Part shown: positions 1 through 46,660 of the stretch, piece by piece | Position numbering within the stretch: position 1 is the first letter of the stretch | Layout of the letters: every line of letters begins with the position of its first letter | Program-made: the position numbers and the translations under genes | From: an uncultured Candidatus Saccharibacteria bacterium | Lineage (GTDB): Bacteria > Patescibacteriota > Minisyncoccia > Phycocordibacterales > GWA1-40-21 | DNA length: 46,660 nt | Assembly (NCBI GenBank): GCA_964583845.1 | Contig: CAZOXG010000001.1 | Coordinates: 1-46,660, forward strand | Direction of reading: 5' to 3' | Notes under the pieces: model-generated | The model's input: the letters and a program-made list of their open reading frames with translations, nothing else | Database searches by the model: none | Told to the model about the DNA's origin: nothing

Positions 1-1171
1 GTACAATATTAAGCACCGCACCTATAACAGTATTATAAAATTGCAATTTAGTTAAGTTAACTGCCAGCATGTAGTATCCAATGGCGACATTTTGAAAAAT
101 ACATATTCCAGCCCAGACATAAATCTGTAAAGTTGGTACAGCTTCAATATAGGCTGTTCCAAATAGAACTTTAATTATTGGATAAGCCAAAACTGTAATT
201 AATAAAGCAATTACAAAAGAAATCCAAAACATTAAAGAATAAAGCTTTTTCATTCTGTTTTCAAAAAAAACTTTGCCTTGTTTTAGTGCGTTGATTAACG
301 AAGGGAATATAGACGCACATATTGTTAACGGTATAAAATACCAGACTTCAGATAGTCTTACGGCTACAGCATAGATACCAGACTGTTCGTTACCTAGCAT
401 GTTTTTAATCATTACCTGATCTATTTTCATGTAGATTCCAATAGCGACAGTGGAAAGCATAATTGGCCAAGAATCTTTTAGAATGGTTTTGGCGATACTT
501 TTACTAAATTTCCATTTTCTGATATGATGGCCAAATTTTCTAAATGAAAATAATAATATTCCCGAGTATATAGTCGTTTCTATTACATATATCAATGTAA
601 GCCAAAAAATGCCTTTATTAAAATAAATACAAATGAGTTTAAGCGCTGTCGAAATTATATTGGCAATAATTTGGGCCACAACAGTTTTTTTGGAAAGAAC
701 TTGAGACTGAAAGTAAGTTTCAATTATATTAAAAGCTTGTGGAATAAAGCTGATGGAAAATATCCAGATAAGTCCCAAGGTAAAAAGATCTTTGGTGGTA
801 AAAAGTGATACGATAAAAACACTTACAATAGCAATGAAACTACCGATTATTTTTATATAGAACCCAGTACCTATGAGTTCGTCTTTTTTGCTATGATCTT
901 TTATTATTCCTCGATTGATAATATTGTCTATACCGAAAGTTGCTAAGAAACTAAAAAGCCCTACAAAACTCATGGCATAGACAAAAAGTCCGTAATTTGC
1001 TGGACCTAAATACCTAGCTATATATACACTTACAAAAAAAGACACTCCAAGGGTGAAAAAACGACCAAAAAACATCCAGCCAGTATTTCTTAAATATTTT
1101 TGAAAGCCAGAATGATTCCAGATAAACTTCAGGTAGTCTTTAGAAGTTAATTGTTTAATAGTTTTAATCAT
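1..1171 (-). CDS. Wzx-like polysaccharide flippase (MOP / polysaccharide biosynthesis protein family); C-terminus cut by window edge
   Basis: Not in the ORF track because it runs off the edge. My own minus-strand translation from the ATG (cat at 1169-1171) reads MIKTIKQLTSKDYLKFIWNHSGFQKYLRNTGWMFFGRFFTLGVSFFVSVYIARYLGP... and continues as a multi-TM protein. Spot-checked positions 1-300 contain no in-frame stop. It starts 5 nt after the stop of the upstream GT1 gene, so the two look like an operon. Confidence 0.7.
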   Translation of the reverse strand, partial: MIKTIKQLTSKDYLKFIWNHSGFQKYLRNTGWMFFGRFFTLGVSFFVSVYIARYLGPANYGLFVYAMSFVGLFSFLATFGIDNIINRGIIKDHSKKDELIGTGFYIKIIGSFIAIVSVFIVSLFTTKDLFTLGLIWIFSISFIPQAFNIIETYFQSQVLSKKTVVAQIIANIISTALKLICIYFNKGIFWLTLIYVIETTIYSGILLFSFRKFGHHIRKWKFSKSIAKTILKDSWPIMLSTVAIGIYMKIDQVMIKNMLGNEQSGIYAVAVRLSEVWYFIPLTICASIFPSLINALKQGKVFFENRMKKLYSLMFWISFVIALLITVLAYPIIKVLFGTAYIEAVPTLQIYVWAGICIFQNVAIGYYMLAVNLTKLQFYNTVIGAVLNIV

Positions 1172-1175
1172 AAAA

Positions 1176-2384
1176 TTATCTTAAGAAATTGTTATATAGG
1201 GTTGAATATTTTTTCAAAAACATTTTTTCCGAATAATTTTCAACAATGAGTTTACGTCCATTTTGTCCCATTTGAATCAGTTGGTCCTTATCGTTTAGTA
1301 GGTCGTCCAGAGTGTTCGCCAATGCTTTACTATTAGCCTCGGTAAGTTTACCAACTTCTGGTTTAACTAGTTCTCTAACAACGGGAAGATCAAAACCGAC
1401 TACCGGTATCTCGCAAGCGAGAGCTTCAGCTGCAGATAGTAAAAAAGTTTCAGCCGAAGAGGCAAAACAAAATATATCACTCAAGGCATAAATTTCAGCC
1501 AATTTATTCTTATCATAAACATAACTAGTAGTTCTTACATTTGGTAGGTTTTCTAATTGACCGTTGCCAAGTCCGAGGAAAAGATAGTTTTTATCTTTAA
1601 GAAGCTTGGCGGTTTCTAATATGAAGGATATCCCCTTGGTCTTATCCTTTAAATTTGAGGCCGAGAAGAGAATTATTTTTTTGTCTAGTGGTAAATTATA
1701 TTTTTCTCTTAAATCTTTTTTGCTCGTTGCTGGAACAAAAACATCTGTATTAATTCCATTCGCTACAACTTCAATCTTAAAATTATTTAAATACGAATCA
1801 GTGATATTGTTTTTTAGCCATAGGGAAGGACAGGCTATGGTCGTATTTAAATCATTGGAAAAAGTCGCCTGTTTCTTTTTCAACATGTATTTAGAGAAAA
1901 CCGGAAAATAATTTTTAGGATATGAATAAGTATTAGTACAATGACCTACACCAGTCTTGCAATGCACACAACCTAAACTGTGAGCCGGCAGCCAAGTTAT
2001 GGGCCATTCATCGTGCAAGGAATAAATTATCGGAACTTCTATTGATTCAAGAAAATTTATAAGTTGAGGGAAGTTTACATAGTAACCGTGCAAGTTGTGT
2101 AGATTTACCAAAGCAAAATTTTCTTTTTTTATGTAATTAATTAGTTTTTTAGTTGAAAAATAACTTCCAATACCCTCTAGACCTAAGAATCTAACCAAGA
2201 AGATATGGATAAACATCTCCAACCGATTACCAAAGTAAAAAGTTTTTGGATTAGAATCTCTAGTCCCGCGACCATAGGCAAAATGCATATCAAAATCGAC
2301 GCCAAGTTTTTCAAATAAACTATAAGCCACTCTAGCGGCGCCACCTTTATTTAGAGTAGTGTTGATTATCAAGACTTTTTTCAT
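1176..2384 (-). CDS. Glycosyltransferase family 1 (GT4-type, GT-B fold)
   Basis: 402-aa ORF. The N-terminus MKKVLIINTTLNKGGAARVA and the C-terminal EALACEIPVVGFD..VRELV block are typical GT1 signatures. Confidence 0.8.
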   Translation of the reverse strand: MKKVLIINTTLNKGGAARVAYSLFEKLGVDFDMHFAYGRGTRDSNPKTFYFGNRLEMFIHIFLVRFLGLEGIGSYFSTKKLINYIKKENFALVNLHNLHGYYVNFPQLINFLESIEVPIIYSLHDEWPITWLPAHSLGCVHCKTGVGHCTNTYSYPKNYFPVFSKYMLKKKQATFSNDLNTTIACPSLWLKNNITDSYLNNFKIEVVANGINTDVFVPATSKKDLREKYNLPLDKKIILFSASNLKDKTKGISFILETAKLLKDKNYLFLGLGNGQLENLPNVRTTSYVYDKNKLAEIYALSDIFCFASSAETFLLSAAEALACEIPVVGFDLPVVRELVKPEVGKLTEANSKALANTLDDLLNDKDQLIQMGQNGRKLIVENYSEKMFLKKYSTLYNNFLR

Positions 2385-2400
2385 TTATATATTTATTAAG

Positions 2401-2434
2401 TCTAGATTGCTTCGCTTTCGCTCGCAATGACAGA
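2401..2434. repeat. Solo copy of the dispersed palindromic repeat family (..GATTGC...GCAATGACAG)
   Basis: tctagattgcttcgctttcgctcgcaatgacaga. It shares the (c)t(a/g)gatt..(t)cgcaatgacag core with the copy at 11293-11330 and with the inner ctggattgcttcgc segment of the composite copy at 43622-43774. It is related to the gattcccg..gggaatgacag arm at 5105-5131. Confidence 0.6.
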
Positions 2435-2565
2435 CGCTATTATCAAGCAGAACGTATGTGTCAGAAACCTAACTCTAACATCTTTTTCAGGGCTTTTCGA
2501 GGTTGCCTATTCCAAAAATGTGTTATACTTTATGTCGTTAATAATTTAATTTTGCGCACTTACGT

Positions 2566-4908
2566 ATGAATAATACAAACAAGATTCTTAAATGGATAGT
2601 TTATGGCGGTATTTTTCTGATTCCGTTACTACCATTATTTATTTCTAGTTCCATGCTATTCCCATATATTACTGGCAAGAACTTTGCCTTTCGTATAATT
2701 GTGGAAATCATTCTCGCTGCTTGGCTAGTTCTATCTTGGAATGACAAAAACTTCCGTGGTAAGAGTTCTTGGTTGTCTTTGGCTGTCGTGGCTTTTACGA
2801 TGATTGTCGGTGTCGCTGATATATATAGTGTTAATCCAGGTAAAAGTATCTGGAGTAACTATGAGCGTATGGAAGGCTTTGTGACGATTTTTCATCTCTG
2901 GGCCTATTTCATTGTCTTGACAGCGATGTTCAAAACAGAAAAAGTTTGGCACGCTTTGTTTAATACTTTTATTGGTTCTGGTGTAATTGTCTGTCTTTAT
3001 GGTTTGGTACAGATGGGGGAGAAAGCCGCTGATTATCGTGTGGACTCAACGACTGGTAATCCTATCTATTTAGCGATTTACATGGTCTTTAGTATTTTCC
3101 TATCACTATTTCTATTGTATCGAGCTTTTGAAAAGAAGGGTGGTTTAAAGAAAATATTTGATACTCCAAGTACATATTTTTATGTACCGGTCATGATTTT
3201 GAATTTATTCATTTTATACAAAACAGCTACTCGCGGTGCATTGATAGGATTCTTGGGTGGAGTATTGGTTACGGCGATTTTGATTGCGATTTTAGAAAAG
3301 AAAGATGTCTTGTTAAAGAAAACAGCTGTCGGATGTGTGATTGGTGTTTTGATTTTAGTGGCTGGTTTCTTTGCTATTAAGGGTACGGATTTTGCCAAGA
3401 ATAATAATACTTTAGCTCGCTTATCTAATATTTCACTTAGTGATATTAAGAGTACTTCTCGCACGATTATTTATCCTATGGCCATCAAAGGTTTTCAAGA
3501 GAAACCGATTTTGGGTTGGGGACAAGAGAGTTTTAATTATGTTTTCAACAAGTACTATGATCCTCGTATGCACAGTCAAGAAGCTTGGTTTGATCGTGCC
3601 CATAGTGTATATTTAGATTGGTTGATTGCAGCTGGCTTGTTGGGTTTATTGTCTTATTTGTCCATCTATGCAATCTTATTGGTCTTGATTTGGCACACTC
3701 CTGTTGGCTCAAAAAAAATTGGTACAAATTTATTGAAGAGTATCAAGTCATCTTTCCGCTTTGGTAACCCAAAAACAGACTCGCCATTCCCGGGGGACGA
3801 ATACACTCAGTCAATTACTTTTACTATTACTGAAAGAGCTTTACTGACAGGCTTGTTGGCCGCTTATGCTTTTCACAATATTTTTGTTTTTGATTGTTTA
3901 ATTAGTTACATTTTATTCTTTACCGTTTTGGCATATGTTCATGTTCAGGAGACCACTCCGGAGTCCATGTCTTTGTCGTCTTGGCGAAGAATATTTACGG
4001 TTAATGAAGAAGTTCGGACCTTAGTTATTTTGCCAATCATGGCTATTATTTTGTTGGGTTCAATCTATTATGTTAATGGTAAGCCGATGTTGGCTAGTCA
4101 GACTTTAATAGAGGCTTTGGTTAATAATCAGGTCCCAGCTACTCTTGGGGCTACAACTACACCATCAATTGAAGCTTTTCGCCAAGCATTGGATTATAAA
4201 TCTTTTGGAGATTCAGAGATTCGTGAACAGCTGATGTCTTATGCGGGTAATCTAACTCGGACTCAGGGAGTTAGTGATGCAATCAAAAACAACGTGATGA
4301 ATTTCACTTTTGATGAATTAAATAAACAAATAAGAGTTTCACCGGAAGATTTGCGTTATCAAATATTTACTGGATCATTTTTGGATAATACCAGAAATGT
4401 TCAGCAGGCTTTGCCGTATCTTTTGACCGCTGAAAAACTTTCACCAAAAAAACAAATGGTTAAGATGGAATTGGTGAGAAACTATTTGAGTCAGGGTCTG
4501 AAAGAAGAGGCGATGACTAAGGCTAAAGAGAATTTTGAATTAGCTACCGATTTTCGTGATGGACGACTTCTCTATGTCACCACTCTGATAGTTAATGGTA
4601 AGTATGATGAAGCAGATAAAGTTTTGCGAGAAGCCAATGATCCAACTATCTTTACTGATGAACAAACATTGCTTGCTTATGTTATCGGGGGGCATCCAGA
4701 AAAAGCAATGTTGGTTTGGCAACAGCGGATCTCCGCCAAACCAAATGATCCACAAATACGCAGTAATTTCATTACTTTCTTGCTTCGAGTAGAACAAAAG
4801 GCTTTAGCTATAAATGAGTTAAGTAAGATGGGTAAGGATTTTCCTCAATATAAAGAATCTGTTGATAAGGAAATTGCAAATTTACAAGCTCAGTTGAAAA
4901 CTAAATAG
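2566..4908 (+). CDS. O-antigen ligase/polymerase-like (Wzy_C-type) multi-TM protein with a C-terminal TPR-like helical-repeat domain
   Basis: 780-aa ORF. The N-terminal two thirds is polytopic membrane protein with a large loop (..YDPRMHSQEAWFDRAHSVYLDWL..). The C-terminal ~250 aa is soluble helical repeats. Confidence 0.65.
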   Translation: MNNTNKILKWIVYGGIFLIPLLPLFISSSMLFPYITGKNFAFRIIVEIILAAWLVLSWNDKNFRGKSSWLSLAVVAFTMIVGVADIYSVNPGKSIWSNYERMEGFVTIFHLWAYFIVLTAMFKTEKVWHALFNTFIGSGVIVCLYGLVQMGEKAADYRVDSTTGNPIYLAIYMVFSIFLSLFLLYRAFEKKGGLKKIFDTPSTYFYVPVMILNLFILYKTATRGALIGFLGGVLVTAILIAILEKKDVLLKKTAVGCVIGVLILVAGFFAIKGTDFAKNNNTLARLSNISLSDIKSTSRTIIYPMAIKGFQEKPILGWGQESFNYVFNKYYDPRMHSQEAWFDRAHSVYLDWLIAAGLLGLLSYLSIYAILLVLIWHTPVGSKKIGTNLLKSIKSSFRFGNPKTDSPFPGDEYTQSITFTITERALLTGLLAAYAFHNIFVFDCLISYILFFTVLAYVHVQETTPESMSLSSWRRIFTVNEEVRTLVILPIMAIILLGSIYYVNGKPMLASQTLIEALVNNQVPATLGATTTPSIEAFRQALDYKSFGDSEIREQLMSYAGNLTRTQGVSDAIKNNVMNFTFDELNKQIRVSPEDLRYQIFTGSFLDNTRNVQQALPYLLTAEKLSPKKQMVKMELVRNYLSQGLKEEAMTKAKENFELATDFRDGRLLYVTTLIVNGKYDEADKVLREANDPTIFTDEQTLLAYVIGGHPEKAMLVWQQRISAKPNDPQIRSNFITFLLRVEQKALAINELSKMGKDFPQYKESVDKEIANLQAQLKTK

Positions 4909-4931
4909 TTTTCAAAGTACAGCCATTTTAT

Positions 4932-4972
4932 AAAAAGCTGCGCTTGGTGCATTGCCAAGCGAGGCTTTTTAT
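4932..4972 (+). terminator. Intrinsic terminator after the O-antigen-ligase-like gene
   Basis: Nested stems aaaaagc/gcttttt and cgcttgg/ccaagcg followed by a T-run. Confidence 0.7.
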
Positions 4973-4990
4973 ATAACGGCCGATTTCTCC

Positions 4991-5193
4991 TAGTTATTTT
5001 TTTTAAAATGACTATACATTCTAAATACAGATATCAAATTTTCTGTCATTCCCGCGCAGGCGGGAATCCAGGAATCGGTATAAGTCTTAATGCAAATAAA
5101 GACTAGATTCCCGTCTTCACGGGAATGACAGAGTGATATTTTGGTCTTTTTGTAATTCACACTACTCTAGTCATTTTTTTTAAAATGACTATA
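4991..5193. mobile_element. MITE-like palindromic element (inverted arms 5043-5131) bracketed by 26-bp direct repeats (4991-5016 and 5168-5193, 25/26 identical)
   Basis: Left arm: ctgtcattcccgCGCAGGcgggaatcCAG. Reverse complement of the right arm: ctgtcattcccgTGAAGAcgggaatcTAG. The flanking repeats are tagttattttttttaaaatgactata and tagtcattttttttaaaatgactata. Confidence 0.6.
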
Positions 5194-5255
5194 ATAGGGA
5201 ACTATCGAACCTTGCTTGGTTATTGGTCTAATGCCAAACAATCGTTTTCAATACT

Positions 5256-6278
5256 ATGACCGTTTTAGAAAATTACTCTTTAGAAAATTTAAATACTTTT
5301 CGCCTTAGATCTGTCGCAAGATATTTTGTTGTGATTAAAAATGACACTGATTTAATCGAAGCTGTTTATTTATCTAGAAAAGTTAAATTACCAATCTTTA
5401 TTTTAGGTGGTGGTTCCAATCTGGTATTATCGGAAAATTTAAATGCGGTAGTTTTAAAAAGCGAAATTAAAGGCAAGGGTACACACCATGTGAATAGTTA
5501 TATTGTAAGAGTAACTTTAGGATCGGGAGAAGATTGGGATGAGACAGTGAACTTTTGCGTAAAGAATAATTATGCTGGTCTAGAGAATTTATCTGGGGTA
5601 CCGGGAACAGTTGGTGCTTCGGCTGTGCAGAATATTGGTGCTTATGGAGTAGAAGCAGGAGAATTTATTTCCAGTGTGGAAACTTTTGATTTGACCACTT
5701 TAACAAAAAAAGTTTGGTTGGCTAAAGACTGTGAATTTGGTTACCGTGATAGTGTCTTTAAAAAACCAGGTAATAAAAAATATTTCATTACTAAAGTAAA
5801 TTTTGATTTAAGAGTCGGAGGACAGCCTAGGTTATCTTATAGAGACCTTCAAGATCATTTTATCGGACGTAATCCGACCATTAAAGAAGTGAGAGAATTT
5901 GTGATTAAAATACGAAGGGAAAAGATGCCTGACCTGACAGTGTGTGGTTGTGCTGGGTCATTTTTCAAAAATCCAGTTATTTCTAAAGATCACTACGAAG
6001 CTTTGATTGATGTTTATCCCGGTGTGCCTAAGTATGTTTTGCCGGATGGAAGAATAAAAATCCCCCTAGCCTTTATTTTGGACCATGTTTGTCATCTAAA
6101 AGGATTAAAATGGGGTAATTTGTCACTTTATGAAAAACAGCCATTAGTGCTTGTGAATTTTGGTGGCGGTACAGTAATCGATATTGAAAATTTCGCGCAA
6201 AGTATATTTGATTCAGTTAAGAATAAGACTAATATAGAGATTGAGTGGGAAGCAGAAAAAGTTGATTTTAATAAGTAA
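5256..6278 (+). CDS. murB: UDP-N-acetylenolpyruvoylglucosamine reductase
   Basis: 340-aa ORF with the FAD-binding ILGGGSNLV motif and overall MurB layout (..NIGAYGVE.. ..FGYRDS.F..). Confidence 0.9.
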   Translation: MTVLENYSLENLNTFRLRSVARYFVVIKNDTDLIEAVYLSRKVKLPIFILGGGSNLVLSENLNAVVLKSEIKGKGTHHVNSYIVRVTLGSGEDWDETVNFCVKNNYAGLENLSGVPGTVGASAVQNIGAYGVEAGEFISSVETFDLTTLTKKVWLAKDCEFGYRDSVFKKPGNKKYFITKVNFDLRVGGQPRLSYRDLQDHFIGRNPTIKEVREFVIKIRREKMPDLTVCGCAGSFFKNPVISKDHYEALIDVYPGVPKYVLPDGRIKIPLAFILDHVCHLKGLKWGNLSLYEKQPLVLVNFGGGTVIDIENFAQSIFDSVKNKTNIEIEWEAEKVDFNK

Positions 6279-6289
6279 AATAGAATCCT

Positions 6290-7369
6290 ATGAAAAAAGT
6301 TTTTGTTTCTGGTTGTTATGACATTCTTCACGCTGGTCATATAGAATTTTTTAAGCAAGCAAAAGCCTTGGGTGATTATTTGATTGTATCTTTTGCCAGC
6401 GATGAAGTTTTGCAAAAATACAAAGGAAGGAAGTCGGCGCTTCCAGAAAAACATAAAAGATATCTCTTGGAAAATATTTCTGTTATCGACGAAGTGGTAA
6501 TGGGTGAAAATTTAGAAGACCCAATTTTTGACTTTAAAGATGTTTTTATTAAATTAAAACCAGATATTCTTGTCTCAACTGAAGATGACAAACATGCGCT
6601 GGAGAAAACAAAATTCTGTAAAAAACATGGAGCAAAATATGTTCAGTTGCCAAAAGATTTAGAATTTGAACAAATATCAACAACGGAAATCCGTCGTCGA
6701 TTAAATGTTCCTAAAGAAGTTTCTCTGAGAGTTGATATTGCTGGTGGTTGGTTAGATGTGCCAAAATATTCTAGATCAGGTGCATATATTGTAAATTGCA
6801 CAATTGAACCAAAAGTCAGTTTGGATAATTGGAAATATAAAAAAGGTTCTGGTTTGGGTGGTTCGGCTGGTTATGCTTTTTTGCGTGGAGAAGATTGTGT
6901 AAATTCTGAATTGAATCTAGGAGTTGGTTGGCAAGATCCAGCTGTTATTATGGAGACTGGCTTGTGCGTGTGGCGTAGTGGCCACCATCCAATATTAGAA
7001 ATGAAAGCCAATCCGGATTTTCTAATTGGTAAAATGGCTCTATTGTGGACTGAAGCAGATCATAATACTCCAAGCAATGTTGATTGTGAGAGAAACTATT
7101 CCATCATAGAAAAAGCTGGTAAGTTGGCTTATAAAGCCGTGCGCGGTAAGAATTTTGATAAATTGTGTGAATCAGTTAATATGTCTTACAAAGTTCAACT
7201 GGGTGAAGGAATGTTTAAATTAAAATCTTATAAAGAGAAAGCAAAAAAATATTGCGGGGGAGGACACGGAGGTTATGCTATGTATTTATTTAATAGTAAA
7301 AAAGCTAGAGATATTTTTTTAAAAAATCCGAATACTATCGCAATTGAACCTTATATAAAAAGCTATTAA
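6290..7369 (+). CDS. Fusion protein: N-terminal cytidylyl/adenylyl-transferase-like domain (HxGH class) plus C-terminal GHMP-type sugar kinase-like domain
   Basis: N-terminus KVFVSGCYDILHAGHIEFFKQAK (HxGH nucleotidyltransferase motif, TagD/RfaE-domain-II-like). C-terminal half RVDIAGGWLDVPKY ... KKGSGLGGSAGYAF (GHMP kinase phosphate-binding motif). Confidence 0.7.
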   Translation: MKKVFVSGCYDILHAGHIEFFKQAKALGDYLIVSFASDEVLQKYKGRKSALPEKHKRYLLENISVIDEVVMGENLEDPIFDFKDVFIKLKPDILVSTEDDKHALEKTKFCKKHGAKYVQLPKDLEFEQISTTEIRRRLNVPKEVSLRVDIAGGWLDVPKYSRSGAYIVNCTIEPKVSLDNWKYKKGSGLGGSAGYAFLRGEDCVNSELNLGVGWQDPAVIMETGLCVWRSGHHPILEMKANPDFLIGKMALLWTEADHNTPSNVDCERNYSIIEKAGKLAYKAVRGKNFDKLCESVNMSYKVQLGEGMFKLKSYKEKAKKYCGGGHGGYAMYLFNSKKARDIFLKNPNTIAIEPYIKSY

Positions 7370-7412
7370 TTAAAAATTTTTTTAACAAAATGAATTTTTC
7401 TTGCAAAAACTA

Positions 7413-7441
7413 TTGCATAAAAAATTGTTTTGGTAGATAAT
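7413..7441 (+). promoter_or_regulatory. Sigma70-type promoter TTGCAT-17-GATAAT
   Basis: ttgcat 7413-7418, 17-nt spacer, gataat 7436-7441. It lies about 100 nt upstream of the Lys-rich micro-ORF. Confidence 0.45.
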
Positions 7442-7543
7442 ATATGTAGTCAATGTGGTGAGAAATTTTCGGAGGTCGAAAAATATATCACTATATACTT
7501 TTTAAAAATAGTTCATTTGCCGAAAGGCTTAAAAAATAAAATC

Positions 7544-7609
7544 ATGGCTGCTAAAAAGAAAGTTGCAAAGAAGGTCGCTAAGAAAGTTGCAAAGAAAGGA
7601 AAGAAATAA
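7544..7609 (+). CDS. Unannotated 21-aa lysine-rich micro-ORF (MAAKKKVAKKVAKKVAKKGKK)
   Basis: ATG 7544, TAA 7607-7609. It sits in a 378-nt gap between a predicted promoter and a clean terminator. It is below the 60-aa cut-off of the ORF track and has no obvious SD. Confidence 0.4.
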   Translation: MAAKKKVAKKVAKKVAKKGKK

Positions 7610-7623
7610 TTTTTTTTCTCAAA

Positions 7624-7654
7624 AACTCCGCTGTCTCAAACTGCGGAGTTTTTG
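7624..7654 (+). terminator. Intrinsic terminator
   Basis: aactccgc / gcggagtt stem plus T-run. Confidence 0.75.
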
Positions 7655-7774
7655 TTTGTCTCAAGTTGCCTAATTATTCTATAGAGTAATTAGGCGACTT
7701 GTCTTTATCCTTTCTTAGTGTTTTTCTTGTTTTATGGCTAGACCCTATTGGGGTTTTGGGGTAGTATTATGTTT

Positions 7775-10252
7775 ATGTCATTAATTAAGAAAATCTTTGG
7801 CGATAAACATAAGCGCGCTTTGAAGAGCGTCTATCCGATTGTGGCGAAAATTAACGCTTTTGAAGAAGAAATCAAAGCTTTGTCAGATGAAGCCTTAACC
7901 AATAAAACTCAATACTTTAAAGAATTACTAGCTCAAAATAAAACTCTGGACGATATCTTACCAGAGGCCTTTGCTGTAGTTCGTGAAGCTTCTCGTCGTC
8001 TCTCGGGTGAAAGACACTATGATGTTCAGCTTATTGGCGGTATTGTTTTACATCGTGGTTCGGTGGCGGAAATGCGTACCGGTGAAGGTAAAACTTTGGT
8101 GGCCACTCTGCCAACCTATTTAAATGCCTTAACAGGGAAAGGTGTCCATGTTGTTACTGTAAATGATTATCTCTCAAGACGTGACGCCGTGTGGATGGGG
8201 CAGATATATTCTTTCCTTGGATTAAGTGTGGCAGTGGTAAATCATGAGAGTTCATTTTTATATGATAAGACCCAGAAAGCTGAAGAATTAGACAAAGAAC
8301 GTGACGCTCTCGGTTCGTTTAAAGTCATTTATGATTTTCTCCGACCTTGTTCTCGACGTGAGGCATATGAAGCCGACATTACATATGGTACAAACAATGA
8401 ATTTGGTTTTGACTATCTTCGCGATAATTTAGAATATGAAGGAAAAGAATTACGTCAACGTGAATATAATTTTGCGATTGTGGACGAGGTGGACTCAATT
8501 TTGATCGATGAAGCCAGAACTCCACTTATTATTTCCTCTGCCACGACTGAATCTGAAGACTGGTATTCAAAATTTGCGGTGATTGCAACAAACCTAAAAA
8601 AAGATGTTGACTTTACTGTTGATGAAAAACTTAAGTCCATCTTAATGACGGACGCTGGTATTTCTCATACCGAAAAATTACTAGGTGTAGATAATATTTA
8701 CACTGAAGGTGGTATTAAGTATGTTCATCATTTACAGACAGCGGTCCGAGCTAAAGCTTTGTTTGAAAAAGATACTGACTATGTAATTCGGGAGGGCGAG
8801 GTCATAATTGTCGATGAATTTACGGGGCGTATGCAACCAGGCCGTCGTTGGTCAGAAGGTTTGCATCAAGCTATTGAAGCCAAAGAGGGAGTAAAGATCC
8901 AAAAGGAATCTCGTACTTTTGCTTCGATTACTTTTCAAAACTATTTCCGTTTGTACAAGAAACTTTCTGGTATGACTGGTACAGCCATGACCAGTTCCGA
9001 AGAATTTTTGAAAGTTTATCACTTGGATACTTTTATTATTCCAACCAACAGGCAGATTCAACGTGCCGATCACAATGATCAGATTTTTCAAACTGAAGCT
9101 GGTAAGTTTAAAGCAGTGGCTAGAAAAATTAAAGAAATTCACAAGACGGGCCAACCAGTTCTTGTCGGTACTGTGTCTATTGATAAGAATGAATTGTTAG
9201 CTGAATACTTGAAATGTGAAGGTGTACCGCACAAGATGTTAAACGCCAAGAATCATGAAAACGAAGGTGAAATTATTGCGCGAGCTGGTGAGAAAGGGGC
9301 GGTCACTATTGCTACTAATATGGCTGGACGTGGAGTGGATATTAAACTTGGTGGAGTTCCATTTAATCAGGAAAAATTTGACGAAGTAAAAGCTCTCGGT
9401 GGCTTGTGGGTAGTGGGTACAGAACGCCACGAAGCTCGTCGCATCGATAATCAGTTACGAGGTCGTGCAGGTCGTCAGGGTGATCCAGGTTCCACCCAAT
9501 TTTACGTCTCTTTGGAAGATTCTCTGATGCGTGTGTTTGCCAATGATACCGTCAAGAAAATGATGGGACGCTTTGGAATTGCCGAAGATCAGCCGATTGA
9601 AAATTATTTAATTACCAGATCTTTAGAAAGTGCTCAGACTAAAATTGAAGGTTTTAACTTTGATTCTCGTAAACATATTTTAGAATATGATGATGTTTTA
9701 AATTTTCAACGCCAGATTGTCTATGAGAGACGTCGAGCGTTGTTGTTGGGTGAAAAAGAAACTATCAAAACTAAACTAGAAGAAATCTTTTTGGATAATT
9801 TTGCTCGTGAAGAAGCTGAAAAGAAAAAGGTTTTAATCGGGGAGGAACAATTTTATGAAGTTATGCGTCGGATAATGTTGCAGGCGATTGATATGTTTTG
9901 GGTGGATCATTTGGAGGCAATGGATTATTTGCGCGGTAGTGTCAATTTACGTGCCTTCGGTCAGCGTGACCCATTGGTAGAATACAAGAAAGAAGGTTTA
10001 CAGATGTTTAGAGAAATGCAACTCGCGGTTCAAAATGAAGTTTGTCGTTTGATTCCTCATATTGGGGCTGGGGCGTTTGCTCAAGAAGAAGAAAGACTTC
10101 GTGAAGTAGAAAAACAAGCCTTGACTCTGATTTCTCCAGCGGGAGACGAGAGTTCTCCGTTAGCAAAAACCGATGAAGAAAAAGTTGGTCGCAACGATCC
10201 TTGTCCTTGTGGAAGTGGAAAGAAATATAAGAAATGTTGCGCGGATAAATAA
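7775..10252 (+). CDS. secA: Preprotein translocase ATPase SecA
   Basis: The product reads MSLIKKIFGDKHKRALK.., with Walker A MRTGEGKT, DEVDSILIDEARTPLIIS and the C-terminal zinc finger CPCGSGKKYKKCC. The track start at 7748 is a TTG extension; ATG 7775 (or 7769) matches the canonical SecA N-terminus. Confidence 0.95.
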   Translation: MSLIKKIFGDKHKRALKSVYPIVAKINAFEEEIKALSDEALTNKTQYFKELLAQNKTLDDILPEAFAVVREASRRLSGERHYDVQLIGGIVLHRGSVAEMRTGEGKTLVATLPTYLNALTGKGVHVVTVNDYLSRRDAVWMGQIYSFLGLSVAVVNHESSFLYDKTQKAEELDKERDALGSFKVIYDFLRPCSRREAYEADITYGTNNEFGFDYLRDNLEYEGKELRQREYNFAIVDEVDSILIDEARTPLIISSATTESEDWYSKFAVIATNLKKDVDFTVDEKLKSILMTDAGISHTEKLLGVDNIYTEGGIKYVHHLQTAVRAKALFEKDTDYVIREGEVIIVDEFTGRMQPGRRWSEGLHQAIEAKEGVKIQKESRTFASITFQNYFRLYKKLSGMTGTAMTSSEEFLKVYHLDTFIIPTNRQIQRADHNDQIFQTEAGKFKAVARKIKEIHKTGQPVLVGTVSIDKNELLAEYLKCEGVPHKMLNAKNHENEGEIIARAGEKGAVTIATNMAGRGVDIKLGGVPFNQEKFDEVKALGGLWVVGTERHEARRIDNQLRGRAGRQGDPGSTQFYVSLEDSLMRVFANDTVKKMMGRFGIAEDQPIENYLITRSLESAQTKIEGFNFDSRKHILEYDDVLNFQRQIVYERRRALLLGEKETIKTKLEEIFLDNFAREEAEKKKVLIGEEQFYEVMRRIMLQAIDMFWVDHLEAMDYLRGSVNLRAFGQRDPLVEYKKEGLQMFREMQLAVQNEVCRLIPHIGAGAFAQEEERLREVEKQALTLISPAGDESSPLAKTDEEKVGRNDPCPCGSGKKYKKCCADK

Positions 10253-10256
10253 ACTT

Positions 10257-10460
10257 ATGGAAAAAATTGTATACTTTAATTCGGTTGTTGAGTCCGAACT
10301 AGCAAAAAATATTTTGAAAGAAAACGGTATTATTAGCTTGGTTCAAAAAAGAGGTATAGAATTTGCTGGCGATATGGGCGACTCATATGGAGCCGATCTG
10401 TTTGTAGAAGTTAAAGATGTTGATGAGGCAAAGAAGATTTTAGATAATTATATTAAATAA
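10257..10460 (+). CDS. Small DUF2007-like (putative signal-transducing) protein
   Basis: The real start is probably ATG 10257 (MEKIVYFNSVVESELAKNILKENGI...), 5 nt after the secA stop. The 10173 start in the track overlaps secA. Confidence 0.55.
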   Translation: MEKIVYFNSVVESELAKNILKENGIISLVQKRGIEFAGDMGDSYGADLFVEVKDVDEAKKILDNYIK

Positions 10461-10518
10461 ATAATTCTATATAATAAGGAATATGATTTAGTCTATTAAA
10501 ATATTTTCTGATTAATAT

Positions 10519-11055
10519 ATGTTACCAAAAATAAACTTATATAAAAAAGAAAGTAAACTTACGAAGCCCTCACTAAAATTGAAGGATAGTTATATTGAGT
10601 CAATAAAAGAATTTCATCAAGAGGGAAGATATATTGATTTAAGTATAGATTATCTGGAAAATAATTTTGAAATGTTTCTTTCGGAAATTTGTAATGAAGA
10701 AAAAGGAGTAGGTCTCAAGGATGGGTATGTTCCAGCTACCGTACTTTGGCTAGAGAACGAAGACGGTTTTATTGGCAGGGTATCTATTAGACATAGTCTA
10801 ACCAAAGAATTATTAAATAGGGGTGGACATATTGGTTATGATATCCGTCCATCACTTAGAAATAGAGGTTATGGCTCAGAAATCTTGAAATTGGTATTGC
10901 CTATAGCTAAAGGTTTAGGTATTGAAAAAATACTTATTACTTGTGCTGATAATAATATAGGATCGTGTAAAATAATAGAAAAAAATGGTGGAATTCTTGA
11001 AAATAAGATAAAGGAAAATGAAGTAGTAGTTCGAAGGTACTGGATTAATCAATAA
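10519..11055 (+). CDS. GNAT-family N-acetyltransferase
   Basis: 178 aa. The motif-A region IRPSLRNRGYGSEILKLVL is followed by ITCADNNIGSCKIIEKNGG. Confidence 0.8.
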   Translation: MLPKINLYKKESKLTKPSLKLKDSYIESIKEFHQEGRYIDLSIDYLENNFEMFLSEICNEEKGVGLKDGYVPATVLWLENEDGFIGRVSIRHSLTKELLNRGGHIGYDIRPSLRNRGYGSEILKLVLPIAKGLGIEKILITCADNNIGSCKIIEKNGGILENKIKENEVVVRRYWINQ

Positions 11056-11061
11056 TTATTT

Positions 11062-11277
11062 ATGTTGAAACTTGGAAAGTATAAACATTTTAAAGGATTT
11101 GAGTGTGAAGTTATTGGTCTAGCTAAGCACAGCGAGACTCTAGAGGACATGGTTATTTACAGGGAACTTCGTGGTGATCAGGGTTTGTGGGTTAGACCAT
11201 TAAAAATGTTTACCGAAGAAGTTACTGTGGGGGAGAAAAAAGTACCAAGGTTTGAATTTATATCATTATCAAATTAA
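11062..11277 (+). CDS. DUF1653-family small protein
   Basis: YKHFKG..YEV(I)GLAKHSETLEDMVIYREL.....LWVRPLKMF matches the DUF1653 pattern as I remember it. Confidence 0.65.
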   Translation: MLKLGKYKHFKGFECEVIGLAKHSETLEDMVIYRELRGDQGLWVRPLKMFTEEVTVGEKKVPRFEFISLSN

Positions 11278-11292
11278 GACTTATTATAATTC

Positions 11293-11330
11293 CTGGATTA
11301 CTTTGTCAGACGACCTTCTCGCAATGACAG
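11293..11330. repeat. Solo copy of the dispersed palindromic repeat family
   Basis: ctggattactttgtcagacgaccttctcgcaatgacag. Confidence 0.55.
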
Positions 11331-11356
11331 AAAATAGAGAGAAAATTATTTAACGT

Positions 11357-11380
11357 AAAAACCGCCGAAAGGCGGTTTTT
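11357..11380. terminator. Bidirectional intrinsic terminator (aaaaaccgcc gaaa ggcggttttt)
   Basis: GC stem flanked by an A-run and a T-run, so it can work on either strand. Confidence 0.8.
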
Positions 11381-11640
11381 ACAAAGTGTTGTAGATTATC
11401 CTTAAAAGGAATCTACAACTATAACGCACGAAGTAAATTACGACTCGCAGGAGTTCAGCTTATTTGGTTGTTTGCTTAGAAACTAACCACTGAAGTCCGT
11501 TTCGAGAAAACCGGAAACCGGATACCCATGCTTGAAAAGAACTTCCCAGCTCCACACGGAGTGGGTAGTTCTCATTATAATGATTTAATAAAAAAAATCT
11601 ACTGAGTTATATATGGTGTTTTACTTCTAGTTTCGGGTAT
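11381..11640. other. 260-nt ORF-free, hairpin-rich orphan region; candidate ncRNA, strand unresolved
   Basis: It contains a 9-bp hairpin gttgtagat/atctacaac (11388-11419), ccgg-aaa-ccgg, and a composite hairpin aagaact.tccca.gctccac acgga gtgg..gtagttctc (about 11539-11575). On the minus strand a TATAAT (rc of attata at 11574-11579) precedes that hairpin, and the 11357-11380 terminator would close a transcript of about 215 nt. Confidence 0.3.
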
Positions 11641-11669
11641 TTGAATAAAAGTAATAAATATGTTATATT
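11641..11669 (+). promoter_or_regulatory. Promoter TTGAAT-17-(TGt)TATATT for island gene A
   Basis: ttgaat 11641-11646 and tatatt 11664-11669 with an upstream TG. The TTG of the -35 box is the spurious start codon used by the ORF track. Confidence 0.5.
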
Positions 11670-11757
11670 AAGGGTCGTTTCTGGTTCCTTGTTAATTAGT
11701 GTTAAGAGTGCTAAAAGCAACGGCGAAAACGCCAACAAAAAAGGAAGGGCAGTGACA

Positions 11758-12393
11758 ATGTGCATGTTCGAAGCAAAACAACTCTTTGATGAGATGAGGG
11801 ATCATATTCCTCGGATCACGGACCAAAAGTTGACCACAAAGTTGGGTCGCAAGTTGGAGTGTAACTTCTTTGGATACAGCTACCTCACAAGTAGTGCAAG
11901 TATCAAGACGTTATTACCAACATATAGCAATCTGACGATTGATCAAGCTGTATTGGTTGCGAAGCTTAGTCTGCCAGAAAACTGGAACACTACCAAGTGT
12001 CCTGGTTGGATCGGTAAATTTTACCGACTGGTGAGACATTCGCTCAAAGAGGAGTTGAGAAAGCTACCTAGCAAAGGAATTCCACTGACCCGTCAAATGG
12101 GGAGGTTGGAATTTATTCCTGCGTTGGGTACGCCACTCGATATCGTCTGGGGAGCAGACGGATTCTTTACTTTTGCCGGTGAAATAGTTGCGATCGACGT
12201 AACTGTTAATCCAGGAAAATTTTCTTCCTTGTGGAGTCCAGTGGTAATTTCCGCTGCGAGCTTTTCTCGGAGGACAAATCAAAAGTATCGGATTAATCTA
12301 GCCTGGACTTTGGCTAGAGAAGTGGCGAGAAGACTTATTGTAAGAATAATTGATAATCATATGAAAAAGGTAGTTATCAAAAATGTTGCTTAA
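11758..12393 (+). CDS. Island paralog A, hypothetical protein (211 aa from ATG 11758)
   Basis: An SD-like aggaaggg lies 8 nt upstream of ATG 11758 (MCMFEAKQLFDEMRDH..). It shares the motif series with B and C: FFG, P-x-(N/E)-W-N, G-x-x-[LF]-D-[IV]-x4-D-x-x-F, D-[VL]-T. Confidence 0.7.
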   Translation: MCMFEAKQLFDEMRDHIPRITDQKLTTKLGRKLECNFFGYSYLTSSASIKTLLPTYSNLTIDQAVLVAKLSLPENWNTTKCPGWIGKFYRLVRHSLKEELRKLPSKGIPLTRQMGRLEFIPALGTPLDIVWGADGFFTFAGEIVAIDVTVNPGKFSSLWSPVVISAASFSRRTNQKYRINLAWTLAREVARRLIVRIIDNHMKKVVIKNVA

Positions 12394-12513
12394 AAAAATA
12401 TAACACTAATTTAAAAAAAAGATTGGTTCTAACGCTAGAAGTAGGTTAGGACCGTAATAGGACATCGTTGTGAAAATACAACGGACTAATTGTTGAGTTC
12501 TCCACAATATAAA

Positions 12514-12546
12514 GCGCACCGCAAACCAGCGGTGCGTGTTTTTATA
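12514..12546 (+). terminator. Intrinsic terminator of paralog A (cgcaccgc aaacca gcggtgcg + T-run)
   Basis: The 23-nt core cgcaccgcaaaccagcggtgcgt (12515-12537) is identical to 13271-13293. Confidence 0.8.
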
Positions 12547-12683
12547 TAAGCAGGAAACCCAACGAAACTCTGTGATTTGAGGAATGCTGGGAGGATGTCA
12601 TTTGTCCTATTTACAATAGTACAAAATTATTGTAACCTGCATAAATAGTTCCTTGTTGTAAAAAAAAGAAAGAAGAGGTCAAA

Positions 12684-13232
12684 ATGATTTACCCGAGACC
12701 GGTTGACTATCCTATTGATTATTGCTTTGAAGGGGAAGAGTTCGAAAAAAACGGAAAAAGGCTTGAACAGAGTTTTTTCGGTTTTACTTTCAAAAATGAA
12801 AATCTGAACCGTCAATTTGTAATTGATTATTACCGGTCCAATATTGGTTTTGGTGAGGCTTTAGCCCAAGTCATGATCTATGGACCAAATTTTTTTCCCA
12901 ATTGGAATTCTTCTTTGCCAGACAATAACACTTATGCTAAATGGCTGTACTTTCAAGTTAGACAAACTTTGACCGACCTAAAGATCCCGGGGGACTTGAA
13001 GATATATCCTTGCCTAGGTTTCCCATTTGACGTGTGCCATGGAGTTGATGGTTTTTTTAAACTAGGGGATACAAAGTACTGCTTCTTTGATGTTACAGCT
13101 TTTAGACCGCCAGACGATCCATTAAAAAGTCAACCAAATGTGGTTGTTATTCACGAGGTGGAAATAGGGTACATGTACCGACCCCATGCCGAAGAACTGA
13201 TAAATAAGATTGTTGATCAACTGAAGGACTAG
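12684..13232 (+). CDS. Island paralog B, hypothetical protein (182 aa)
   Basis: SD agaagagg lies 5 nt upstream. Shared blocks with A are GKRLEQSFFGFTF / GRKLECNFFGYSY, FPNWN / PENWN, and GFPFDVCHGVDGFF..FFDVT / GTPLDIVWGADGFF..AIDVT. Confidence 0.75.
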   Translation: MIYPRPVDYPIDYCFEGEEFEKNGKRLEQSFFGFTFKNENLNRQFVIDYYRSNIGFGEALAQVMIYGPNFFPNWNSSLPDNNTYAKWLYFQVRQTLTDLKIPGDLKIYPCLGFPFDVCHGVDGFFKLGDTKYCFFDVTAFRPPDDPLKSQPNVVVIHEVEIGYMYRPHAEELINKIVDQLKD

Positions 13233-13269
13233 TTTTCTAGGAAGTCACCTTTTGTTTCTGTAACACAGA

Positions 13270-13301
13270 ACGCACCGCAAACCAGCGGTGCGTATTTTTT
13301 A
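13270..13301 (+). terminator. Intrinsic terminator of paralog B (same hairpin as after A)
   Basis: cgcaccgcaaaccagcggtgcgt followed by attttttatt. Confidence 0.8.
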
Positions 13302-13340
13302 TTATGTTTTATCTTTTGAGACTAAGAACGTGGTTACACT

Positions 13341-13368
13341 TTACAAGTATATTTATATATGGTATAAG
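13341..13368 (+). promoter_or_regulatory. Promoter TTACAA-16-(TGg)TATAAG for paralog C
   Basis: ttacaa 13341-13346 and extended -10 tggtataag 13360-13368. The SD gggagg lies 4 nt before ATG 13406. Confidence 0.5.
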
Positions 13369-13405
13369 AGTATCAGAAAAATAACAAAAGAACTCGGGAG
13401 GTCTT

Positions 13406-14005
13406 ATGATTTATTATACTGTTCCAAAGATTTATCATTATGGAGCTTTGTTTGAAAGGTGGTTTTTGGGCTTGCCCGATCTACATTTCATTTCGAAAGC
13501 TGAAATTGAAAAAGTAGTGGCGGAATTTAAAAATGCCAAGTCGGATTTTTTTATTCCTCTGCTAAAAGAAGTAATGTGTAATCAGCCAAAGGAATGGAAT
13601 CCCGCCAGCCCACACAACAGTCCGGCTAGTCGCCTTTTTAATTTGGTTAAAGAGAAATTGCTCAAATCGGGGAAAGTAAAAGAATCTGTGGTAAACAAAA
13701 GCCTCCGTTTTTACGTAGCGGTGGGTAGCCGTCTTGATATAATGTGTCAGACGGACTGCGCTTTTACACTTTATTGCGAAAGCGTGCATGTCACAGTCGA
13801 TCTCACGAGCAATCCCAACAAAAAGGAGAGCCACGCAGATATTATCCTGTCATTGACTGACCTTGAGTCTCTGACTGATGAGGGGAAGGCCGATGAAATA
13901 GCAAGACTTCTCATTGTTCGTTATAGATTGGAGGTAACCTACTCTCGAAAAAAACGGATTAGTTACCAGAAAAAAGGCATGAAGTTTCAATACTCTTTGC
14001 CGTGA
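13406..14005 (+). CDS. Island paralog C, hypothetical protein (199 aa), most diverged member
   Basis: PKEWN, GSRLDIMCQTDCAF...VTVDLT and EIARLLIVRY align with the corresponding blocks of A (EVARRLIVRI) and B. Confidence 0.7.
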   Translation: MIYYTVPKIYHYGALFERWFLGLPDLHFISKAEIEKVVAEFKNAKSDFFIPLLKEVMCNQPKEWNPASPHNSPASRLFNLVKEKLLKSGKVKESVVNKSLRFYVAVGSRLDIMCQTDCAFTLYCESVHVTVDLTSNPNKKESHADIILSLTDLESLTDEGKADEIARLLIVRYRLEVTYSRKKRISYQKKGMKFQYSLP

Positions 14006-14006
14006 G

Positions 14007-14048
14007 CGCCGTAGTTTGATCAAAAAATCAACGACGGCGTTTTTTTTA
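14007..14048 (+). terminator. Intrinsic terminator of paralog C
   Basis: cgccgt...acggcg imperfect long hairpin plus T9. Confidence 0.7.
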
Positions 14049-14148
14049 ATTATTAAGACTTTTGAAGTATTTTTTCTACTTGCTTTTATAGCAGATATGA
14101 TATAATTGTGCCGGTTCCGCCAATAACGTGCGGATTTTATTAAGTTAA

Positions 14149-15453
<1,305 letters not shown>

Positions 15454-15472
15454 TTACTTTTTTTGGAGGGTA

Positions 15473-15513
15473 CAAGACCGGTTTTTGCGAAGCGAAAACC
15501 GGTCTTGATTTTT
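15473..15513 (+). terminator. Intrinsic terminator after eno
   Basis: caagaccggtttt / aaaaccggtcttg stem plus T-run. Confidence 0.8.
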
Positions 15514-15599
15514 AATGATTTTCATATAGTATTTCTTTTGGATTTATTCAGGGAGTGTTTTCCTTGAGTAAGAGCAAAAACCAATGAAGGAGAGTGGCC

Positions 15600-15746
15600 A
15601 TGTCTTTTTGCACTGTTCATCAAGGGAAAGAAGTTCACTGTAATAACTGTTCCGGTTTTCGCAAACGTTGTGAGATAAAACAGACCCAGGAACAAAAACC
15701 GGAAACGTCTTCTGGAAAACATTGCAAATCCAACAAGAAGAAATGA
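15600..15746 (+). CDS. Unannotated 48-aa Cys/His-rich, Lys-tailed small protein (MSFCTVHQGKEVHCNNCSGFRKRCEIKQTQEQKPETSSGKHCKSNKKK)
   Basis: SD gaaggagag ends 5-6 nt before ATG 15600, and the stop is TGA 15744-15746. A strong GC terminator follows 20 nt downstream. The two minus-strand track ORFs here (15522-15777) have no such signals. Confidence 0.55.
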   Translation: MSFCTVHQGKEVHCNNCSGFRKRCEIKQTQEQKPETSSGKHCKSNKKK

Positions 15747-15767
15747 ATATTTCGATCTGATCTTTGA

Positions 15768-15793
15768 GGCGCGCCAACCAGGCGCGCTTTTTA
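15768..15793 (+). terminator. Intrinsic terminator (gcgcgcc aacca ggcgcgc ttttt)
   Basis: 7-bp all-GC stem plus T-run. Confidence 0.8.
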
Positions 15794-15825
15794 ATTTTAA
15801 TAAAGTTAGCTATAATACTTTCGCT

Positions 15826-17343
15826 ATGAATAAATACAAACCAGTTACATTAATTGTTCTCGATGGTTGGGGTGAGAGATTTGATTTTAAAGATAATGCC
15901 ATTGCGGCCGCTAAAAAACCTTTCTATGATTCGCTAATACAAAAATACCCACACTCTTTATTAGAGGCTAGCGGACGAGCGGTTGGCCTGCCAGAAGGAC
16001 AGATGGGAAATAGTGAGGTAGGTCACACTACCATTGGAGCCGGTAGAGTGATCGCCAATGATCTAGTTCGTATTTCGGATGCTATTTCCACGGATGATTT
16101 TGTAAATAATCCAGCTTATATTAGATTATTTGATCACGTTAAGAAAAATAATTCAGCTTTGCATGTCTGTGGTTTGGTAAGTGTTGGTGGGGTCCATAGT
16201 CATATTGAACATTTAAAAGCCTTTTTAAAAACCGCCAAGGAAGCCGGTGTTCCTAAAATCTTCGTTCATGTTTTTACCGATGGTCGCGATACTGCACCAC
16301 AGAGTGCTTATGAATACATTTTAGATTTAGAAAATTATATGTTGGCAGAGCCTGGTGTTGGACGCATTGCTACTATCTCTGGACGTTTCTATGCTATGGA
16401 TCGTGATAACAACTGGGACCGTTTAAAACCAGTAGAGAATATGTTATTTGAAGGAATTGGCCCAAAAGCGCAAAGTTCCAAAGCTTCTGATTTAGTAAAA
16501 AAATTATATTCTGAAGGGCAGTTTGATGAGAGATTTGAACCATTTGTTTTGCCAAATGCTCAAGGCGAAACCGATGTGATTAAAGACAATGATGGAATCT
16601 TCTTTTTTAATTTCCGGGCTGATCGAGCTCGTATGTTGTCGTCAAAAATTTTGGAGCGACAGTCGAAGCAGAATTTTTATTTTGTAACAATGACTGAGTA
16701 TGATAAAAATTTCACGGCTGATGTTGCTTTTTCACCTCAGGAAATTCAGACAACTTTAGCGACAGAAGTTTCTTTGGCTAGTTTAACTCAATCTCATATA
16801 GCGGAGACAGAAAAGTTTCCCCATGCCACTTATTTCTTGAATGGTGGTCGTCAGGAACCGCATGAGGGTGAGAATCATATTTTAGTTCCAAGTCGTAAGG
16901 ATGTAAAAACTCACGATTTAGCTCCCAAAATGATGGCTAAAGAAATTGCCGATAAAGCGGTTGATGAAATAGAAAAAGGAATAGACTTTCTCTTTGTAAA
17001 TTTTGCTAACGCTGATATGGTGGGGCATACAGCCCAAGTTCCTGCCATTATTGAAAGTTTGGAAGCTGTTGACGGGGAATTAAAAAGGGTGGTCGAGGCT
17101 ACAATTGGAAAAGGAGGAATTGCAGTTGTTACAGCCGATCACGGAAATGCCGAATTAAATGTTGATCAAGAGACTGGCGAAATGCACACGGCCCATACTT
17201 TGAATCCCGTCCCGTTTATTGTAACTGACAGTAGCTTGAAAGTGATTGGTGGCACTCTAGCCGATGTTGCCCCAACAGTTTTGGAACTGCTAAATTTGAA
17301 TAAGCCAGTCAGTATGACGGGAAAGACTTTATTTATTAAATAA
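15826..17343 (+). CDS. gpmI: 2,3-bisphosphoglycerate-independent phosphoglycerate mutase
   Basis: 505 aa: LIVLDGWG, GNSEVGH..IGAGR, TADHGNAE. TATAAT at 15811-15816 lies 9 nt upstream of the ATG. Confidence 0.95.
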   Translation: MNKYKPVTLIVLDGWGERFDFKDNAIAAAKKPFYDSLIQKYPHSLLEASGRAVGLPEGQMGNSEVGHTTIGAGRVIANDLVRISDAISTDDFVNNPAYIRLFDHVKKNNSALHVCGLVSVGGVHSHIEHLKAFLKTAKEAGVPKIFVHVFTDGRDTAPQSAYEYILDLENYMLAEPGVGRIATISGRFYAMDRDNNWDRLKPVENMLFEGIGPKAQSSKASDLVKKLYSEGQFDERFEPFVLPNAQGETDVIKDNDGIFFFNFRADRARMLSSKILERQSKQNFYFVTMTEYDKNFTADVAFSPQEIQTTLATEVSLASLTQSHIAETEKFPHATYFLNGGRQEPHEGENHILVPSRKDVKTHDLAPKMMAKEIADKAVDEIEKGIDFLFVNFANADMVGHTAQVPAIIESLEAVDGELKRVVEATIGKGGIAVVTADHGNAELNVDQETGEMHTAHTLNPVPFIVTDSSLKVIGGTLADVAPTVLELLNLNKPVSMTGKTLFIK

Positions 17344-17359
17344 AGAGATTGATAGTAGA

Positions 17360-17405
17360 CAGGCCGGCAATTTCGCAGAGCGAAATTGCCGGCCTGGTTG
17401 TTTTT
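17360..17405 (+). terminator. Intrinsic terminator after gpmI
   Basis: 16-bp stem caggccggcaatttcg / cgaaattgccggcctg plus T-run. Confidence 0.8.
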
Positions 17406-17436
17406 AGCCTAAAAACCATTATAATTGAAATCACTT

Positions 17437-18480
17437 ATGACCAACAAAATTCAAACGCTATTTTTTCTTTCTGTTCTGGGATTAGTTATTGGTTTAACAA
17501 TTTTAGTTTTTTGGCCATATGCTGGCTCTTTGCTGTTAGCAGGACTTTTTGCTGTTGCGCTTTATCCTATTTATGAGTGGGTTTTAAAGATGTGTAATGG
17601 ATGGTCTAAAACAGCGTCTGTCTTATCCGTTGTTATTATCCTTTTAGTGGTCTTGTTGCCACTTATTTTCCTCGGATATCTAATGTTTCTAGAAGCCCAA
17701 AATGTTTATAGTTGGTTGACTTTACAAGGTGGACAAATTAGTTTTATGTCTAAAAGTTTGATAGCAATTCAGGATAAAATTAATTTGATTTCTCCTGACA
17801 TAAAACTTAATTGGGATTTTGGAGCTTATGCTGAAACTGGTCTGAATTGGCTAGTTGGTCACTTCAGTTCTTTCTTTTCTAGTACCATGGGTATACTAAT
17901 GAATTTAATATTGATGATCATGGCCATCTTTTACATGTTTGCTAATGGAAAAGAAATATTGAAAATATTTAAAAAAATAAGTCCTCTGGACGATTTATTG
18001 GATGAAAAAATATTTTCTAGAATATCTCAAGCTATTAATTCTGTTGTTCGTGGCTACTTTTTGATGGCCTTATTACAAGGATTGTTGTCCTCTTTGGGGT
18101 TGTATATATTTGGCGTTTCCAATCCACTTTTGTGGGGGGCGGCCGCAGCTATTGCTTCATTTGTCCCAGTTTTCGGGACCGCTTTGGTCTTTATACCAGC
18201 CATAATATTTTTGTTTGTAAGTGGTAATTTAGGTGGAACAATCGGCTTGGCCGTGTGGGGCTTTTTATTGGTTAGTTTAGTTGATAATGTAGTTATGCCT
18301 TTAATCATAAGAAGAGGTCTTGCTATTAATCCGTTTCTCATTCTTTTATCAGTTTTAGGTGGAATGAGTTTCTTTGGTCCGCTAGGTATTTTTATTGGCC
18401 CTCTAGCCCTAAGTCTACTGATAGTATTGTTAGAATTTTATCCATTAATTATTAAAAAAAATGTTTCGAAAGATTGTTAA
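17437..18480 (+). CDS. AI-2E family transporter (PerM/YdiK-like permease)
   Basis: Polytopic membrane protein with the family-typical ...VRGYFLMALLQGLLSSLGLYIFGV..PLLWG...ASFVP.FG... region. ATG 17437 is preferred over the TTG at 17425. Confidence 0.75.
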   Translation: MTNKIQTLFFLSVLGLVIGLTILVFWPYAGSLLLAGLFAVALYPIYEWVLKMCNGWSKTASVLSVVIILLVVLLPLIFLGYLMFLEAQNVYSWLTLQGGQISFMSKSLIAIQDKINLISPDIKLNWDFGAYAETGLNWLVGHFSSFFSSTMGILMNLILMIMAIFYMFANGKEILKIFKKISPLDDLLDEKIFSRISQAINSVVRGYFLMALLQGLLSSLGLYIFGVSNPLLWGAAAAIASFVPVFGTALVFIPAIIFLFVSGNLGGTIGLAVWGFLLVSLVDNVVMPLIIRRGLAINPFLILLSVLGGMSFFGPLGIFIGPLALSLLIVLLEFYPLIIKKNVSKDC

Positions 18481-18877
18481 TTTCTTTGATAAGTTTGAAG
18501 ATCATGTTCGTGGCCGGATTAGTAAACGCCCGATATTATTTGCTTTTGTAGGAGGTTTCGCGGTGGTTGAATTTTGGCGTGGAGTTTGGCATTTAACCGA
18601 TTTTGTTCTTGATAAATGTGGTTATACAATCGAAAGTTGGGAAAGTTCCGTTATTTCAATTGTAGTTGGTAGTTTTATAATGTTAGCGACCGGACTTTAT
18701 ATTTCAATCTTTGTGGGAGACAGTGTTATTATTTCTGGTATTAAAAGAGAGAAGAAATATTTTGAAAAGACTGAAGCGGAATTTAAGGAAGAAGAAAAAG
18801 AAATTACTAGTATTGAAATTCGTTTAGATAGAATGGAAAAACTTCTGGAAGAAATTAAAAATAAAAAAAATGAGTAA
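18461..18877 (+). CDS. Hypothetical 2-TM membrane protein with a charged coiled-coil tail
   Basis: 138-aa ORF. It overlaps the upstream gene by 20 nt and the downstream gene by 8 nt, which suggests translational coupling. Confidence 0.6.
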   Translation: MFRKIVNFFDKFEDHVRGRISKRPILFAFVGGFAVVEFWRGVWHLTDFVLDKCGYTIESWESSVISIVVGSFIMLATGLYISIFVGDSVIISGIKREKKYFEKTEAEFKEEEKEITSIEIRLDRMEKLLEEIKNKKNE

Positions 18878-19769
18878 GATTAAGGTTGTAACTCATAATG
18901 GTAAATTTCATGCTGATGATGTTTTTTCCGTGGCTTTGGTGAGTTTACTTGAGACTAATAAAGAATTAGAAATTATTAGGACTAGAGATGAAAAAGTTTT
19001 TGAAACTGCTGACTGGTTGTTGGACGTCGGTGGTAAAATTGATATTTTAAAAAAACAATTTGATCATCATCAGATTGGATACTCAGAGAAAAGAATTAGT
19101 AACGGACTCATTTATGCCACTATCGGTTTATTGTGGCGAGAATATGGAGAAAAACTGGTTGGCAGCAAAGAAGCGGCTGAGAATATTGATAAAAAATTAA
19201 TCGAGTATGTTGATGCTGGAGACAATGGTGTCTCTTGTAAAACTCAAAAAGACATTGTCCATGCTTATACAGTTTATGATTTACTAGACGAAGCTCTGAA
19301 CCCAACTTGGCGAGAAGCTGATCAGGATGGCGATGATAATTTATCTCGTTTTTTACAAGCGGTAGAGATTGCTAAAGTTATTTTAAAAAGAGAGATTAAA
19401 AGAGCTCAGGATTTTGTTTTAGATAAACAGATTATTTTAGATATTTATAATAAAACTGAAGACAAAAGAGTGTTGATATTTGATAAACATTACGCTTGGA
19501 GATCAATTGTGGCCAATTTACCAGAAGTGACATTCATTGTTGGATACGATAAGCCGAATGATAAATGGCGATTGGCAACAGTTGAAGAAGATGAGACACT
19601 CATACCAAGAAAAAGTTTGCCGGCTAGTTGGGCAGGTAAAAAAGGAAAAGAATTGCAAGAAATTACGGGTGTGGATGATGCTGATTTTTGTCATAATAAA
19701 TTATTTATCAGTGGATCCAAAAGTTTGGCCGGAGCTTTGAAAATGGCGAAGCTGGCATTAGAAAATTAG
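18870..19769 (+). CDS. MYG1/UPF0160-family metal-dependent hydrolase
   Basis: KVVTHNGKFHADDVFSVALV ... DHHQ pattern typical of MYG1. Confidence 0.75.
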   Translation: MSKIKVVTHNGKFHADDVFSVALVSLLETNKELEIIRTRDEKVFETADWLLDVGGKIDILKKQFDHHQIGYSEKRISNGLIYATIGLLWREYGEKLVGSKEAAENIDKKLIEYVDAGDNGVSCKTQKDIVHAYTVYDLLDEALNPTWREADQDGDDNLSRFLQAVEIAKVILKREIKRAQDFVLDKQIILDIYNKTEDKRVLIFDKHYAWRSIVANLPEVTFIVGYDKPNDKWRLATVEEDETLIPRKSLPASWAGKKGKELQEITGVDDADFCHNKLFISGSKSLAGALKMAKLALEN

Positions 19770-19771
19770 CT

Positions 19772-19816
19772 AAAACAAAGGTGGAGCAACCTCAGGTTGC
19801 TCCACCTTTGTTTTTT
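19772..19816 (+). terminator. Intrinsic terminator with a perfect 20-bp stem
   Basis: aaaacaaaggtggagcaacc tca ggttgctccacctttgtttt. Confidence 0.85.
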
Positions 19817-19846
19817 GGCCTTTTTAGGGTATAGTATGAATAATCT

Positions 19847-20878
19847 ATGAAATTTATCGACGAATTACAAGTGCATATGAATGCTGGCCGGGGTGGCGAT
19901 GGCGTTGTTCGCTGGTTACGTGAGCGTGCTAAACCTCTGTGTGGTCCAGCTGGTGGAAACGGCGGTAAAGGCGGTGATGTTTTTGCGCGGGCAGTTTCCA
20001 ATGTTAATATTTTAGGGCGCTATAAAAACTCCAAAGAATTTAAGGCTGGAGATGGTTTTCCTGGTGAAAAGAAAAGCTGTCATGGTGCCAATGGTGATGA
20101 CTTTACCCTTGATCTTCCAATTGGTTCGATTATCAAGAATTTGACCACTGGTAAGATATATCAATTATTGAAAACTGATGAAACTATCAAGTTGCTTTCT
20201 GGTGGCCGTGGCGGTTTAGGTAATGAACATTTTAAGGGTTCAACTAATCAGCGTCCGAAAGAGTGGACACCTGGTAAAGATGGCGACGAAGGGGACTTTG
20301 AAATTGAGCTAGAACTTATCGCCGACGCAGGTATTATTGGTTTGCCCAATGCTGGTAAATCTAGTTTGATAAATGTTTTAACTAATGCAGGATCAAAAAT
20401 AGGCGACTATCAGTTTACAACTTTGGAACCTGTCCTCGGTGATATGCATGGTTATATCTTAGCTGATATTCCTGGTTTGATTGAAGGTGCTCATGAGGGA
20501 CGTGGTCTTGGTGATAAATTCTTACGCCATATTAAAAGAACTAAAATGTTGATACATTGTATTTCTTTGGAAAACCCTGATCTTTTGAAAGTTTATGACA
20601 CAATTCGTGAAGAGTTAGAAGCTTATAGTCCAGATTTAGCCCAGAAAAAAGAAATTGTCGTTCTCACTAAAACTGATGTTTTGAATGATGAAAAAGAATT
20701 GGCTAAGGCTATTAAAAAAATAAGTAAGCGCAATCCAGATGTTTACACTCTTACTATCTTAGACGACAAAGGAATAAAGAATTTTAAAGATGAATTAGTA
20801 AAAATAATTCGTATCGAAAGAAAGAAAATAGAAGAAAAACCAGAAGTACCATTAGAAAAAGAATTTTCATTTGAATAA
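19847..20878 (+). CDS. obg: GTPase Obg/CgtA
   Basis: Gly-rich Obg fold (GGDGVV..., GGNGGKGGDV) followed by the G-domain GLPNAGKSSL, DIPGLIEGA, TKTD. Confidence 0.95.
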   Translation: MKFIDELQVHMNAGRGGDGVVRWLRERAKPLCGPAGGNGGKGGDVFARAVSNVNILGRYKNSKEFKAGDGFPGEKKSCHGANGDDFTLDLPIGSIIKNLTTGKIYQLLKTDETIKLLSGGRGGLGNEHFKGSTNQRPKEWTPGKDGDEGDFEIELELIADAGIIGLPNAGKSSLINVLTNAGSKIGDYQFTTLEPVLGDMHGYILADIPGLIEGAHEGRGLGDKFLRHIKRTKMLIHCISLENPDLLKVYDTIREELEAYSPDLAQKKEIVVLTKTDVLNDEKELAKAIKKISKRNPDVYTLTILDDKGIKNFKDELVKIIRIERKKIEEKPEVPLEKEFSFE

Positions 20879-20943
20879 AAAAAGACAAATTATAATCCTT
20901 AAAACTTAACGAATCGTAATTAACGAATAAAGAAAAAATAATT

Positions 20944-22356
20944 ATGAGTGAATACAAAACAACTGTAGGCTTAGAAATTCACGCTGAACTTAAAACCAAA
21001 ACGAAGATGTTTTGTAATTGTGTGAATAATGCCGATGAAGAAAGACCGAATGTGAACATTTGTCCTATTTGTATGGGGCACCCAGGCACTTTACCAGTTT
21101 TGAATTTTCAAGCGATTAAAAACGTTGTGAAAGTTGGCTTGGCTATAGGATCAAAAATTGCTGACTTCACCGAATGGGACCGCAAAAATTATTTCTACCC
21201 AGATATTCCAAAAGGTTATCAAATCTCTCAGTATAAATATCCGATAGTCACTGGCGGTCAGATTAATGGTGTGGAAATAACTCGTATACATCTTGAAGAA
21301 GATACCGCCAGCTCTTCTCATGATACTGGAGATCACTCACTAGTTGATTTTAACCGTGCTGGTGTACCACTGATGGAACTTGTGACTGAACCAGTAATAC
21401 ATAGTGCCGAGCAAGCTTCTTCTTTTGCTAAAGAGTTACAGTTGATTTTGCAGTATCTAGGAGTTTCCGATGCTAATATGGAAAAAGGTGAAATGCGCGT
21501 GGAGGCCAATATTTCTGTCAGTACTGATCCAAACAAATTTGGTACCAAAGTGGAAGTAAAAAACCTGAACTCGTTTAAAACTGTGGAAAAGGCAATTGCT
21601 TACGAGGTTAAGCGTCATATTAGTGTTTTGGACGATGGCGGAAAAATTGTCCAAGAAACTCGTGGTTGGGATGAGGCAAAACAAGCAACTTATTCTCAGC
21701 GTATCAAAGAAAATTCTAATGATTATCGTTATTTTCCAGATCCTGATTTACCAAAGATGAAGATTTCCGAAATGTCGGAATTAGCCGTGGATATTTTGAA
21801 AAAAGAAATTCCAGAACTACCAAAAGATAAACGCATTCGTTATGCGAGTGAATTTGGTATTAAAGGTGAAGATATAGAAATTTATATAAACGATAGGGAA
21901 TTGGCCGGATATTTTGAATCAGTAGTAGGAGAGTTGGGAGATAAAAAAGATTTGGTTAAGACCACTTCTAATTATATTGTTTCTGACCTAATTTCTTTGA
22001 GCCGAAATCCAGATTATAAACAGCCGGAAGCAAAAAGTTTTGCCAATTTAATAAAGATGATTGGTGCCGGTGAATTATCTAGTCGTGGTGCTAAAGATAC
22101 TTTGGCGGTGATGGTGATTTCTGGAGGTGAACCAACAGGCATCGCTAAAGAAAAGGGTTTGATTCAAAAAAATAACGTCGAAGAAATTATCCCGCTCATA
22201 GAAAAGGTTTTGGAGGATAATCCAAACGCTATCGCTGAATATAAAGCTGGTAAGCAGTCCATTCTAATGTTCTTGGTTGGTCAGGGGATGAAAGCAACTA
22301 AAGGTGCTGGTAATCCAGAAATGTTAAAAAAGATTATTTTAGAAAAAATTAGTTAA
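20944..22356 (+). CDS. gatB: Asp-tRNA(Asn)/Glu-tRNA(Gln) amidotransferase subunit B
   Basis: GLEIHAEL.TKTKMFC.C, CPICMGHPGTLP, RIHLEEDT, RVEANISV. Confidence 0.95.
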   Translation: MSEYKTTVGLEIHAELKTKTKMFCNCVNNADEERPNVNICPICMGHPGTLPVLNFQAIKNVVKVGLAIGSKIADFTEWDRKNYFYPDIPKGYQISQYKYPIVTGGQINGVEITRIHLEEDTASSSHDTGDHSLVDFNRAGVPLMELVTEPVIHSAEQASSFAKELQLILQYLGVSDANMEKGEMRVEANISVSTDPNKFGTKVEVKNLNSFKTVEKAIAYEVKRHISVLDDGGKIVQETRGWDEAKQATYSQRIKENSNDYRYFPDPDLPKMKISEMSELAVDILKKEIPELPKDKRIRYASEFGIKGEDIEIYINDRELAGYFESVVGELGDKKDLVKTTSNYIVSDLISLSRNPDYKQPEAKSFANLIKMIGAGELSSRGAKDTLAVMVISGGEPTGIAKEKGLIQKNNVEEIIPLIEKVLEDNPNAIAEYKAGKQSILMFLVGQGMKATKGAGNPEMLKKIILEKIS

Positions 22357-22493
22357 GAAAAATGGCGGATTCTATAATGGAATTCGCTGTTTTTTGTACT
22401 AATCCTAATAATTACTATTTTGTAGTCCGTGTAATTGTTCTTTTTTTATTTATATATGGTAAAATAAAAGGTGTAATTTAACCAGTTATTTAT

Positions 22494-25265
22494 ATGCATA
22501 TTAAAATTGTAAAATTTTGCGCAGTCGTCTTGTTAACGTTTTGGATTTCGGTGGGAATGGTTTCAGCCGGTAATATCGGTACTGGAACAACTTCCTCGTC
22601 AACATTGGCATATGGCCACAATAATACAATTGGCTATATAAATTTTGGTTTGTCGGGAACTTCTAGTGTGACGGTATCTAATAGTGAACTAACTGGTTAT
22701 GCTTGGGGACAAAATGTTGGCTGGATTAATTTACATTCAACTTCTTCAACCTGGGGAGTCATTAACGACGGAGCCGGTAATTTGTCGGGCTATGCTTGGG
22801 GAGAAAACTTGGGTTGGATTAATTTTAACGCTGCTACTAGTGGTCAAAGAGTAACTATTGATAGTAGTGGTGATTTTCATGGTTTTGCCTGGTCACAAGC
22901 TCGCGGTTGGATATCTTTCAATTGTCTGGACAGTGGCTCTTGTGGTACAAATTTTTATAAAGTAAATACTACCTGGACACCGGGGGTAGCTATTCTTGCC
23001 ACTTGTAGTCCGAGTGTTTCTTCGATACCAATGGGTAATAGTGTTACTTGGACAGCGAACGCTTCCGGTGGTAATGGAACCTTTACTTATGCTTGGACTG
23101 GCACGGATACTTTAAGCGGAACAACTGCTGCTGTTGGTAAAATATATTCTTCAGTTGGTTCCAAAACTGCAACTGTCACAGTATCTTCAGGTGCAACCTC
23201 AACCATTCAAAGTTGTGGTTCTATGAATGTTACCGGCAGTAGTGGTGGTACCGGTGGCATAACACCCCCACCCCCAGCGACTAGTTGTAATAATGGTGCA
23301 ATAAACTATTCAACTTGCACAATATGTGCTACTGGTCAGGGAATGTACAATGGTTCATGTACTACTTGTCCAACTGGAACTACCTTATCTGCGGGGACGT
23401 GTGTAGTGAGTACTTGTGAAAATAATGCAACAAATTATCCTACCTGTACAACTTGCGCAGCTGGAAAGGGGCTATTTAGTGGTTCTTGTGTTTCTTGTCC
23501 GGCCGACACCGCTTTATTAGATGGAATTTGTGTAGCCAATAGTTCTTGTGTGAATAACGCAACAAATTTTCCAGCCTGTACAACCTGTGTCTCCGGTAAG
23601 GGTATTTTTAATGGTACCTGTTCAACTTGCCCGAGTAATACTACTTTAAAAAACAACGTTTGTGTGATTACTGGTTGTTTGAATCAAGCCACGAATCCAC
23701 CTACTTGCGATAATAATGTTTGTACCAATGGTGCGACAAATTTTCCCACTTGTGACAACGTTTGTTTAAATAAAGCGACTAATTATCCTGACTGTAATAA
23801 TATTTGTTTGAACAGCGCTACTAATTTTCCAGCTTGTGATAATGAAGAAACTGTTTGTAAAAATAATGCTACGAATCCTCCAACCTGTGATAATGACGTG
23901 TGTACAAACGGGGCTTCAAACTTTCCAGCCTGTGACAATATTTGTACAAACGGTGCGACAAATTTTTCCACTTGTGACAATGTATGTTTGAATGGTGCTA
24001 CCAATTATCCAACTTGTAATAACGATGTTTGTAGTAATGGTGCTACCAATTACCCGGCTTGTGATAACAATATAACCCCTCCACCACCAAATAATCCACC
24101 AACAACCCCTCCAGATACTAGTATTTCAGACACCGGCAACGGTAATAATGTTATTTCTACCAATGATAATGGCACTGTTGAGGTAAAGATAGGTGCAATT
24201 TCAATTCCAATTGTTCCAGCTTTTATTGCCCAGTCAGCTTCTGAATCTTATCAGGCTATAAAAAATGTAACTCAACAGACAGCGGTGGCTACTAAAAAAG
24301 CCATTAATACTACATCTGGTTCTGTAACAACTAAAGCAATCACGACAACTGGCGTGGTGGCTGCAGGTGCAACCGCTACTCTTTCTCTTGTATTTAATCC
24401 GATGTCATTACCGGAAATATTCTTACTCCCATTACGTTTGTGGGGCTTGTTGATGAGTGCTCTCGGTTTGCGTAAGCGTAATCGTCCATGGGGAACGGTA
24501 TATGACAGTATTACTAAACAACCACTGGATCCAGCTTATGTAGTTCTTCAAGATGAATTTGGAAAAGAGATTACCACTTCAATTACTGACCTTGACGGAC
24601 GTTATGGTTTCTTTGCAAACAAAGGAAATTATAAAATCGTTGCTAATAAAACCAATTATATATTTCCATCCAAACGGTTAGTTGGAAAACAGTTCGATGA
24701 GCTCTATAAAGATTTATACTTTGGAGAATCATTAATGGTTTCAGAGGACGGTGGAGTTATTGCTAAAAATATTCCTTTAGATCCTGAAAAATTTGACTGG
24801 AACGAAGTTGCAAAGAAGAACATGGGTGTGATGCGTTTCTATTCCAAGTACGATTTGATTATTAAGAAACTTACTAATTGGTTGTTTGGTATCGGCGTAG
24901 TGATCTCAGTTCTTGCTTTCTGGTCCGCACCCTTCTTATATAACTCAATTATTTTAGGACTTTACCTCGTGATGTTGCTACTCAGAGTTTTTGGAGTTAG
25001 ACCGAAATATTTTGGTTGGATCTTGGATAAAAATACTGGTTTCCCGATGGCCTTTGCAATTGTTCGTCTTTACTCATTGGATATGGAAAGAGAAATGGCT
25101 AAGAAAGTTTGTGATAGTTCCGGTCGTTATTATGCTCTAGTGCCTCCAGGTCAGTATACTGTTACTATTGATCGTAAAAATCAGGATGAAACTTATACCA
25201 CAATTTATACCTCACCAGTTTTGATGGCGAAGAAGGGAGTTATAAATCAAGTTTTTAAGGTTTAA
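22494..25265 (+). CDS. 923-aa secreted/membrane-anchored mosaic surface protein
   Basis: Domain order: signal peptide MHIKIVKFCAVVLLTFWISVGMVSA; three G[YF]AW(G/S)xxxGWI(N/S)(L/F) repeats; a PKD-like Ig domain (..VTWTANASGGNGTFTYAWTG..); a Cys-rich repeat array; a Pro-rich linker; TM segments; and two carboxypeptidase-regulatory-like beta-sandwich domains (GTVYDSITKQPLDPAYVVL..DLDGRYGF; GWILDKNTGFPMAFAIVRL..DSSGRYYA). Confidence 0.8.
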   Translation: MHIKIVKFCAVVLLTFWISVGMVSAGNIGTGTTSSSTLAYGHNNTIGYINFGLSGTSSVTVSNSELTGYAWGQNVGWINLHSTSSTWGVINDGAGNLSGYAWGENLGWINFNAATSGQRVTIDSSGDFHGFAWSQARGWISFNCLDSGSCGTNFYKVNTTWTPGVAILATCSPSVSSIPMGNSVTWTANASGGNGTFTYAWTGTDTLSGTTAAVGKIYSSVGSKTATVTVSSGATSTIQSCGSMNVTGSSGGTGGITPPPPATSCNNGAINYSTCTICATGQGMYNGSCTTCPTGTTLSAGTCVVSTCENNATNYPTCTTCAAGKGLFSGSCVSCPADTALLDGICVANSSCVNNATNFPACTTCVSGKGIFNGTCSTCPSNTTLKNNVCVITGCLNQATNPPTCDNNVCTNGATNFPTCDNVCLNKATNYPDCNNICLNSATNFPACDNEETVCKNNATNPPTCDNDVCTNGASNFPACDNICTNGATNFSTCDNVCLNGATNYPTCNNDVCSNGATNYPACDNNITPPPPNNPPTTPPDTSISDTGNGNNVISTNDNGTVEVKIGAISIPIVPAFIAQSASESYQAIKNVTQQTAVATKKAINTTSGSVTTKAITTTGVVAAGATATLSLVFNPMSLPEIFLLPLRLWGLLMSALGLRKRNRPWGTVYDSITKQPLDPAYVVLQDEFGKEITTSITDLDGRYGFFANKGNYKIVANKTNYIFPSKRLVGKQFDELYKDLYFGESLMVSEDGGVIAKNIPLDPEKFDWNEVAKKNMGVMRFYSKYDLIIKKLTNWLFGIGVVISVLAFWSAPFLYNSIILGLYLVMLLLRVFGVRPKYFGWILDKNTGFPMAFAIVRLYSLDMEREMAKKVCDSSGRYYALVPPGQYTVTIDRKNQDETYTTIYTSPVLMAKKGVINQVFKV
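23284..24072 (+). repeat. In-frame coding tandem repeats: 3 long (~42 aa) plus 9 short (13-17 aa) Cys-rich units, C-x-N-x-A-[TS]-N-x-[PS]-x-C-[DN]-N
   Basis: Examples: CTNGATNFPTCDNV, CLNKATNYPDCNNI, CKNNATNPPTCDNDV, CSNGATNYPACDNN. The long units add C..C.SG.G.F.G.C..CP..T.L....C. Confidence 0.85.
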
Positions 25266-25274
25266 TTTTTAGAA

Positions 25275-25311
25275 AAAAGTCGGCAATTACAAAAAGTAAT
25301 TGCCGACTTTT
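25275..25311 (+). terminator. Intrinsic terminator (16-bp stem)
   Basis: aaaagtcggcaattac aaaaa gtaattgccgactttt. Confidence 0.85.
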
Positions 25312-25404
25312 AATTTGATTTGAGTATAGTATTTTTGCTTGTATTGTAATACGTTTTTTGATAAAATATACACAGTTAACGATTCATTTCGCGCACTATT
25401 TTAT

Positions 25405-28179
25405 ATGTCTCTATTTCAAAAAACAAAAGGGAATAAAGTCAGTCTATTTCTTGCTCTTTTTTCTCTGTTTTTCTTCATCGGTAGTGCGTATTTTGTCTCT
25501 CCTATCTTTGCTTTTGTTCCTCCTGGTACTTTAGATCCTGGCTGTCCTCCAACTCAACCCGATTGTACAGTTAGCTTCTATAGTGACACTAACGCTCGAG
25601 CGGCTATTTCAGTTCAAAATATTGACGGTATTACTTATTCCTCCTCAACAGGAATTTTTACTCTAACACCAGGTTATATTATTCCAACTTCTACTTCTAC
25701 TGACACCTGGAATAATCTTCTCTCTGCTAGTTCTACTTGGAACGCTGCGGCTTCTTGGGGTAATCACGCGACCTTCGGTTACTTAACAGCTTCCACTGCC
25801 GCCACCACTTATTTATCTCTCTCCGCTTCTTCTTCATTTCTTTCTACTTCTACCGCTGCTCAAACTTACTTAACTCAAGACAATGCTTCCTCTACTTATT
25901 TATCCAAAGATTCAGCTTCTTCAACTTATCTTACCCAGACCAACGCCAATTCAATCTATCTTTCTCAAGTTAACGCTAATCTAAATTATCTATCAACCTC
26001 TTCCGCTGCTGCCACATATTTAAATCTTTCAGCTACATCTTCTTTTGCGAGATTGAGTGGCGCTATTTTTACCGGTTCAATCTACGCAACTAACTTTTCT
26101 GGAAGCGCGACTGGAACGAATACTGGTGATGAATCATCTTCGACTATTCGCACTAAACTTGGTGTGGCTACTGCTTACAATGACGGTTACTTATCAGCTA
26201 GTGATTGGAATATTTTTAATAGTAAAATATCTTCACCTTGGCTCACTATAACTAATTATTCCAGTTTATCGTCTGTGCCAGCCACTGGTGGAACAGCCTT
26301 TTCTGATTCAAACTGGCCAAGTAATGTTCCATCCCAAGCTTTTGATGGTGTACTTGATGGATATAATATCGGTTGGATTAATTTAGGTGGAAATACCGGT
26401 ATTCTCGGATATCAATTTGCTTTCGGTAAGATTCTTACTAGATACACTATTTATCCTTGGCATGGTGCCCAAAATGAATCTGGAAGAAGACCCAAAAACT
26501 GGACTTTTGAGGGTTCAAATAACGGCATAAACTACACAGTTTTAGATACTCAGGTAAACCAAACTTCTTGGACAACTAGTGTTGGTAATATTTATACCTT
26601 TTCAAATTCGAATAGCTATATATATTATCGTTTAAATATTTCAGATAATACTGGAGACGCAAATACAGCTATTGCAGAAATACAGTTTTCTGGATCTGGT
26701 TCTCCCGATACTTATTCTGCTGCAGCTGGTAATGTGGGTGTTGGAACAACAAATCCTCTGGCTAAATTAGACGTAAATGGCAATGTTAAATTAGGAGATG
26801 GAACAGATGCTGTTATAAAATTTAATTCCACAGTAGGTGCTGCCGGAGCTGGTGGTAATTCTTCAACTTTAGTTTTACAACCATCGGCATCAAACAGTAC
26901 AGGCCAAATCAATTTAAGACCATCTGGCACAAGCACTGTTCTACCAGCTTTTGTACTTAATGATTCATCCACAGGTGCGATTGGTTCTCATAGTTTTTTG
27001 ATGGGTGTCGGGGCTAGTTCATTCAACAACTATACTACCGCTTATTTTGCATCGACTATATCTGGAAATGCAAATGCGGACTCATACCCAATTGGTTTTG
27101 TTGTATCAAATGCCTCAGCCGGAAGATTTACAGCGATGACTGTAGCCAATAGTGGTAAAGTTGGTATCGGCACGAGTACTCCAGTCTCCACTTTGTCAGT
27201 TATTGGATCCGGTTATTTTTCTGGTGATTTATTTATCGGCACAACTACTTCTAGTTCTACTGTAGGTACTGTTAGTAACTTATACGTTAATGGTACAGGT
27301 ATGTCTTCTGGTGGTTGGACCAATGGTTCCTCTCGTTCAATCAAAGAGAATTTTACTCAATTAGACCGTTCAGATATCCTAAACAAAATCTCTCAATTAG
27401 AACTAACTCAGTGGAACTATATTGGTCAGTCCACTTCCACAGTTCACATAGGTCCAATTGCGGAAGATTTTTACTCTAAATTCGGTCTCGGTGGTTCAGA
27501 TAAATCAGTTTCCACTATCGATCCCGCCGGTGTGGCTCTCGTTGGTATTCAAGCTCTTAGCTCTGGTTTAAGTAATCTATTTGGCACAACCACCCTTTCT
27601 TCTTTGATTGCGACTTCTACTATCAATCCTGATAATTTTGCGATCACCGATGTCTTTGCTGAACTAGTGCAAAAGGCTATAGATAAAATCTTTGAAGTCG
27701 GTAAGACCTTAGCTGGTTTGGTTACAAACAAATTAACTGTCGGTTCTTCTACTCAACCAGCGGGTATTACTTTGTATGATGAAGACACCAAAGCTCCTTA
27801 TTGTTTGAAAATGAAGAGTGGTATAATGACTTCAGTACCTGGTGATTGTGCCAATCAGCCAACTGTTCAGAACATAAATCCAATTGCTCCAGTGATAGAA
27901 ACTCCGATTAATTCTGCTGCTTCAACTTCAGAAACAGTTTCTACTACCGGCCCTGCTACTGAAACCTCAACCTCAACAAATGATGTTGTATCACCAACTG
28001 GAACAATCTCGACTCCAATAGTAGAAACCCATGTTGTGGTAGATCCAACTCCTGCAGAACCTGTAGTGGTTCCTGATCCAGTGGTAACCCCAGTTGTAAT
28101 TGAACCAGTAAGTGTTCCAGAAATTACAGTACCTGATAATACATCGGGCTCAGAGCCAGTATTAGCTCCAACGGAATAA
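25405..28179 (+). CDS. 924-aa secreted tail-fibre-like protein with a discoidin-like domain and a C-terminal peptidase-S74-type intramolecular chaperone domain
   Basis: ATG 25405 (MSLFQKTKGNKVSLFLALFSLFFFIGSAYF.. signal anchor). Then, in order: PGTLDPGCPPTQPDC; about nine 10-11-aa x-YL-x repeats (25768-26060); an F5/8-type-C-like block AFDG..GW......Y.......I..Y.IYPW....ESGRRPKNWTFEGSNNG.NYT.LD (26278-26700); NVGVGTTNPLAKLDVNG fibre repeats; SSRSIKENF..LD..DILNKISQLELTQWNY.....VHIGPIAEDF....G (27310-27600); and a P/V/T-rich tail. Confidence 0.8.
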   Translation: MSLFQKTKGNKVSLFLALFSLFFFIGSAYFVSPIFAFVPPGTLDPGCPPTQPDCTVSFYSDTNARAAISVQNIDGITYSSSTGIFTLTPGYIIPTSTSTDTWNNLLSASSTWNAAASWGNHATFGYLTASTAATTYLSLSASSSFLSTSTAAQTYLTQDNASSTYLSKDSASSTYLTQTNANSIYLSQVNANLNYLSTSSAAATYLNLSATSSFARLSGAIFTGSIYATNFSGSATGTNTGDESSSTIRTKLGVATAYNDGYLSASDWNIFNSKISSPWLTITNYSSLSSVPATGGTAFSDSNWPSNVPSQAFDGVLDGYNIGWINLGGNTGILGYQFAFGKILTRYTIYPWHGAQNESGRRPKNWTFEGSNNGINYTVLDTQVNQTSWTTSVGNIYTFSNSNSYIYYRLNISDNTGDANTAIAEIQFSGSGSPDTYSAAAGNVGVGTTNPLAKLDVNGNVKLGDGTDAVIKFNSTVGAAGAGGNSSTLVLQPSASNSTGQINLRPSGTSTVLPAFVLNDSSTGAIGSHSFLMGVGASSFNNYTTAYFASTISGNANADSYPIGFVVSNASAGRFTAMTVANSGKVGIGTSTPVSTLSVIGSGYFSGDLFIGTTTSSSTVGTVSNLYVNGTGMSSGGWTNGSSRSIKENFTQLDRSDILNKISQLELTQWNYIGQSTSTVHIGPIAEDFYSKFGLGGSDKSVSTIDPAGVALVGIQALSSGLSNLFGTTTLSSLIATSTINPDNFAITDVFAELVQKAIDKIFEVGKTLAGLVTNKLTVGSSTQPAGITLYDEDTKAPYCLKMKSGIMTSVPGDCANQPTVQNINPIAPVIETPINSAASTSETVSTTGPATETSTSTNDVVSPTGTISTPIVETHVVVDPTPAEPVVVPDPVVTPVVIEPVSVPEITVPDNTSGSEPVLAPTE

Positions 28180-28183
28180 ACTG

Positions 28184-28249
28184 TTAAAGAAAATAAAAAT
28201 CAAGTCGGGTAACCCTAGGGTTACCCGACTTGATTTTTATTTTCTTTAA
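28184..28249. terminator. Perfect 66-bp palindrome (32-bp arms around ccctaggg); bidirectional terminator
   Basis: ttaaagaaaataaaaatcaagtcgggtaaccc|ta|gggttacccgacttgatttttattttctttaa. Confidence 0.8.
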
Positions 28250-28274
28250 TTGAAAAAAGTGATAGTATTTAAGC

Positions 28275-28784
28275 ATGCGAATATATTTAGCTACTGATCA
28301 TGCTGGTTTTGCTCTAAAGGAAGAAGTCAAAGCTTTTCTTTTAAAACATAATTACGCAGTAGAAGACTGTGGGTCTAGTTATTTTATGCCCGGGGATGAT
28401 TATGTCGATTATGTTGCCAACGCTGCTAAAGCAGTTTCGGAAAGTCCCGATAGTCGTTGCGCGATAGTTTTTGGAGGTTCGGGACAAGGGGAGGCTATGG
28501 CTGCAAACAAGTTTGCAAGAGTTAGAGCGACGGTGTATTATGGCGAACCAGTAATCAAAAATAGTTTCTGGCCCGAGTTCTTTGGAATCAGAACCGAAAA
28601 TAGCTTAGATATAATTAAACTGGGAAGAGAACATAATAATTCCAATACACTTTCTATTGGCGCCCGTTTCGTAGATAAAAAACAAGCTATTAAAGTAATC
28701 GAAAAATGGTTGGATACAAAATTTTCTGGTGAAGTTCGACATGTTAGACGTAATGCTAAGTTAGATAGTCTTATTAACAAATAA
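28275..28784 (+). CDS. rpiB: Ribose-5-phosphate isomerase B
   Basis: MRIYLATDHAGF.LKE.. and ..CGSGQGEAMAANK. An extended -10 tgatagtat (28260-28268) lies 6 nt before the ATG. Confidence 0.88.
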   Translation: MRIYLATDHAGFALKEEVKAFLLKHNYAVEDCGSSYFMPGDDYVDYVANAAKAVSESPDSRCAIVFGGSGQGEAMAANKFARVRATVYYGEPVIKNSFWPEFFGIRTENSLDIIKLGREHNNSNTLSIGARFVDKKQAIKVIEKWLDTKFSGEVRHVRRNAKLDSLINK

Positions 28785-28792
28785 TTTAAAAT

Positions 28793-29521
28793 ATGGTTGA
28801 AATAATCCCCGCTATCATCCCTAGAGATATTGACGATCTTCAGGATAAATTAATTCAAATAATGCCTTTTGCACCAATCGTGCAAATTGATGTTACTGAC
28901 GGTGTTTTTGTTAAGTCACAATGTTGGCCATATAATGTTCCGGGAGGGGATCAAGCCTGGCATGATATTAAAGAGGAAAAAACTGGTTTGCCTTTTTGGG
29001 AGAAGTTCGATTTTGAAATAGACTTAATGGTGGCTAATCCAGAAGTGGCAGCTGTCGAGTGGATCAGGGCCGGTGCTAAACGTTTAATAATTCACATTGA
29101 ATCCACGCCAGATGCAGTTGGACTACTTAGAAAATTAAATAAAGAATATGATGCCATCAAAAACTCTTTGATGGGTCTAGAGATCGGTATTGGAGTAAAT
29201 GTTAAAACTCCGAATATTGATATTTATAGGTATTTTGATGAGCTTGATCAGAACGGGTTACCTTTAGCGGACTTTGTACAGTTTATGGGTATTCGCAATG
29301 TCGGTTTCCAAGGACAAGAATTTGATGATACAGTTATATTAAAAATCCGCGATATTCGAGAAAAATATCCGCACGTAATAATCAGTGTGGATGGGGGGGT
29401 AACTGAAGATAATGCACCGTCTCTATTGGCGGCTGGAGTCAATCGTTTGGTTTCTGGCTCGGCCATTTTTAATGCTCCTAGTACGGCTCAAGCTATGGAG
29501 TATTTTCAGAATTTGGAATAG
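28793..29521 (+). CDS. rpe: Ribulose-phosphate 3-epimerase-like (TIM barrel, RPE family, with an insertion)
   Basis: IIPAI... QIDVTDG.FV, H.E., VDGGV....AP.L..AG.N.LVSGSAIF. It lies 8 nt after rpiB. Confidence 0.75.
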   Translation: MVEIIPAIIPRDIDDLQDKLIQIMPFAPIVQIDVTDGVFVKSQCWPYNVPGGDQAWHDIKEEKTGLPFWEKFDFEIDLMVANPEVAAVEWIRAGAKRLIIHIESTPDAVGLLRKLNKEYDAIKNSLMGLEIGIGVNVKTPNIDIYRYFDELDQNGLPLADFVQFMGIRNVGFQGQEFDDTVILKIRDIREKYPHVIISVDGGVTEDNAPSLLAAGVNRLVSGSAIFNAPSTAQAMEYFQNLE

Positions 29522-29625
29522 TTTTTTGTACTTAAAATTACGAAATAATTATATTATCACTTTCTTGAAATTTCCAGCTACGCAGGAAAAACAGAAAAAA
29601 TTTTGTGATTAGGTGTGATTGGAAA

Positions 29626-29657
29626 AAAGGTCGGCACGCGAAGCGTGCCGACCTTTT
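29626..29657 (+). terminator. Intrinsic terminator
   Basis: aaaggtcggcacgc gaa gcgtgccgaccttt. Confidence 0.8.
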
Positions 29658-29716
29658 GTGACTATTGAGATATTCCAATATAATGTATAATGATTTTGTA
29701 ATAAATATAAAATAAC

Positions 29717-30589
29717 ATGATAACTTTAAGAGAGGCTATTAAACAAGCACAAGCAGAAAAGAAAGCTATTGGACACTTTAATATTTCCAATATTGAAATT
29801 TTATGGGCAATATTTAATGCCGCAAGAAAATTGAATGTCCCAGTTATAATCGGTACAGCTGAGGGTGAAAGAAATTTTATTGGTACTCGTCAGGCGGCTG
29901 TTTTGGTCAAGAGTTTAAGAGAAGAATTCAATTATCCTATTTTTCTTAATGCTGATCATACCTATTCTTTTGAAAAAGTAAAAGAAGCCGTTCTTGCTGG
30001 TTACGATTCAATTATTTTTGATGGCACCAAAGTGTCTATTGAAGACAATATTAATCAAACCAAAGAATGCATCGAATACGCTAAGAAAGTAAACCCAGAA
30101 ATAATTATGGAAGCCGAGCTAGGTTTTATTGGTTCTTCTTCTCAGGTGCTTTCCGGTATTCCAGAAGGGGTAAAAATTACAGAAGAATTTTTAACCAAGC
30201 CAAACGAAGTTGTCGATTTTATCAAGGCTACTAGAGTGGATATGGTCGCACCGGCAGTTGGGAATATTCACGGTATGCTAAAAGGAGGGGTAGATCCGGC
30301 TTTAAATATTCAACGAATAAAAGAAATTAAGGAAGCTATTGGGGAGACGCCTATTGTTTTACACGGGGCGTCTGGTAATTCTGCTGAGGATATTAAGGCG
30401 GCAATTGCCGCCGGTGTAGCGATTGTTCATGTTAATACTGAGTTACGTGTGGCTTATCGTCAGGCCCTAGAGCAGGTTTTGAAGGATAAACCAGACGAAG
30501 TGGCACCATACCGTTATTTAATCATAGCTCAAGAAGCTGTTCAGAAGGTGGTAGAAGATAAGCTTAAAATCTTTAACAATATTGTTTAA
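29717..30589 (+). CDS. fba: Class II fructose-bisphosphate aldolase
   Basis: AIGHFN..N.E, LNADH, ELG.IG, GN.HG, LHGASG. Confidence 0.9.
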   Translation: MITLREAIKQAQAEKKAIGHFNISNIEILWAIFNAARKLNVPVIIGTAEGERNFIGTRQAAVLVKSLREEFNYPIFLNADHTYSFEKVKEAVLAGYDSIIFDGTKVSIEDNINQTKECIEYAKKVNPEIIMEAELGFIGSSSQVLSGIPEGVKITEEFLTKPNEVVDFIKATRVDMVAPAVGNIHGMLKGGVDPALNIQRIKEIKEAIGETPIVLHGASGNSAEDIKAAIAAGVAIVHVNTELRVAYRQALEQVLKDKPDEVAPYRYLIIAQEAVQKVVEDKLKIFNNIV

Positions 30590-30633
30590 TTAGTGTAAAA
30601 ACCATTTAAGGCAGCTTTTGAGGTCTATAGGCC

Positions 30634-30661
30634 TTGATTTTTTGTCTTTTATGTATATAAT
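30634..30661 (+). promoter_or_regulatory. Promoter TTGATT-16-TATAAT, 6 nt upstream of the rplY ATG (leaderless-type)
   Basis: ttgatt 30634-30639 and tataat 30656-30661, with ATG at 30668. There is no SD in the gap. Confidence 0.5.
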
Positions 30662-30667
30662 AGCGTG

Positions 30668-31327
30668 ATGATTAAAATAGCAGTAGAAAAGAGAGACCTA
30701 AAAACTTCCCCGGATTTTTTGCGCAGTAGTGGCAAAGTTCCAGCTGTTTTTTATGGAAAAAAAGAGAGTTCTACTCCAATAGCTGTTTCCTTGTCCGAAT
30801 TCAAGAAAGTTTGGCGAGCGGCCGGAGAGACTTCCGTTATTAATTTGTCAGGTGATGGTATTGATTTAGAATCATTAATTTACGAAGTTAAATGTGATCC
30901 AGTAACCGATATTCCAACTCACGTGGATTTCTATGTGATTGAAAAAGGAAAGAAATTGGAAATCAATATTCCTTTGGAATTTGTTGGTATCGCTCCAGCT
31001 GTGCGTGACCTTGGTGGTGTTTTGATTAAAGTGCTTCACGAAATGAAAATTGAAGCTTTACCAAAAGACTTGCCACACAAGCTTGAAGTTGATATTTCTA
31101 CTTTGGCTACTTTGGATAGTGTTGTTACTGCCAAGGAAGTTAAGTTACCTGAAGGTGTAACTCTTATAGTTAATCCTGACGCTGTGGTTGCTTCTATCGC
31201 TGAAATCAAGGAAGAAGAAGTAGTTGTCGCTCCGGTTGATTTGTCTGCTATCGAAGTTGCTAAGAAAGGTAAGATTGCTAAGGAAGGTGAAGAGCCTGCT
31301 GAATCTGACGCAAAACCTGCTAAATAA
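30668..31327 (+). CDS. rplY: 50S ribosomal protein L25 / general stress protein Ctc form
   Basis: R...GK...R..GKVPAV.YG pattern, a long Ctc-type C-terminal extension, and an acidic/Lys tail. Confidence 0.88.
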   Translation: MIKIAVEKRDLKTSPDFLRSSGKVPAVFYGKKESSTPIAVSLSEFKKVWRAAGETSVINLSGDGIDLESLIYEVKCDPVTDIPTHVDFYVIEKGKKLEINIPLEFVGIAPAVRDLGGVLIKVLHEMKIEALPKDLPHKLEVDISTLATLDSVVTAKEVKLPEGVTLIVNPDAVVASIAEIKEEEVVVAPVDLSAIEVAKKGKIAKEGEEPAESDAKPAK

Positions 31328-31337
31328 TTTCTATTTT

Positions 31338-31367
31338 AAAAACACCCCCAGAAGGGGGTGTTTTTTT
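31338..31367 (+). terminator. Intrinsic terminator
   Basis: aaaaacaccccc agaa gggggtgttttttt. Confidence 0.85.
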
Positions 31368-31443
31368 GTCTAAAGAAAAAATATTAAATTTTATAATTTG
31401 AACCTTGGAGTTTGGGTGTAAATGTAGTAAAATATATGTAAGT

Positions 31444-32817
31444 ATGGTTAAAAAACCAGTTTTATTGTTTGTCGGAATCATTGCCTTATCTATACTCTTC
31501 ACTGTCAAAACAGTGGAGGCGGCTGTCTGTACCTCTGAAACGACCGGTAAAACACCAGATGAACTGCAAGCGATTCTAGACCAGTGTGAAAAAGAGATTG
31601 CTGACCAAAAGACTATTCTAACTTCAACCAAACAACAGTCATCTTTGTTGGAAAAAAATATTGCTGATTTAAATTACAAAATTAATAAGTCCCAGCTAGA
31701 AATTAAAGCTCGAAACGTAAAAATTTTACAACTTGGTGATAATATTACTTCTAAAAAGGTTTACATTGGACAACTTAGTGATCGTTTGATCAATATCAGA
31801 GAATCAATCTCAAAGCTGGTTAGAAATAGTGGGGTGCTAGAAGATTTCACCTTGACTGAGGTTTTGTTATCCAATCAAAACCTATCGGATTTTATGGCGG
31901 ATGCGGATCGTTATGCCGAAATTAATAAACAATTACGTGATCTTTCCTTAGAATTAAAGGGTGTTAAGGTTGAGAGTGAAGATCAGAAAAAGCAACTGGA
32001 AAGTAAACAGTTAAGTGAACAAAAACTGAAATATGAGCAAGAAGCTGAAAAGAAGAAGACTGAAAAATATAAAGTTGAAAAGCAAAGTTTATTAAAGTTT
32101 ACTAAAGGTCAAGAGACGGCTTATGCTAAAGAAATTGCCGAAAAAGAAAGGGTTCGTAATGAAATCCAGAATCGTATATTCCGTACAGTTGGAGGCCAAG
32201 AGATTAAATTCGGCGATGCTTTGAAATTAATTCAACCTTACGAAAGTACGATTGGTGTAAGTCCCGCATTGGTTTTAGCTGTTTTATTCCAGGAATCTTC
32301 TGTAAATGGCATTATTGGAAAAAATATCGGTAAGTGTACTTACAATCAGTCATCTTCGTGTATTAGCGGTAAGACTGTGATGTCCGACTCTCAAAAACCA
32401 GCTTTCTTAAGTATTATGAGTAGTCTCGGAATTAATCCTGACAGTCAACAAATATCTTGTGCTATTTGTCGTGATGGAAGTTATGGTGGAGCGATGGGAC
32501 CGGCTCAGTTTATGCCCGTCACTTGGAATGCCATTACTAGTCGTATTACCAGAGTTTTGGGTGTTGCTAATCCATCACCATTTGTAAATTTACACGCCTT
32601 TACAGCTTCAGCTCTTTTACTTAAAGACAATCAAGATAGATGTAAGACAGCCTTTACGACCAAAAAAGATATCTGGGCTTGCGCGGCTTCAAAATACTAT
32701 GGCGGACTAGGACTTAGTGGTTCTAGATTATTAAGTTATATGAGAACTGGTTACGGTGCTCAGGTAGCCAAGCGAGCGCTTCAATTTGAAAAGGATATTG
32801 ACTTGTTAGATAATTAG
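31444..32817 (+). CDS. Secreted coiled-coil protein with a C-terminal lytic-transglycosylase-like (SLT/MltB-type) domain
   Basis: Signal peptide MVKKPVLLFVGIIALSILFTVKTVEA, about 230 aa of coiled coil, then LVLAVLFQESS (catalytic E-S) and GGAMGPAQFMPVTW. Confidence 0.7.
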   Translation: MVKKPVLLFVGIIALSILFTVKTVEAAVCTSETTGKTPDELQAILDQCEKEIADQKTILTSTKQQSSLLEKNIADLNYKINKSQLEIKARNVKILQLGDNITSKKVYIGQLSDRLINIRESISKLVRNSGVLEDFTLTEVLLSNQNLSDFMADADRYAEINKQLRDLSLELKGVKVESEDQKKQLESKQLSEQKLKYEQEAEKKKTEKYKVEKQSLLKFTKGQETAYAKEIAEKERVRNEIQNRIFRTVGGQEIKFGDALKLIQPYESTIGVSPALVLAVLFQESSVNGIIGKNIGKCTYNQSSSCISGKTVMSDSQKPAFLSIMSSLGINPDSQQISCAICRDGSYGGAMGPAQFMPVTWNAITSRITRVLGVANPSPFVNLHAFTASALLLKDNQDRCKTAFTTKKDIWACAASKYYGGLGLSGSRLLSYMRTGYGAQVAKRALQFEKDIDLLDN

Positions 32818-32846
32818 ACCAAGAAAAACCGTACATCAAGCCAGAT

Positions 32847-32875
32847 TTGCATTTTTTAAGGTTTTCTGTTAAAGT
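32847..32875 (+). promoter_or_regulatory. Promoter TTGCAT-17-TAAAGT, 9 nt upstream of the rpmE ATG
   Basis: ttgcat 32847-32852, taaagt 32870-32875, ATG 32885. Confidence 0.45.
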
Positions 32876-32884
32876 TTGAACACT

Positions 32885-33112
32885 ATGAAAAAGGAAATTC
32901 ACCCAACATATAATGTAGATACTAAAACCACCTGTGCTTGTGGTGCTGTTTATAATTTTGGTTCAACCAAGAAAGAAATCAGTATTGAAATTTGTTCTAA
33001 ATGTCACCCTTTCTATACCGGCAATGAAAAGTCTTTGGATACTGCTGGTCGTGTTGAAAAGTTTAGAGCTCGTCGTGCTGCCTCTACTACTACCAAGAAA
33101 ACTGCTAAATAG
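32885..33112 (+). CDS. rpmE: 50S ribosomal protein L31
   Basis: MKKEIHPTY....C.CG......ST......IE.CS.CHPFYTG. Confidence 0.93.
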
Positions 33113-33122
33113 CTAAGTTGAT

Positions 33123-33157
33123 TAAACCGGGTGTGCTTAAACAAGCCCGGTTTTTTC
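33123..33157 (+). terminator. Intrinsic terminator
   Basis: aaaccggg ... cccggtttttt. Confidence 0.7.
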
Positions 33158-33184
33158 GTTTGTGGTAGAATTAATATAAAATAT

Positions 33185-34171
33185 ATGACTATAGAAGAAT
33201 TTAAAAAAAATAAAAGAACTTCGTATTTGGCTGACGAATATGAACGTTTGGGTAGGGAAGAACTATCACTTAAAGACATGCTGGATAAAGATCCGGAGAT
33301 GGCAGATTTGGCGCGCGAAGAAATAGAATCTTTGATACAGCAGAAACAGGTTATTTGGCAACAGATGGAAGATATCAACAAAGCCGAACAAGCAGAGGAA
33401 GAATTTCCGAACGAGGTTATCTTGGAAGTTCGTGCTGGTGCTGGTGGTGATGAGGCCTCTTTGTTCTCTTACCAGTTAGCTGAAATGTATCGAAAATATG
33501 GAGAAGAAAAAGGTTGGTCTTTCAGCACCCTTAATACTTCTGAAAATGATCTCGGTGGATATAAAGAAGCTACTTTTGAAGTTAGAGGAAAGGACGTGTA
33601 TAAAGAGTTGAGGTATGAAACCGGTGTTCACCGTGTTCAACGTGTTCCATCAACTGAGAAAATGGGCCGTGTTCACACTTCAACAGCTTCAGTGGCGGTT
33701 TTGCCAGTTCGTAAAAAAACAAAAATTATTATTAATCCAGCAGACTTGCAAGTAGAGTTCTGTCGCGCTGGAGGAGCTGGCGGTCAAAATGTTAATAAGG
33801 TGGAAACTGCCGTTCGCTTGATTCACACACCAACTGGCATTGATGCTCGTTCCACCGCTGAACGTAGTCAGTTAAAGAATCGAGAAAAGGCGATGGAGAT
33901 TTTGTCAGCAAAATTGGAAATGAAACAACAGGAAGATGAAGCTAAAAAATACGCTAGTGAGCGTAAAGAACAGATTGGTACCGCTGATCGCTCCGAAAAG
34001 ATAAGAACATATAATGCTGCCCAGGATCGCATTACTGATCATCGTGTTAGAAATTCTTGGTATAATTACGAGAGGATATTGTCTGGTGAAAAATTTGGCG
34101 ATGTGGTTGAATATTTGGCTGAAAATATGGGTAAATCACCAAAGGAAGGGGGAGATACCGATGAAGAATAG
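33185..34171 (+). CDS. prfA: Peptide chain release factor 1
   Basis: RVQRVPSTE (PxT tripeptide, RF1 type), [33 protein letters not shown] 33185 is preferred over the upstream extension. Confidence 0.92.
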
Positions 34172-34200
34172 TATGGCTATATAGTATAAATATTTAGGAA

Positions 34201-34238
34201 GACAATAACAGAAAACCGAAGGTTTTCTGTTATTGTTC
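34201..34238 (+). terminator. Intrinsic terminator (16-bp stem)
   Basis: acaataacagaaaacc gaa ggttttctgttattgt. Confidence 0.85.
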
Positions 34239-34278
34239 TTATACTTGTACAAAATCCTTACGCTTTATCAATAAGGCG

Positions 34279-34306
34279 TTGCATTTTTTAAAAAACCTGC
34301 TAGACT
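34279..34306 (+). promoter_or_regulatory. Promoter TTGCAT-16-TAGACT, 8 nt upstream of the rpsB ATG
   Basis: ttgcat 34279-34284 (its TTG is the false start in the ORF track), tagact 34301-34306, ATG 34315. Confidence 0.45.
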
Positions 34307-34314
34307 ATCGGAAT

Positions 34315-35025
34315 ATGACTGAAGAAGTAAAAAACAAAGATTTGATAGAAACCATGTTCAAAGCCGGCGCTCATTTTGGCTATGCCAAATCACGCCGTCA
34401 TGCAACTGTGGCCCCATTTATTTTTGGCGTTAAAAACCGCACTGAAATAATTAATTTAGAGAAGACTGCGGAACTCTTGGAGAAGGCTTTGGCTTTCGTT
34501 ACTGAGTTAGGTAAAGACAATAAATCAATTTTATTCGTTGGTGGTAAAAGCGAGTCTCGTGCAGCCGTAAAAAATGCTGCTATGACTATTGATATGCCTT
34601 ATGTTTCTGGACGTTGGGTTGGTGGTACTATCACTAACTTCGTTGAAGTTCGCAAGCGTGTAATGAAATATGAAGATTTATTAAGTCAACGTGAAAAAGG
34701 TGAATTAGTTAAATATACCAAGAAAGAACGCTTACTTATTGACCGTCAGATTGATAAGCTAGAAAGACTTTTTTCTGGTTTAGTAAACTTGAAAGATTTA
34801 CCAAAAGCGATGTTTGTGGTGGATTCTAAAAAAGAACACATCGCTGTCGCCGAAGCTCGCAAGGCTGGTATTCCAGTTATCGCCCTATGTGGTACTGACT
34901 GTAATCTCAAGGAAGTAACTTTTGCTGTGGTTGCTAATGACGCTTCCGTTTCAAGTATCAACTTTTTCACTTCTGAGATTGCTAAAGCTTACAAAGCTGG
35001 CAAATCTGCTAAAAAATCTAATTAA
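34315..35025 (+). CDS. rpsB: 30S ribosomal protein S2
   Basis: AGAHFGY..SRRH, IFVG.K, GRWVGGT.TN, D......A..EA...GIPVIAL.DTD. Confidence 0.95.
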   Translation: MTEEVKNKDLIETMFKAGAHFGYAKSRRHATVAPFIFGVKNRTEIINLEKTAELLEKALAFVTELGKDNKSILFVGGKSESRAAVKNAAMTIDMPYVSGRWVGGTITNFVEVRKRVMKYEDLLSQREKGELVKYTKKERLLIDRQIDKLERLFSGLVNLKDLPKAMFVVDSKKEHIAVAEARKAGIPVIALCGTDCNLKEVTFAVVANDASVSSINFFTSEIAKAYKAGKSAKKSN

Positions 35026-35071
35026 TAGTTTCTCATCTGCGTTATGCAGAGAGATTTAATATATAAGTTCT

Positions 35072-35659
35072 ATGGTAACAACTGAACAAATTAAGGAATT
35101 AAGAGACGCTACCGGTATCTCTATAATGCAATGCCGCAAAGCTTTGGAAGACACCAACGGTGATATGGAAAAAGCAACCATTATTCTTCGTAAGAAGGGT
35201 GCTGATATTGCCTCCAAAAAAGCTGATCGTTCTCTAAACGCTGGCCGTATTGCCGCTTATGTTCACAGTTCTGGCCAAGCCGGGGCTATTTTAGAACTAT
35301 CTTGTGAGACTGATTTCGTTTCTAAAAATGAAGAGTTTTACGCTTTGGCTTATGATATTGCTATGCAAGTTGTGGCGACCAAACCAGAGTATTTGAAAAT
35401 GGAAGATATTACCGAGGCTGATCGTGAGAAAGCAAAAGAAGCTTTCTTGCCAGAGTTAGAGGGTAAACCAGAAGCGATGAAAGAAAAAATTATGGCTGGT
35501 AAACTCGATGCTTATTTTGGTGATAAGGTCCTTTTGGAACAGCCTTTCATTAAGAATGGTGATTTGAAAATTAAGGATTTAATTTCAAACTGCGTTCAGA
35601 AATTTGGTGAAAAGACTGAAATTCGTCGATTCACTCGTTTTTCTGTAACTGACAAATAA
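35072..35659 (+). CDS. tsf: Elongation factor Ts (short form)
   Basis: IKELRD.TG......C.KAL....GD.EKA...LR.KG; E..CETDFV..N..F. Confidence 0.93.
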   Translation: MVTTEQIKELRDATGISIMQCRKALEDTNGDMEKATIILRKKGADIASKKADRSLNAGRIAAYVHSSGQAGAILELSCETDFVSKNEEFYALAYDIAMQVVATKPEYLKMEDITEADREKAKEAFLPELEGKPEAMKEKIMAGKLDAYFGDKVLLEQPFIKNGDLKIKDLISNCVQKFGEKTEIRRFTRFSVTDK

Positions 35660-35669
35660 TTAAATTACT

Positions 35670-36041
35670 ATGACGGTGATTTTATTCATCGGTTCATTAA
35701 TTTTACTTTTAGCGTTTCTTGGCGTGAAGTTTTTTGAGATGCGTAAAGAGAGAGAGACGGTTGTTAGTAAAAAAATGAAACAGGCGGACAAACCTATAGA
35801 AGGTTTTATAAAACATCTCAAGCGAGAGATATCCTATATTAATCGTCGAAATGCTAAATTGTTTGGAATATTTGTTTGGAGATTGGTATACGATAAACTT
35901 TGGGAGACTAAAAAGAAACTTGATAGTAAACAATCAAAATTTTTTGTGGCTGTAACAGGGGAGAAACATTTGAGAAAATCTCAACACGTGTCTGGGTTTT
36001 TAAAGACTATTAGTAAAAACAAAATAGAATCAAAGAAATAG
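35670..36041 (+). CDS. Hypothetical N-terminally membrane-anchored basic protein
   Basis: 123-aa ORF with one N-terminal TM (ILFIGSLILLLAFLGVKFF). It lies 10 nt after tsf. Confidence 0.55.
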   Translation: MTVILFIGSLILLLAFLGVKFFEMRKERETVVSKKMKQADKPIEGFIKHLKREISYINRRNAKLFGIFVWRLVYDKLWETKKKLDSKQSKFFVAVTGEKHLRKSQHVSGFLKTISKNKIESKK

Positions 36042-36099
36042 TATTTGTTTTTTAGATTTCTTTGTGCTATCTTGTAATGGTTTCGGACAATATAAAAAG

Positions 36100-36175
36100 G
36101 CCGGCTTAGCTCAGTTGGTAGAGCAATAGTTTTGTAAACTATAGGTCCTCGGTTCAAGCCCGAGAGCCGGCTCCA
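36100..36175 (+). tRNA. trnT: tRNA-Thr (anticodon UGU), CCA encoded
   Basis: Acceptor stem GCCGGCU/AGCCGGC, D-arm AGCTCAGTTGGTAGAGC, anticodon stem atagt/actat with loop ttTGTaa, T-arm cctcgGTTCAAgcccgagg-like, discriminator T, then CCA. Confidence 0.93.
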
Positions 36176-36222
36176 TAAGAAAAAACACCCATTAGGGTGT
36201 TTTTTCTTATGGAGCCGGCTCT
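36163..36222. terminator. Perfect 28-bp-arm palindrome that includes the last 13 nt of tRNA-Thr (with CCA); its core is the tRNA terminator
   Basis: agagccggctccataagaaaaaacaccc atta gggtgttttttcttatggagccggctct. Confidence 0.8.
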
Positions 36223-36676
36223 GGAACATCTTTGTGGATGTTCCAGCGGTCTTGAACGCCGGAGCCAATTTTTGTTAGCAGACAAAAATGCGAGGTTGAA
36301 ATTTGGGTTGGGCCCCAAATGAAAGACCTTTTAAGATAAATTGAGCCATGCGAAATTATATCTAAAAGGTGTACTGTTCCTGTAAGGAAGTGCCCAGAGT
36401 AAAATTTTTGACGAAAAATTTTAAGTCGCGGGAAAGGTCCCGAGAGCTGGCTTTCTGGCTTGAAAGACGGAATCAAAGATTTTCAGTAGAAAATCTTGTG
36501 AGTCGGGGTCGAGACTTTTTCTGAACGACGGTGAAGAAAAAAGTCGTGACCAAGTCCAAGATTGCGATAATGATAGAAATACATTTACTCTACAAACTTA
36601 CGATAGAATCATAAACTTGATAAAGTAGGGAACTTTCTTGAAATTCCCAGGAAACACCGATTTGTCTGAATCGGAA
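36223..36676. other. ~450-nt ORF-free, densely hairpinned region; candidate large ncRNA or long structured 3' UTR
   Basis: Consecutive stems: ctggaacatc/gatgttccag; atttttgt/acaaaaat; atttggg/cccaaat; ccttttaagata/tatctaaaagg; aaaattttt/aaaaatttt; cggga/tcccg; aagatttt/aaaatctt; gactttttct/agaaaaaagtc; gggaa/ttccc; ccgatt/aatcgg. Confidence 0.35.
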
Positions 36677-36838
36677 TTAATAGCCGAGATACTCCTTCCT
36701 CAAGGATCTACGTCTCGCATCTTCCTTATCAATTTGATCGTCTTCCTCCTTCTGTATGGTGCCCATGACGAAACAGTGGATGGCGACCGGACCAAAAGTC
36801 ACTAATAAAATAATGACGACCATAGCTTGATTTGACAT
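36677..36838 (-). CDS. Unannotated 53-aa single-TM peptide (MSNQAMVVIILLVTFGPVAIHCFVMGTIQKEEDDQIDKEDARRRSLRKEYLGY); type I toxin-like
   Basis: ATG (cat 36836-36838) is preceded by aaaGGAGGTGtggt, a strong SD with 4-5 nt spacing. The stop is TAA (tta 36677-36679). A consensus promoter lies about 95 nt upstream. The peptide is below the ORF-track cut-off. Confidence 0.6.
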   Translation of the reverse strand: MSNQAMVVIILLVTFGPVAIHCFVMGTIQKEEDDQIDKEDARRRSLRKEYLGY

Positions 36839-36932
36839 ACCACACCTCCTTTCAGGATTTTACGCCAGTGGTATTTGGCGGTCAGTTTTAGACTGACGTT
36901 TGGTACATGACGAATACTTAAAACCTACATAA

Positions 36933-36961
36933 ATTATAATAATATAATCATATATTGTCAA
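36933..36961 (-). promoter_or_regulatory. Consensus sigma70 promoter TTGACA-17-TATAAT (minus strand)
   Basis: Plus-strand tgtcaa 36956-36961 and attata 36933-36938 with an exact 17-nt spacer. Confidence 0.65.
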
Positions 36962-37014
36962 GTTTTAGTAAAAAGTACAAAATGCGTTTTTTTGCTAAAA
37001 AGCTGATAAACTCA

Positions 37015-37043
37015 TTGAAACTAATAATTATAAATATTATAAT
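37015..37043 (+). promoter_or_regulatory. Promoter TTGAAA-17-TATAAT, 8 nt upstream of the GT2 ATG (leaderless-type)
   Basis: ttgaaa 37015-37020, tataat 37038-37043, ATG 37052. Confidence 0.55.
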
Positions 37044-37051
37044 AATTACAA

Positions 37052-37783
37052 ATGATTTCTGTAGTTGTAAGAATTCTTAATGAGCGAGAAAATTTAAGAA
37101 AACTCCTGGATGCACTCAAGACACAGAAGTGTTCAATACCCTTTGAAATTATTGTCGTTGATAATGAATCTACTGACGGTACTAAAGAACTAGCGTTAAG
37201 TTATGGTGTCAAAATCGTGACTTTGGCGCGTAATGACTTCTCATATCCCAAAGCAATGAATCTGGGAATTAGAAATTGTTCGGGTGAGTATGTAGTTCTT
37301 ACAGTAGGACACGCTTTACCTTTTAGTAATAACTGGTTAGAGACGGTGATTGAAAATTTTAAAGATAAAAAAAATGCCGGAATATATGGTGGACAAAAAC
37401 CTAGGACAAATGCAGACCCCTTGGAATTTATTACTTATGGTTATTGGTACCTAAGAGATATATTAAAGGGAAAAAGACTAGTCAAAAAAGGCCCAGGAAT
37501 ATTAGGGGCGACCAATTGTGCGATTAGAAAATCACTTTGGGAAAAACATTATTTTAATGAATACTACGAGTGTGGTGGTGAAGATGGAGAATGGGCAAAA
37601 TGGGCTATCAAAGAAGGGTATAATATTGTATTTGATCCAAAGTTTAGTGTAAGACATTCGCATTCCATGAAAAGCTTTGCCGATAGGAAAAAACAGTTTG
37701 CATATTGGAAAAATTTAGATAAACCAACAAAATTTACAAAAGACAGTTTGGTTTTTAGAAAGGATTTGAATTTACAAAAATAA
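37052..37783 (+). CDS. Glycosyltransferase family 2 (soluble, GT-A)
   Basis: ISVVVRILNE...EIIVVDNESTDGT... typical GT2 N-terminus plus DxD context. Confidence 0.85.
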   Translation: MISVVVRILNERENLRKLLDALKTQKCSIPFEIIVVDNESTDGTKELALSYGVKIVTLARNDFSYPKAMNLGIRNCSGEYVVLTVGHALPFSNNWLETVIENFKDKKNAGIYGGQKPRTNADPLEFITYGYWYLRDILKGKRLVKKGPGILGATNCAIRKSLWEKHYFNEYYECGGEDGEWAKWAIKEGYNIVFDPKFSVRHSHSMKSFADRKKQFAYWKNLDKPTKFTKDSLVFRKDLNLQK

Positions 37784-37838
37784 ATATATATAAAAACAGA
37801 AAGTCTTTATTTTTTAAGGGTTTTATGCTATTTTAGAG

Positions 37839-39437
37839 GTGATTTGGGATCGTCTAATTAATGGCGACTTAGTCAGATTCTGCACTATGGAATTCATAAA
37901 AACCTCACATTATAGAGTTGGCCGTGCCACCGATTTGACTGGTCGTGACTATTATATTTACCGAGCTCTAGAAATTCTGCCCGGTTTAATGGCTTGGACT
38001 ACGATTGTCTTAATTTTTGTGGCGTCTTATTATTATCCGTACCAAGCGGCAATTTTTATTATAATTTTTGATTTTTATTGGTTATTGAAAACGGCGTATT
38101 TGTCTATTTATTTGAGACAGAGTTGGAAAAAGATACGACAGAGTATGGAAATCGATTGGGAAGAAAGATTAGAAAATTTTAAATATAACCATATTTATCA
38201 AATGGTTATTTTTCCATTTTATAACGAGTCACCTGAAATTGTTTTAAAAAGTCTGGAAGCCTTGAATCGATCACGATGGAAAAATAATTTTATGATAATT
38301 GTTTTAGCTGGGGAAGAAAAAGCAAAAGACAATGCCTATAAAGTTTTTCAAGTGGTTCAAGAAAAATACGGCAAAAAGTTTAAACATATTGTAAGTACAG
38401 TACATCCGGCTAATGTGCCAGGAGAAATGGCTGGTAAAGGGTCAAATATTGCTTATGCCGCTGAACAAGCTAAAATAGAGATGCTGGATAAGAATGAAAT
38501 TAAATATGAAAACGTTATCGTTTCTGCTTTCGATGTTGATACGATAGTCTATCCTCATTATTTTAATTGTCTGACTTGGCATTTTTTGGTTTCTGATGAT
38601 CCATATCGAACATCTTTTCAACCCGTGCCAGTTTTTAATAACAATATTTGGGAATCACCAGCTTTTTCTCGAGTCGTGGCTTTTTCGGGTACTTTTTGGC
38701 AAATGATCCAACAAGAGAGGCCGGAGAAACTAGCCACCTTTTCCTCCCATGCGGTTTGTTTTAAGGCACTCTATGATATGAGATATTGGCAAAAAAACAT
38801 CGTGTCTGAAGACTCACGCATTTATTGGAATGCTGTTTTGGCTTTTAATGGAAATTACAAAGTAACTCCTATTTACTACCCCGTTTCTATGGATGTTAAC
38901 CTGGCCTCAACTTTTTGGCAGACAGCCATCAATGTTTATAAACAACAACGTCGATGGGCCTGGGGGGCCGAAAATTTTCCATATGTAGTTTTTGGTTTTA
39001 TAAAAAATAAAGGAATATCTATATATAAAAAAATTAGTGTCACCTTTGTTTTAGTAGAAGGTTTATGGTCTTGGTCAACCAATTCATTAATAATCTTTTT
39101 ATTGGGCTGGGCACCAGTGGTATTAGGGGGGCGAAAATTTGATCAAACAGTTATAGCTTACAATATGCCGATTCTTACTAAATATCTTATGGTGATAGCA
39201 ATGTCTGGTTTAATTCTCTCCGCATTAATCATGATAAGCTTCTTGCCAGCTAAACCTAAAAATACTAAGCCATGGTCAAAATTTACAATGATAATTCAAT
39301 GGATAATTATACCTGTTACGATAATAGTTTTTGGGGCCATTCCAGCGATAGATGCTCAAACTAGGTTAATGCTTAAAAAGTATATGGGTTTCTGGGTAAC
39401 TCCTAAGCATCGTGCAAACTTAAAACAAAATGATTAA
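37839..39437 (+). CDS. Membrane-embedded processive GT2 polysaccharide synthase-like protein
   Basis: N- and C-terminal TM bundles flank a GT-A core with ..FPFYNES.., AGKGSNIAYA, SAFDVDT, SEDSRIYW and the Q-x-x-R-W motif (KQQRRWAWG). The start is uncertain (GTG 37839 or ATG 37887). Confidence 0.75.
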   Translation: MIWDRLINGDLVRFCTMEFIKTSHYRVGRATDLTGRDYYIYRALEILPGLMAWTTIVLIFVASYYYPYQAAIFIIIFDFYWLLKTAYLSIYLRQSWKKIRQSMEIDWEERLENFKYNHIYQMVIFPFYNESPEIVLKSLEALNRSRWKNNFMIIVLAGEEKAKDNAYKVFQVVQEKYGKKFKHIVSTVHPANVPGEMAGKGSNIAYAAEQAKIEMLDKNEIKYENVIVSAFDVDTIVYPHYFNCLTWHFLVSDDPYRTSFQPVPVFNNNIWESPAFSRVVAFSGTFWQMIQQERPEKLATFSSHAVCFKALYDMRYWQKNIVSEDSRIYWNAVLAFNGNYKVTPIYYPVSMDVNLASTFWQTAINVYKQQRRWAWGAENFPYVVFGFIKNKGISIYKKISVTFVLVEGLWSWSTNSLIIFLLGWAPVVLGGRKFDQTVIAYNMPILTKYLMVIAMSGLILSALIMISFLPAKPKNTKPWSKFTMIIQWIIIPVTIIVFGAIPAIDAQTRLMLKKYMGFWVTPKHRANLKQND

Positions 39438-40308
39438 TAAAACTTTTGGCTTTTATAAAAAACACAATCGTCGGTTTAGATTATTTCTTTTTTCAATGAT
39501 TTTTATTATAGGTTCACCAATTTTAATTTTGTTGGCTAGAGGTGATTCTTTTGGGACAGGTTTTACTTTTCTTCAGACAGGCGGAATTTACTTGGACTCT
39601 ATAATTTCTGGTTCTAAAATCTATCTTAACGATGAAGATTTGGGTGGAGTAAGTTTTTTTCAGCATAGTAATTTCATCAGAAATTTGAAACCAAACAAAA
39701 CCTATGATTTGAGAGTGGAAAAAAGTGGTTATAATACCTGGTATGGTAAATTGACCGTTAAACCGAACAAGGTAGAGAGAGCTAAAGTTTTTATGTTGCC
39801 AAAAAATATTGTCTGGGATGAGATTTCAAAGAAAATACCTAGTTCTACCAATTCATCAACAACTAAGATTTTAGAAAAAAGTAATCCGGAGTACACAAAA
39901 ATATTTGATCTATTTTTAAAGCAGAATAAATTTACATCCACCTCCAGCACCTCAACTGTTTCTGTTCAGAAAAAAATTACATTGGATTATGCTAGTTCAT
40001 CAGAGATTAGGGTGATGTGGAATGGAAAAGTCGAGTCAGCACCAGAATATTTTTGTTTAAATGAAGATTGTTTAAATAAAATTTCTGTTTACAAACATAA
40101 CAAAAATATTGTTAAGGCTGATTTTATTCCAAATTATAATGACGCTATAATTTTTTCTGATGAGAATAATTTGTATGCGACAGACTTATGGCCCAATTCT
40201 GTAAAAACTCCTCAGGTATTATATTCAACTAGTAGTATTAATTTTTTGACCGAAGAAGACTATATCTATATTCAAGTCGGTAACTATATTGGGAGAACTT
40301 CTCTTTAA
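39430..40308 (+). CDS. Membrane-anchored PEGA-domain protein
   Basis: One N-terminal TM, then GSKIYLNDEDLGG....YDLRVEKSGYNTWYGKLTV (PEGA-like). It overlaps the synthase stop by 8 nt. Confidence 0.6.
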   Translation: MINKTFGFYKKHNRRFRLFLFSMIFIIGSPILILLARGDSFGTGFTFLQTGGIYLDSIISGSKIYLNDEDLGGVSFFQHSNFIRNLKPNKTYDLRVEKSGYNTWYGKLTVKPNKVERAKVFMLPKNIVWDEISKKIPSSTNSSTTKILEKSNPEYTKIFDLFLKQNKFTSTSSTSTVSVQKKITLDYASSSEIRVMWNGKVESAPEYFCLNEDCLNKISVYKHNKNIVKADFIPNYNDAIIFSDENNLYATDLWPNSVKTPQVLYSTSSINFLTEEDYIYIQVGNYIGRTSL

Positions 40309-40327
40309 ATATTTTATTAATCATATA

Positions 40328-40357
40328 TTGGATATTTTTTAATTTATTAATTATAAT
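40328..40357 (+). promoter_or_regulatory. Promoter TTGGAT-18-TATAAT, 6 nt upstream of the pheS ATG (leaderless-type)
   Basis: ttggat 40328-40333, tataat 40352-40357, ATG 40364. Confidence 0.5.
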
Positions 40358-40363
40358 GACTTT

Positions 40364-41119
40364 ATGAAAGACCAAGAAACAAAACATGTACATCCAGTTA
40401 CAGATGTTATTTATAGACTTAATCAGATTTTTTCTGAGATGGGTTTTTCTTTTGTAGAGGGCCCCGAACTAGAGACGGAATATTACAATTTCGACGCTTT
40501 GAATGTTGCCAAAGATCATCCTGCTCGTGATATGCAAGACACTTTTTGGGTTAAGCCTTTTAAAAAAGATGATAACAAGTATTTAATGAGGACTCAGACT
40601 AGTGCGATGCAGGTTCACTTTATGGAGAATAGTAAACCACCGATTAGAATGTATGGTCCAGGTCGCGTGTATCGTCAGGAAGCCACGGACGCTACTCATG
40701 AAATGCAATTTTATCAGTTCGAAGGTTTGATGATTGATAAAAATGTTTCCATGTCTGACCTTAAAGGTTTTATTAATCACGTTTTTGATAAATTTTTTGA
40801 AAGAGATGTTAAAGTTCGTTTCCGTCCAAGTTATTTTCCTTTTGTAGAGCCTGGGGCCGAAGTTGATATTTCTTGTTTTAAATGCGAGGGTGTTGTTGGT
40901 TGCCCGGTTTGCAAGGGAACAGGTTGGATCGAAGTGATGGGAGCGGGAATGGTTCATCCTAAGGTTTTACAACAAGTAGGTATAAATCCTAATGAATGGC
41001 GTGGCTTCGCGTTTGGTGGTAGTATTGAACGTTTGGCGATGCTTAAGTACGGTGTGGATGATATCCGTTTGTTCTATTCGGGTGATTTACGTCTGGTCAA
41101 TCAATTTAAAGCAAAATAA
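40364..41119 (+). CDS. pheS: Phenylalanine-tRNA ligase alpha subunit, short form lacking the N-terminal coiled-coil arm
   Basis: HPV..V...I..IF..MGF....GPE.E..YYNFDALN....HPARDMQDTF, R.Q.S..Q, FRPSYFPF.EP..EVD. It is only 251 aa versus the usual ~330-350. Confidence 0.93.
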   Translation: MKDQETKHVHPVTDVIYRLNQIFSEMGFSFVEGPELETEYYNFDALNVAKDHPARDMQDTFWVKPFKKDDNKYLMRTQTSAMQVHFMENSKPPIRMYGPGRVYRQEATDATHEMQFYQFEGLMIDKNVSMSDLKGFINHVFDKFFERDVKVRFRPSYFPFVEPGAEVDISCFKCEGVVGCPVCKGTGWIEVMGAGMVHPKVLQQVGINPNEWRGFAFGGSIERLAMLKYGVDDIRLFYSGDLRLVNQFKAK

Positions 41120-41123
41120 TTTT

Positions 41124-43508
41124 ATGATATTTTCTTACCTTTGGTTAAATAATTTTTTCAAAGGAGCTTTGCCTCCAGTGGAAAAACTTTCAGATATTTT
41201 AAGTTATAATATTTCTGAAGTAGATGAAGTGTCTAAGTCTCAAAACGGGGAGACTATTTTGGATGTTAAAATTTTACCCAACCTGGCACATAATTGTTTG
41301 GCTCATCGTGGTCTAGCGCGTTTTATTGGCGCCAAGATTGATTTACCTGTTAGTAAGACTTCACGAGAAAATATTACTTTTAAAACTGATAAAACTAAAC
41401 ATCAGATTTCAGTCGAGATTGAAGATGATAAAGATTGTCGACGATATATTGGTCGCGTAATTGAAAATATTAAAATTGGACCATCTCCAGAGTGGTTAAA
41501 AAAATCTTTGGAAACTGTTGGTCAACGATCCATCAATAATGTGGTAGATGCCACGAATTTTGTTTTGCTTGAACTCGGACAGCCAATGCATGCTTTTGAC
41601 GCTGATAAATTAGTCTATCGAGGGGATAAGATTGTTATTGATATTAAACGGGCTTCCGAGGGCATGAAAATGACCACCTTGGATGGGCGTGGAATTGATT
41701 TGGATACATCAGTTTTGATTATCGGAAATGAAGATCGTCCACTAGCTATTGCTGGAGTTAAGGGTGGTTTGGAAGCCGAGGTTAATAATGAGACATTAAA
41801 TTTAGTTTTAGAATCGGCAAATTTTCAGCCTGGTTTGATTCGTCGCACCGCTCAGAAAGTAAAAATTCAAACTGATGCAACAAAGCGTTATGAGAATGAT
41901 TTATCACCAGAGACCGCCGAAGAAGCAATGGACTTGTTAACTAAAATTATTATGGAAGTGGCTGGAACTTCTGGTACAAGAATTAGCGAAGTGGTGGACA
42001 ATTATCCTCGTCGGTCTAGTCCTTATAAAATTGGCGTCACTTTAACCAGTATCAATGACTTGTTAGATTTGTCTTTAACTTCAACTGAAGTAGAAAATAT
42101 TTTTAATCGTCTTGGTTTTGCTTTTGAAAAAAGTGCTCCAGTAGAAAAGATCCTATCTTTAACTAACGAAATAGTTGGTAAACCATATCGCCTCGGAGCC
42201 AGTGTTTCCTATGATGCACCACGCGAATTTGATTGTTCCAGTATGACGGCCTATTTGTACACCCAAGCTGGCGTGGCAATTCCACGTATCTCTGTTGACC
42301 AGTATGTCTATGGTAAGCCAGTCACAGAAAAAGAAATGTTACCAGGAGATTTAATTTTTGCTAATACTGGTGAAGGTAAGAATTTTACTGAAAGTATAGA
42401 GTTCATGAAGGGGTCCAAGGTGCCTCAACCAATTGATCATGTCGGTTTGTATTTAGGAAATGGGGAAGTTCTGCAGGCCACTAGATATAAGAACGGTGTT
42501 GTAAAAGAAAGTCTAAAGGATTCTGAACAATTCCAAAATATTTCTGGTATTGCTAGAATGGTTGAAAATAGTGAAAGATATATAGTAACCGTGCCAGCCG
42601 AACGAGTTGATTTACGTATCAAAGAAGACCTGATTGAAGATGTGGCGATGATTTATGGTTATCAAAATATTAAGGAAAAAGAGGCTTACAAAGGTGATTT
42701 TAAAACCCTAGTTAATAAGAATTATTACTATGCGTCTTTGATTAGGGAGACTTTGTCTAACTTAGGTTTTTCAGAAATTTATACTTATGCATTTACACCC
42801 AAGGGCGAGGTGGAACTAATGAATCCTTTGAATGTGGAAATTCCGTTCTTGCGTAATAATTTAACTGAACCGATAAAGAAAAGTTTGGAATTTAATGCTC
42901 GAAATTCTGAGTTAATTAACATGTCACAGATTAAGATTTTTGAAATCGGAAAAGTGTTTCCGGTAAGTGGAGAATATACCTCAGTTTCCTTAGGTGTAAA
43001 GACTCCAATAGGTGTAAAAGGTTTACCAAAAGAAAAAGATGTTTTAGATGAGGTTGTTAAAAAAATAGAGGAAATTTTTGGCTGCACTTTAGTAATAACA
43101 ACTCGCGAGGATAATATTGTTGAATTTGATTTGGTTAATACTGTTGCTATGCTACCAACACCGGAAACATATAAAGATTTTTCCAATGTTGCCGAAGACA
43201 ATACTCGTTTCCGCAAGATTTCTGTCTACCCATTTATGACTCGCGACGTAGCTGTTTTTGTACCAGAAGATATTAAAGAGGCTGAATTAAGAAAATTAAT
43301 TTCAAGTAAAGCGGGCGAGCTTTTGGTAAGTATTCGTTTGTTTGATGTGTTTAAAAAACCGCAGGCTGATGGTTCAGTAAAAGTTTCTTTTGCTTATCGT
43401 TTGGTATTTCAGTCTTATGAAAAAACTTTATCTGATGAAGAAATAAATATCGTAATGACCGAAGTGAACAATGAGTTAAATTCACACGAGGGATGGCAGG
43501 TACGGTAA
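41124..43508 (+). CDS. pheT: Phenylalanine-tRNA ligase beta subunit, lacking the B2 OB-fold and carrying an NlpC/P60-like insertion in the B5 domain
   Basis: MIFSYLWLNNFF.. (canonical PheT start; the track start at 40992 overlaps pheS). B3_4 block DCRRYIGRVI..GPSP.WL...L...G.RSIN.VVD.TN.V.LE.GQP.HAFD. B5, then the insert, then ..VPAERVDL....DLIEDVAMIYGY.NI. C-terminal FDX-ACB block (YPF..RD.A..V). See findings. Confidence 0.93.
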   Translation: MIFSYLWLNNFFKGALPPVEKLSDILSYNISEVDEVSKSQNGETILDVKILPNLAHNCLAHRGLARFIGAKIDLPVSKTSRENITFKTDKTKHQISVEIEDDKDCRRYIGRVIENIKIGPSPEWLKKSLETVGQRSINNVVDATNFVLLELGQPMHAFDADKLVYRGDKIVIDIKRASEGMKMTTLDGRGIDLDTSVLIIGNEDRPLAIAGVKGGLEAEVNNETLNLVLESANFQPGLIRRTAQKVKIQTDATKRYENDLSPETAEEAMDLLTKIIMEVAGTSGTRISEVVDNYPRRSSPYKIGVTLTSINDLLDLSLTSTEVENIFNRLGFAFEKSAPVEKILSLTNEIVGKPYRLGASVSYDAPREFDCSSMTAYLYTQAGVAIPRISVDQYVYGKPVTEKEMLPGDLIFANTGEGKNFTESIEFMKGSKVPQPIDHVGLYLGNGEVLQATRYKNGVVKESLKDSEQFQNISGIARMVENSERYIVTVPAERVDLRIKEDLIEDVAMIYGYQNIKEKEAYKGDFKTLVNKNYYYASLIRETLSNLGFSEIYTYAFTPKGEVELMNPLNVEIPFLRNNLTEPIKKSLEFNARNSELINMSQIKIFEIGKVFPVSGEYTSVSLGVKTPIGVKGLPKEKDVLDEVVKKIEEIFGCTLVITTREDNIVEFDLVNTVAMLPTPETYKDFSNVAEDNTRFRKISVYPFMTRDVAVFVPEDIKEAELRKLISSKAGELLVSIRLFDVFKKPQADGSVKVSFAYRLVFQSYEKTLSDEEINIVMTEVNNELNSHEGWQVR

Positions 43509-43534
43509 ATAGTATAAGTATAAGGAAGACAGCA

Positions 43535-43569
43535 AACCCGACCTTTTCTAGCGAAAAGGTTGGGTTTTA
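43535..43569 (+). terminator. Intrinsic terminator after pheT
   Basis: aacccgacctttt ctagcg aaaaggttgggtt plus Ts. Confidence 0.75.
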
Positions 43570-43621
43570 TTAATATGTTGAAGAGTAGGTCGATTACTTT
43601 GGATTACGAAACCCTTTTTTT

Positions 43622-43774
43622 CTGTCATCCTCGCGAACGCGGGGATCCAGGATAAATTAGTCTTGATTCTTAATACAAAACAGTCTGGATTGCTTCGCCA
43701 GGCCACCGCAAGAGTACTCACATTTTCTACCACGGATTACCGTGAAGAAAATTAGATCGCTCGCAAAGACAGTC
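43622..43774. repeat. Composite ~150-bp copy of the dispersed palindromic repeat family
   Basis: ctgtcatcctcgcgaacgcggggatccagga ... ctggattgcttcgcc ... gatcgctcgcaaagacagtc. The left arm is nearly identical in pattern to 5043-5072. The spurious minus-strand ORF across it reads ..WIPAFARMTEKKG... Confidence 0.6.
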
Positions 43775-43823
43775 AAAAAATAAATTTCCCAATTAAAATA
43801 GAATAAGTTGGAAACCTCAAATT

Positions 43824-43852
43824 TTAACTTGCAGTTGTGTAGGTGTTATAAT
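43824..43852 (+). promoter_or_regulatory. Promoter TTAACT-17-(TGt)TATAAT, 6 nt upstream of ATG 43859 (leaderless-type)
   Basis: ttaact 43824-43829, tg 43844-43845, tataat 43847-43852. Confidence 0.5.
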
Positions 43853-43858
43853 GGTCTT

Positions 43859-44431
43859 ATGATTTTACCAATAAAACTATTTTCGCAATATTCTCCCGAA
43901 ATACCTTTGGAGTGGCAGCCGAGGGTTTGTTCTTTGTCGGTTATTAAAATGATTCTTGATTCATATTCAAAAGATCAACTTTCTTTTGAGAATATTTTTA
44001 ATGAAGTTAAGGCTATTGGAGGTTATGACGAGAGGTATGGTTGGAACCACGAGGCTTTGGTTAGAGTATTGAGAAATCATGGTGTTAATGCCTACAGACA
44101 GGAGTTTAAGAGTCGCAAAATTAATCTAGAAAATAAAAATGATCAAGTTAGTGAATTCGAGTCTGAAATGGTTAATTTTGGTCTGAAAAAAAATGTTGCT
44201 AGTCTTGAAAACGGGTTTCCGGTTATAGTTTCTGTACTTCGTCATTTCAATGAAATAGGGACAATGCATTCAGTTTTAGTGGTTGGCTTTGAAAAGGACG
44301 AAAAGGGAATTACTGGTCTATATTTTAATGATCCAGATACTAGTATTGATCAGGAAAATAAGCCTGTTTTTGTTAATCTAGAGGTTTTTACTAGAGCCTG
44401 GCGCCAGCTAGCTATTTTCATTGAAAAATAA
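43859..44431 (+). CDS. Peptidase C39-like (papain-fold) domain protein
   Basis: ..WQPRVCSLSVIKMIL.. (candidate catalytic Cys) and ..GTMHSVLVVGF... YFNDP (candidate His/Asp). The 43808 TTG start of the track lies upstream of the predicted promoter, so ATG 43859 is preferred. Confidence 0.6.
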   Translation: MILPIKLFSQYSPEIPLEWQPRVCSLSVIKMILDSYSKDQLSFENIFNEVKAIGGYDERYGWNHEALVRVLRNHGVNAYRQEFKSRKINLENKNDQVSEFESEMVNFGLKKNVASLENGFPVIVSVLRHFNEIGTMHSVLVVGFEKDEKGITGLYFNDPDTSIDQENKPVFVNLEVFTRAWRQLAIFIEK

Positions 44432-44506
44432 AATTATTTTTCTTGTGCTTGTTATCTGTAAATGGTAAAATATATGCAGTTATTATTTAAACGAGCAACT
44501 TTATAT

Positions 44507-45826
44507 ATGAGTTATAAAAATAAATTAATTCAGTTATTTTCAAAACCGTTTTTTGCATTGATTGCTATCGCTACTTTACTCTCCTCCACCTATTTCATCA
44601 CTCCTCTCCTCGCCGCCCCCTTTGCACCCGGCGAAACTCTAGATCCAAATTGTTTGCCTGGCAGTAATAATTGTAAGATTGTTGAACCTTGGACTTCCAC
44701 TGCGACATCTTCTGATATTGTCTTTAATCAATTGGGTAGTGTTGGAGTTGGTACTACTACTCCCACTAACAAATTAACTGTTGTTGGTGATACCTATATC
44801 TCTGACATTCTGTCAGTTGCTAGTACCACCGGTACTTCCACCATTTCTGGTAACCTCACCATTGGAAACTCTCTCTGTATTAATGGTGATTGTCGTTCTG
44901 TTTGGCCAGCTGTTGGTTCATCTCTTTGGGCCACTACTTCTGGTTCCAGAATTTTCTATAACGCTGGTGTCTTAATTGCTACCACAACAGACGATTTATC
45001 TGGAGCCAACCTCCAAGTAAACGGGGGACTATCTCTTAACGGCAATCTTTTTGATTCAAACAAATCAGCTGGAGTGACTGGTTACATTTTACAAACCACC
45101 GCGACTGGTACCCAGTGGGTGGCTACTACTTCTCTTAGTCTGTCTTCTAATTGGACGTCTTCTTCTTCTAATATTTATTACACCCTTGGAAACGTTAGTG
45201 TTGGCACAGCAACTTCTTCAACTAACAAACTTAATGTTTGGGGTAATTTAAATATAGCGACCGGAACCACTCCAGCTTTGTATGTTAATACTGCTTTGAG
45301 TAATGTCGGAATTGGAACTTCCACTCCAACTAAAAGTCTTACTGTTGCCGGTAATCAATATTTAACTGGTGCTTTCTATGATTCGACAAATGCTTCAGGT
45401 ACTGCTGGAATGGTTTTACAATCCACAGGAACTTCCACTCGTTGGGCGACAACAGGCTCTTCACAATGGATTTCATCTAGTTCAAATATTTATTTTAATT
45501 CTGGTAAGGTAAGTATAGGTACCACCAATACTATTGATACTTTAAGTGTTGTTGGAACCTCTTCATTCTTTGGTAGTATTTTGAATAAGGTTTCATCTTT
45601 ATCTGATCCTAAAATTATTGGTACATTAAGCGGATTCGGAATCAATTCAACAGTAGCGGTTTCTGGTAATTATTTATATTTGGGAAGTGCTGGTACCGAT
45701 TATAGTAGTACTCAGGGCGTGTATGTTGTAGACACTACTAATCCATACAGTCCGAGGCTAATAAGTAATTTACCACTTGTAAATAGTAATATATCTGACA
45801 TGACTATATTCGGTCATTATATATAG
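44507..45826 (+). CDS. Secreted fibre/LVIVD-repeat surface protein, 5' segment (ends at a premature TAG inside a (TA)4 tract)
   Basis: Signal anchor MSYKNKLIQLFSKPFFALIAIATLLSS.., PGETLDPNCLPGSNNC (same module as in the 25405 protein), VGVGTTTPTNKLTVVG fibre repeats, and a first LVIVD-type unit AVSGNYLYLGS..GVYVVDTTNPYSP. Confidence 0.75.
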   Translation: MSYKNKLIQLFSKPFFALIAIATLLSSTYFITPLLAAPFAPGETLDPNCLPGSNNCKIVEPWTSTATSSDIVFNQLGSVGVGTTTPTNKLTVVGDTYISDILSVASTTGTSTISGNLTIGNSLCINGDCRSVWPAVGSSLWATTSGSRIFYNAGVLIATTTDDLSGANLQVNGGLSLNGNLFDSNKSAGVTGYILQTTATGTQWVATTSLSLSSNWTSSSSNIYYTLGNVSVGTATSSTNKLNVWGNLNIATGTTPALYVNTALSNVGIGTSTPTKSLTVAGNQYLTGAFYDSTNASGTAGMVLQSTGTSTRWATTGSSQWISSSSNIYFNSGKVSIGTTNTIDTLSVVGTSSFFGSILNKVSSLSDPKIIGTLSGFGINSTVAVSGNYLYLGSAGTDYSSTQGVYVVDTTNPYSPRLISNLPLVNSNISDMTIFGHYI

Positions 45827-46660
45827 TATAGAAGGTAATGGTGGAACTACAGTGTCTATTATAGATGTTTCTAATCCTTCAAATCCATTTAGATTATCCA
45901 GTGTTGGTTTGCCTGGCAATGGCGTTTCTACTGCTGTATCAGGTCATTATATGTATGTTTCTTATATTAATAATAATTTCGGTGTAATTGATATTTCCGA
46001 CCCTAGAAAACCCTTTTTGGCCACAACATCCACAGGTATTTTGTCTGCTTCGGCACAATCAATGCATATTATAGGTAAATATTTATATGCTTCAGAAACA
46101 ACTTACAATACTAATTTATTAACAATAGTTGATATTAGTAATCCACTTACTCCGGTCGAGGTTAAGACTGTAACTGGTGCTGGTTTTAATCCTGCGGGTG
46201 CCAGCACTGTCTCTGACGGATATGCTTACATAGTAGAAGATAATACTTTGTATGTCATAGATGTTTCCAATCCTTCAACGGCCAGCGTTGTAAAAACCTT
46301 GTCCGTCGCGGGGGTGAACGATCTCGCTGTCTCAGGCAAATATTTGTATGCAGCAGGGAATAATTCACTATATATAATTGATATCTCTAACCCTCTTAAT
46401 CTGACATTAGTAAAGACTGTATATTCTCTTACTGGTGCAAACAATGTTAATTTATCAGGTCATTATGTCTATGTTACTGGTAATGGCACTTTATATATAA
46501 TTGATATTCAGGGTATAGAAACGAATGCATTATTTACATCTTCATTAACGACAGGTAATTTACAAATATTAAATAATGCAATGTCTCAGGGTTCATTAAG
46601 TATTGGAACATCATTGACAGTTGGAGAAGGTGGAATTCTTTCTTCTGGGTCATTATCTAT
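45825..46660 (+). CDS. Same surface protein, 3' segment in the +1 frame (LVIVD beta-propeller repeats); open to the window end
   Basis: My own translation: SIEGNGGTTVSIIDVSNPSNPFRLSS..AVSGHYMYVSYINNNFGVIDISDPRKPF..IIGKYLYASE..LTIVDISNPLTP..SDGYAYIVEDNTLYVIDVSNPSTA..VSGKYLYAAGNNSLYIIDISNPLN..LSGHYVYVTGNGTLYIIDIQG... There is no stop up to 46660. It is not in the track because it has no start and runs off the edge. Confidence 0.7.

Follow-up and report, generated by a model that had tools for sequence, protein, structure and literature searches.

Tandem genes of an unnamed CPR protein family, possibly metal-dependent nucleases, in exchangeable cassettes between DUF1653 and eno

Between the terminator of a DUF1653 unit and the promoter of eno, the window (the whole stretch of 46,660 nucleotides that was analysed) carries an island built of autonomous cassettes, each with the order candidate promoter, Shine-Dalgarno (SD) leader, gene and terminator. 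Its three genes, A, B and C, encode functional, cytoplasmic proteins which, judged from their sequences, are true paralogs, anciently diverged members of one unnamed family. The reading preferred here, with a probability of about one half, is that this CPR family consists of metal-dependent nucleases carried as cassettes that are exchanged between strains.

All three genes lie on the + strand: A (11758..12393) encodes 211 aa, B (12684..13232) 182 aa and C (13406..14005) 199 aa, as an earlier note on this DNA had read them, the length of A holding with a start at ATG 11758. The JGI and NCBI annotation of A begins at TTG 11641 and gives 250 aa. Compared with the related locus L015, A has 11 substitutions downstream of ATG 11758 (10 synonymous and one conservative), and the TTG extension has three, altering two residues (V->P, R->W); because of this substitution pattern on either side, the start was placed at ATG 11758. 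The maximum Kyte-Doolittle mean over 19 residues is 0.85-1.18, in agreement with the proposed lack of transmembrane segments.

The claim of deeply diverged paralogs is supported by pairwise BLASTP, which aligned A and B at E=2e-10 (28% identity over 132 aa), A and C at E=2e-8 (26% over 163 aa) and B and C at E=5e-3. The family HMM matched the three proteins at E values from 1e-27 to 5e-44 and found no further match among the remaining ORFs of at least 40 aa in the 46.6-kb window. The nearest relatives of C are P0005 (49% identity) and P0006 (39%), and identical copies of B occur on nine contigs, eight of which were retrieved. Most of the motifs described earlier were recovered as such: G(R/K)(K/R)LE..FFG(Y/F) as GRKLE..FFGY in A and GKRLE..FFGF in B, the series G-x-x-[LF]-D-[IV]-x4-D-x-x-F as GTPLDIVWGADGFF, GFPFDVCHGVDGFF and GSRLDIMCQTDCAF, a third Asp 13, 14 and 15 residues further on in IDVT, FDVT and VDLT, and the C-terminal helix motif as EVARRLIVR in A and EIARLLIVR in C. 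The motif P-x-(N/E)-W-N, ascribed to all three, is found in A (PENWN) and C (PKEWN), whereas B has FPNWN with a one-residue register shift; the W-N pair is invariant across the three.

The layout is that of three separate transcription units, each paralog having an SD leader and a terminator of its own. The SD cores 5' of A, B and C are AAGGA, GAGGT and GGAGGT, the full sites on the + strand being AAGGAAGGG at 11740-11748 for A, AGAAGAGGT upstream of B and GGGAGGT upstream of C. Of 32 other genes checked, 30 have no SD-like match and two a 4-nt match only, so an SD of at least 5 nt is present in none of them; the sites of A, B and C are real and exceptional in this genome stretch, which upholds the contrast with neighbouring genes drawn earlier. 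The intrinsic terminators, all on the + strand, lie at 12514..12543 for A (hairpin 12514-12537, -20.7 kcal/mol, z -6.2, then a T-run), 13270..13299 for B (hairpin 13270-13293, -21.4 kcal/mol, z -6.4, then a T-run) and 14004..14048 for C (hairpin 14004-14042, -16.6 kcal/mol, z -3.7, then T8). The hairpin core CGCACCGCAAACCAGCGGTGCG is identical in the terminators of A and B, from which the terminator of C differs in sequence, and 12506-12543 forms with the terminator of B a 38-nt direct repeat of 87% identity, with a spacing of 756 nt, that flanks the B cassette. The claim that each paralog has its own promoter is plausible, but no more than that. Plausible -10-like boxes, found by consensus match only, are present on the + strand: a candidate sigma-70-type promoter of A at 11641..11669 (TTGAAT -35, 17-nt spacer, TGnTATATT; -10 box at 11664-11669, implied leader ~80 nt), a candidate -10 box TACAAT at 12612..12617 for B (leader ~60 nt) and TATATT at 13348..13353 for C (leader ~45 nt). 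However, a generic promoter scan showed no enrichment (14 found versus 13.7 expected), and these boxes are consensus guesses.

The flanking genes were given earlier as GNAT, DUF1653 and eno (enolase), and precomputed Pfam matches agree. At the left edge of the island sits a short palindromic repeat element in degenerate form (11284..11335; repeat family D6, inverted pair I3 and sequence reading), whose ends, TCCTGGATT...AATGACAGAAAA, match in reverse complement the element found at 5039-5073 and 43618-43652; the equivalent intergenic gap of L015 contains more repeat copies, matching positions 5038-5123 and 36294-36405 of the window. The upstream GNAT/DUF1653 unit has its terminator at 11355..11382 (+ strand; hairpin -19.9 kcal/mol, z -6.3, then a T-run), and here the left breakpoint of the A module falls: from 11353 onwards the sequence is homologous to that of L015 at 98% identity. 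Between this terminator and A lies a structured non-coding orphan region (11385..11640, + strand; MFE -75.2 kcal/mol, z -4.9), so that both left-edge features of the earlier description are confirmed. An Rfam search of the region gave no credible match; it has five substitutions relative to L015, travels with A, and could be a long leader or a novel small RNA. The right boundary of the island is the -10 region of the eno promoter, TGnTATAAT (14096..14106, + strand), which is kept in relatives with differing cassettes. The final element of the variable segment is the terminator of C, and homology to L015 and L017 restarts at ~14071.

Variability of the locus between close relatives takes the form of whole-gene replacement. 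Loci L015, L016 and L009 have 91-95% flank identity to the window (~94% at the nucleotide level between the window and a D-carrying relative), yet they carry one paralog of 211 aa, D, instead of B and C, and the breakpoints of this difference are the terminator of A on the left and the eno promoter on the right. D shares 34% identity with C and is likewise preceded by an SD, AAGGAGGTG. The same slot holds A+B+C, A+D and E+F in three lineages. The dS of the A module is 0.075 (10 substitutions), as compared to 0.13-0.42 in 11 neighbouring genes, and this lower value suggests that the A module was recently exchanged. Among related strains, whole cassettes are gained, lost or replaced via recombination at the terminators.

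Purifying selection is strong on each resident gene. The dN/dS of A relative to L015 is 0.027, a constraint equal to that of secA, eno and obg, and D is 73% identical to its orthologue F from a more distant lineage, with SecA at 76% and Obg at 78% in the same comparison; the earlier description of the paralogs as fast-evolving is wrong as regards the genes themselves. The low identity between copies results from ancient subfamilies and cassette replacement, and not from rapid point evolution. At syntenic SecA-adjacent loci, family members are 38-49% identical, as compared to 77-88% for SecA, 56-78% for Trx and 60-66% for MYG1.

The family is not an oddity of this island but a large one, normally present as one copy amid housekeeping genes. 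Searches gave 549 clusters at 50% identity (representatives at E<=1e-3), 62 of them at E<=1e-10. Among 42 HMM-verified genome loci, 35 bear CPR names, including Paceibacterota, Saccharibacteria, Microgenomatus, Falkowbacteria and Komeilibacteria, four are recorded as 'bacterium' and three as 'uncultured Gammaproteobacteria' (labels as recorded); the family is seen almost only in genomes labelled CPR/Patescibacteria. One member is found on a 248-kb IMG/VR contig, and tblastn of member P0045 against 50,697 phage genomes gave no match. The usual copy number is one per 8-kb stretch examined. In several Paceibacteria-type loci the family gene adjoins secA in a conserved position, the gene order SecA-X-Trx-DsbB-MYG1 occurring in five loci; in another locus it follows rplA, and in a Komeilibacteria genome it adjoins nucleotide-metabolism genes (AAA_18 kinase, CYTH, DHFR, MazG, ThyX, Tmk). 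Directly 3' of the family gene, 18 of ~40 loci have a small gene of 73-109 aa with a CxxC...CxxC pattern, often overlapping its stop codon. This partner, predicted to be zinc-ribbon-like, matched no Pfam family and is absent from the 46.6-kb window. NCBI records name family members 'hypothetical protein', and the description of the family as uncharacterised holds: Pfam-A, NCBIfam and PHROGs gave nothing above family threshold (best matches at E>=0.05 and mutually unrelated), and sequence and profile searches of the PDB with the family gave no match. A known defence or toxin-antitoxin system of PADLOC-DB v2 was considered and rejected, A, B and C being without a match at E<=1 and having GNAT, DUF1653 and enolase genes as neighbours.

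Conserved residues were determined from an alignment of 113 family members, which was also used for AlphaFold2. D128 and D134 (numbering of A) are invariant, and at least 90% of the members keep G30, E34, D147 and K154, with the recurring consensus G[ST]xLDxxHG[VI]DxFF ... VTxDLTxNxxK. All these residues (G30xxxE34, D128, D134, D147, K154) are present in A. B keeps the E, D, D and D, with its Lys displaced beyond a 5-residue insertion (FRPPDDPLK), and C keeps E, D, D, D and K, with CQ where the family usually has HG. The model (pLDDT 87.5, pTM 0.83) predicts an N-terminal helical bundle, a four-stranded beta-sheet and a long C-terminal helix; the succession is helix, three consecutive strands, fourth strand and helix, with no helix between strands 3 and 4. 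In it, E34 lies on helix 23-38 within GxxxE, D134 immediately before strand 135-139 (strand 2), D147 and T149 on strand 142-149 (strand 3), D147 being 13-15 residues past D134, and K154 in a loop five residues past Thr149. The earlier placement of conserved Asp residues on consecutive beta-strands is thus matched by the model, where they are at or on strands of the sheet.

Although the model is a confident one, Foldseek found no significant structural neighbour (best E 2.7 in the PDB and 0.4 in BFVD, TM <=0.39). PD-(D/E)XK proteins, all non-significant, recur in the weak lists that two models gave against two libraries: from the PDB, Hjc (2eo0, 1gef, 4tkd, 1hh1), RecU (2fco), MGME1, AdnA, HincII, McrC and I-Ssp6803I, and from BFVD, six VRR-NUC proteins, two PD-(D/E)XK proteins and several named endonuclease, nuclease or restriction enzyme. 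Profile-profile comparison by hhalign, made with the Hjc alignment only, returned a probability of 0.2%, no better than the reversed-sequence control, and a Pfam search of the 113 members at E<=0.1 gave no recurrent PD-(D/E)XK model, with FokI_cleav_dom in one member (E 0.014). Of the nuclease- or phosphoesterase-like fold suggested earlier, what stands is that nucleases are the only recurrent, non-significant, structural resemblance; a significant match to such a fold was not obtained. The near-invariant E/D/D/D/K lie roughly at the active-site positions of PD-(D/E)XK enzymes. Because the comparison with the Hjc profile gives nothing, the nuclease activity is something we infer.

On this reading the family would be one of small nucleases whose core, of PD-(D/E)XK-like (Hjc/VRR-NUC-like) type, is a derived one: a helical insertion of ~75 residues would separate the first helix from the sheet, and the canonical Lys would be displaced, giving D-x-T...K rather than (D/E)-x-K. 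The near-invariant residues would form a putative divalent-metal site hydrolysing phosphodiester bonds. As A, B and C all keep these residues, all three should be active, and their substrates probably differ. The family may serve in nucleic-acid processing or salvage as a CPR-specific enzyme of which certain lineages carry extra copies, or it may be a defensive or selfish nuclease cassette.

Replacement of whole cassettes at ~94% flank nucleotide identity, and variation in how many copies, and of which type, occupy the slot in three lineages, would also fit a conflict module, in which self-sufficient cassettes encoding nucleases of defensive, toxic or selfish function enter the gaps between conserved genes, be these nucleases restriction-like enzymes, toxins checked by the zinc-ribbon-like partner or free-standing homing-endonuclease-like genes, and the tandem array is an arsenal of differing specificities. 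The expression signals of each copy, where most genes here have no SD, the member on the IMG/VR contig, the recurrent 3' CxxC...CxxC gene, which together with the family gene resembles a two-gene toxin/antidote pair, and the presence of the PD-(D/E)XK homing endonuclease I-Ssp6803I and restriction enzymes in the weak Foldseek list point the same way, as does the finding that dS is lower in the A module than in its flanks, a pattern that gene conversion near a homing site would produce. We nevertheless regard this explanation as rather unlikely, since searches of PADLOC, PHROGs and Pfam matched no defence or toxin model, the phage genomes gave no match to P0045, and no methyltransferase, mobility or secretion gene was noticed adjoining the island among its Pfam-annotated neighbours. 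The window has no zinc-ribbon-like partner, and three unguarded 'toxins' are therefore hard to explain. Strong purifying selection, ordinary orthologue rates, the usual single copy per 8-kb locus and the conserved position next to secA in several loci also argue against it. The conflict or host-interaction locus of the earlier note thus finds support in whole-cassette variation, but, given the constraint, the housekeeping setting and the empty defence searches, it is a possibility and not a conclusion. Another explanation would be a vertically inherited, CPR-specific enzyme of nucleic-acid or nucleotide metabolism, for example in RNA processing or in nucleotide salvage from imported nucleic acid, with extra sub-functionalised copies here; cassette differences would then come from the ordinary gain and loss of genes and from their displacement by a distant homologue. 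The family spans CPR classes in housekeeping neighbourhoods, shows strong constraint on A and a divergence of D from F like that of SecA and Obg, and keeps its conserved residues in all three window copies. However, SecA-adjacent family members are far less alike than the SecA proteins beside them, subfamily content differs among close relatives, which one would not normally expect of an essential enzyme with one function, and SD leaders with separate terminators are unlike the surrounding housekeeping genes; this explanation is judged improbable.

It is likewise doubtful that the family is not a nuclease at all, its conserved acidic, His and Lys residues binding a small molecule or a metal in some other role (nucleotidyl transfer, phosphatase activity, a structural or regulatory function) in a new fold. 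In favour of this are the lack of a significant structural or profile match to anything and a connection of strands 3 and 4 without the helix expected in PD-(D/E)XK, together with an arrangement, beta1-G[ST]-short helix-beta2(D) and a later acidic strand, that loosely recalls Pol-beta nucleotidyltransferases. The signature of the latter is hG[GS]-x(9-13)-D-h-[DE]-h with a third carboxylate on a neighbouring strand. The spacing of G124-[ST]125 and D134 fits, and D147 is a possible third carboxylate, but the second carboxylate of D-x-D is a conserved Phe here and this candidate was rejected; the Foldseek lists contain no nucleotidyltransferases or phosphatases, whereas nucleases recur. A bolder form of the nuclease reading, that a hitherto unrecognised, CPR-wide class of derived PD-(D/E)XK endonucleases travels as autonomous, exchangeable cassettes forming a strain-variable defence arsenal or selfish homing-type elements, is also considered unlikely. 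If it were true, terminator hairpins would serve as recombination joints in host genomes that translate mostly SD-less, possibly leaderless, mRNAs, and the zinc-ribbon-like partner would control the nuclease in many lineages.

If the family is indeed a metal-dependent nuclease, its closest known counterparts would be the small soluble PD-(D/E)XK proteins Hjc, RecU and VRR-NUC (Pfam PF01870 Hjc and relatives). The family, whose members are likewise small and soluble, shares several features with Hjc-type nucleases: GxxxE sits in an early helix, strand 1 is followed by a G[ST] turn, strand 2 opens with an Asp, and 13-15 residues later strand 3 bears an acidic residue. In Hjc these are G5xxxE9, D33 and E46-x-K48, and the spacings from G to E (4) and from D to the acidic residue (13) equal those of the family. 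In contrast to PD-(D/E)XK enzymes, the family has a Thr at the position of the catalytic Lys and a conserved Lys five residues later, ~75 residues of extra helices and the additional invariant Asp128, and its model differs from the classical alpha-beta-beta-beta-alpha-beta core in having no helix between strands 3 and 4. PD-(D/E)XK variants without the catalytic Lys include BamHI (E-x-E) and BglII (E-x-Q).

Pairing of the family gene with the CxxC...CxxC gene, with stop and start often overlapping, recalls type II toxin-antitoxin and restriction-like modules, but neither gene matches PADLOC or Pfam toxin, antitoxin or restriction models, the partner is absent from the window, and no methyltransferase was noticed in the annotated neighbouring genes. 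Single genes that lie between conserved genes, each equipped with a promoter and a terminator, are also known as phage morons and as free-standing homing endonuclease genes (T4 seg/mob). The island cassettes are similarly autonomous and sporadically distributed, with an SD and a terminator for each gene and with D in place of B+C in relatives; as in those elements, presence or type varies in close relatives and the adjoining sequence appears recently exchanged. The island differs in lying in a bacterial chromosome and not in a phage, and its family is broadly, often syntenically, conserved across CPR under strong purifying selection. Meheust et al. reportedly described, in 2019, CPR-enriched protein families of unknown function. 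The present family resembles these in being almost confined to CPR-labelled genomes and in having no functional annotation, and it is here given a defining motif, a fold model of high confidence, a partner gene and a description at the level of the locus.

The island between the DUF1653 terminator and the eno promoter contains three consecutive genes on the same (+) strand, A (11758-12393, 211 aa), B (12684-13232, 182 aa) and C (13406-14005, 199 aa), as reported in the earlier note. Their relatedness, which had been read there from shared motifs, is significant in pairwise BLASTP comparisons (A-B, 2e-10; A-C, 2e-8; B-C, 5e-3) at identities of 22-28%, and an HMM of the wider family matched exactly A, B and C (1e-27 to 5e-44) among the ORFs of the window. 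The motifs proposed in the note are present, except that one of them is out of register in B; the finding and its description are thereby borne out. Hydrophobic stretches are absent from all of them, with a maximal 19-residue Kyte-Doolittle mean of 0.85-1.18, in agreement with the claimed lack of transmembrane segments. The residues E34, D128, D134, D147 and K154 (numbering of A), which constitute the candidate active site, are kept in each of the paralogs, so that none looks like a dead copy.

If TTG 11641 were taken as the start, gene A would encode 250 aa. Relative to L015, a locus of a close relative, 11 substitutions are found downstream of ATG 11758, comprising 10 synonymous ones and one V->I replacement, and 3 are found in the TTG extension, where two residues are altered (V->P, R->W). 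This pattern indicates that the 211-aa reading is right and that the 250-aa database calls are too long. In an NCBI MAG with the locus-tag prefix WCJ59, A (WCJ59_01805) is annotated 39 residues too long. The tag of C (WCJ59_01685) is out of series with those of A and B (WCJ59_01810), so the island seems split between B and C in this assembly, an arrangement compatible with strains differing at this point.

A large part of bacterial diversity belongs to the CPR/Patescibacteria, many of whose lineage-specific protein families lack an assigned function. The family described here was correctly regarded as uncharacterised: scans of A, B and C against Pfam, NCBIfam, PHROGs and PADLOC gave no match, no Pfam family recurred among 113 members, and PDB sequence searches with profiles of 3 and of 113 sequences returned chance matches only. 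A word-indexed homology search retrieved only five proteins, namely A, B, C and the orthologues of A (P0004, 65% identity) and C (P0005, 49% identity). The size of the family became visible only when 1.84 billion cluster representatives were swept exhaustively with HMMER: 549 proteins scored E<=1e-3 and 62 scored E<=1e-10, and the members listed are mostly 130-220 aa long. The consensus of 113 members reads G..FE..FFG ... QP..WNP..P.T ... L.LY.A.G[ST].LD..HG[VI]D.FF, continuing as ... VT.DLT.N..K...KAD ... A..IA..L; D128 and D134 are invariant in this alignment, while G30, E34, D147 and K154 are at least 90% conserved.

Scanning one genome per GTDB species with a degenerate DNA pattern for LDxxHG[VIM]DxFF revealed 120 loci, 42 of which were confirmed as members by HMM at a cut-off of 1e-10; about two thirds of the pattern matches were chance occurrences in non-CPR genomes, which fell below this cut-off and were removed. 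Among the verified loci, 35 bear CPR names (Saccharibacteria, Paceibacterota, Zambryskiibacteriota, Falkowbacteria, Harrisonbacteria, Yanofskybacteria, Colwellbacteria, Microgenomatus, Parcubacteria and Patescibacteria), four are labelled 'bacterium' only, and three (L030, L082 and L137) are located on MAG contigs labelled 'uncultured Gammaproteobacteria'. These three may be mislabelled; alternatively, the family may extend beyond CPR. A 145-aa member is encoded at 1894-2331 of L146, on the 248-kb IMG/VR contig IMGVR_UViG_3300040801_004532, beside divergently oriented genes which, judging from recognised motifs, we take to encode an ATP-dependent DNA ligase and a primase/polymerase-like protein; this contig comes either from a jumbo phage or from a cell, in which case it is misclassified. 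A tblastn search of 50,697 phage genomes with one member (P0045) gave no match, and a metagenome scan with protein A returned only already-known contigs.

All 42 verified loci carry one copy per 8-kb stretch, usually surrounded by housekeeping genes. The interpretation in the earlier note needs correction here: the family is not an isolated feature of an island but is large, apparently CPR-restricted and usually single-copy in housekeeping surroundings. The order of family gene, thioredoxin-like, DsbB-like and MYG1 genes is common to L025, L043, L114, L035 and L089, with SecA directly 5' of the family gene in the first three and none seen in the last two. The window shows the same frame with extra genes: SecA, DUF2007, GNAT, DUF1653, A, B and C are followed by eno, iPGM, AI-2E, a 138-aa ORF and MYG1. 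In a Komeilibacteria genome the family gene is found after rplA and before nucleotide-metabolism genes.

At 18 of about 40 CPR loci, a 73-109 aa CxxC...CxxC protein is encoded in the same orientation directly 3' of the family gene, often with an overlap at the stop codon of the latter (L102 1871-2110, L073 1077-1313, L109 4140-4358, L123 3521-3754, L055 537-818 and about 13 further loci); L030, one of the loci labelled gammaproteobacterial, carries this gene too. The protein, zinc-ribbon-like and matching no Pfam family, is probably a functional partner of the family gene. No fusion of the two was found among the top 150 members, and the partner gene is absent from the window.

Regarding expression signals, a strong hairpin with a T-run follows each of A (12514-12537; -20.7 kcal/mol, z -6.2), B (13270-13293; -21.4 kcal/mol, z -6.4) and C (14004-14042; -16.6 kcal/mol, z -3.7) on the + strand, which bears out the private intrinsic terminators proposed for them. 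The A and B hairpins have an identical 22-nt core, found nowhere else in the window, and a 38-nt direct repeat containing this core brackets gene B. Shine-Dalgarno (SD) matches precede A (AAGGA), B (GAGGT) and C (GGAGGT), while no match was present in 30 of the 32 other genes checked and only a 4-nt match in the other two; the contrast with housekeeping neighbours is real and sharper than had been claimed. Across loci, with one identical scanning procedure for both sets, an SD of at least 5 nt near the candidate start was detected in 20/36 family genes versus 45/276 neighbouring genes (Fisher p = 9e-7).

Consensus-matching candidate -10 boxes were found on the + strand for A (TGnTATATT, 11664-11669), B (TACAAT, 12612-12617) and C (TATATT, 13348-13353), but the separate promoters suggested earlier are still guesses; a generic scan showed no promoter enrichment. 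A TATAAT-like box ends 4-12 nt before the start codon in 12 of 35 genes (5 and 2 at control offsets), which suggests that many mRNAs in this genome may be leaderless; the + strand gene starts of the window covered by these observations include 15826, 17437, 19847, 25339, 30665, 31405, 37052 and 40364. The eno gene has a conserved promoter (TGnTATAAT, 14101-14106) and a leader of ~50 nt without SD (14107-14160), in which a small hairpin and then a U-run can be seen by eye (CCGCCAATAACGTGCGGATTTT); this element may be an attenuator.

Comparison with the close relatives L015, L016 and L009, whose flanks are 91-95% identical to the window, revealed that the content of the island varies. The segment 11353-12547, comprising the structured orphan region, A and its terminator, is kept at 98% in these loci, and B and C are replaced by a single 211-aa paralog, D (P0008), having its own SD (AAGGAGGTG); homology with the window restarts at 14071, shortly ahead of the eno promoter. 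In the junction alignments, the left breakpoint lies a few bases past A's terminator, where the T-run ends, and the right one closely precedes the eno promoter. D shares only 34% identity with C and 73% with F (P0153), which takes the corresponding eno-proximal place in a lineage of about 75% nucleotide identity with E instead of A as the first gene. Taken together, these arrangements indicate that the slot holds A+B+C, A+D or E+F, and whole transcription-unit cassettes are swapped at terminator/promoter boundaries, each gene being under tight constraint.

The description of the paralogs as fast-evolving is not borne out by their rates: in the comparison of the window with L015, dN/dS of A is 0.027, like that of secA (0.019), eno (0.035) and obg (0.030). 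Between L015 and the more distant L017, amino-acid identity is 73% for D/F, 76% for SecA, 78% for Obg, 54% for MurB and 45% for MYG1. Synonymous divergence of A (0.075, resting on only 10 substitutions) is below that of the 11 other genes compared (0.13 to 0.42), which hints that the A module itself was exchanged recently. At syntenic positions elsewhere, family members are 38-49% identical versus 47-88% for their neighbours, and this may reflect replacement among old subfamilies, not rapid point evolution. What changes at the locus is cassette content, the genes themselves not being fast-evolving; the locus thereby illustrates how tiny, streamlined genomes vary by exchange of cassettes whose genes stay constrained. 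Both this exchange and the contrast of SD-leadered and SD-less genes are directly testable in existing metagenomes and metatranscriptomes.

The orphan region upstream of A (11385-11640, + strand) is a 256-nt non-coding stretch with a folding energy of -75.2 kcal/mol (z -4.9 versus shuffles) and 5 substitutions relative to a related strain. Rfam searches of the intergenic regions gave sub-threshold noise only, and this stretch has no Rfam match; it may act as a regulatory leader or represent a novel small RNA. Intergenic regions of the window also contain scattered copies of a short palindromic element (TTTTCTGTCATTCCCGCGCAGGCGGGAATCCAGGA), at 5039-5073, 5103-5132 and 43618-43652, with a degenerate copy at about 11284-11335, and additional copies are located in the gap between DUF1653 and A in L015 (6528-6723). 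The repeat may be a MITE/REP-like element with a part in rearrangements. Elsewhere in the window, 22494-28179 contains two very large ORFs of 923 and 946 aa with numerous tandem coding repeats of 42 and 93 nt, seemingly rich in Cys and Asn; by analogy, the products may be repetitive surface proteins.

An AlphaFold2 model of A, built on the 113-sequence alignment (pLDDT 87.5, pTM 0.83), predicts a helix with E34 (23-38), further helices at 46-56, 61-70, 83-101 and 111-116, strand 1 (118-121), a short helix with D128 (126-131), strand 2 (135-139) immediately preceded by D134, strand 3 (142-149) with D147 and T149, a loop with K154, strand 4 (162-165) and a C-terminal helix (175-210). This model is confident yet without a significant structural neighbour: the best Foldseek E-values were 2.7 in PDB and 0.4 in BFVD, and an earlier shallow model (pLDDT 72) also had no significant match in PDB. 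With a motif signature, this fold model, a recurrent partner gene and a putative active site, three 'hypothetical proteins' now make up a defined family.

The non-significant Foldseek lists of both models are dominated by one kind of protein, nucleases, including Hjc (2eo0, 1gef, 4tkd, 1hh1), RecU, MGME1, AdnA, HincII, McrC and I-Ssp6803I in PDB, and six VRR-NUC, two PD-(D/E)XK and several proteins named endonuclease or restriction enzyme in BFVD. Two other assignments were set aside. A Pol-beta nucleotidyltransferase would need a second carboxylate in D-x-D, where a conserved Phe is found, and an immunity-protein array is at odds with invariant residues that look enzyme-like and with the lack of a toxin gene. 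As to its role, the family may represent a CPR-specific nucleic-acid enzyme or a defensive or selfish nuclease cassette.

The residue pattern points the same way. In Hjc, helix 1 carries G5xxxE9, D33 is placed at strand 2, and strand 3 holds E46-x-K48; the family agrees with this layout in G30xxxE34, D134 and, 13-15 residues later, D147-x-T149. However, Thr stands at the position expected for Lys, the helix between strands 3 and 4 of PD-(D/E)XK proteins is absent from the model, and the first helix is separated from the sheet by about 75 residues of helices. An hhalign comparison with an Hjc profile, which was shallow, gave a probability of 0.2%, the same as the reversed control; the profile was built on P. 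furiosus Hjc (100% identical to 1gef_A) and consisted of Thermococcales and three PDB sequences, and no signal was obtained with either the full family alignment or three sub-alignments over the sheet that included or omitted the helices on either side. The metal centre guessed in the earlier note, nuclease-like in kind, is the best-supported mechanism, though unproven. Weighing the structural and residue similarities against the Thr, the missing helix and the hhalign null, we hold a derived PD-(D/E)XK-like, metal-dependent nuclease at roughly even odds, as the best available mechanism and not as established membership. If this reading is true, the family would add a strongly derived branch to PD-(D/E)XK, together with a candidate CPR-specific nucleic-acid enzyme.

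Follow-up and report, generated by a model that had tools for sequence, protein, structure and literature searches.

The window, by which we mean the whole 46,660-nucleotide stretch of DNA that was analyzed, derives from a member of the Paceibacteria/Parcubacteria (Patescibacteria), whose closest species representative shares 67% EF-Ts identity with it. Between a tRNA-Thr(UGU) gene and a gene for a glycosyltransferase (GT243), both on the plus strand, the minus strand carries a self-contained cassette, which comprises a promoter, a leader, a Shine-Dalgarno (SD) sequence and a 53-codon open reading frame (ORF) for a single-pass membrane peptide. The promoters of the cassette and of GT243 stand back to back, and the tRNA is followed by a hairpin and by two structured RNA modules that converge on the cassette (Table 1).

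Table 1. Features between the tRNA-Thr gene and GT243, in window coordinates
Feature	Position	Strand	Remarks
tRNA-Thr(UGU)	36100-36175	+	Encoded CCA; conserved anchor of tsf-TM-tRNA synteny
Perfect 28-bp hairpin	36163-36222		Includes tRNA 3' acceptor strand and CCA
Trailer RNA module 1	36276-36410	+	P1 hairpin, GAAAGACC, long P2 (5' strand from 36327), UGUACUG, P3
RNA module 2	36457-36560	+	GAAAGACGGAA, hairpin, UGAGUCGGGGUCG, hairpin, GUGACCAA
Two post-stop stem-loops	36674-36657 and 36648-36628	-	Candidate weak terminators, poor U-tracts
ORF, 53 aa	36677-36838	-	Starts MSNQ; TM ~residues 5-28 including FGPVAIHCF; 25-residue mixed-charge tail
Shine-Dalgarno AAAGGAGGTG	36852-36843	-	4-nt spacer, then ATG at 36838
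Leader hairpin 2	36880-36863	-	CGCCA/TGGCG
Leader hairpin 1	36897-36881	-	GTCAGT/ACTGAC
Leader	36839-36926	-	~88 nt; start site assumed ~7 nt past the -10 box
Sigma-70-type promoter	36933-36961	-	TTGACA (36961-36956), 17-nt spacer, TATAAT (36938-36933); 12/12
Divergent promoter	37015-37043	+	TTGAAA-17-TATAAT, 11/12; -10 box ends 8 nt before the GT243 ATG
GT243, 243-aa GT2 gene	37052-37783	+	Promoter back to back with the peptide promoter

Promoter, leader and coding region of the cassette

The exact TTGACA-17-TATAAT promoter that the initial annotation had placed on the minus strand is present; it is the sole 12/12 site in the 13 kb scanned and the single perfect one in the whole 46.7-kb window. 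The 10-nt SD sequence, which had been described at 4-5 nt before the ATG and is indeed found there, likewise has one occurrence in the 46.7-kb window, and these two unique elements lie on the same strand ~80 nt apart. In 1.65 Mb of Patescibacteria DNA we counted 10 perfect promoters (both strands) and 12 copies of the SD 10-mer (3.3 Mb of strand sequence), so that, at these empirical rates, a perfect promoter would have the 10-mer somewhere in the 160 nt that follow it with a chance of ~6e-4. The promoter-leader-SD-ORF layout is not a matter of chance.

Both hairpins attributed to the leader were recovered, while the leader itself is somewhat shorter than the ~95 nt given previously. In its minimum free energy (MFE) fold (-22.8 kcal/mol, z = -2.2; equaled by 3 of 200 shuffles), a closing helix spans the start codon, in that GUACCA (36906-36901) pairs with UGGUAU (36842-36837). 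The SD sequence is touched by a small UCCU/AGGA pairing, which amounts to a weak occlusion of 4 bp. Comparison of the leader with Rfam gave no match.

Translation of the ORF exactly reproduced the 53-aa product given in the initial annotation, and the single hydrophobic helix followed by a charged tail was borne out as well. There is one unambiguous TM segment, in which Kyte-Doolittle hydropathy peaks at 2.53 (19-residue span), and the 25 residues of the tail include 7 K/R and 8 D/E, which makes the tail zwitterionic, not cationic. In size and shape the peptide corresponds to type I toxins (up to ~60 aa, hydrophobic, one TM helix). With codon log-odds derived from the genes of the window, the ORF scored +0.22 in its own frame and below zero in the other five frames; 53-codon chunks of true genes score 0.30 +/- 0.24 and spurious ATG-ORFs -0.09 +/- 0.18, and 2 of 52 spurious ORFs scored as high as the ORF in question. 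Its GC3 of 0.52 is the maximum in the window, where the other genes range from 0.20 to 0.42 and 53-codon chunks average 0.31 +/- 0.08, suggesting a foreign origin of the ORF, which was probably acquired horizontally. Judged by these sequence features, we consider it quite likely that the ORF is, or until recently was, a real, acquired and translated gene for a small membrane peptide.

Relatives of the peptide

A word-indexed search of the peptide against 5.8 billion protein clusters returned the peptide itself alone, and no relative was recovered by back-translated scans of JGI metagenome contigs and IMG/VR viral contigs or by tblastn against phage and plasmid records, while tblastn against 80 related loci gave nothing above noise. 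Pfam, NCBIfam, PADLOC, and PHROGs contain no family for the peptide, even at E-values up to 10, and no paralogue was found in the window. When the whole gap between the tRNA and the glycosyltransferase gene was compared with ~200 loci by nhmmer, there was zero conservation anywhere in 36677-37051. The exact peptide is encoded on two further contigs (L001 and L002), and the locus also occurs on a third one (L203), which was reached via the neighboring GT243 gene; the four assemblies, including the window, are identical across the ORF, and the promoter and SD sequence are intact and identical in all of them. On the databases covered, the peptide is an orphan known from one lineage.

An exhaustive HMMER search over 1.84 billion representatives yielded one marginal match (library-wide E = 3e-4) to P0002, a 461-aa multi-TM protein encoded on a high-GC metagenome contig (L083) and itself belonging to no annotated family. 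Residues 6-49 of the peptide align at 44% identity with residues 5-49 of P0002, i.e., with its N-terminal anchor, and the two share the motifs LVxFGPxAxHCF and ID.ED...R.LR.E. The conserved residues (G-P, H-C-F, and ID.ED...R.LR.E) are more than hydrophobic positions, and the match has a P of 1.6e-13 in a global shuffle and ~1e-8 per comparison in a shuffle that preserves the TM segment and the tail. At ~1e-8 per comparison, a chance match among 1.8e9 proteins is possible, and homology between the peptide and P0002 is suggestive only. A profile built from the two sequences found nothing further in the 5.8 billion clusters.

As the sole relative is the N-terminus of a much longer protein, the peptide might also be the leftover N-terminus of a degraded gene for a larger membrane protein. 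However, tblastn of P0002 against the window found nothing beyond residues 5-49, so that a truncated-gene origin is unsupported; moreover, the DNA downstream of the ORF consists of conserved RNA on the opposite strand, and the expression signals are intact. We therefore regard a gene remnant as very improbable.

The tRNA-trailer RNA array and the flanking genes

The tRNA-Thr gene belongs to a class-wide synteny of the order tsf - small TM protein - tRNA-Thr(UGU) - GT532 - P292 - pheS, and in relatives the GT532 orthologue follows the tRNA at a distance of 32-400 nt (L005, L018, L025, and L030). In 80 related genomes the same site contains no peptide gene, and GT243 is likewise absent from this site in relatives, which identifies the interval 36176-37838 as lineage-specific. 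The inner part of the 28-bp hairpin behind the tRNA, AAAAAACACCC-ATTA-GGGTGTTTTTT (36185-36205), looks like a bidirectional terminator, and a hairpin of the same design is found behind a tRNA-His gene in L204.

The gap between the tRNA and the ORF measures 501 nt, ~285 nt of which belong to a structured RNA that is conserved and lies on the plus strand, as assigned from co-orientation with tRNAs. Module 1 has the consensus UGUACNG followed by a P3 stem NNCCU-GUA-AGGNN (UUCCU-GUA-AGGAA in the window), and its invariant core AAGGTGTACNGNNCCTGTAAGG, located at 36366-36387, is present on no fewer than 119 metagenome contigs. Among 70 sequences, both variable pairs of P3 alternate between CG, AU, UA, and GC, with two C:A at the inner variable pair as the only non-pairs, and in P2 10.9 of 14 positions pair, compared with 9.0 +/- 0.13 for partners re-matched at random across sequences. 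A tRNA lies within 400 nt in 62 of the 127 occurrences of the core; 54 of these 62 nearby cores are co-oriented with the tRNA, which is upstream in 43 of the 54. The distance from the tRNA 3' end to the core peaks sharply at 100-131 nt, and 16 isotypes are represented. Besides, L131 and L153 contain tandem copies, in L107 a copy precedes a 16S gene, and in L094 a copy enlarges a hairpin of 23S domain I by 84 nt. Module 2 is conserved in L100 (E = 3e-12), L123, and L201, and the conserved RNA ends ~115 nt before the stop codon of the peptide gene.

Rfam gave no match to the trailer RNA, at E-values up to 10 for the window and up to 1 for L030/L069, nor at gathering thresholds for 20 further loci. 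SRP RNA, RNase P RNA, tmRNA, 6S RNA, 5S rRNA, hammerhead and other ribozymes, T-box elements, and glycine riboswitches were dismissed by inspection, again with no Rfam match, and in the literature we found no name for this RNA. The core was present on 1 of 2.9 million IMG/VR contigs, and on this distribution the RNA is cellular, not phage-borne. Taken together, the comparative data characterize the trailer RNA as an unnamed structured RNA that is widespread in Patescibacteria, supported by covariation and usually positioned just downstream of tRNA genes.

This sheds a different light on the gap, which the initial annotation had taken for a decayed integrated element. No integrase, recombinase, or transposase remnant was found in it, there is no ORF of more than 95 aa in 36042-37051, and the six longest ORFs of the gap have no match in Pfam. 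Judged from the conserved RNA that fills so much of it, the gap consists for the most part of a tRNA-trailer RNA array that is native, not of wreckage. A 13/14 copy of the tRNA 3' end, CCCGAGAGCCGGCT, lies at 36439-36452 inside this conserved array; the repeat pair leaves the peptide gene outside, and the counterpart in L201 has no tRNA-like sequence. An inverted repeat (36613-36623/36955-36965) was discarded as a pair of transposon ends, since by our estimate chance alone should yield a 10/11 match in 1.3 kb, among the many similar short pairs there. We surmise that import probably placed the cassette between the native array and the glycosyltransferase operon.

The 1.2-kb ENA contig L002 is identical to 36100-36939 of the window at 839 of 840 positions and diverges completely from it at the 5' end of the tRNA, where the protein encoded by its flanking gene shares 60% identity with the L009 orthologue and 31% with that of the window. 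Its tRNA is a hybrid, with a 5' acceptor strand of the L009 type (GCCGCC), a T arm and 3' acceptor strand of the window type and a C5:C68 mismatch, and the crossover falls somewhere in 44 nt over which the two tRNAs do not differ. We lean slightly towards a metagenome assembly chimera, the alternative being that the tRNA was the site of a transfer or recombination event in the very recent past. L203, which stems from a sister sample, begins 10 nt before the tRNA, implying that assemblies break at this point; its divergent tail was rejected as a recombination boundary, as it represents a Nextera adapter.

A plus-strand promoter had been proposed, as a speculation, to drive an antisense RNA across the 3' end of the ORF. 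The sequence TTACGA-17-TAAAGT does exist at 36598-36626, but it matches 3/6 and 4/6 positions, i.e., 7/12, which is below the threshold of 9/12 used in our promoter scan, and no plus-strand promoter of 9/12 or better was found between 36400 and 36950. A dedicated antitoxin RNA for the peptide was thus not seen in the promoter scan of the locus, but antisense RNA may arise by read-through from the convergent trailer RNA. On the minus strand, the stem-loops behind the ORF (36628-36674) fold no better than shuffles (z = -0.4), and with such weak hairpins read-through of the cassette transcript to the bidirectional terminator is plausible.

Such read-through would be in keeping with a different function of the cassette, namely the production of a non-coding or antisense RNA aimed at the convergent tRNA-Thr/trailer-RNA unit, in which case the 53-codon ORF would be incidental. 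The promoter does point to the tRNA and the conserved RNA array, and no conservation of the peptide was found. Nevertheless, we consider an antisense RNA unlikely in view of the perfect SD sequence at ideal spacing from the ATG, the coding score that is positive in the frame of the ORF only, the clean TM-plus-tail architecture, and the match to P0002 at the protein level despite very different GC content.

Another reading starts from the product and from the divergent GT243 gene. The peptide may be a benign bitopic accessory or regulatory subunit, strongly expressed and non-toxic, whose FGPxAxHCF TM segment and acidic-basic tail bind a membrane partner, and the divergently transcribed glycosyltransferases could be that partner. 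The similarity to the anchor of P0002, including residues outside the hydrophobic positions, would suit such a role, as would the failure to see an antitoxin and the back-to-back promoter of a GT2 gene that relatives lack too. However, the P0002 match may be due to chance, as stated above, and no partner or family is known. Homologues of GT243 (59-65% identity) adjoin a Cob_adeno_trans gene and never a small peptide gene, so the peptide was rejected as a conserved partner of GT243. Besides, GT243 has a GC3 of 0.27, which is typical of the window, whereas the peptide gene is an outlier, so that co-acquisition of the two is not indicated. We judge a benign subunit to be somewhat unlikely.

Translation in the host and the tentative toxin reading

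The initial annotation had contrasted the cassette with SD-less surrounding genes, and this contrast holds: an SD-like motif precedes 2 of 34 long genes of the window, and about a third of the genes look leaderless. In 10 of 33 genes, compared with 7% of random positions, a -10-like box sits 4-13 nt before the start codon, suggesting that many neighboring mRNAs are probably leaderless; the same is implied for GT243 by the position of its -10 box. As for the very strong expression signals ascribed to the cassette, promoter and SD sequence do agree with the consensus, but their strength may have been overstated, since an anti-SD motif was detected in 48% of Parcubacteria (Tsurumaki et al., 2022, PMC9297842). 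In addition, the 16S 3' end of another Patescibacterium (L153) reads GGAUCACAUCC (...CACAUCC) instead of ...CACCUCC. The perfect SD sequence may therefore lack a ribosomal partner in this host.

These data also bear on the idea that the cassette is a recent, largely silent or inert import, in which an SD-dependent gene of the donor has met a host ribosome without anti-SD, the ORF being an evolutionary transient. The scarcity of SD sequences and the leaderless-looking genes would agree with this, and so would the GC3 of the ORF, which is raised in the other SD-led genes of the window too, and its restriction to one lineage. By contrast, the ORF, its promoter and its SD sequence have stayed intact and identical in four assemblies, and intact SD-led small genes with good terminators exist in other Patescibacteria (e.g., on L143), indicating that SD use is not abolished across the phylum. 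An inert import thus appears improbable to us.

Elsewhere in the 1.65 Mb, two near-consensus cassettes of promoter, SD sequence and start codon were detected. The one on L143 combines an 11/12 promoter, an SD sequence and a strong terminator with an ORF for a 51-aa single-TM peptide and is convergent to a trailer RNA, while on L137 a leader of 85 nt precedes the ORF of a 48-aa peptide that has no TM segment. Mini-genes of this kind hence occur in Patescibacteria, with unrelated sequences and inconsistent orientations. Five SD-led single-TM mini-ORFs have an RNA core no more than 530 nt away; a conserved module of trailer RNA and convergent mini-ORF was nevertheless rejected on account of the differing orientations and unrelated sequences.

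The most specific reading that plausibly fits the design of the cassette is a type I toxin mechanism, which we put forward tentatively. Transcription would start near 36926, and the leader would fold into its two hairpins, closed by the helix that pairs the AUG region, such that translation would need the leader to be opened or processed. The translated peptide would insert into the membrane, probably in an N-out/C-in orientation, and perturb it. Expression may be restrained by the leader fold together with convergent transcription from the tRNA-Thr/trailer-RNA unit, and possibly further by a host ribosome that perhaps lacks a canonical anti-SD.

This proposal is favored by the small size, single TM segment and polar charged tail of the peptide, by the stand-alone character of the cassette in an acquired segment of foreign composition, by the predicted pairing of the start-codon region in the leader (z = -2.2), by the tRNA-adjacent geometry convergent with RNA genes, and by the analogue on L143 that is convergent to a trailer RNA. 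It is weakened by the lack of an antitoxin promoter of at least 9/12 and the end of the conserved RNA ~115 nt short of the ORF, by the lack of a match to any toxin family, paralogue or homologue, by the zwitterionic tail, the weak occlusion of the SD sequence and a host that may lack the anti-SD, and by post-ORF hairpins that are not significantly stable. In addition, with the N-terminal anchor of P0002 as the sole relative, a structural module fits better than a generic pore-former. Of the type I toxin likeness claimed at the outset, the cassette, the single TM segment, the charged tail, and the structured leader are retained, while an antitoxin, a toxin family and relatives were not found. 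We further speculate that an imported SD-dependent toxin could do without a dedicated antitoxin, being controlled by the leader fold, antisense read-through and a weakened anti-SD, so that the mismatch between the cassette and host translation would itself be the antidote, and that the Candidate Phyla Radiation would thereby gain its first type I toxin-like module; this extended scenario, however, is a long shot.

Comparison with known systems

Sequence comparisons do not place the peptide in a described type I toxin family (Hok/Gef, Fst/Ldr, TxpA, Ibs, TisB, and others), and in the literature library that was searched we found no paper naming both type I toxin-antitoxin and Patescibacteria. 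TxpA/RatA of Bacillus is a type I toxin-antitoxin system with 3'-convergent genes. The cassette has several traits in common with TxpA/RatA and BsrG/SR4 (Bacillus). The products (38-59 aa) begin with a short N-terminus, contain a single TM segment and end in a polar tail rich in charges; the genes stand alone in an acquired region behind a strong promoter and SD sequence, and an RNA gene converges on them from the 3' side. In contrast to these systems, the peptide is a single-copy orphan with no sequence similarity to any toxin family, no antitoxin promoter was found, and the conserved convergent RNA stops short of the ORF. The long structured 5' UTR that is predicted to pair the region of translation start recalls Hok/Sok and Fst/RNAII, whereas the fold here is a thermodynamic one only that barely occludes the SD sequence, and no leader ORF, fbi/tac-like element, or antisense RNA was seen with it.

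MgrB, AcrZ, MgtS, and CydX are small bitopic membrane regulators or subunits. The peptide resembles them in size, in its single TM segment and, in some cases, in having its own promoter, but it differs by the lack of a family match and of a conserved partner gene, by the unusually long leader and by foreign codon usage. P0002 is alike over its N-terminal anchor with the two shared motifs, while it is a large protein of no annotated family, the rest of which has no counterpart in the window. Should the peptide be produced and prove membrane-active, type I toxin-like genes would extend to the Candidate Phyla Radiation, and the cassette would provide a clean natural test of a canonical SD sequence in a lineage whose genes are mostly SD-less or leaderless and in which roughly half of the members have lost the anti-SD (PMC9297842).

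The RNA at 36276-36560 invites comparison with tRNA 3' external transcribed spacers and with LOOT, ROOL, and GOLLD, which are tRNA-adjacent non-coding RNAs; it likewise lies downstream of a tRNA in the same orientation, and in L119 a trailer RNA copy adjoins a LOOT RNA (RF03000). In contrast to this group, the trailer RNA matches no Rfam family, is cellular and not phage-borne, and also occurs inside a 23S rRNA hairpin, and it may matter more than the peptide gene on which it converges.

A structured RNA trailing tRNA genes

The structured RNA in the gap between tRNA-Thr(UGU) and the peptide gene (trailer RNA, with two modules) is a widespread structured RNA without an Rfam family: its invariant core AAGGUGUACNGNNCCUGUAAGG was found in at least 119 metagenome contigs, helices P2 and P3 are backed by covariation, and a search of Rfam returned no family for it. 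Usually it lies immediately 3' of tRNA genes of any isotype and in the same orientation, in tandem copies at some loci, and it is nearly absent from IMG/VR. Because on the contig L119 the LOOT RNA (RF03000) directly follows a tRNA and a trailer RNA copy, we suggest that arrays of differing structured RNAs stand behind tRNA genes. In the 23S rRNA gene of the contig L094, a domain I hairpin has its 4-nt loop replaced by an 84-nt expansion consisting of the trailer RNA; farther along, this gene contains another insertion, about 360 nt long.

Features located in the window and in compared contigs (L numbers)
Feature	Sequence	Position	Strand	Remarks
Trailer RNA	window	36276-36410; 36457-36560	+	structured RNA
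Trailer RNA, further copies	L030; L069; L084-L202; L204	L030 7396-7478; L069 7151-7071; L204 3117-3138
Trailer RNA within 23S rRNA gene	L094	1116-1277	-
LOOT RNA (RF03000)	L119	1418-1539	+	54.7 bits
Perfect 28-bp hairpin	window	36163-36222		arm = tRNA-Thr 3' acceptor strand + CCA
Direct copy of tRNA-Thr 3' end (CCCGAGAGCTGGCT)	window	36439-36452		13/14 match
Hybrid tRNA-Thr	L002	765-840		= window 36100-36175
Mini-gene cassette	L143	9210-9431	-	stand-alone; near-consensus promoter + strong SD
Mini-gene cassette	L137	7165-7438	-	stand-alone; near-consensus promoter + strong SD
Three neighbouring genes, no assigned function	window	11641-12393; 12684-13232; 13406-14005	+
Example genes, leaderless-type -10 box	window	15826; 25339; 31405; 37052; 40364
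16S rRNA 3' end, another Patescibacterium	L153	7421-7440	-

The 3' end of tRNA-Thr

The hairpin overlapping the tRNA-Thr 3' end resembles a bidirectional terminator at its centre, and an equivalent design follows tRNA-His on another contig (L204, ~3225-3290). Such a hairpin may sequester tRNA 3' ends, or it may serve as a processing signal. The repeat of the tRNA-Thr 3' end lies within the conserved RNA array, 280 nt 3' of the tRNA, and GAGCCGGCTC is a palindrome by itself.

In L002, which also carries the peptide locus, tRNA-Thr has the 5' acceptor strand of an L009-like genome but a T arm and 3' strand of the window type; the mixed strands produce a C5:C68 mismatch. Two origins would account for this hybrid: a genuine event at the tRNA (recombination or integration), or chimeric assembly. 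L203, likewise a carrier of the locus (ERZ27300137 k141_261267, a public metagenome contig), ends in the Nextera adapter CTGTCTCTTATACACATCTGACGCTGCCGACG at 1530-1561, and its entry P0003 (195 aa) for the GT2 protein, encoded by the divergent neighbour of the peptide gene, is thus falsely truncated.

Other mini-genes and a candidate acquired block

Among the mini-gene cassettes of other Patescibacteria, that of L143 encodes a 51-aa single-TM product, has a strong terminator and is convergent to a trailer RNA adjoining tRNA-Ile, and that of L137 has an 85-nt leader and a 48-aa non-TM product. Within the window, the three neighbouring genes of no assigned function appear paralogous by eye, all have raised GC3 (0.38-0.42), and two of them are the sole other SD-led genes; the three may constitute another acquired block.

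SD scarcity and probable leaderless mRNAs

The genome is nearly SD-free, an SD preceding only 2/34 window genes. A -10-like box occurs 4-13 nt 5' of the start codon in 10 of 33 window genes, compared with 7% at random positions, and this proximity would imply that leaderless mRNAs are widespread in this genome. In L153, the 16S rRNA ends in GGAUCACAUCC rather than GGAUCACCUCC, and this mutation of the anti-SD core agrees with the anti-SD detection rate of 48% in Parcubacteria (PMC9297842).

Follow-up and report, generated by a model that had tools for sequence, protein, structure and literature searches.

Aminoacyl-tRNA synthetases (aaRSs) are known to house hydrolases within the synthetase itself: the editing domains (B3/4 of PheRS; CP1 of Leu/Ile/ValRS; INS of ProRS; N2 of ThrRS and AlaRS) are modules of this kind, conserved by clade. 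To our knowledge, none of these editing domains uses a catalytic cysteine thioester, and aaRSs rarely gain whole catalytic domains from unrelated families. Among the NlpC/P60 cysteine hydrolases there is precedent for a cytoplasmic enzyme, B. subtilis YkfC, which recycles murein peptides. Here we describe a PheRS beta subunit that carries a genuine NlpC/P60 (C40) cysteine hydrolase domain within its B5 beta-hairpin. It is encoded in the window, by which we mean the whole 46,660-nucleotide stretch of DNA that was analysed, and its features are as follows.

40364..41119, plus strand: pheS, PheRS alpha subunit, a short form of 251 aa without the N-terminal coiled coil
41124..43508, plus strand: pheT, PheRS beta subunit of 794 aa, with NlpC/P60 inside B5 and B2 absent
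41436..41966, plus strand: B3/4 editing domain, residues 105-281, editing-site residues kept
42009..42137, plus strand: N-terminal half of B5, approximately residues 296-338, closing strand 333-337 (AF2 secondary structure)
42138..42575, plus strand: NlpC/P60 (C40) papain-like domain, residues 339-484, in the B5 beta-hairpin
42234..42236, plus strand: codon (tgt) of the nucleophile Cys371, FDCS motif
42438..42440, plus strand: codon (cat) of the catalytic His439, DHVG motif
42474..42476, plus strand: codon (cag) of the third triad residue, Gln451
42576..42668, plus strand: C-terminal half of B5, residues 485-515, with strand 485-489 and helix 500-511 (AF2)
42669..43508, plus strand: B6/7 catalytic-like module and B8 FDX-ACB anticodon-binding domain (Pfam tRNA_synthFbeta 537-614, FDX-ACB 700-794)

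An NlpC/P60 domain inside the B5 domain of PheRS beta

The pheS product matches Pfam tRNA-synt_2d (2.8e-98) and TIGR00468 (307.8 bits, with the alignment beginning at profile position 68). Its gene ends at 41119 and is directly followed by pheT, an order found in nearly all related loci. The longest pheT open reading frame opens at 40992, overlapping pheS; we take 41124 as the start because the resulting 794-aa product matches its homologues end to end. A Pfam scan of the whole protein recovered B3_4 (residues 105-281), NLPC_P60 (352-466; E 2.1e-17, 63.4 bits, cutoff 23) and FDX-ACB (700-794), together with a CLM match, and the only B5 match was to the C-terminal half of that domain (profile positions 34-67, residues 480-513). 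The AF2 model of PheT (pLDDT 91.3) matches bacterial PheRS beta chains in Foldseek, with E values from 1e-46 to 1e-35. Against the pheT_bact equivalog TIGR00472 the protein scores 409.6 bits, above the cutoff of 402.65. The margin is narrow, because B2 is lacking and the alignment enters the profile only at position 158, and because the insert breaks the match into separate stretches. The original prediction had pheT reading normally through B1 and B3_4 into B5, and the domain set needs correcting: B2 (tRNA_bind, PF01588) was not found by Pfam in the window PheT, and is absent in most relatives too, with P0090 and P0105 retaining it. An Rfam scan of the whole window returned only a tRNA-Thr, and promoter and terminator scans around pheT gave results at chance level.

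The reading frame of pheT is unbroken across the insert, and its borders were set by alignment with two insert-less relatives, P0071 and P0108, which are gapped there. On the N-terminal side, the alignment of the first B5 half to S. haemolyticus PheT ends at S. haemolyticus residue 443. On the other side, the second B5 half is the best conserved segment of PheT, with 75% mean pairwise identity. The unbroken frame, the Pfam matches and the alignment to insert-less relatives together bear out the earlier claim of an in-frame NlpC/P60 insertion splitting B5. It had been placed at 42135-42575; its end holds, while its start moves by 3 nt to 42138.

Profile and structure searches, both proposed earlier as checks, agree on the identity of the insert. 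Searched alone, the 147-aa stretch matches NLPC_P60 (PF00877) at 2.4e-19 (69.7 bits, cutoff 23), and by sequence its match in the PDB is 7cfl (5.6e-15). An AF2 model of B5 together with the NlpC/P60 domain reaches pLDDT 95 and pTM 0.90, and predicts that the two form one rigid two-domain module. The top Foldseek match of this module in the PDB is again 7CFL (TMt 0.88-0.91, rmsd 1.6-2.2 Å), and the best 50 of 63 PDB matches (E<=1e-3) are NlpC/P60-type peptidoglycan hydrolases or uncharacterised relatives; the closest structural neighbours (7CFL, 3H41, MepS, CwlO and LytE) are without exception peptidoglycan DL-endopeptidases. The model shows a papain-like alpha+beta fold in which the N-terminal helix bears the Cys and the beta-sheet bears the His. 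In Pfam, NCBIfam and the PDB the insert matches only NlpC/P60, and none of the known editing folds (B3/4, CP1, INS/YbaK, N2/AlaX, DTD-like). No export signal or cell-wall-binding module accompanies the insert, which is internal to a cytoplasmic aaRS subunit.

We considered whether an assembly chimera or a frameshift might have joined a neighbouring NlpC/P60 gene to pheT. The window is a metagenome-assembled contig, and we found no support for such an artefact beyond that fact. The insert junctions are shared by more than 115 of the best 120 PheT homologues (from NCBI, JGI, ENA and Logan assemblies) and by approximately 50 GTDB species genomes, including the complete chromosomes CP011215.1 and OY970290.1. 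The same junctions thus recur in more than 100 independent assemblies, and in the model the two halves of B5 fold together on either side of the insert (pLDDT above 90). For practical purposes, the artefact is refuted.

The codons of the catalytic Cys and His lie exactly where they had been read from the sequence, and the polar Gln proposed as the third residue is Gln451. Cys371 and His439 are invariant in all 54 insert-bearing homologues compared, as are Asp370, Ser372, Arg388, Asp392, Gly408, Asp409, Asn414, Asp438 and Tyr443. At the position of Gln451, 48 of the 54 have His, three have Gln (the window included), two have Tyr and one has Asn. The Cys-His-(His/Gln) triad is therefore under strong purifying selection, and the scaffold is not a degenerate one. 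It could nevertheless be argued that the insert has merely kept a peptidase-like fold and plays no catalytic part, its role being structural, regulatory or one of docking; it might, for instance, sense a ligand resembling a muropeptide or bring in the C39-like protein described below. Dead NlpC/P60 domains do exist (RipD, which is among the NCBIfam matches of PheT, is an example), the third triad residue varies between His, Gln, Tyr and Asn, and a module as rigid as the one predicted could act as a platform. However, inactive paralogues typically lose the Cys. Here, both catalytic residues and the neighbouring Asp370, Ser372, Asp438 and Tyr443 persist in 54 of 54 sequences down to approximately 45% identity, and standalone versions of the domain (see below) hold the Cys and His as well. 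We consider a non-catalytic role improbable.

The editing domain of the host enzyme is also intact. By alignment, window residues H156, G214, E230, T250, A252 and N145 correspond to H265, G318, E334, T354, A356 and N254 of the E. coli beta subunit (3PCO_B), which we take to be editing-site residues; H156, G214 and E230 are invariant across 56 PheT homologues. Compensation for lost editing can be ruled out on these grounds. Two other proposals were set aside. The insert does not appear to stand in for B2 or for the coiled coil absent from the alpha subunit, since insert-less relatives equally lack B2 and have a similarly short PheS. A role as an RNA-binding surface is unsupported, the insert being acidic (mean net charge -3.6).

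Spread and inheritance of the insert

The original prediction knew of no other aaRS with an NlpC/P60 domain. The architecture is in fact common in public data: we found it in more than 100 protein clusters and approximately 50 species genomes, all of them Patescibacteria (Paceibacteria-type). A survey of orthologues, also suggested at that stage, located the same insertion point in these relatives, and it is identical in every insert-bearing sequence aligned. We found no literature, in full-text searches, on an NlpC/P60 domain in PheRS or on the C39-like gene linked to it; a paper on the classification of papain-like peptidases mentions tRNA synthetases only among its references.

We next compared the history of the insert with that of its host. 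Mean pairwise identity is 56.5% for the insert versus 51.9% for the rest of PheT, and the two sets of distances are correlated (Mantel r = 0.66; 0 of 999 permutations as high). In neighbour-joining, unbootstrapped trees, the B5-embedded NlpC/P60 domains form a single clade, and clades agree between the insert tree and the PheT tree. The correlation and the matching clades indicate vertical descent, and we conclude that the insertion is old and vertically inherited. Two lineages appear to have lost the insert precisely. At the insert-less P0071 loci the order GT2-pheS-pheT-gyrB is kept and the C39-like gene is missing; only one of the two loss lineages has downstream DNA, and the absence of that gene refers to this one.

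An alternative is that the two B5 halves, the NlpC/P60 domain between them and the C39-like gene make up a mobile cassette that recombines via the B5 halves, with only an opportunistic link to PheRS. Both B5 halves are present on standalone genes and could serve as homology arms, the two insert losses look precise, and the gene pair occurs in unrelated neighbourhoods. We nonetheless judge such a cassette very improbable: insert and host have diverged in a correlated way with agreeing clades, the insertion point is the same in all sequences, and the surroundings of the gene in the window showed no transposase, integrase or repeats.

A linked C39-like peptidase gene and standalone modules

Downstream of pheT lies a further gene.

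43859..44431, plus strand: C39-like (Peptidase_C39_2) cysteine peptidase gene, 190 aa, no signal peptide

Its start agrees with the N-termini of homologues, and its product matches PF13529 (5.8e-08, 33.9 bits, cutoff 24); no family was found for it in NCBIfam or PHROGs. Among 31 homologues, Cys24, His137, Gly143 and Trp181 are present in all, Gln10 and Asp158 in 30, and His64 is invariant or nearly so. The nearest solved relative is 3ERV, itself an uncharacterised C39-like protein. Database searches returned only single-domain proteins of 185-200 aa and no informative fusions.

The C39-like gene is adjacent in 25 of 40 loci that have pheT with the insert and within 10 kb in three more; in the remaining 12 there is none within the flanks. 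A reverse locus search, run with six closer C39-like sequences, found a PheRS/NlpC module at most approximately 2.5 kb upstream in 66 of 72 informative loci (92%), and no C39-like homologue beside an insert-less pheT. Because the gene order GT2-pheS-pheT-C39-gyrB is partly kept by descent, adjacency alone overstates functional coupling. Taken together, these data show genetic coupling between the NlpC/P60 module and the small, cytoplasmic C39-like cysteine peptidase whose gene lies just downstream. This linked gene, the standalone genes described next, the joint loss of insert and C39-like gene and the wide spread of the architecture all go beyond what had been noticed originally.

In some relatives, B5 with NlpC/P60 is also found as a separate gene of 200-230 aa, followed by a C39-like gene that in some cases overlaps it (L001, L005 and L048). 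These standalone versions carry both B5 halves, retain the Cys and His, and lack a signal peptide, with B5 right at their start. At L001, the GT2...gyrB synteny is kept while pheS and the remainder of pheT are gone; at L005, the gene pair sits in an unrelated neighbourhood, and neither L005 nor L095 has any PheRS gene near it. Selection can act on the module independently: it persists as its own gene after the remainder of pheT has disappeared.

The module and its partner gene also persist where a monomeric PheRS replaces the beta subunit. The PheRS beside the standalone modules in L048, L128 and L158 consists of Pfam tRNA-synt_2d and FDX-ACB, scores below cutoff against both TIGR00469 (237.6 bits) and NF051887 'SrmL' (251 bits), and has no B3/4 editing domain. 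In a third architecture, an NlpC/P60 gene without B5 lies 10 nt upstream of the monomeric PheRS. In a rough tree this B5-less domain falls outside the B5-embedded clade, so its association with PheRS may be independent or a matter of synteny.

These arrangements raise the possibility that the substrate of the NlpC/P60 domain and its C39-like partner is the acyl end of tRNAPhe. If that tRNA were mis-acylated, D-aminoacylated or N-blocked, its aminoacyl or peptidyl group would be taken over by Cys371 as a thioester and then hydrolysed or transferred; the outcome would be a second, cysteine-based editing or rescue activity, or delivery of Phe to an acceptor amine such as a cell-wall precursor or a protein N-terminus. 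Linkage to PheRS is kept in three architectures (within pheT, as a gene between the monomeric PheS~FDX-ACB enzyme and the C39-like gene, and as the B5-less gene), and a trans-acting hydrolase would be useful where the monomeric PheRS lacks B3/4. In solved PheRS structures (PMC12449066), B5 touches both the B3/4 editing domain and the alpha subunit, which could place the insert close to the path taken by the tRNA acceptor end. A conserved, family-specific loop of approximately 17 residues precedes the catalytic His, and LRAT and HRASLS, which are thioester-forming acyltransferases, belong to the NlpC/P60 superfamily. On the other hand, we know of no NlpC/P60 enzyme that acts on tRNA, all 56 PheTs examined retain a complete B3/4 editing site, the insert carries its negative charge, the pair occurs at L005 and L095 with no PheRS gene nearby, and the B5-less domain of the third architecture lies outside the main clade. 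We therefore think action on tRNAPhe somewhat unlikely. Its specific form, in which the two proteins would make up a previously unknown cysteine-based system that hydrolyses or transfers Phe from Phe-tRNAPhe, is a little more doubtful still, although it would account for a module that remains next to PheRS genes after the beta subunit is lost. For an extra or replacement editing module, the former suggested in the original prediction, we found no positive support, given the B3/4 residues kept, the acidic insert and a module that survives away from PheRS.

Proposed function and comparison with known systems

Our tentative preference is for a cytoplasmic two-peptidase module that uses PheRS as its carrier. 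Among the roles first put forward, a peptide amidase tethered to an essential enzyme appears to fit best. Cys371 would be activated by His439, itself oriented by Gln451 (His in most relatives), and would act on a small peptide in the cytoplasm, attacking one of its amide or isopeptide bonds via a thioester, as in gamma-D-glutamyl-diamino-acid endopeptidases. Going by family resemblance alone, the most plausible substrate would be a murein-type peptide that the cell scavenges or recycles. The C39-like enzyme may cut another bond of the same substrate, or activate it. PheRS would be carrier and scaffold rather than substrate, offering guaranteed co-expression and possibly localisation, and aminoacylation and B3/4 editing would be unaffected. 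Several points count against this proposal: a scaffold role leaves unexplained why the module stays beside PheRS genes through three architectures and why standalone genes retain both B5 halves, 12 of the 40 loci have no C39-like gene within the flanks, and the contacts of B5 could bring the insert near the tRNA acceptor end.

Whatever the substrate, the Patescibacteria have otherwise stripped-down genomes, yet a major branch of them has kept a papain-like cysteine hydrolase with intact catalytic residues in a synthetase that is essential. Informative variants occur naturally: the module is found by itself and beside a monomeric PheRS, and there are PheTs from which the insert has been cleanly lost, once without the partner gene at the locus. 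They suggest that selection acts on the domain for its own activity, and they point to two peptidases forming a unit. A peptide substrate would mean a new salvage activity in the cytoplasm of these host-dependent bacteria; with Phe-tRNA as substrate, the chemistry would be new to translational quality control or to tRNA-dependent transfer.

Each of the known systems resembles this locus in part. The monomeric PheRS of L048, L128 and L158, which concerns relatives of the window only, shares the architecture of the mitochondrial type (a PheS core fused to FDX-ACB), but is bacterial and lies beside NlpC/P60 and C39-like genes. The aaRS editing domains are unrelated to the insert in fold and chemistry, the insert being papain-like with a cysteine nucleophile; moreover, the host's own editing site is kept here, and the domain also occurs as a separate gene with a peptidase partner. 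LRAT and HRASLS (PLAAT) share the Cys-His acyl-thioester chemistry and show that the fold can transfer acyl groups or hydrolyse, but they are circularly permuted, membrane-associated and lipid-acting, whereas the insert has the classical, non-permuted p60 order.

The peptidoglycan DL-endopeptidases of the p60/CwlO/LytE/MepS type have the same fold as the insert (the best match, 7CFL, is the catalytic domain of the C. difficile autolysin Acd24020, at approximately 30% identity), the same Cys-His-polar triad and the same motif order: G-x-PY, FDCS, (I/L)PR, PGD-(L/V)-(I/V)-F and DH-x-G-x-Y-x-G. The insert differs in lying inside a cytoplasmic aaRS without a signal peptide or LysM, SH3b or coiled-coil targeting domains, in having 'GAS-x-x-x-DAP' where the p60-type enzymes have 'WGG', and in the extra loop before the catalytic His. 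Finally, the YkfC-type enzymes (the B. cereus homologue 3H41 is a structural neighbour of the insert, at Foldseek rank 8) are likewise cytoplasmic NlpC/P60 enzymes, gamma-D-glutamyl-L-diamino-acid endopeptidases that also work with peptide-processing enzymes encoded nearby. YkfC holds its substrate with N-terminal SH3b domains and is not linked to any tRNA synthetase; here, the B5 winged-helix fold of PheRS is the accessory domain, and the partner is a C39-like peptidase.

Domain layout of the PheRS genes

The original prediction placed an NlpC/P60 domain within a split B5 domain of the PheRS beta subunit. A Pfam match to the insert alone (E 2.4e-19) and an alignment to two insert-less relatives bear this out. 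The alignment sets the insert at PheT residues 339-484.

Features of the window (domains by Pfam, in PheT residues)
40364-41119, +, pheS, 251 aa, without the N-terminal coiled coil
41124-43508, +, pheT, 794 aa, beginning 4 nt past pheS
42138-42575, +, NlpC/P60 insert
Residues 105-281, +, B3_4
Residues 352-466, +, NLPC_P60 (E 2.1e-17)
Residues 480-513, +, B5, C-terminal half only (profile positions 34-67)
Within PheT, +, catalytic-like module
Residues 700-794, +, FDX-ACB
43859-44431, +, Peptidase_C39_2-like gene (hereafter C39-like), 190 aa, no signal peptide, downstream of pheT

We place the pheT start at 41124, from which the product matches its homologues over their full length. The longest ORF opens 132 nt further upstream, at 40992, within pheS in a different frame (40992-41123), and automatic longest-ORF calling would add 44 spurious residues. 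The full protein scores narrowly above the cutoff of the NCBIfam pheT_bact equivalog (409.6 bits against 402.65), and that alignment begins only at profile position 158, so PheT lacks the B2 tRNA-binding domain. The PheRS of the window is reduced (40364-41119, 41124-41435), with a short PheS and a PheT minus B2 (tRNA_bind/OB). In Thermus PheRS, the N-terminal coiled coil of PheS contacts tRNA. A short PheS is also found in relatives without the insert, and a few homologues of about 900 aa (P0090 and P0105) retain B2 alongside the insert, unlike most relatives.

The catalytic codons had been assigned correctly: tgt at 42234-42236 encodes Cys371 and cat at 42438-42440 encodes His439, and the polar residue at the third position is indeed a glutamine, Gln451 (42474-42476). 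In an alignment to S. haemolyticus PheT (PDB 2RHS), the match is interrupted between 2RHS residues 443 and 449. The AlphaFold model of full-length PheT (mean pLDDT 91.3) shows B5 as a strand-helix-helix-strand at 302-337, then the insert, then a strand at 485-489 and a helix at 500-511, which places NlpC/P60 at the tip of the B5 beta-hairpin. A separate model of B5 plus insert (pLDDT 95, pTM 0.90) predicts a single rigid two-domain unit. The 50 best of 63 Foldseek matches to this unit in the PDB (E<=1e-3) are NlpC/P60-type peptidoglycan hydrolases and uncharacterised relatives; the top one, with TMt 0.88-0.91, rmsd 1.6-2.2 A and 30% identity, is 7CFL, from the C. difficile autolysin Acd24020. 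At full length, the model matched PheRS beta chains of bacteria at E values of 1e-46 to 1e-35, and this search returned no solved PheRS with such a domain.

Distribution and inheritance of the insert

The insert is widespread among relatives of this PheT. More than 115 of the 120 best homologues, drawn from NCBI, JGI, ENA and Logan assemblies, share its Pfam architecture at 43-95% identity, and their source names are Paceibacterota, Yonath-, Taylor- and Pacebacteria, and Minisyncoccia. A phmmer search of 1.84 billion cluster representatives with the insert gave 81 matches at E<=1e-30, mostly proteins of 770-840 aa matched near residues 330-480. When one genome per GTDB species was scanned, about 50 gave a full split-B5 match; all records naming a group were Patescibacteria lineages, and the remaining titles read just 'bacterium' or 'uncultured bacterium'. 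Some titles, 'uncultured Candidatus Saccharibacteria' among them, may have been assigned by a pipeline. The next-ranked matches were free NlpC/P60 proteins of other phyla, at roughly 30-35% identity. An assembly artefact joining an NlpC/P60 gene to pheT is unlikely, since the architecture recurs across independent assemblies, including two complete chromosomes (CP011215.1 and OY970290.1). The original prediction left novelty in doubt: the architecture is already annotated automatically in public databases (NCBI labels insert-bearing homologues 'PheT-related protein' or 'C40 family peptidase'), but full-text literature searching returned nothing that describes this architecture, the linked C39-like gene or the standalone modules presented below.

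Across 54 insert-bearing PheTs, Cys371 and His439 are invariant, as are Asp370, Ser372, Arg388, Asp392, Gly408, Asp409, Asn414, Asp438 and Tyr443. At the third triad position, 48 have His, three have Gln (the subclade of the window), two have Tyr and one has Asn. With this conservation, a non-catalytic role for the insert is improbable. The insert is on average more conserved than the remainder of PheT (mean pairwise identity 56.5% versus 51.9%), and its divergence follows that of its host protein (Mantel r 0.66, with 0 of 999 permutations as high), which argues for a single old insertion followed by vertical inheritance; a mobile cassette is an unlikely account of the module. The insert is a genuine NlpC/P60 domain of ancient origin, and the conservation of its catalytic residues points to selection on its enzymatic function.

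A linked C39-like peptidase and natural variants of the module

The C39-like gene downstream of pheT encodes a protein whose Cys24, His64, His137, Gly143 and Trp181 are invariant in 31 homologues, with Gln10 and Asp158 conserved in 30. Where 700 nt or more of sequence was available downstream (40 pheT+insert loci), this gene directly adjoins pheT in 25 (distances are approximate, as stop-to-stop frames often overlap) and lies within 10 kb in three more; it was not seen in the available flanks of the other 12, three of which have gyrB directly after pheT. Conversely, a search of metagenome contigs that used only the C39-like protein as query gave 80 loci: 33 adjoin pheT+insert, three a standalone module, and 14 a PheT C-terminus truncated by the contig end, while 16 have PheRS or NlpC genes one gene away, eight extend too short a way upstream for a verdict and six show no such genes. 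None of the 80 adjoins an insert-less pheT. Because pheST gene order is partly conserved by descent, these adjacency counts are inflated, and events of co-loss and co-retention, though few, are the stronger evidence of linkage.

Relatives with other architectures (locus positions)
L001 846-1505; L005 10001-10600: standalone B5+NlpC/P60 genes (also P0129, P0133, P0134, P0136, P0191, P0259)
L048 8833-11211; L128; L158 1775-4552: monomeric PheRS loci
L002 10001-11944 (P0071); L166 8001-9935 (P0108): insert-less PheTs

The standalone genes (200-230 aa) encode exactly the B5 N-half, NlpC/P60, the B5 C-half and a short tail. In L001, the module and a C39-like gene lie between a GT2 gene and gyrB, which flank pheS-pheT elsewhere; L001 therefore shed pheS and the rest of pheT while the module stayed. 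In L005, the two genes overlap in reading frame within an unrelated neighbourhood. In one subgroup of the standalone genes (P0215, P0243 and P0168, the last a 483-aa protein that is apparently a PheT C-terminal fragment), FSCSS replaces FDCSS and MPS replaces IPR, with Cys and His kept.

L048 and L128 have the order PheS core~FDX-ACB (382 aa), B5+NlpC/P60, C39-like, gyrB. The fusion resembles monomeric mitochondrial-type PheRS in architecture and scores under the cutoffs of TIGR00469 and of the 'SrmL' model in NCBIfam. Patescibacteria with this fusion seem to have given up the beta subunit, including its B3/4 editing domain. In L158, L159, L163 and L165, a 156-aa NlpC/P60 protein without B5 lies 10 nt upstream of the monomeric PheRS, with a C39-like gene about 0.6 kb downstream; in a rough neighbour-joining tree, this NlpC/P60 protein branches outside the clade of B5-embedded domains.

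In P0071 and P0108, the two insert-less PheTs, the B5 hairpin closes cleanly. Both branch from within the insert-bearing sequences in the PheT tree (like the NlpC/P60 tree, neighbour-joining without support values), with P0071 sister to the lineage of the window, which implies that a 146-residue domain was twice removed precisely from an essential gene. P0071 loci retain GT2-pheS-pheT-gyrB and lack the C39-like gene there; the P0108 contig stops too early to show it either way. Altogether, selection keeps the B5+NlpC/P60 unit whether or not the rest of the beta subunit is kept, and across Patescibacteria the unit is coupled to the C39-like cysteine peptidase.

Elsewhere in the window, 33131-36175 holds a peptide chain release factor gene (PCRF, RF-1 domains), rpsB, tsf, tRNA-Thr(TGT) and a 123-aa ORF with no Pfam match; after these, and immediately ahead of pheS, come GT2 glycosyltransferase genes and a gene with a PEGA domain. 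This upstream order is largely common to the insert-less L002. Downstream, a 454-aa ORF (44462-45826, +) combines a hydrophobic segment at its N-terminus with a long repetitive body rich in Thr, Ser and Gly; it has no Pfam match and may encode a surface protein.

Candidate functions and comparison with known systems

We considered whether the insert substitutes for lost editing. E. coli beta H265, G318, E334, T354, A356 and N254 are residues that we take, from the E. coli literature, to form the B3/4 editing site. By alignment to 3PCO_B, they correspond to H156, G214, E230, T250, A252 and N145 of the window, the first three of which are invariant in 56 of 56 aligned sequences. Because these residues are intact, a lost editing site is not what the insert replaces, and we ruled this explanation out.

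We tentatively favour a reading in which the NlpC/P60 domain, carried by PheRS, and the C39-like peptidase would form a cytoplasmic hydrolase pair for a peptide or isopeptide, a substrate we infer. It is favoured because the sequence and structural neighbours of the insert are DL-endopeptidases (the PDB list includes uncharacterised relatives), the partner is likewise a peptidase, the insert is acidic, the pair can occur apart from PheRS, the host editing site is intact, and some NlpC/P60 enzymes, such as YkfC, are known to recycle murein peptides in the cytoplasm. The main rival, which we consider less likely, is that NlpC/P60 acts on the acyl end of tRNAPhe, in editing, rescue or Phe transfer. 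Consistent with it, the module is linked to PheRS genes across three architectures, it adjoins a monomeric PheRS without an editing domain, and in solved structures of PheRS (PMC12449066) B5 lies next to both B3/4 and the alpha subunit.

This PheT can be described as an aminoacyl-tRNA synthetase subunit that has acquired a domain, or as a new setting for NlpC/P60; only a tRNA-directed role, if true, would make it new as a category. Compared with classical NlpC/P60 proteins, the insert family has 'GAS-x-x-x-DAP' where classical members have 'WGG', and carries a conserved additional loop of about 17 residues directly before the catalytic His.
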